Source of the DNA: an uncultured Oscillospiraceae bacterium
GTDB taxonomy: Bacteria; Bacillota; Clostridia; Peptostreptococcales; Anaerovoracaceae
Length of the DNA: 25,565 nt
NCBI GenBank assembly: GCA_964427575.1
Contig: CAYRVM010000002.1
Location: 1 to 25,565, forward strand
Direction: 5' to 3'
Part shown: one piece after another, positions 1 through 25,565 of the stretch
Position numbering within the stretch: position 1 is the first letter of the stretch
Layout: each line of letters starts with the position of its first letter
Position numbers and translations under genes: made by a program
The notes under the pieces: model-generated
What the model was told of the DNA's origin: nothing
Database searches by the model: none
What the model saw: only the letters and a program-made list of their open reading frames with translations

Positions 1-574
1 TTCGGCTATGGTTCTCGTACATATATTCTGTGATTCTTTTTAGTCTTTCAGCCAGAACTTTATTACCCTTATTCTTTGACTCGTTAACGAATTTACCATC
101 GTCCATTGAAAAGTATTGGAATTCATTAACTAGAGAAGAAATAAAATTGCATGTATGTTCTATAGTTCTATGCTCAAAGTCTTTTTCCTTAGATAAAAAT
201 TCAAATACAATCCTAGATAATAAAGTTCTAAGGTTATCTAAACTTTCATCATCGTTATCTTTCATATCAGTAACGAAAAAACAGTTATTTAAATTATTGA
301 AGTATTTCGAGAAAAACTTCAAATCTATCTGCAACATCAAAACAAGATTCTTTTCTCCGGTGTTTTCGAAACTATGAATTTCTCTATCATTTAATATGAA
401 AATATCACCAGGTGATAAAATATAATTATAATATCCGTTTTTAAGGCCTACTGTACCAGAAAGAACGTAAACAACTTCCATCTCATCATGAAAATGGATA
501 GGGTATTCTTCTATATTAGCAATGATTGCTACTATAGGTAAATCTTGACCGAATACAATTTTTTCCTTTAGCAT
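1..574 (-). CDS. AraC-family transcriptional regulator with N-terminal cupin domain (3' end runs off the window; absent from ORF track)
   Basis: Manual translation from ATG 574 (RBS AAAGGAG upstream): MLKEKIVFGQDLPIVAIIANIEEYPIHFHDEMEVVYVLSG...PGDIFILNDREIHS...ERLKRITEYMYENHSR. This is a cupin HxH..E..H pattern followed by the start of an AraC HTH region; the frame is open to the window edge. Confidence 0.8.
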   Translation of the reverse strand, partial: MLKEKIVFGQDLPIVAIIANIEEYPIHFHDEMEVVYVLSGTVGLKNGYYNYILSPGDIFILNDREIHSFENTGEKNLVLMLQIDLKFFSKYFNNLNNCFFVTDMKDNDDESLDNLRTLLSRIVFEFLSKEKDFEHRTIEHTCNFISSLVNEFQYFSMDDGKFVNESKNKGNKVLAERLKRITEYMYENHSR

Positions 575-626
575 TTACTCTCCTTTAAACTATTATGTTA
601 ACCTGTGTTTATATTTTTTCGAACAT

Positions 627-799
627 TTTTCAACAAGCTACAAATTATTATTTATCAACCTTCGAGGGTATTTCCCCAAATTAAAAGCTTTGTATACGAT
701 TTTATTCACGATTGCCTGTGGAAAAGTATTGATAGCGTTAGCCTTGAAATAACTACGTTTCTTTAATTTACTAAATTGTTTATACACAAGTTATCCACA
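627..799. promoter_or_regulatory. DnaA-box cluster
   Basis: Matches to TTWTNCACA: TGTGGAAAA 717-725 (reverse), TTATACACA 780-788, TTATCCACA 791-799. One-mismatch boxes TTTTCAACA 627-635 and TTATTCACG 702-710. Confidence 0.65.
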
Positions 800-890
800 G
801 ATATATGAAGTATTATTATAAACTATATTTGATGTGTTAAGCATAGCAGTTACAATAATTAGCTAAATTATACAATGGCCATAATAATTA

Positions 891-899
891 TGCTATAAT
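891..899 (+). promoter_or_regulatory. Extended -10 promoter element (TGnTATAAT) for alaX-like gene
   Basis: TGCTATAAT 36 nt upstream of ATG 935; RBS GAGGAG at 921-926; no good -35. Confidence 0.5.
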
Positions 900-934
900 T
901 TTAATTATTAATTTGCTATTGAGGAGATTTACCT

Positions 935-2200
935 ATGACGATTAAATATTTTGCGAAGAATATATATGAAAAAGAATTGAAATCAAGGATAACCGAAAAA
1001 ATCGGTGACGATATTCTAGTTTTAGATAGTACCATATTTTTCCCAGAAGGTGGTGGTCAGCCTTGTGATCTAGGAGCAATTAACGATTTACTTATTCAGT
1101 CTGTCTATGAGGAAGGGCAAAAGGTTTTCCACAAGCTAACAATTTCAAATGATACACAGAGGGAAATATTTTCTACTTTAAAAGTTGGCGATTTAGTAGT
1201 TAGTGCACTCGATTGGGATAGACGATTTGAACATATGCAAAGGCACTGTGGGGAACACATTCTATCTGGAATTTTCTTTAGAGAGTATTCAGCCATTAAC
1301 AAGGGTTTCCATATGGGTGATGAATATATGACTATCGATCTAGACATGGACTCAATAAGTGACAATGATTTAGATAGGATTGAACTTGAGGCAAACAAGG
1401 TAATTTGGTCGAACGCTCCTGTAAGCGTAACGTACTTCGACAGTATGGAAGAAGCCTCAAAACTCCCTTTAAGAAAGGCCGTGACGATCGATTCAGACAT
1501 TAGCGTTGTATGCGTTGGGAGTTTGGATAATCCAGCTGACTGTGTCGCATGTTGTGGAACCCACCCAAGTTTTGCCGGGGAGGTCGGCTCCATTAAAATC
1601 TTTAAGGCGGAAAAGTACAAGGGTATGATTAGAGTGTATTTTGATGCTGGAAAAAGAGCCATCCTAGATTATAATCAAAAGAACAAAATAATAAGCAATC
1701 TTTGTAAAAACTTTTCCGCAACTCCGGCTGATTTAGAAAGTAAAATCGAGAGCAAAATTGAAAAGAGTGAAAAGGTAATTGGTGAGTTGAAACTTTTGAA
1801 GGAAATGCTCATTCAAAAAGAAGCAGATGAATTAATAGATTTAGTTTCTATACCTTCTGATACAGAGAATTATATCGATGATAATCAAGAAGTTACAGTC
1901 GGCCAAATTGTAATTAAAGAATTTGAAAATTATTCTATCGATGATCTTTCTTATATGTCAAAAATTCTATGTAAGAATAGCGATCATTTGTATATTCTTG
2001 TGTCAAATAAGGATAATATAGTTTTAATTGAAAAGAGTCCTGAGAGTTCAGTTAATACTCGCGATTTAGGAATTCTTATAAAAGATTATTGTAAAGACAA
2101 ACCTGTTCGTGGCGGTGGAAGCAAGTTCTCTGCTAGGATAAGCTTTAATGGCAACAACGAATTAAGTGATTTTCTAGATGAAATTTTAGATTTGCTTTAA
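935..2200 (+). CDS. Alanyl-tRNA editing protein (AlaX-like, tRNA_SAD domain plus C-terminal DHHA1)
   Basis: FFPEGGGQP, HMQRHCGEH (HxxxH) and ACCGTH (CxxxH) zinc motifs; C-terminal RGGGS of DHHA1; no aminoacylation domain. Confidence 0.85.
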   Translation: MTIKYFAKNIYEKELKSRITEKIGDDILVLDSTIFFPEGGGQPCDLGAINDLLIQSVYEEGQKVFHKLTISNDTQREIFSTLKVGDLVVSALDWDRRFEHMQRHCGEHILSGIFFREYSAINKGFHMGDEYMTIDLDMDSISDNDLDRIELEANKVIWSNAPVSVTYFDSMEEASKLPLRKAVTIDSDISVVCVGSLDNPADCVACCGTHPSFAGEVGSIKIFKAEKYKGMIRVYFDAGKRAILDYNQKNKIISNLCKNFSATPADLESKIESKIEKSEKVIGELKLLKEMLIQKEADELIDLVSIPSDTENYIDDNQEVTVGQIVIKEFENYSIDDLSYMSKILCKNSDHLYILVSNKDNIVLIEKSPESSVNTRDLGILIKDYCKDKPVRGGGSKFSARISFNGNNELSDFLDEILDLL

Positions 2201-2270
2201 GAAAATGAATTAAAGTCGATAATTTGATATAAGTCAATAAGTGAAGATTAGTATAATTGCATTAATTATT

Positions 2271-3101
2271 TTAATCTGCTATAACTTTATAGAAATGCTG
2301 ATAGTCGATTGGATTTTCCCAATCTCCTCCCCATTTCCAGCCTCGCTTAACGAAAGCCTTGTAGCAAGGGTCATCTTTGATGATTAATCCTTTTACATTT
2401 TTATCGCGATTTAAGTTTGGATCTCCGCTACTTGGCAAGACCTGATTAGCGAGTCCACTTTTCATAAGCAAATATGGGTTCTGGATAGGGTTAATATCGA
2501 TTGCAAGGCCCAAAGCATGTTGGGAAATCGCACCGCCCCCAGTTATTTCTCTATAGCAGAATGCTGAAGAATTATTATCCTCCATTGAAGCCAAATCTGA
2601 AGCGTTGTAATTATCGATTAGCCTAACTTTTTCTATCGGGTATTTGGCAATGTATAAATCCTTAAATATTTCAATCACATCGTCTGCTACCTTTTCATTA
2701 ACGATGAGTTCGCCAATTTTAGTTTTGCCATCAAAACCGTAAAATAAGATCTTTATGTATCTAAGTTGTTCTAACTCTATATCATCGTTGTTTATAAATG
2801 ATTTTCCTGTGATTCTAGCTATTATATCTTTTGACAAGGTTTCTTGGGTAAAATAAATATCCAAGTCATCTTTGACGATGCTTGGCAGAATTGCTATCTC
2901 ATTTCCATTGTTTTGATTTGCTAAATTTGAAGCTTGATCAGTCGGTAAACCTTGCTTTTGGCTCTGACTAAAGCCGGCTCCAAAGTTCTCGAATGCAGCG
3001 CTTTTTTGCGCCATTTCAGAAAAGCTATCATACATCGTAATATTTAAGATGGTTATTGCTATAGTTAATATAGCAATAACCATCTTTATTAGTCTTACCA
3101 A
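2271..3101 (-). CDS. M15-family Zn metallopeptidase (D-Ala-D-Ala carboxypeptidase-like) with N-terminal hydrophobic anchor; alternative start ATG 3083
   Basis: SQHALGLAIDINP (SxHxxGxAxD) and WGGDW...DYQHF motifs; N-terminal VIAILTIAITILNI. Confidence 0.85.
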   Translation of the reverse strand: MVRLIKMVIAILTIAITILNITMYDSFSEMAQKSAAFENFGAGFSQSQKQGLPTDQASNLANQNNGNEIAILPSIVKDDLDIYFTQETLSKDIIARITGKSFINNDDIELEQLRYIKILFYGFDGKTKIGELIVNEKVADDVIEIFKDLYIAKYPIEKVRLIDNYNASDLASMEDNNSSAFCYREITGGGAISQHALGLAIDINPIQNPYLLMKSGLANQVLPSSGDPNLNRDKNVKGLIIKDDPCYKAFVKRGWKWGGDWENPIDYQHFYKVIAD

Positions 3102-5023
3102 CTTCCGCCGCCGCCGCCGCCCATTCCGCCACCAGAGAAACCGCCGCCACCGGAAAAGCCGCCACCGCCGCTTCCGCCTTGGGGTGCTTTTGGTACCGAA
3201 ATATTGCTTTGGAATGATCTAACTGAATGATTGAATGAATTCATAAATATCAGCGTATTGAAGTTGCTTCCATAAGCACCCCCAACATACCAAGTTGGTG
3301 GCTCTAGGGTAATGGACTCAAACTTCTTTGCCCATGTATCTGTTAGCCCAAGAACATACGCGTAAGGCAGTACATTAAAGAAGTATTTAGGATTTTCATT
3401 TACTAGAAGTTCCAACTTATCCAATTCTGCCTTTTGGATAAAGTCTTTTAATCCTAAAATCTTTCCCATCCATTCAACGCTTTGCTTGCTTCTTTGTTTC
3501 ATTATTTTCGCCATAGCCATGGTGAAAATTGATGCCAAACCAGCAACTATCGGAATAATAGTCATATTCAAAATATAGTTCCCGTATAGGAAAACTTCTC
3601 CCAAAAGTATTAATATAAAGAAAACATCAAATACTTTTGAAGCTGCTCTTTTGATTCTTCCCATGCTGTCTCTTCTATCAAATGCTCCAATTGATATGCT
3701 GAAGCACAGGAAATTGGTAATGAGAATGAATCCAACTATTACATTAAAGTATACCGGCATAATAGTTATATACGTACCAATCAAAAGGAAAGCAGCCATT
3801 GGAATCATCATGAGTAGAACGCCAATTCCTCTTGCAAACATTGAGTTTTGAGTAAATATTCGTTTTTCTTTGTTTTCTTTAAAACTATCTTTAATCATTT
3901 CCTTGGTTGTGGTAAAAGTCTCATAGAAATCTTCTTTCAAACTACTTGAAAATACTTCGTCCCCGCTTTTAAATAAGCCTTTGAACATTACTTGCTCATA
4001 TGGTTTAGCAGTAAGTGGTAAATCCTTGAGTTTAATCAAAGAGAAATCTTTATCATCGCTAGTTACAATCCTTATATATTCCTGATTTGCCCAGTAGATA
4101 ATTAATGAGACCACATCTTTGCTGTCAACTACTCCATCGATTATATATCCTATTTCTGCTGAATTAATTCCATTTGGTGGATAAAATTCGACAGTTTTGA
4201 CAGTCTTTGGATCTCTTCCAAATCTTAGCCATAGGAAAATACTTAAAAGAGGTGTAAGAAGAATCAATGCTAGCATGAACAAGTAAAGGAAGTTACTGTT
4301 ACTTTCCCCTACAAAATAGTTTTCATCGAGCATGATCTTTAATGTAACGCCCTCGTTCACTTCCAATGGTGAATCTATTCTAGCCGTTATTAGATTTCCA
4401 TCGACTTTCCAAGAAACCTTTGATACATCATTGCTTCCATATGTTCCAGATATAAACTCCACTTTGCTCGGATCGAAGGCCTTTGGCATATTGATTGTTA
4501 TTGTTGCATTATCTATTGAAGTGCCCCAACCCGTAGGAATAACGTTGAGATAAAGATCATCAAACAATTGAATTTTATCTTCAGTTAACCCATATTTGTA
4601 ACCAATTATATAGTCTTGAGAACCTTCCACATAAGTGTCTGCGCTCCCAATCTTCATAAGCACGTTTTCATTTTCGTAAGAAACTTCGTAGGGAAAACCC
4701 TCTACGTAAATATCATTAACTGAAGCTCTATATCTTTCTGAAACTGTCTTCCCATCGATGCTTCTAGTTACAGTCCCCATATATGGAACATATCTGTAAA
4801 TACCATGCCTAGGTTCAGTATATGTGATTTTTATATCTTCCTTAATATAAAGAACCTTGTTTTCCTTAACATCGATATTAACATTATAATCTTGCGTCGT
4901 GTAATATTCAGCATAAGCAAAACTAGTATTAATCGCTAGGCCGATGACAATCATTGCAAAAATTGCAACCAAATTATTGGCAATCCTAAAATTGCCTTTT
5001 ATAAATCTATATAAAGTATCCAT
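3095..5023 (-). CDS. DUF2207-family membrane protein
   Basis: Signal-like N-terminus, extracellular domain (HGIYRY, W.T.I), several TM helices, LPYAYVLG motif and Gly-rich GGFSGGGGFSGGGMGGGGGGSW tail; lies directly downstream of lemA. Confidence 0.85.
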   Translation of the reverse strand: MDTLYRFIKGNFRIANNLVAIFAMIVIGLAINTSFAYAEYYTTQDYNVNIDVKENKVLYIKEDIKITYTEPRHGIYRYVPYMGTVTRSIDGKTVSERYRASVNDIYVEGFPYEVSYENENVLMKIGSADTYVEGSQDYIIGYKYGLTEDKIQLFDDLYLNVIPTGWGTSIDNATITINMPKAFDPSKVEFISGTYGSNDVSKVSWKVDGNLITARIDSPLEVNEGVTLKIMLDENYFVGESNSNFLYLFMLALILLTPLLSIFLWLRFGRDPKTVKTVEFYPPNGINSAEIGYIIDGVVDSKDVVSLIIYWANQEYIRIVTSDDKDFSLIKLKDLPLTAKPYEQVMFKGLFKSGDEVFSSSLKEDFYETFTTTKEMIKDSFKENKEKRIFTQNSMFARGIGVLLMMIPMAAFLLIGTYITIMPVYFNVIVGFILITNFLCFSISIGAFDRRDSMGRIKRAASKVFDVFFILILLGEVFLYGNYILNMTIIPIVAGLASIFTMAMAKIMKQRSKQSVEWMGKILGLKDFIQKAELDKLELLVNENPKYFFNVLPYAYVLGLTDTWAKKFESITLEPPTWYVGGAYGSNFNTLIFMNSFNHSVRSFQSNISVPKAPQGGSGGGGFSGGGGFSGGGMGGGGGGSW

Positions 5024-5031
5024 ATCGTCTC

Positions 5032-5598
5032 CTAAAATTTAACTTTAACTGCATCTCTTTCTTCTTCGGCTTCAACTTCAAACATAGGCTTTCTCTTGAA
5101 TCCGAACATATTAGCCAAAATATTATTTGGGAAGATTTCAGTTAAAGTATTAAATTCCTTAACAACTGCATTGTAGAATTTTCTTGCATTAGCAATATCT
5201 TCTTCGACAAGTTTCAATTGGTTCTGAAGATCTAGAAAACTCAAGTTTGCCTTAAGATCAGGATATGCTTCTGCTACGGCGAACAAACTCTTAAGTGCTC
5301 CAGTAAGCATTGTTTCACCTTGGATCTTGTCCTCAACTGTTGTTGCTTGGGAAGCCATATTTCTTGCTTCAGTAACTTTTTGAAATGTTCCTGATTCATG
5401 AGCCGCGTATCCTTTAACAGATTCTACTAAATTCGGAATTAGGTCATATCTCTTTTTCATGAAAACATCCATTGTTGAAAAAGCTTCTTCAACTCTGTTT
5501 CTCATTGCTACGAAACCATTGTATGCCGAGATAACCCAAGCTACTACAATGAGTATTAATACACCAATAACGATTAGAATTATTGTACCTGTTCCCAT
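5032..5598 (-). CDS. lemA: LemA family protein
   Basis: N-terminal TM, then KKRYDLIPNLVESVKGYAAHE, AEAYPDLKAN, EEDIANARKFYN. Confidence 0.95.
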   Translation of the reverse strand: MGTGTIILIVIGVLILIVVAWVISAYNGFVAMRNRVEEAFSTMDVFMKKRYDLIPNLVESVKGYAAHESGTFQKVTEARNMASQATTVEDKIQGETMLTGALKSLFAVAEAYPDLKANLSFLDLQNQLKLVEEDIANARKFYNAVVKEFNTLTEIFPNNILANMFGFKRKPMFEVEAEEERDAVKVKF

Positions 5599-5619
5599 AA
5601 TGACACCTCCATTAAATGA

Positions 5620-6507
5620 CTAAAAAAATTCTTTAATTATAACTTCTATGGATCTTGCTGAATTTATCTCGAAAGCTTCATCAGGCTGAAGTTCAAACGA
5701 GGCTTCACTCCTAAATCGCTTTGCAAACTTAACTAAGATTTCTTCTTTTGAATAATCTTCCTTATAATATTTTACAACAAACTTTTTGCACTCCTCGCAA
5801 GCTTTTTGCGACCAATCCCAATAATTTTTGCTATCGGATGGATCAATAAGCCCGTAATGCGGCGAAATAATATATTTAGCTTGAAGCTTTCTAAGCTTGT
5901 TTATGGAATTGATTGTATCCTTATAGCTTGTAAGGAAAACCGGCGACATTTCGCCGAGCTTGAGCAATACCCCTGGCGTTTCTCCAGGAAACAGAACATC
6001 TTCATTTCTTAAGAAAAATGCAAGACAGCATTTTGTGTGGCCCTTGGTTTCCAAAACTTCTATTTGTATATTACCAAGGTCTATAATATCGCCATCTTTT
6101 ATAGCTTCGTCCACATAAAGACCTTCCATATTTAAGTCTTCAATTTCTTGACCAAACAACTTAGAAGCACTTATTGATAAATCTTTTATTAGAATTTTCG
6201 AACTTTCCTTATCCAGCACTTTTTTCCCGTGTTCCGAGCTTAGAACAGTTACTTCAGGCCATTTCGACCTAAGTGCCATTGTACCTCCTACGTGGTCGTA
6301 GTGCGAATGGGATAAGATAATAAAGTCTAAAGGCTTATCGCCTAATATTTCAACGATATTTTCAACTAGTTTGTCTCCGCAATATGCCATCCCAGCGTCA
6401 ATTACTGCAGTTCCAGCTCTACCTACTATCAGATAAGTATCTCCACCTAGGCCGCCGGCAACATTATGAATATTTTTATTGATAATCTCTAACATTATGC
6501 CCCCCAT
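5620..6507 (-). CDS. Metallo-beta-lactamase-fold hydrolase (alternative start ATG 6495)
   Basis: IDAG, SHSHYDHVGG (HxHxDH), GHT and C-terminal SPHYG motifs. Confidence 0.85.
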   Translation of the reverse strand: MGGIMLEIINKNIHNVAGGLGGDTYLIVGRAGTAVIDAGMAYCGDKLVENIVEILGDKPLDFIILSHSHYDHVGGTMALRSKWPEVTVLSSEHGKKVLDKESSKILIKDLSISASKLFGQEIEDLNMEGLYVDEAIKDGDIIDLGNIQIEVLETKGHTKCCLAFFLRNEDVLFPGETPGVLLKLGEMSPVFLTSYKDTINSINKLRKLQAKYIISPHYGLIDPSDSKNYWDWSQKACEECKKFVVKYYKEDYSKEEILVKFAKRFRSEASFELQPDEAFEINSARSIEVIIKEFF

Positions 6508-6601
6508 GATTAATTTATTTTGACAAATAATTATAACCCAAAAGTCAACTTATTGAAATTGTTATTATTAATACTCTATTAAACTATTTTATTAAATATT
6601 G

Positions 6602-6630
6602 TTGACATGTAATAATACATAAGATAATAT
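6602..6630 (+). promoter_or_regulatory. Sigma-A promoter of the ars operon
   Basis: TTGACA 6602-6607, 17-nt spacer, TAATAT 6625-6630. Confidence 0.65.
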
Positions 6631-6631
6631 A

Positions 6632-6657
6632 CGTATATTCGCATATGCAAATATACG
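6632..6657. promoter_or_regulatory. Candidate ArsR operator (26-bp imperfect palindrome)
   Basis: CGTATATTCGCATATGCAAATATACG is self-complementary except one pair and overlaps the predicted transcription start; arsR lies in the operon. Confidence 0.7.
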
Positions 6658-6709
6658 ATAGCAGCGTTTGATACTTCAAATTTCAATACCGACAAGAAAG
6701 GCACAAATA

Positions 6710-7714
6710 ATGATAATTTTCCAATGGTTAAATGATCAGGTTCTAAAAATGGAATGGCTATCCAATCTTTTTCAATATCTGGTTGAAAAAGTATTCGGTT
6801 TAGATATAACAGGACAGCTAGGCGGAAGTCTTCACTTTTTTCTATATGATGTAGTTAAGATATTTATATTGTTATGTGTGCTTATTTTTATTATTTCATA
6901 CATACAAAGTTTTTTTTTTTTTTTTAGGACAAGGAAAATATTAGGTCGATTTAAAGGTGTTTCTGCGAATATCCTTGGAGCATTGTTAGGAACTATAACA
7001 CCCTTTTGCTCATGTTCATCTATCCCATTATTTATAGGATTTACAAGTGCGGGTCTCCCCATCGGAGTAACTTTCTCCTTCTTAATCTCTTCACCTCTAG
7101 TTGACTTAGCATCCGTAATTCTATTAGCAAGTATCTTCAATTGGAAAATAGCGATTGCATATGTAATTGTCGGTCTTATTTTGGCAGTAATTGGTGGAAC
7201 AATAATTAGCAAATCAAAGCTTGAAAAGTATGTTGAACCATTCGTCTTTACCAATAAGATTATGGAAGCGGATCAAGATGCATTAACAAGGCTAGATAGA
7301 ATGGATTTTGCAAAGAATCAAGTTTTCGATATTGTAAGGAAAGTTTGGTTGTATATATTAATTGGCGTTGGTATTGGAGCCTTGATACATAATTGGATTC
7401 CTGAGAGCGTCATTTCAGCTGTACTTGGCCAGGATAAATGGTACTCCGTATTATTGGCAACTTTCGTTGGCATACCAATGTATGCAGATATATTTGGGAC
7501 TCTCCCAATCGCTGAAGCTTTGGTTTCAAAGGGAGTTGGATTGGGAACCGCTCTTTCATTCATGATGGCAGTAACTGCTCTATCCCTTCCATCGTTGATT
7601 ATGTTAAAGAAAGTAGTTAAAACAAAGCTTTTAGTAATATTCACAGGTGTTGTAACCATAGGAATTCTGATAATAGGATATTCCTTTAATGCCTTTGGAT
7701 ACTTGCTAATGTAA
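6710..7714 (+). CDS. ArsP-like / DUF318 permease
   Basis: TPFCSCSSIP, FLISSPLVD, GIPMYA..GTLPI, ALSLPSL motifs. ATG 6710 has RBS AAGAAAGG and is preferred to TTG 6668. Confidence 0.85.
   Translation: MIIFQWLNDQVLKMEWLSNLFQYLVEKVFGLDITGQLGGSLHFFLYDVVKIFILLCVLIFIISYIQSFFFFFRTRKILGRFKGVSANILGALLGTITPFCSCSSIPLFIGFTSAGLPIGVTFSFLISSPLVDLASVILLASIFNWKIAIAYVIVGLILAVIGGTIISKSKLEKYVEPFVFTNKIMEADQDALTRLDRMDFAKNQVFDIVRKVWLYILIGVGIGALIHNWIPESVISAVLGQDKWYSVLLATFVGIPMYADIFGTLPIAEALVSKGVGLGTALSFMMAVTALSLPSLIMLKKVVKTKLLVIFTGVVTIGILIIGYSFNAFGYLLM
6910..6925 (+). repeat. T16 homopolymer inside permease CDS
   Basis: 16 consecutive T, in frame, encoding S-F-F-F-F-F. Confidence 0.95.
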
Positions 7715-7734
7715 TTTATTTAAATATTAAGAAA

Positions 7735-8088
7735 GTGGGTGGTACTATTTTAAACATTATAAATGTATTTAAGGCCTTATCAGACGAAACAAGATTACGG
7801 ATTTTAAATCTACTATTTGAACAGGAACTTTGCGTCTGCGATATTATGGAAACTCTTCAAATAAGTCAGACCAAAGCTTCAAGACACTTGGGTTATATGA
7901 AAAATGCGGGCTTGGTAAATGATAAAAAGCAGGCTCAGTGGGTTTATTATAGAATGGCCGATTTAACGAATGGTGATTTTATTGAAAGCTTAGTTAAGAA
8001 CAATCTTAGAAAAGAAGAAATATATATTAGCGATCTCAAGCACCTTTCAGACTGGCTCATAGTTAAGGGTAAGGATTGTATTAAATAA
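7735..8088 (+). CDS. arsR: ArsR/SmtB-family repressor
   Basis: FKALSDETRLRIL, ELCVCD metalloid-binding box, SRHL HTH; start codon uncertain. Confidence 0.92.
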   Translation: MGGTILNIINVFKALSDETRLRILNLLFEQELCVCDIMETLQISQTKASRHLGYMKNAGLVNDKKQAQWVYYRMADLTNGDFIESLVKNNLRKEEIYISDLKHLSDWLIVKGKDCIK

Positions 8089-8136
8089 TTTCAATAAATA
8101 GTTTAATAAATAATTTTATATATAGTGGAGGTAAAC

Positions 8137-9219
8137 ATGAGTATCGAAAAACATGCAAGGCTATCATTTTTAGATAGGTATTTGACCCTTTGGATATTTT
8201 TGGCTATGGGAATTGGCGTAGGAACAGGTTTCTTATTCCCTTCCGTAGCAACTTCTCTCGAAGGCATGAGTACAGGGACAACATCTTGGCCAATAGCGAT
8301 CGGCCTAATTATTATGATGTATCCACCGCTAGCTAAGGTTAAATACGAAGAAATTGGCAAAGTTACAAAAAACAAGAAAATCTTTGGATTTTCGTTAATC
8401 CAAAACTGGATTATCGGGCCTATCTTGATGTTTGTCCTAGCAATAATCTTTCTTCCCGACATGGCAGATTATGCTGTAGGATTAATTATCATTGGGCTTG
8501 CTCGTTGCATAGCTATGGTAATCGTTTGGAACACCCTTGCTAAGGGTGACAATGAATATTGCGCAGCCCTTGTTGCTGTAAATTCAATATTCCAAATCTT
8601 ATTCTTCTCTCTTTATATCTATATTTTCGTAACATTTCTTCCAAATCTACTAGGTCTTTCCTTTGGCGGAATGGCTGTAGATATTAGTATTTGGAAAGTT
8701 GCTCAGAGCGTATTAATTTATCTAGGAATACCTTTCTTCGGTGGCATAATAACAAGATTTGCCTTGATTAATTCTAAGGGTAAAGAATGGTATGAAACTA
8801 AATTTATACCTAAAATTTCACCTTTTGCATTAATTGCATTGCTTTATACTATAGTAATAATGTTTACTCTCAAGGGAGAATATATAGTTGAGCTACCATT
8901 TGATGTAATAAGAATTGCAATTCCATTGCTTTTTTATTTTGCAATTATGTTCTTCTTCAGCTTCTTCATGTCCATGAGGGGCGGCTTCTCATACGACCAG
9001 ACTGTAACCTTGTCCTTCACCGCCGCAAGCAACAACTTTGAGCTTGCGATTGCTGTAGCCGTAGCTGTATTTGGTATCGGTAGTGGGCAGGCTTTTGCAG
9101 CTGTAATCGGACCTCTTGTTGAGGTGCCAGTTATGATTGGTCTGGTTAATGTTGCATTATTGTTTAAAAGTAAGTATTACAGCATTGATGGCTTGCCATT
9201 AAAAAAACAAATATCATGA
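8137..9219 (+). CDS. acr3: ACR3-family arsenite efflux transporter
   Basis: [50 protein letters not shown]; RBS GGAGGT before ATG 8137. Confidence 0.95.
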
Positions 9220-9271
9220 ATTTTGTAGAATTCGATCGAGTTCAAACAATGTAAGAATTAAGGAGAAGATT

Positions 9272-9685
9272 ATGAAAAAATATATAACCGCCTTTGTATG
9301 CACAGGCAATTCGTGTAGAAGTCAGATGGCTGAAGGTTGGGCTAAACATTTGGGGAGTCACATATTAGAAAGCTATAGTGCAGGTACCCATCCAGCAAGT
9401 GAAATTAATCCATTAGCCATTGCTGTTATGAATGAAGTTGGAGTCGATATTTCATCTCAAGTTCCAAAGCTTCTCGACGAAATTCCTTACGAAATCGATA
9501 TATTGATAACTATGGGTTGCGGAGTGGAATGTCCTTATCTACCCAATGATTATCGCGCGGACTGGGGTCTCGAAGATCCAGTGGGCAGACCTATTGAGGA
9601 ATTTAGGAAGACTAGAGATATAATCCGAGAAAAAATGCTAGAATTGATTGAAATGGTTGAAAAAGAAGGAATTACTATAAAATAA
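9272..9685 (+). CDS. arsC: Arsenate reductase, LMW-PTPase (thioredoxin-coupled) family
   Basis: CTGNSCRSQMAEG P-loop, TMGCG..CP, DWGLEDP. Confidence 0.92.
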   Translation: MKKYITAFVCTGNSCRSQMAEGWAKHLGSHILESYSAGTHPASEINPLAIAVMNEVGVDISSQVPKLLDEIPYEIDILITMGCGVECPYLPNDYRADWGLEDPVGRPIEEFRKTRDIIREKMLELIEMVEKEGITIK

Positions 9686-9710
9686 TATTTCTATTTGAAT
9701 TGGAGAAAAA

Positions 9711-9950
9711 GTGATAATAAAAATTTTAGGTTCGGGATGCAGGAACTGTATCCAACTAACAGAAAATACTAAGACTGCCCTAAAAGATATGGGAATAGAA
9801 GCAGAGATTATAAAAGTTGAAGATTTCAAGGAAATTGTAGCTTATGGTGTCATGTCGACCCCTGCCCTTGTCTTTGATGAAAAGGTTGTATCAGTTGGAA
9901 AAGTTTTGAAGCCAAAGGACATAATTGGCCTCATTGGGAAAATATCATAA
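9711..9950 (+). CDS. Small thioredoxin-like redox-active disulfide protein (MTH895 type)
   Basis: IKILGSGCRNC (CxxC), YGVMSTPALV; GTG start after GGAGA. Confidence 0.85.
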   Translation: MIIKILGSGCRNCIQLTENTKTALKDMGIEAEIIKVEDFKEIVAYGVMSTPALVFDEKVVSVGKVLKPKDIIGLIGKIS

Positions 9951-9979
9951 GTATCTTTTGATAGTCCTAAAGCTAAGAT

Positions 9980-10720
9980 TTACATTTTGTCCTTGTCTTT
10001 TATGATGAAATTGTTTTTCTTGTAATCTATTATACCTTCAGCCTTCATCTTGCTAAGTTCTCTAGAAAGTGCGCTTCTATCAACAGATAGCCATTCAGCG
10101 AGCTCTTCCCTATTGAAAGGAATTTCAAAAGAGAGAGCTTTCTTATTTTTTGCGATATCCATAAGATATGAAGATATCTTTTCTCTCATCCCCTTCAATA
10201 ATAAATAATCTACTTTTTTATTGAACATTACATTTTTTACAGCAAGAATACTCATCATGTTTTGAATAAGTTTGCTATGAAAAGAGCAAGCCGAACTGCA
10301 GGTTGTTGTTATTCTTTTATAATCAAGAAAGCAAAGCCAACCTTCACTGCTTCCGACCACGGAGACAGGGCTTTCTTCAACTTCGGCACAAACTAGAGCT
10401 TCAGCAAACATGTCCAGCGGACCGAGCGTTGTGACAATTGAACGCCTTCCAAAAGTATCTTCTTTAATAATATCTGCAGATCCACTAAAAAGAATTCCTA
10501 TATGCCTGACTGGATCACCTTCCATAAGAAGAAACTGGCCCTTCTTGAACTGCCCAAAAGAAGCCCTCAAGCATGTAAGCAAGCCTTCTATTTCATCCTG
10601 CTTAATTCCTTGAAAAAGCTTTGAGCCAGACAATATTTTTGCCGCCTTCTGCATTTTTTCGAAGTCGGATTTTGGTAGATCGCCAAACGATGTAGCTTTA
10701 TTTCTATCAGTATTACTCAT
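9980..10720 (-). CDS. hcpR: Crp/Fnr-family regulator, probably HcpR
   Basis: cNMP-binding-like domain (FAEAL), CSSACSFH, and HTH REELAEWLSVDRSALSRELSKM; divergent from hcp. Confidence 0.8.
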   Translation of the reverse strand: MSNTDRNKATSFGDLPKSDFEKMQKAAKILSGSKLFQGIKQDEIEGLLTCLRASFGQFKKGQFLLMEGDPVRHIGILFSGSADIIKEDTFGRRSIVTTLGPLDMFAEALVCAEVEESPVSVVGSSEGWLCFLDYKRITTTCSSACSFHSKLIQNMMSILAVKNVMFNKKVDYLLLKGMREKISSYLMDIAKNKKALSFEIPFNREELAEWLSVDRSALSRELSKMKAEGIIDYKKNNFIIKDKDKM

Positions 10721-10791
10721 TTTTCTTCAATCCTATCATTTGCTTTAGATAAATTATATCCATAAATACTCTGAAAAATATTTATCTTTTG

Positions 10792-10833
10792 GTTGCCATG
10801 GCAACGCACTATCTATGATTAATGTACTATAAT
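10792..10833 (+). promoter_or_regulatory. Candidate HcpR operator plus -10 of hcp (class II Crp/Fnr geometry)
   Basis: Perfect palindrome GTTGCCATGGCAAC 10792-10805 and TATAAT 10828-10833; palindrome centre is at about -41.5. Confidence 0.7.
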
Positions 10834-10916
10834 TCAGTTATAAAAGCAATACGAGTGCTTGAATATAAATATTAATTAATGAATTTTATTTTGTAAATGT
10901 GAAGGGAGAAATTAAA

Positions 10917-12446
10917 ATGGGAAATATGTTTTGTTTCCAATGCGAGCAAACTGCTGGCGGAAAAGGTTGTTCAAACGTAGGGGTCTGTGGCAAACAGCCA
11001 ACAACTGCTAATCTTCAGGATGAATTGACGGGGAAATTAATTGACCTTGCAAAGAAACCAAATCTTACTCAGGAAGACTATACAACAATCATTGAAGGCT
11101 TATTTACAGAGGTTACAAATGTTAACTTTGACGATGAATCACTTAATGTAATGCTTGATAAGTTAGGACCTAAGACTGCAAAGACATTAGATATGAATAC
11201 AATTTGGGGCGCAAATGAAGATATTCGTTCACTTCAGTCTTTGATACTATTTGGACTTAGGGGAATGGCTGCTTATGCCCATCACGCCTTAGTTTTAGGA
11301 TATATTGATGATGAAGTTAATAAGGAATTTGCCAAAGGACTAAAAGCACTATCTGAAGATTTATCTGCTGATGAACTTCTAGGATTAGTTCTTGAGCTAG
11401 GAAATGTAAACTTAAAGTGCATGGCGCTATTAGACAAAGCGAATACAGAAACTTATGGCACTCCAGTTCCAACAAAGGTTTCTACTAATATAGATAAAGG
11501 ACCTTTCATCGTAGTTTCAGGACATGATCTTTTGGATCTATACCACCTTCTAAAGCAAACCGAAGGTAAAGGAGTAAACATATACACACACGGTGAAATG
11601 CTTCCATGCCATGCTTATCCAAAGCTAAAAGCATTCAAGCACCTAAAAGGAAATTTTGGAACAGCTTGGCAAAATCAGCAGAAAGAATTTATCGACCTTC
11701 CTGGCGCAGTTTTATTTACAACAAACTGCATAATGCCAGTTAAAGATAACTATGCCGATAGAATCTTTACAACTGCTATGGTTCAATATCCTGGTATGAC
11801 TCATATTGACGACAATAAGGACTTTACTCCTGTTATAAAAAAAGCTCTTGAGCTTGGCGGATATAAGGAAGAAAGAAAGATGACTGGTATCAACGGTGGC
11901 GACACAATGATTACTGGATTTGGACACGGAACTGTTCTTGCCGCTGCAGGAACTATAGTTGAAGCTGTTAAAGCTGGAGCAATTTCTAGATTCTTCTTGG
12001 TTGGCGGTTGCGATGGAGCAAAACCAGGTAGAAACTATTACACCGAATTTGTTCAAAAGGCACCTTCCGATTCAATCATTCTTACTCTTGCTTGTGGTAA
12101 GTTCAGATTTAATGATTTAGACCTAGGAGAAATCGGTGGATTCCCAAGAATCATGGATATGGGTCAATGCAACGATTCTTATAGCGCAATAAAAGTTGCT
12201 GTAGCCCTTGCGGAAGCCTTTGAATGTGGAGTTAACGATCTGCCACTTTCAATAATCCTTTCTTGGTATGAACAAAAGGCAGTAATAGTTTTGTTGACCT
12301 TACTTGCTCTTGGAATTAAAAACATTTATCTGGGACCAACATTGCCAGCCTTTGTTTCCCCAAATGTTTTAAAAATCTTAGTAGATAACTACAATATTTC
12401 GCCAATATCTACTCCTGACGAAGATTTAAAGAAAATCTTAGGTTAA
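10917..12446 (+). CDS. hcp: Hybrid cluster protein (hydroxylamine reductase)
   Basis: MFCFQCEQT...GCSNVGVCGK cubane motif, THGEMLPCH, TTNC, GGCDG, ACGKFRFN, GQCNDS, SWYEQKA; ATG 10917 after GGGAG. Confidence 0.97.
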   Translation: MGNMFCFQCEQTAGGKGCSNVGVCGKQPTTANLQDELTGKLIDLAKKPNLTQEDYTTIIEGLFTEVTNVNFDDESLNVMLDKLGPKTAKTLDMNTIWGANEDIRSLQSLILFGLRGMAAYAHHALVLGYIDDEVNKEFAKGLKALSEDLSADELLGLVLELGNVNLKCMALLDKANTETYGTPVPTKVSTNIDKGPFIVVSGHDLLDLYHLLKQTEGKGVNIYTHGEMLPCHAYPKLKAFKHLKGNFGTAWQNQQKEFIDLPGAVLFTTNCIMPVKDNYADRIFTTAMVQYPGMTHIDDNKDFTPVIKKALELGGYKEERKMTGINGGDTMITGFGHGTVLAAAGTIVEAVKAGAISRFFLVGGCDGAKPGRNYYTEFVQKAPSDSIILTLACGKFRFNDLDLGEIGGFPRIMDMGQCNDSYSAIKVAVALAEAFECGVNDLPLSIILSWYEQKAVIVLLTLLALGIKNIYLGPTLPAFVSPNVLKILVDNYNISPISTPDEDLKKILG

Positions 12447-12487
12447 ATCCAAGATACAATAGCATTTTTACTTGGGTAAAGATATAA

Positions 12488-12531
12488 GAAAAGAGGCTGC
12501 AACTAATAAAATAGTTTGCAGCCTCTTTTCA
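12488..12531 (+). terminator. Intrinsic (possibly bidirectional) terminator after hcp
   Basis: GAAAAGAGGCTGCA...TGCAGCCTCTTTTC inverted repeat followed by T-rich sequence. Confidence 0.85.
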
Positions 12532-12577
12532 TATTTTCTTTTAATTACTTTTATTTTAATTTATATTATAATAACTG

Positions 12578-12606
12578 TTGACAACTTAATTTTGAAATAT
12601 TATAAT
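12578..12606 (+). promoter_or_regulatory. Consensus sigma-A promoter for metY unit
   Basis: TTGACA 12578-12583, 17-nt spacer, TATAAT 12601-12606. Confidence 0.85.
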
Positions 12607-12627
12607 GTCTTAAAATATAAATATTTG

Positions 12628-12651
12628 TAAACATATATGTTTAGTATGTTT
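12628..12651. promoter_or_regulatory. Candidate repressor operator downstream of metY promoter
   Basis: Perfect 16-bp palindrome TAAACATATATGTTTA 12628-12643, plus AAACATA-N9-TATGTTT 12629-12651. Confidence 0.5.
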
Positions 12652-12684
12652 TACTAATCTGCTTATATCCATATGAGCAATTAA

Positions 12685-13983
<1,299 letters not shown>

Positions 13984-14079
13984 ATTAAAATTTAATATCC
14001 ATATAACTAACAGTTAAGCTATAATAAGCTTTATAAGAACCATCAATCTGAATATTATAGGGGTTTTATTAAACTGTAT

Positions 14080-15240
14080 GTGGGTAAAATAGAGAATATG
14101 GAAAAGAAAGAAATATATTTCGACAATGCGGCTACAACACCGCTCAGAAGGGAGGTTATCTTAGAAATGCAACCATTTATGGAAGCTTTCTACGGTAACC
14201 CTTCTTCGGTTTATGCCATCGGGAGAGAGAGTAAAAGGGCCCTCAACCAAGCAAGAGAGAGAGTTGCAAATGCTATTAATGCTCGACCGGAAGAAATAGT
14301 ATTCACAAGTGGCGGTACTGAAGCAGATAATTTAGCTGTTTTGGGAGTTGCAAGGGCTAATCGTAAAAAGGGCAATCACATAATAACTTCTAAAATCGAA
14401 CACAAAGCAGTTATAAGTGCTTGCCACGCCTTGGAAGAAGAAGGATTCAGAGTTACATATTTAAACGTTGATAAATTTGGGATTGTCGATTTAGCTCAAT
14501 TAGAATCAGAGATATGTAATGAAACTATCTTAATTTCAGTTATGCATTCAAATAATGAAATTGGCACCCTCCAGCCTATGGAAAAGATTTCTGAGTTAGC
14601 TGTTTCAAATGGAGTTTATCTTCATACTGATGCAGTCCAATCAATTGGGAATATTTCTGTTGATGTAAACTCTCCAAAAGTTGACCTACTTAGCCTATCC
14701 TCTCATAAGATATATGGTCCAAAAGGTGTTGGTGCCTTATATGTACGAAAAGGTACTCCTATTAAGCCTTTAGTATTTGGTGGCTATCAAGAACGCAGCT
14801 TGCGACCTGGCACTGAGAATGTGCTTGGTATCGTAGGGTTTGGAAAAGCTGCTGAGCTAGCCTCTAAAGAATTATTGGAAAACCAAAAGTGTATTTCTTC
14901 CCTTCGAGATTATGCCTTAAAGAAGTTGGAATTCGCATTCCCATATGGGAATTTAAATGGGCATCCAGATAAGCGGCTCCCTGGCAATTTAAATTTTTCA
15001 TTTACAATTGTCGCCGGTGAAACAGTGATTATGATGCTTGATACTATTGGCATTTGCGCATCTACTGGCTCGGCCTGCGCCTCTGGCTCAACTGATGCCT
15101 CACATGTTCTACTTGCATTAGGTTTATCACAATTTGAGGCTCAAAGCGCAGTGAGATTTAGTTTCGGAAAGTTCAACACTAAAGAAGAAATTGATATTAT
15201 GATAAAGGAATTAAAGAAGGCTATAGCTCGATTGGAATAG
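14080..15240 (+). CDS. iscS: Cysteine desulfurase, group I (IscS/NifS-like); alternative start ATG 14098
   Basis: YFDNAATT, FTSGGTEADN, HTDAVQ, SSHKIYGPKG (PLP Lys), STGSACASG (catalytic Cys). Confidence 0.92.
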   Translation: MGKIENMEKKEIYFDNAATTPLRREVILEMQPFMEAFYGNPSSVYAIGRESKRALNQARERVANAINARPEEIVFTSGGTEADNLAVLGVARANRKKGNHIITSKIEHKAVISACHALEEEGFRVTYLNVDKFGIVDLAQLESEICNETILISVMHSNNEIGTLQPMEKISELAVSNGVYLHTDAVQSIGNISVDVNSPKVDLLSLSSHKIYGPKGVGALYVRKGTPIKPLVFGGYQERSLRPGTENVLGIVGFGKAAELASKELLENQKCISSLRDYALKKLEFAFPYGNLNGHPDKRLPGNLNFSFTIVAGETVIMMLDTIGICASTGSACASGSTDASHVLLALGLSQFEAQSAVRFSFGKFNTKEEIDIMIKELKKAIARLE

Positions 15241-15295
15241 AGTAAGTAAAAAGATCTAGTTTAAAAGATATAGAAGTGCATAAAGCAGAACGGTA

Positions 15296-16648
15296 TTGAA
15301 TGAAATGAAAGAAAATAAATTGAGGAAAACAGTTATGGTCGGAATGAGTGGCGGAGTGGATAGCTCTGTTGCTGCTTCTATTCTCCTTGATCAAGGTTAT
15401 GAAGTTACTGGAGTTACGCTAAAGCTTCTCGAGAGCGAGGATGCTCCATGTTGCGCTGATCCGAGCGAAGGCTGCTGCACTGATCCGACTCCTGGGTGTT
15501 GCTCTGATCCGGCTCCTGGGTGCTGCTCTGATCCGACTCCTGTGTGCTGCGCTGATCCAAGTCCGGGTTGTTGTGCAGATCAAAGTCCGGGATGCTGTTC
15601 AGATGCGGACGCGGGATCTTGTTGGGGAGATTCTGGCACAGGAGAAGTTGCAGGTTCAGTAGCCGGCGCATACTCAAGTGCAAGCAGCACAAAGCAAAGC
15701 AAGACATGCTGTTCCCTTGACGATGTAGAAGATGCTAGGGCTACGGCTTTCAAACTTGATATTCCATTTTATGTTTTGAACATGAAGGCAGAATTTAAGG
15801 AAAAGGTTATAGATTATTTTATTGATTCTTATTTGGATGGGGAGACCCCTAATCCTTGCATTTATTGTAATAAATTTCTAAAGTTTGAAGGTTTGCTTAA
15901 GAAAGCCTATGCTCTTGATATCGACCATATTGCTACCGGCCATTATGCTAGACGCGAGTTTGATGAAGCAACTGGAAAGTATTTATTAAAAAAAGCCCTT
16001 GATCCATCGAAGGACCAGAGCTATGCTCTTTACATGTTAACTCAAGATCAACTCAGCCATCTCTTATTGCCATTAGGCAATCTAAGCAAGACCGAAATAA
16101 GAGCCATGGCAGAGCAAAAGGAACTTAAGGTTTTTAATAAACCTGACAGCCAAGATATTTGTTTCGTCAATGAAGGTGAATATCCCGACTATATAAAGAG
16201 ACATTCTTCTAAAAAGATCCTGCCTGGCAATTTCGTTGACAAGGAAGGAAATATTCTGGGTAGGCACAAAGGAATTATTTACTATACCGTTGGGCAGAGA
16301 AAAGGCCTAGGAATTGCTTGGAAAGAACCTCTTTATGTTTTAGCAAAGGATGTCGAAAAAAACACAATATTGCTCGGAAATAAAGATACTATAAAAAAAT
16401 CATCCCTCACCGCTAGGGAAATGAATTATATCTCCATAAGCGAACCTACGGAGATATTCAAAGCACTTGCTAAAGTAAGATATTCATCTAAGGAAACCGC
16501 GGTTACCGTAACTCCCCTTGCAGATGGTCGGGCGCTAGTCGAATTTCTAGAGCCTCAAGCTTTCATCGCCCCTGGCCAAGCTGTCGTGCTTTACGATGGC
16601 GATGTGGTTATCGGTGGTGGGATTATTGAAAAAGAACCTCTGAAATAG
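15296..16648 (+). CDS. mnmA: tRNA 2-thiouridine(34) synthase with Cys-rich repeat insertion; alternative start ATG 15305
   Basis: MSGGVDSS PP-loop, TPNPCIYCN (CxxC), IATGHYA, KDQSY, KPDSQDICF, YTVGQRKGLG, APGQAVV. Confidence 0.95.
   Translation: MNEMKENKLRKTVMVGMSGGVDSSVAASILLDQGYEVTGVTLKLLESEDAPCCADPSEGCCTDPTPGCCSDPAPGCCSDPTPVCCADPSPGCCADQSPGCCSDADAGSCWGDSGTGEVAGSVAGAYSSASSTKQSKTCCSLDDVEDARATAFKLDIPFYVLNMKAEFKEKVIDYFIDSYLDGETPNPCIYCNKFLKFEGLLKKAYALDIDHIATGHYARREFDEATGKYLLKKALDPSKDQSYALYMLTQDQLSHLLLPLGNLSKTEIRAMAEQKELKVFNKPDSQDICFVNEGEYPDYIKRHSSKKILPGNFVDKEGNILGRHKGIIYYTVGQRKGLGIAWKEPLYVLAKDVEKNTILLGNKDTIKKSSLTAREMNYISISEPTEIFKALAKVRYSSKETAVTVTPLADGRALVEFLEPQAFIAPGQAVVLYDGDVVIGGGIIEKEPLK
15449..15616 (+). 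repeat. Seven tandem 24-bp in-frame repeats encoding CCxD[P/Q/A]xx[G/V]
   Basis: CCADPSEG CCTDPTPG CCSDPAPG CCSDPTPV CCADPSPG CCADQSPG CCSDADAG, then a degenerate SCWGDSGT. Confidence 0.97.
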
Positions 16649-18029
16649 ATTCTGAATAAGTTGGATGTGGCCTGATTATTTTAGCCAAATCCTTCCTTGT
16701 TAGACCCAAAGAAATAGCCAAAACAAATTCCGAAATCATATCGGTAGCCCTATTGCATATAATGTGGGCGCCGATTATTTTTTCGCTCTCCGTTTCCAAG
16801 ACGACCTTTATAAATCCTCTCTCCTGTTTTTCGATGACTGATTTCCCATTTCCTTGCATTTGAACTTTTAACTCATTGGCTAATATCCCTTGTTTTTCTG
16901 CCTGTTCCAAAGTCATTCCTACCGATGCAATTTCAGGACTCGTATATACACATGACGGAACAACGTTCAAATCAATTGTTGGCATTTTCCCTGACAATTC
17001 TATAGCTAAATTTGTTCCTTGCGCGGAAGCAAAATGCGCCAGCTGGATCTTAGAAGAAACATCACCAATAGCATATATCCCGTTAATGCTAGTTTCAAAT
17101 TTCTGATTAACTAATATTCGGTTTCCATCCATTTCGACTTTAAGGTTTTGCGAAAACAAATTCTGGTAATTGGGTTTTCTACCAACTGCAATCAAAACCC
17201 CATCTGAAAGCACAATTTCTTCCTTATCTTTTTCAACAGACTTCAATTTGCATTGAAGGATTTCTCCATCCTCTTCAATGCTATTAATGCTATATTTAGT
17301 CATTATCTTGATGCCGCGTTTTTTAATTATGGCGGTCATATTTTGCGATATTTCCTTGTCCATTTCTGGGAGCAAGCTGTCCATGGCTTCGACGATTGTA
17401 ACTTCGGAGCCAAGAGAATTATATAACATAGCAAATTCGATTCCAATAACCCCTCCCCCGATTACAACAAGTCTTTCAAAGGCCTTTTCTTTTCTTTCGA
17501 GGAGCGTTGTGCTATTGAAAACTTTAGGGTTATCCGCACCTGGAATATCTAGTTCAATTGGTTTACTACCTGTTGCTATAATTATTTTATCGGCAGTAAT
17601 CTGAAGTTCTTCACCCTCGGCTGTTGAATCCTATGCTTCAATTAATTTAACTGAGATTTTATTTTCTTCAATGATTGAGGCTTCACCAATTATTAGTTCA
17701 ACTTTATGTTTCTTTAGTAAAAATAATATACCGCTTTTTAATCTTTCAATGACTTCGTTTTTTCGTGCCTGCAGTTTAAGCATATCAATCGAGATTGATT
17801 CTGTATCAAAGCCTGTTATTCCGATTTTTTCGACATCCTTCATCTCCCTAAAAATATTTGCCGTATGAATCAAAGTCTTGGTTGGAATGCACCCTACATT
17901 TAGGCAGGTTCCTCCAACTTCATTTTTCTCAATCAAACATACCGAAAGGCCCAGCTCGCCTGCTTTGATTGCCGCCGTATAGCATGCAGGGCCTGCTCCG
18001 ATTACAGCTAAATCATAATGTTTTTCCAT
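16623..18029 (-). pseudogene. lpdA: Dihydrolipoamide dehydrogenase interrupted by an in-frame TAG at 17631-17633 (pseudogene, readthrough or sequence error)
   Basis: ORF 17631-18029 (GGTCLNVGCIPTK) continues in frame past the TAG as DSTAEGEELQITADKIIIATGSKP...GGGVIGIEFA into ORF 16623-17429 (AIGDV, LAH, PEIASVG, HPTYSE). Confidence 0.8.
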
Positions 18030-18031
18030 AG

Positions 18032-19033
18032 CTACACCTCAAATGAATTATTTATAAAATTTATGGAATCTTCTAGGATTATTTTTTGTTCCGCCGGAAG
18101 ATTATTATTTATTGATTTAAGGCTAGTTTCTAATGTTGATTTTGAAAATTTTACACCTCGTAAAACATTGCTCATTTCATCAAATAGGTCGTATTCGAGT
18201 GAGTCAGAAAATATCTGAACCTCATCAACTTTATTTCCTTTAATTTTGAATCTAAGATTTATTGCACCCCAAGGGAATCTCTCTGAAATTTCCTTCTGGC
18301 AGTCAATGATTTTACCAAGCTTCCAATCCTTACTTTTATATTTTCGGGTCAGTTCCAAGATATTCTCTATGTCCAAATTCTCTTCAATAATTTCTTTTGA
18401 CTCTATACCATACTCTTTTGAATATGCCGCCACAAGAATATTTTTGAGCTTGTCTATGCTTAATTCTTGATTGAATTCCTTTAAATTTGCTACTCTAGAC
18501 TGAACAGATTTAACTCCCTTGCTTTCTAATTTGTCCTTGGATACGTTGAGATACTTACCCATATCCCCAAGACTCACATCGACTAGTAATGTCCCATGGT
18601 GGAAGCATTTCCCACCCCTTTCATAAAAGGCATTACCCGAGAATTTTTTACCATCAATGGTCAGATCATTTCTCCCAGTTTTTTCGCCATTAATACCAAT
18701 TTCACTAAGTGCTCGGAGGATAACATTTAATTGCTTATCTACGTTGTAGTTTTTCTTAGATGCAATAAATGTAAAGTTTAAATTGCCTCCATCATGGTAC
18801 ACAGCTCCTCCACCGGATAAACGTCTTGCTAGAAAACCTTCTCCCATTTCCAGCTCTTCGATCCTACATTCAAGAAAGGCATTTTGATTCTTGCCGACAA
18901 CAACAGTATTCCTGTTTTGCCATAGGAATAAAATGCATTGATCTTCATCAACACTATTAAGAAGGTTTTCCTCCAAAGCTAGGTTGTGGTATGGATTGAG
19001 GGAGGTGCTTATTATATGGTTAAGTTTAAGCAT
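18032..19033 (-). CDS. lplA: Lipoate-protein ligase
   Basis: VVVGKNQN, RRLSGGGAVYHDGGNLNF, KKFSGNAF, HHGTLL, GVKSVQSRV. Confidence 0.93.
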   Translation of the reverse strand: MLKLNHIISTSLNPYHNLALEENLLNSVDEDQCILFLWQNRNTVVVGKNQNAFLECRIEELEMGEGFLARRLSGGGAVYHDGGNLNFTFIASKKNYNVDKQLNVILRALSEIGINGEKTGRNDLTIDGKKFSGNAFYERGGKCFHHGTLLVDVSLGDMGKYLNVSKDKLESKGVKSVQSRVANLKEFNQELSIDKLKNILVAAYSKEYGIESKEIIEENLDIENILELTRKYKSKDWKLGKIIDCQKEISERFPWGAINLRFKIKGNKVDEVQIFSDSLEYDLFDEMSNVLRGVKFSKSTLETSLKSINNNLPAEQKIILEDSINFINNSFEV

Positions 19034-19066
19034 AGTAAAACCGCAACCTTTCTAAATTAATTTAAC

Positions 19067-20518
19067 TTATCTATTTTCGAATTTTAATCTAGGGTTCCTT
19101 GCTGCTCCGACTTCATCGAGTCTGCCGACTGGAGTCGTCTTTGGGGCATTTTTTAGTTTGTCGGGCTCGCTAATTATTTCATCATGAATTGCCTTAAATA
19201 TCTCAACCACTTTGTCCAAAGTTTCTTTTGATTCAGTTTCCGTTGGCTCTATCATCAAAGCTTCCTTGACTATCATCGGAAAATACATGGTGGGAGGATA
19301 GATCCCATAATCCAACAATCTTTTTGCAAAATCAAGTGCCGAAATCCCGTAATCCTTCTTAATTTCTTCGAGAGTAATTACAAATTCATGCAGGGTTTTT
19401 TCATCGTTGGCTATTGGGTAGATTTCTGATAGGCGACTTCTTAAATAGGTTGCATTAAGAACTGCCATTTCAGAGGCTTCTTTAATTCCTTCGTTTCCAA
19501 GGGAAACAATATATGTCAAAGCTCTTAAAACAACTAGGAAATTGCCGTGGAATGCTTTTAGTTTTCCAATGCTCTGGTTTGAAGCCGCGGGTTTTTCGAC
19601 CGGGCTATAGTAGTCATTAGCCGCGGCGAAGTAATTGGAGGCGGGCATGTATTGTGCGAGGAAGGCTTTGCAGCCGACAGGCCCGCTGCCTGGCCCGCCG
19701 CCGCCGTGGGGGGTGGAGAAGGTCTTGTGCAGGTTTAGATGTATTACGTCAAAGCCCATGTCTCCTGGCCTCACTTGTCCCATGATCGCGTTCAGGTTTG
19801 CTCCGTCGTAGTAGACGAGGCCGCCGGATTGATGGATTATTTTTGTGATTTCTAAAATATCCTTTTCGAAAATCCCCAAGGTGTTGGGATTGGTTAGCAT
19901 CAAGCCCGCTGTGTCTGGGCCCGCAAGCTCTTTCAGTTTTTCCAAGTCGACGCAGCCATCAGTTCTTGACGGTACATTGACTACTTGGAAGCCAGCCATT
20001 GTAGCGCTTGCGGGATTGGTCCCGTGCGCTGAGTCTGGAATGAGAATTTTCGTTCTTTCAAAATTACCTTTTACTAGATGGTGTTTTCTTATTAGTAAAA
20101 GTCCAGTAAATTCTCCCTGTGCTCCCGCTGATGGCTGAAAAGTCATCCTGTCCATTCCAGTTATTTCGCAAAGGTATTTTTCTGCAAGTTCAAATACTTC
20201 TATGCAACCCTGCGCTGTATCTACAGGTTGGAGGGGGTGAATTCCCGTGAATCCCTTTAGAGATGCAACCTCTTCATTTATTCTAGGATTATATTTCATA
20301 GTGCAAGAACCTAATGGGTAAAATCCACTATTGACTCCATATGTTCTCTTAACCAGTTCTGTATAATGACGAAGCAAATCTGTCTCTGCAATTTCTGGCA
20401 GTTCTAATGAAGATGCTCTTCTCATTTTCGATGGTATTTGATTTGTACCTTTATACTCAAAAGTTGGAACGTGATCAGTTCCTCTTCCTTTTATACTTTT
20501 TTCAAAAATCAAGTTCAT
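19067..20518 (-). CDS. gcvPB: Glycine dehydrogenase (decarboxylating) subunit 2
   Basis: FYPLGSCTMKYNP, SAHGTNPASA, YDGANLNA, HLNLHKTFSTPHGGGGPGSGP, EPTETESKE. Confidence 0.96.
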   Translation of the reverse strand: MNLIFEKSIKGRGTDHVPTFEYKGTNQIPSKMRRASSLELPEIAETDLLRHYTELVKRTYGVNSGFYPLGSCTMKYNPRINEEVASLKGFTGIHPLQPVDTAQGCIEVFELAEKYLCEITGMDRMTFQPSAGAQGEFTGLLLIRKHHLVKGNFERTKILIPDSAHGTNPASATMAGFQVVNVPSRTDGCVDLEKLKELAGPDTAGLMLTNPNTLGIFEKDILEITKIIHQSGGLVYYDGANLNAIMGQVRPGDMGFDVIHLNLHKTFSTPHGGGGPGSGPVGCKAFLAQYMPASNYFAAANDYYSPVEKPAASNQSIGKLKAFHGNFLVVLRALTYIVSLGNEGIKEASEMAVLNATYLRSRLSEIYPIANDEKTLHEFVITLEEIKKDYGISALDFAKRLLDYGIYPPTMYFPMIVKEALMIEPTETESKETLDKVVEIFKAIHDEIISEPDKLKNAPKTTPVGRLDEVGAARNPRLKFENR

Positions 20519-21843
20519 GCTGTCACCTCCTTCAAGATTTTAACCATTCGGTCAATATCGTCTTTGGAGTTCATTTCCGTAGCGCACCAAAGGATGCATG
20601 CTTCCCCATCAATTGAAATAGGTAAGCCCCCAAGAATCCCATTAAGCTCAAGTTCATCTAGGACTTTGCCATAGTCTTTCGGCGCTGTTGTGGCGAATTC
20701 GTGGAAGAAGAGCTTATTAAATTTTAGCTTATATCCTTTTATCATAGAGAGCTCATCAGCTAAGTATAAGGCTTTCGCGATGGAATTTTCTGCGGCATTT
20801 ACAATTCCTTTAGGCCCCATCGCCCCGAGATATGCTCCCACAGTAAGTGCACAAAGCGCTTGATTTGAGCAAATACTGCTGCTCGCTTTTTCTCTTCTTA
20901 TATGCTGTTCTCTTGCCTGCATCGTCAGAACGTAAGCTCGCTCACCTTTTACATCTACTGTCTCGCCAACGATTCTTCCTGGGAGCCTTCTCACCATATC
21001 CTGCTTGGCAGACATAAAACCAATGTATGGCCCACCAAAAGACAATGGTATTCCCATAGGTTGGCCTTCACCTACCGCAATGTCTGCCCCACACTCAGCG
21101 GGGGTTTTCAAAACAGACCCAGCGATCGGATTTATACTCATAATAAATCTTGCCGAAAAACTGTGGGCTAAGTCCGCAATTTTTTCTGCATCTTCTATAA
21201 TTCCATAAAAATTCGGTTGTTGAATCAAAACTGATCCCACAGTTTCGTCCATCAATGATTCGAGGGCCACTGCATCAGTTTCGCCATCCTTTGAATTAAC
21301 CAAAACAAGCTCAATACCTAAAGGTTTACAATAGGTCTCCATAACCCTGACCCAATCCATGTTCACAGTCTCCGAAACTAGCGCCTTCTTCTTGCCCTTT
21401 TCCACACACATCATAATAGCCTCAGCGCAAGCAGTGGCACCATCGTACACGGAGGCGTTCGCCACATCCAGCCCAGTCAATTGACAAATCATAGTCTGAA
21501 ACTCAAAAATTGACTGGAGCAAACCCTGGCTCACTTCCGCCTGATACGGCGTATACGCGGTCACAAATTCTTCTTTGCTGCTGATAAATTTAACCACCGA
21601 TGGTATGTAATGATTGTATGCTCCCGCTCCTCTAAATATGCTCCCAAAAACTTTATTCTTACCAGCGATATTTTCCATATATGCTAACGTGTCTAGTTGG
21701 CTTTGTCCCTTTGGGATATTCAAATCTCTATTAAGCATGACTTCTTTTGGAATATGTGAATACAGTTCCCCCAAGCTATTCAAGCCAATAACTTTTAGCA
21801 TCTCCTCTTTATCAAAACTCGTGCTAGGCACATAACTGCTCAT
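20515..21843 (-). CDS. gcvPA: Glycine dehydrogenase (decarboxylating) subunit 1
   Basis: GAGAYNHYIP, TAYTPYQAEVSQG, NASVYDGATA, FGGPYIG, REQHIRREKA..ICSNQAL. Confidence 0.96.
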   Translation of the reverse strand: MSSYVPSTSFDKEEMLKVIGLNSLGELYSHIPKEVMLNRDLNIPKGQSQLDTLAYMENIAGKNKVFGSIFRGAGAYNHYIPSVVKFISSKEEFVTAYTPYQAEVSQGLLQSIFEFQTMICQLTGLDVANASVYDGATACAEAIMMCVEKGKKKALVSETVNMDWVRVMETYCKPLGIELVLVNSKDGETDAVALESLMDETVGSVLIQQPNFYGIIEDAEKIADLAHSFSARFIMSINPIAGSVLKTPAECGADIAVGEGQPMGIPLSFGGPYIGFMSAKQDMVRRLPGRIVGETVDVKGERAYVLTMQAREQHIRREKASSSICSNQALCALTVGAYLGAMGPKGIVNAAENSIAKALYLADELSMIKGYKLKFNKLFFHEFATTAPKDYGKVLDELELNGILGGLPISIDGEACILWCATEMNSKDDIDRMVKILKEVTA

Positions 21844-21845
21844 AA

Positions 21846-22229
21846 TTATGCCTCCTTAGCGATCAATTCTTCATATTCTTCCTTCGTAAGAAAATCCTCT
21901 TTTGCTGTCACTCCGCTTACTCTGACAAGCCATGCATCGTATGGCTGAGAGTTAAGAAGCGCTGGATTATCTAAAAGCAATTCATTGATTTCAGATACTT
22001 CTCCAGAAACTGGCGAGTAAATGTCAGATACCGCTTTTACGGACTCAACATCGGAAAAAACTTCCGCTATTATAACTTCATCTCCAACTTTTGGAAGATT
22101 TACAAAGACAATGTCCCCTAATTCATGTTGGGCAAAATCCGTGATCCCAATTTCCACATTATCTTTATCGATTGTTTTTATCCATTCATGGGTACCTGTG
22201 TACATTAATTCATCTAATACTATGCTCAT
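21846..22229 (-). CDS. gcvH: Glycine cleavage system H protein
   Basis: THEW, GITDFAQHELGDIVFV, VESVKAVSDIYSP (lipoyl Lys); ATG 22229 after GGAGG. Confidence 0.96.
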   Translation of the reverse strand: MSIVLDELMYTGTHEWIKTIDKDNVEIGITDFAQHELGDIVFVNLPKVGDEVIIAEVFSDVESVKAVSDIYSPVSGEVSEINELLLDNPALLNSQPYDAWLVRVSGVTAKEDFLTKEEYEELIAKEA

Positions 22230-22247
22230 TTTTATTTCCTCCAATTT

Positions 22248-23393
22248 CTATATTTTTATTTTTGTTCTTTTATAAAAAGGTATTTCTACAACTTCAACGG
22301 ATAATCTATTTCCTCTCACATCAGCTTCCAGAACATTACCTAAATTTGAAAACCTCTTCTCAACCATAGCCATGCTTATAGCATATCCAAGATAAGGTGC
22401 CATGTTTCCCGATGTGGTTTCACCGACTACCATATTCTCAAAATAAAGCTTAGATTCTTCCCTGACAATTCCCCTAGAAATGAGTTTTAAACCAACTCTA
22501 ACCTTCTCAACCACGCCTCTTTCAAGGATCCCATCTAGCCCAATAAAATAGCTTTTATTCATATTAACAAAGTGCGATAGTCCAGCTTCAAGTGGTGAAA
22601 TGTTATCATTCATTTCATGGCCGTAAAGTGGCATCCCTGCTTCCATTCTTAAAGTGTCTCTAGCTCCCAACCCGCAAGGAATAAGACCGAATTTTGCCCC
22701 AGTTTCAAGAAGCAAATTCCAAAGTTTAACTCCATCTAGGTTGCTACAGTAAAATTCAAAACCATCTTCACCCGTGTATCCAGTCCTTGACACTATGCAT
22801 TCGACATCTGAAACTACTGCCTTTTCAATAAAAGTATAATTCTTCTTTGGGATATACTTTTTATCCGCAAGCTCCAAGAGAATCTTTTCCGACTCCGGCC
22901 CAGACATCGATATTTGTACAAGGCTATCAGAAATATTTTCTAACTCGGCATCGCCAAAAAGATTTTCAGTAATCCAGTCGAAGTCTTTTTGCTTATTTGA
23001 GGCATTCACCACCAGCATATAGCTGATTTCCGAAAGCTTATAGACTATTAAGTCGTCGATTATTCCTCCGCTTTCGTTACACATCGGGCTATAGCGGGCT
23101 TGCCCAATTGATATATCTTGAAAATCATTTGTCAGGATATACTGAACATTGGCTAGGGCGTCCTCACCTGTAATAACCAACTCGCCCATGTGTGAAACGT
23201 CAAATAGGCCAGCGCGCGCCCTCACCGCATTGTGCTCGGCGATAACCCCCGTCTGATATTGAACAGGCAATAAATACCTAGCAAACTCAACCATTCTCCC
23301 ACCCAGCTTTACATGTTTATCATATAAAGGTGTTTTCAACGCCTCGCTCTCGTTTTCACTTTTTCCTAAGTCTCTTTCATCTTCGTTTTTCAT
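22248..23393 (-). CDS. gcvT: Glycine cleavage system aminomethyltransferase T
   Basis: [48 protein letters not shown]; ATG 23393 after GGGGAGGT. Confidence 0.96.
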
Positions 23394-23413
23394 ATTTACC
23401 TCCCCCAATGTAC

Positions 23414-23441
23414 AAAAAAACAGAAAGCATTACGCCTTCTG
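23414..23441 (-). terminator. Riboswitch expression-platform terminator
   Basis: Minus strand CAGAAGGC-GTAAT-GCTTTCTG-T7, directly after the second aptamer. Confidence 0.8.
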
Positions 23442-23625
23442 CTCTGTTATTGACCTGAGAGATTCTTTCAAAATCTGAAATTGCCCCTTCGGTGCTTTCG
23501 CTTTCCAGAGATATGTCCAATAGCGGTCCTATTACCTGAGATCATCCCGTAAGTATGGCATACCTACGATTATTCCTTCGGTGTTATTATTGTATAAATA
23601 ATAAACTCTCCCGCCATCTTCATCC
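23442..23625 (-). ncRNA. Tandem glycine riboswitch
   Basis: Minus strand: leader GGATGAAG; aptamer 1 GCGGGAGAG...CACCGAAGGA...CTCAGGT...GGACCGC; aptamer 2 CTCTGGAAAG...CACCGAAGGGGCAA...TCTCTCAGGT...ACAGAG; located upstream of gcvT. Confidence 0.95.
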
Positions 23626-23652
23626 AAATGTTATTGAATTATTCTTTAATTT

Positions 23653-23681
23653 ATATTAACATGATACAATGTTATATGCAA
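23653..23681 (-). promoter_or_regulatory. Candidate sigma-A promoter for gcv operon
   Basis: Minus strand TTGCAT, 17-nt spacer ending TGT, TAATAT (extended -10), about 28 nt before the riboswitch leader. Confidence 0.5.
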
Positions 23682-23726
23682 ACAATCATTATTAACACTA
23701 GGCTACCAAATAGGAGGTAAACAATT

Positions 23727-24125
23727 ATGAATAGAGAGTACATCAAAGAAATGCTAGCTAAAAAAGTGTGGGCGGTAATAGGCGCCACTCCAAATACAGA
23801 GAAAACTGCAAACCATATTTTGCACATGTTGATCGACCATGGGTACCAGGTTTATGCAGTTAATCCAAATTACGATGAAATCGCGCCTGGGATTAAATGT
23901 TATAAGAGCATTGCCGATCTTCCAGTCGTTCCAGAATGCATCGACTTTGTAATCCCACCCAAAGTTTCACTAGAAAACCTAAAAGCCCTTGATTCATCCA
24001 AGACTCCATATGTGTGGCTTCAACCTGGCACCTTCGATGACGAAGTCGTAGCCTACGCCGACGCGCATGGCTTCAAAGCCATCCACGGCGGCCCTTGCGT
24101 AATGGTGGAGCTGAGACTCGGCTAA
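23727..24125 (+). CDS. CoA-binding protein (YccU-like)
   Basis: WAVIGAT, YQVYAVNP, Y.SIADLP, VWLQPG, CVMV; RBS AGGAGGT. Confidence 0.85.
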   Translation: MNREYIKEMLAKKVWAVIGATPNTEKTANHILHMLIDHGYQVYAVNPNYDEIAPGIKCYKSIADLPVVPECIDFVIPPKVSLENLKALDSSKTPYVWLQPGTFDDEVVAYADAHGFKAIHGGPCVMVELRLG

Positions 24126-24191
24126 TCGCAAAACATAATTCTTAAATAATAATTAAGTTTCTTAATACTTAATAGTTTAATAATAATAACG

Positions 24192-24246
24192 AAAAGCAAA
24201 GCCCCGTAGGTTGGTTGTCAACCATCCCACGGGGCTTTGCTTTTTT
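24192..24246. terminator. Long bidirectional terminator-like hairpin between convergent genes
   Basis: Perfect 16-bp arms AAAAGCAAAGCCCCGT / ACGGGGCTTTGCTTTT, with A and T tracts at the ends. Confidence 0.85.
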
Positions 24247-24290
24247 GAGGTATGAGTTTGATTCTTAAATATTATTAAGTAAGACTTGCG

Positions 24291-25565
24291 CTATGTCGTT
24301 AAAATTGCAATTGTGTATTCTTCTGACGACCCATCTCCAGCTGTAACTTTAATCACCATATTTGATGTTATATCAGTAGTTGTTTGATCTTCTACAGGAG
24401 ATTCTCCTGTGCCAGTAAGAATTTCGATAGTTGCGTAGTTAGAAACTGTTAACCCCGCTTTAAACAAATCTACTTTGGTTTCACCGGGAACATCTCTAAC
24501 GTTTCCCCCAGATATAGCGCCATAAGTAGTTGATAGAATTACCTTCTGGCTACTACCTATTGTCTCCTTATCTAAATCTGTATACCATGGATCATAGTTT
24601 ACATTTCCTGAAATGATTGCGCTCCAAGTAGGACTTGCATTTCCCCAATAGTTTAACGTAGCATTGATTTCTGTTACTAAGTTTGATTCGAACCCTATTG
24701 TATTTCCTGTGATGGCATTGCCAGTTGTAATAATTGTTAGTGGCTGTGTCGATGTCGAAATTAATTCTACTTCAATTCCTCTAACAAAACCGCTAATGTT
24801 ATTATTGTTTCTAATTATTACATATGATTCGCTCTTGTCTGAAGCAAACAAGTATTGATTAGCAATGTATATTCCCGTTCCATCGCCAGTGTCATCGACT
24901 GTGTCACTCCTTGTGCTATTTGTGCCAGTTATTGTATTCCCCTCTAAAATTAAAGGTAATGCTGCGGTTCCAGTACCGAATACCATGATTCCCATGCCAT
25001 AACCTGAAGATGTTATATGATTATTGGTTACGGTAAATCCATTTGCGTATGACCAACCAAGCAACATTCCGACAGACTGCATGCCAGTTTCCCATGAGGT
25101 TCCAGATGTCATCGTAATTGTGTTATGTTCAATACTTGAGGTGCTTGTGAATAATCGAGTATAGATTCCAACTGTACCAATTAAGCCAACGGATCCACTA
25201 TCATTAATTATATTATTTTTAACTTCGAACGTCCTTGCAGGACCTGTTGGATTCGGTTGGATTGCACGTGGCTGTCCATTAGGATAGCCCCAAGCGCCAA
25301 CAAAGTTTCCGATTTGAGTTAATGTATTCCCATTGACTTTTATTAAATCTGTGTTTGTCGTTGTTGCATCAGGATCTTGTATTATGCCTTGAAAGCAATG
25401 AGTAACCGTATTGTTTAAAATTTGGCTTTGTCCTCCAATGTACATACCATGGTTATATGCTACGTATTCTACAGTTGAGTTTTGGATTACAGTTCCATAA
25501 ACACTTCTTGGGAATACTGAGATTCTGCGTCGATATGTATATCCAATCTACACATTATCAACTAA
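24291..25565 (-). CDS. Secreted/surface right-handed beta-helix (pectin-lyase-like) protein with C-terminal Ig/cadherin-like domain; 5' end outside window; in-frame TAG at 25548-25550
   Basis: Repeated I/V-x-N-N-T-I strands, YWG...GNVNYDPW motif, C-terminal VIKVTAGDGSSEEYTI. The frame upstream of ATG 25445 keeps a beta-helix-like pattern (LVDNV*IGYTY...GTVIQNSTVEY). Confidence 0.7.

Follow-up and report, generated by a model that had tools for sequence, protein, structure and literature searches.

The window, by which we mean the whole stretch of 25,565 nucleotides analyzed here, contains on its forward strand the gene mnmA (15305–16648), which encodes a tRNA 2-thiouridine(34) synthase. The start was set at the ATG at 15305, which is the start used by the orthologues, and an in-frame TTG is found at 15296; the translated frame (15296–16645) comprises 450 amino acids, or 447 when counted from the ATG, versus 353–375 amino acids in most homologues. 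Directly upstream of mnmA, and on the same strand, is the gene for a NifS/IscS-type class V cysteine desulfurase (14080–15240; PF00266), whose product scored 510 bits against the NifS model and was above the cut-off of the IscS subfamily model. This gene is preceded by one for a metY-like PLP enzyme of Cys/Met metabolism (12697–13983, forward strand; PF01053), the first gene of a metY-desulfurase-mnmA row that is conserved by synteny. Farther upstream are hcp (10899–12446) and the ars genes for ArsP, ArsR, Acr3, and ArsC (6668–9685).

An earlier, sequence-only reading of this DNA had taken the protein for a genuine MnmA with intact catalytic motifs, and the present analysis agrees. PF03054, PF20259, and PF20258 (HUP catalytic domain, PRC barrel, and C-terminal barrel) were all matched, and the protein scored 431 bits against the NCBIfam equivalog NF001138 (cut-off 284) and 356 against TIGR00420 (cut-off 237). 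The AF2 model was matched by Foldseek to 2DET, 2DEU, and 2HMA (E values from 1e-36 to 1e-37, target TM 0.88–0.89), with E. coli MnmA (2DET/2DEU) as a structural match at a TM of 0.89. The PP-loop SGGVDS, which is the ATP pyrophosphatase motif (residues 18–23; 15347–15364), the native CC motif (C138 and C139; 15707–15712), the CxxC (C188 and C191; 15857–15868), and C289 in DSQDICF (16160–16162), all on the forward strand, were invariant in the alignment. By homology to C105 and C108 of T. thermophilus MnmA, the CxxC cysteines are predicted [4Fe-4S] ligands, and C289, homologous to C200 of the same enzyme, is the predicted third ligand of the cluster (Shigi et al. 2020, PMC7025502). C-type MnmA is defined by CC-CxxC-C instead of C-DxxC-C, and requires a [4Fe-4S] cluster on the CxxC plus C (PMC7025502); judged by this motif set, the protein is a complete C-type, [4Fe-4S]-class MnmA. 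The native CC of C-type enzymes is conserved and its role is an open question: in T. thermophilus, neither cluster binding nor activity depends on it in vitro, and its mutation in C56A increased the activity 1.7-fold (PMC7025502). No second MnmA was found in the 92%-complete MAG, the gene described here being the sole copy detected.

Immediately before the native CC, the protein carries an insertion of 86 residues with 15 Cys (residues 52–137 of the 450-aa frame; nt 15449–15706), preceded by LKLLESEDAP and followed by CCSLDDVEDAR, whose first two residues are the native CC. The insertion begins with seven octapeptide units of the form CCxD[P/Q/A]xx[G/V] (7 x 24 nt; 15449–15616, forward strand), which in order are CCADPSEG, CCTDPTPG, CCSDPAPG, CCSDPTPV, CCADPSPG, CCADQSPG, and CCSDADAG. 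This count, already given in the sequence-only reading, was reproduced by translation; Tandem Repeats Finder detected a 24-nt period across 15473–15604, and the units were also seen in the comparison of orthologues and on an independent contig. After the seventh unit come, on the same strand, SCWGDSGT (15617–15640) and then GEVAGSVAGAYSSASSTKQSKT, a Ser/Gly/Ala-rich linker ending in KQSKT (15641–15706), identified by translation and by comparison of insertions, which leads into CCSLDDVEDAR. SCWGDSGT had been regarded as a degenerate eighth copy of the unit; when the insertions are compared, it is instead the counterpart of a separate distal element conserved in the orthologues, SCCGDS, with a C-to-W change in the present protein. 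At the DNA level, repeat units 2–4 are nearly identical and carry the founder codons, and CCG makes up six of the 10 Pro codons in the insertion versus none of the 15 in the rest of mnmA.

The insertion follows strand beta2 and falls in the beta2-alpha2 loop, ahead of the native CC motif. This loop varies naturally, as the sequence-only reading had stated; the distance from SGG to NPCxxC is 80–98 residues in relatives. Structure prediction with AF2 produced the MnmA fold with the insertion as a disordered loop (pLDDT <50 over residues 49–135, loop values of 25–37). Cys accounts for 15 of the 84 residues scored, with seven CC pairs, one Trp, and one Tyr, which corresponds to 18% Cys versus 1.2% in the proteome, and the net charge is about −10. 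The array is not an assembly artefact, because a 452-nt contig from a different study spans it (15404–15855) with no gap and with zero differences inside the array. Nor is the repeat explained by an intein, an intron, or a second gene, since the frame is continuous and the Cys codons are under selection at the amino acid level. Two small ORFs in this region, 15414–15707 on the reverse strand and 15441–15662 on the forward strand, arise simply as a consequence of the repeat. In one study, the metatranscriptome runs contained 27–34% of the sampled words.

Searches with the insertion alone returned no known domain. HMMER, with residues 46–137 against 1.84 billion representatives, found 30 matches, all of them to unrelated low-complexity repeats; many of these matches are in doubtful frames, and they share no family. 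The Pfam scan of the same residues, with E values allowed up to 10, returned only PF07846 (E = 7.7, 7.6 bits), and the ESM Atlas search gave scores of at most 0.77, with TM <0.3. The description of the insertion as metallothionein-like applies only to its composition, which is high in Cys and contains CC motifs; HMMER, Pfam, and ESM Atlas linked it to none of the metallothionein or Fe-S scaffold families. Within the genome, blastn of 15440–15712 against the whole MAG recovered only the query itself plus chance 13–14-mers, and no other CC-repeat protein appeared in a six-frame scan of the MAG. The folding energy of the repeat DNA (MFE −103.1) was close to that of shuffled sequences (mean −98.5, SD 5.1; z = −0.9). 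With no other copy in the genome and no significant hairpin, a dispersed palindromic mobile element of the RPE/REP-like type was ruled out, and the array further differs from such elements in being a local 24-nt tandem codon repeat with selection on its Cys.

The same insertion, with three to five Cys-Cys pairs in each case, is present in seven orthologues from other metagenomes and MAGs. The eight insertion-bearing orthologues were drawn from JGI, ENA, Logan, and NCBI sources, all belong to one uncultured freshwater Clostridia genus, and their source records state only lake or freshwater metagenomes. The insertion was absent from all 29 other related genomes searched. A scan of 185,579 species genomes for the DNA pattern of CCx[D/E]PxxGCCx[D/E]P gave 16 matches and no other real protein, one match being the MAG of a sister species (ELA049) and the remaining 15 lying in short or implausible frames, mostly of high-GC genomes. 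A word-indexed search with residues 44–140 likewise recovered the same clade only. The sequence-only reading knew of no MnmA with such a module; none appeared in the database searches or in the papers searched, and the literature search for MnmA proteins that are rich in Cys or have a comparable insertion returned nothing relevant. The feature is, then, an in-frame tandem-repeat insertion, specific to one genus, in the only MnmA detected in the organism.

Comparison of the arrays revealed how the present one has grown. Unit 1 corresponds to unit 1 of the orthologues and unit 7 to their unit 3, while units 2–6 are expanded copies of their unit 2, so that the growth specific to the present mnmA is the multiplication of one internal unit, CCxDPxPG, from one copy to five. 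Repeat copy number turns over fast, because the orthologue L005 is 98% identical to the present MnmA outside the loop and yet has a different array. The sister lineage (L008/L009) already has an insertion of 25 residues with a distal SCxG-DSS element and zero CC units, and that the array arose from an amplified native CC, as had been proposed, is a conjecture.

In the three units shared by the eight orthologues, 47 of the 48 Cys codons are kept despite turnover between TGT and TGC. The six Cys columns accumulated eight codon changes and a single residue change, compared with 36 codon changes and 16 residue changes in the 12 spacer columns. The remainder of mnmA shows 0.33 residue changes per codon, a rate that the spacers exceed about fourfold. 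With only about 20% taken as the synonymous share of neutral single-base changes in a TGY codon, the probability that at least seven of the eight Cys-codon changes are synonymous is about 1e-4. Because TGT and TGC are exchanged while the residue stays Cys, and because the spacers change about four times faster, these comparisons indicate that purifying selection acts on the loop cysteines, in contrast to the rapid change of both spacers and copy number. The cysteines are therefore not freely lost among homologues, and their retention is real evidence that the loop thiols matter.

The desulfurase gene is immediately 5' of mnmA, with no iscU between them, in all of the seven insertion-bearing loci with visible upstream DNA; this co-occurrence with the CC units has no statistical weight, because it represents a single phylogenetic event. 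Most Clostridia have the gene order desulfurase-iscU-mnmA, and at least eight have desulfurase-mnmA with neither IscU nor any insertion. The upstream NifS-like desulfurase is likely the dedicated sulfur donor of MnmA, and a direct supply of sulfur by cysteine desulfurases is known for MnmA of T. thermophilus (PMC7025502). Complex prediction with MnmA residues 4–300 and the upstream desulfurase gave a score of 0.02, a value that speaks neither for binding nor against it. SufBD was not found in the 92%-complete MAG, and an IscS-IscU pair is present elsewhere in the genome, on contig C101. Both this pair and the several Clostridia without IscU or insertion weaken the companion idea of an arm that owes its existence to a missing scaffold. 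As a replacement for a missing scaffold, the arm is ruled out at the genome level by the pair on C101, because of which a built-in scaffold is not required.

Since its cysteines are kept by selection, the loop probably binds metal or sulfur beside the iron-sulfur site of MnmA. With Asp next to thiolates, 18% Cys, and a net charge of −10, its composition fits the binding of metal cations. Modular metallothioneins gain capacity through tandem duplication. The reading that we prefer, tentatively and with somewhat less than an even chance for the mechanism as a whole, is that the loop would be a metallothionein-like multi-thiolate arm handling metal for the [4Fe-4S] cluster. The acidic Cys-Cys loop, tethered beside the catalytic pocket, would bind several metal ions, with Fe(II)/Zn(II) or labile Fe-S units as the likeliest cargo, and would act on the three-Cys-ligated [4Fe-4S] cluster that would deliver sulfur to U34, as a reservoir close at hand or as an arm for its assembly or repair. 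It would cooperate with the NifS-like desulfurase of the preceding gene and do without a local IscU, and extra repeat units would raise its capacity, as in modular metallothioneins. Counted against such an arm are the lack of similarity to metallothioneins or Fe-S scaffolds, the separate IscS-IscU, the at least eight Clostridia with neither IscU nor insertion, and the dispensability in vitro of the native CC in T. thermophilus. A bolder version, which we consider improbable, is that the arm would be a built-in iron and sulfur module, in which sulfur from the desulfurase and bound iron would build, repair, or recharge the [4Fe-4S] cluster in cis, without IscU.

Unlikely too, although it deserves to be weighed first among the alternatives, is an arm for the relay or reductive release of sulfane sulfur. 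The CC pairs would take persulfide from the NifS-like desulfurase, a neighboring thiol would resolve it, and sulfide would be freed near the cluster; the relay would thereby stand in for the chemistry that D-type MnmA performs with Cys199/Cys102, residues whose equivalents are cluster ligands in the C-type, and extra units would store more S(0). Such a relay is consistent with the putatively dedicated desulfurase directly upstream in seven of seven loci, with the selection on the loop Cys, and with their strict pairing, which would supply the resolving thiol. It also has precedents in the direct transfer of sulfur from desulfurase to MnmA in T. thermophilus and in the mechanism proposed for E. 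coli MnmA, in which the persulfide is resolved by a second Cys (PMC7025502). However, the acidic neighbors in CCxD should raise the thiol pKa and so disfavor nucleophilic acceptance of persulfide, and multiple copies bring no obvious gain. The known persulfide carriers TusA, SufE, and IscU are also different, with single cysteines in folded sites.

A further alternative is a tolerated low-complexity expansion, in which replication slippage of the 24-nt unit in a permissive surface loop would have produced an array with no thiol-dependent function. The natural variability of this loop in relatives (80–98 residues from SGG to NPCxxC), its predicted disorder, the different copy numbers of near-identical strains, the near-identical DNA of units 2–4 with founder codons, and the CCG skew among Pro codons would all be expected from it. 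We nevertheless consider it quite improbable, given the conservation of the Cys codons with synonymous turnover in eight orthologues, next to spacers that evolve at about four times the pace of the remaining protein; moreover, a disordered cytoplasmic loop would not be expected to retain 7–15 reactive cysteines under neutrality, and the repeat DNA has neither dispersed copies in the genome nor a significant hairpin.

Little credence is given to a sacrificial shield, an arm with no role in normal catalysis that would keep thiophilic toxicants, such as As(III), Hg(II), Cd(II), Cu(I), or NO, away from the exposed cluster by soaking them up first. As(III) and Hg(II) are classically bound by vicinal Cys pairs, as in ArsD and in the C-terminal CC of MerA, and a shield with more copies would have more capacity. 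Both hcp and the ars operon are indeed nearby, 3–9 kb upstream, as pointed out from the start, and are syntenic in relatives; the synteny holds, however, also in the sister lineage without CC units, and the functional link once suggested between these genes and the insertion is reduced to mere synteny. In addition, a stoichiometric sponge on one low-abundance enzyme would protect little, and the habitat records, which say only lake or freshwater metagenome, provide no tie to metal stress. Finally, a redox- or metal-gated lid is very unlikely: the net charge of −10 adjoining the RNA-binding catalytic domain would suit an anionic arm that covers or repels the tRNA-binding or active-site surface, or gives the open iron of the cluster a fourth ligand, and that, once released on reduction or by bound metal, would adjust tRNA thiolation to the cell's redox or sulfur status, and the 1.7-fold gain of T. 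thermophilus C56A hints at an inhibitory contact (PMC7025502), but one or two cysteines would suffice, leaving the repeated units and their expansion unexplained, and the loop is modeled as disordered, with no docked state predicted.

With the C-type MnmA of T. thermophilus, the protein shares the PP-loop, the native CC, the CxxC, the third Cys, the three-domain fold, and a cysteine desulfurase as likely direct sulfur donor (Shigi et al. 2020, PMC7025502); unlike it, it has an 86-residue disordered, acidic poly-(Cys-Cys) loop before the native CC, which occurs in one uncultured freshwater Clostridia genus only. The YrvO-MnmA pair of B. subtilis is similar in having a class V desulfurase gene as the immediate 5' neighbor of mnmA and no intervening scaffold gene, but B. 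subtilis MnmA is D-type (DxxC-C, persulfide mechanism) and without a Cys-rich loop (PMC7025502, PMC11784392), whereas the enzyme described here is C-type and the housekeeping IscS-IscU is at another locus. High Cys content, CC motifs, low complexity, the prediction of no stable metal-free fold, and a capacity that could scale with the repeats are reminiscent of metallothioneins. The loop, however, lies inside an enzyme instead of being a free small protein, has no family match (best Pfam E = 7.7), is strongly acidic, and has a regular CCxDPxxG period, and the likeness is one of composition only. The C-terminal Cys-Cys tail of MerA and Cys12-Cys13 of ArsD are flexible vicinal-Cys elements that bind a thiophilic ion and hand it to an active site of their own protein or of a partner. 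Like them, the loop is a flexible segment with adjacent cysteines; unlike them, with their one to three pairs at defined positions, it has three to seven tandem pairs, and there is no sequence similarity.

What is new here is the Cys-Cys repeat loop as a variant of a known enzyme, MnmA; its restriction to a single uncultured freshwater genus limits the reach of the finding. Beside the conserved CC motif of C-type enzymes, as many as seven additional Cys-Cys pairs now form an array that is under selection. It offers a clean example of a tandem codon repeat in an essential enzyme, with selection on one residue type while the copy number drifts, and a natural gain-of-feature variant for testing vicinal thiols in cluster-dependent tRNA thiolation, the candidate roles of the loop being cluster assembly or repair, persulfide reduction, and protection. 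If the arm is a module for iron and sulfur supply in cis, it would reveal the job of the conserved C-type CC motif, here multiplied, and MnmA of this genus would be the first enzyme known with its own repeat-expandable supply arm for Fe-S or sulfide.

The mnmA open reading frame lies at 15296-16648 on the forward strand and encodes 450 aa from a TTG codon, or 447 aa from the ATG at 15305 that serves as the start in the orthologues. The product contains all three MnmA domains (PF03054, PF20259, and PF20258) and passes both NCBIfam MnmA equivalog cut-offs, and its AlphaFold2 model matched the E. coli MnmA-tRNA structures 2DET and 2DEU with a target TM of 0.89. The CC-CxxC-C signature that defines C-type MnmA (Shigi et al., PMC7025502) is represented by C138-C139, C188-x-x-C191, and C289. 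By all sequence and fold criteria testable here, the protein is therefore a C-type MnmA and, since it is the only MnmA in the 92% complete MAG (1.8 Mb, 331 contigs), it presumably works. In the C-type enzyme of T. thermophilus, the CxxC and the single remaining Cys bind a [4Fe-4S] cluster required for activity, while the CC pair is conserved, yet dispensable in vitro, and the C56A variant is 1.7-fold more active (PMC7025502).

Downstream, mnmA converges with lpdA (dihydrolipoyl dehydrogenase; 16626-18029, reverse strand, 468 codons), their 3' ends overlapping by 26 nt (16623-16648), as they also do at the relatives' loci L005, L087, L088, and L089. The lpdA gene retains its full length and aligns collinearly with its L005 orthologue, which is intact at 468 aa, and carries a single in-frame TAG (17631-17633, after KISVKLIEA). 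This codon could reflect a nonsense mutation of recent date, an error in sequencing or assembly, or read-through. A glycine cleavage row syntenic in L005 (gcvT, gcvH, gcvPA, and gcvPB, with a lipoate-protein ligase and lpdA) occupies 18032-23408 on the reverse strand.

As the sequence-only reading had described, the translation between LKLLESEDAP and KTCCSLDD consists of seven octapeptides, the element SCWGDSGT, and a Ser/Gly/Ala linker, amounting to 86 residues with 15 Cys (nt 15449-15706). Its DNA has a 24-nt period (Tandem Repeats Finder) and a G+C content of 56%, versus 39% in the rest of mnmA and 36% in the genome. Cys makes up 18% of the insertion versus 1.2% of the genome's long ORFs, the net charge is approximately -10, and residues 49-135 were modelled as disordered (pLDDT 25-37). 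As a check of the array, for which a lack of read support had been named as a refuting outcome, Logan contigs from four runs were aligned to 15250-15950. An independent 452-nt contig from a run of a different study (X5) spans 15404-15855 without gaps and matches the array exactly; the eight places where it departs from the window are all downstream (15706-15760). Two further studies yielded pieces consistent with the array but broken inside or beside it, a frequent effect of repeats. The stretch, or parts of it, was present in lake-water and freshwater metagenomes from 11 studies.

Searching 5.8 billion protein clusters gave seven relatives of 396-436 aa (75-84% identical overall, and as much as 98% with the loop excluded), every one with a Cys-Cys insertion, and a 384-aa relative at 67% identity with a shorter insertion devoid of CC units; no homologue at 64% identity or below had an insertion in this search. 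DNA was compared for all the insertion-bearing relatives, the 67% relative, and the GTDB species representative "MAG: Eubacteriales bacterium ELA049". In a set of 31 genomes from the same order, the insertion was present only in the window genome and its one congener, where the SGG-to-NPCxxC distance is 138-175 residues, versus 80-98 in the other 27 with a match. Over 185,579 species genomes, the DNA pattern for CCx[D/E]PxxGCCx[D/E]P had ELA049 as its sole match in a believable frame. Searches with the insertion alone as query found no related domain anywhere, and it lies outside all known families: its likeness to metallothioneins is one of composition only, and that to the hand-off tails with vicinal cysteines in MerA and ArsD is by analogy only. 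In line with the earlier claim that no such MnmA has been described, a literature search did not turn up any MnmA whose insertion is rich in Cys. An RPE/REP-like element was excluded as its source, as the repeat is unique to mnmA in the window genome at the protein and DNA levels and its DNA is not hairpin-forming. Another repeat-built poly-(Cys-Cys) protein, the unrelated 303-aa P0126, has about 15 tandem heptapeptide or octapeptide units of the type CCD[E/D][K/V]K[G/A]G and a hydrophobic C-terminal tail.

The eight insertion-bearing orthologues compared share a common plan. Unit 1, CCA[D/E]Pxx[G/S], and one or more copies of unit 2, CCx[D/E]PxPG (five in the window), occur in all eight, followed by unit 3, CC[S/A]D[Q/K]Dxx, which in L088, L010, and L006 is replaced by the single-Cys CTGEDSEL or CFPDQDDR. 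Next come a distal SCCGDS element, the Ser/Gly/Ala linker, and K-x-[S/T]-K-T with the native CC. What had been read as a degenerate eighth copy is thus this distal element carrying a C-to-W change (SCWGDS). Outside the loop, the nearest relative, L005, shares 98.3% protein and 96.3% DNA identity with the window, but it has a duplication of unit 3 plus the distal element instead of an expanded unit 2; copy number therefore shifts on a strain-to-species time scale. Because the insertion of the sister lineage (L008 and L009) comprises only "…ESCEGFDSS…", which contains the distal element as SCEGFDSS, and the linker, without Cys-Cys units, an older, nearly Cys-free insertion may predate the units; their loss in that lineage is equally possible. 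The proposal that the native CC was amplified is, in its simple form, unsupported given this insertion.

In the three CC pairs that the orthologues have in common, 47 of the 48 codons specify Cys, with TGT and TGC alternating freely, so that the free loss of Cys among homologues once contemplated is not seen. By Fitch parsimony, on a tree from the rest of mnmA with the loop left out, the six Cys columns underwent 8 changes at the codon level and 1 at the residue level, while the twelve spacer columns underwent 36 and 16 (1.33 residue changes per codon, against 0.33 in the rest of mnmA). With about one fifth of single-base TGY changes expected to be synonymous under neutrality, at least 7 synonymous changes among 8 have a P near 1e-4, a rough value, since sequence exchange between repeats is possible. 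Unit 2 likewise keeps its Pro and Gly despite synonymous codon changes. This turnover indicates selection on the thiols and, less strongly, on the PxPG turns, with other positions nearly free, a result that covers the three shared pairs; the window's four extra units are recent, and hence outside the test, and its units 2-4 have almost all codons in common.

This cluster-type MnmA therefore carries a selected, disordered, anionic, multi-thiol loop tethered just before its native CC. In the PP-loop fold, the nucleotide pocket is generally lined by the segments where beta2 ends and alpha2 begins; if that geometry holds here, the arm could reach the active site. How many units there are, their expansion, and the Asp after each Cys pair all point to a capacity function, the binding of several ions or atoms; a single catalytic or switching Cys would require none of these features. 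Tentatively, we favor a metallothionein-like arm that would bind Fe/Zn or Fe-S and thereby help to assemble, repair, or buffer the catalytic cluster.

That the arm accepts persulfide from the adjacent desulfurase and releases sulfide is possible, if doubtful. A NifS/IscS-type desulfurase lies directly upstream of mnmA in all seven insertion-bearing loci with visible upstream DNA, preceded by metY where visible, and none of the seven has iscU. Among 77 related Clostridia loci, at least 35 show the order desulfurase-iscU-mnmA, and approximately eight show desulfurase-mnmA with neither iscU nor insertion; in L008 and L009, metY directly precedes mnmA with no desulfurase between. As a separate housekeeping iscS-iscU pair occurs on contig C101 of the same MAG (L090 1-1639), the scaffold is absent only locally, and the organism itself is not without one. 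SufBD was not found in this 92% complete MAG. An X/N run and a TAA, which probably mark an assembly gap, break the C101 iscS frame near codon 120-135, and, unlike in most Clostridia, no mnmA follows this iscU.

A tolerated expansion without thiol function would suit the shifting copy number, but is unlikely given the retained Cys codons. A shield against thiophilic toxicants is also improbable. The ars and hcp neighbors that had suggested it are indeed upstream: an arsenic resistance row (ArsP-type permease, ArsR, Acr3 of the SBF family, and LMW-phosphatase-type ArsC; 6668-9685), then a Crp/Fnr regulator (9980-10720, reverse strand) and hcp (10899-12446). They are also upstream in relatives, including the sister lineage without CC units, and the arrangement was given no functional weight. 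In L008 and L009, hcp and its regulator are inverted relative to the window. Least probable is a redox- or metal-gated lid. Within a narrow distribution, which limits its reach, the insertion is directly relevant to the CC motif of C-type MnmA, itself unexplained, and is readily testable.
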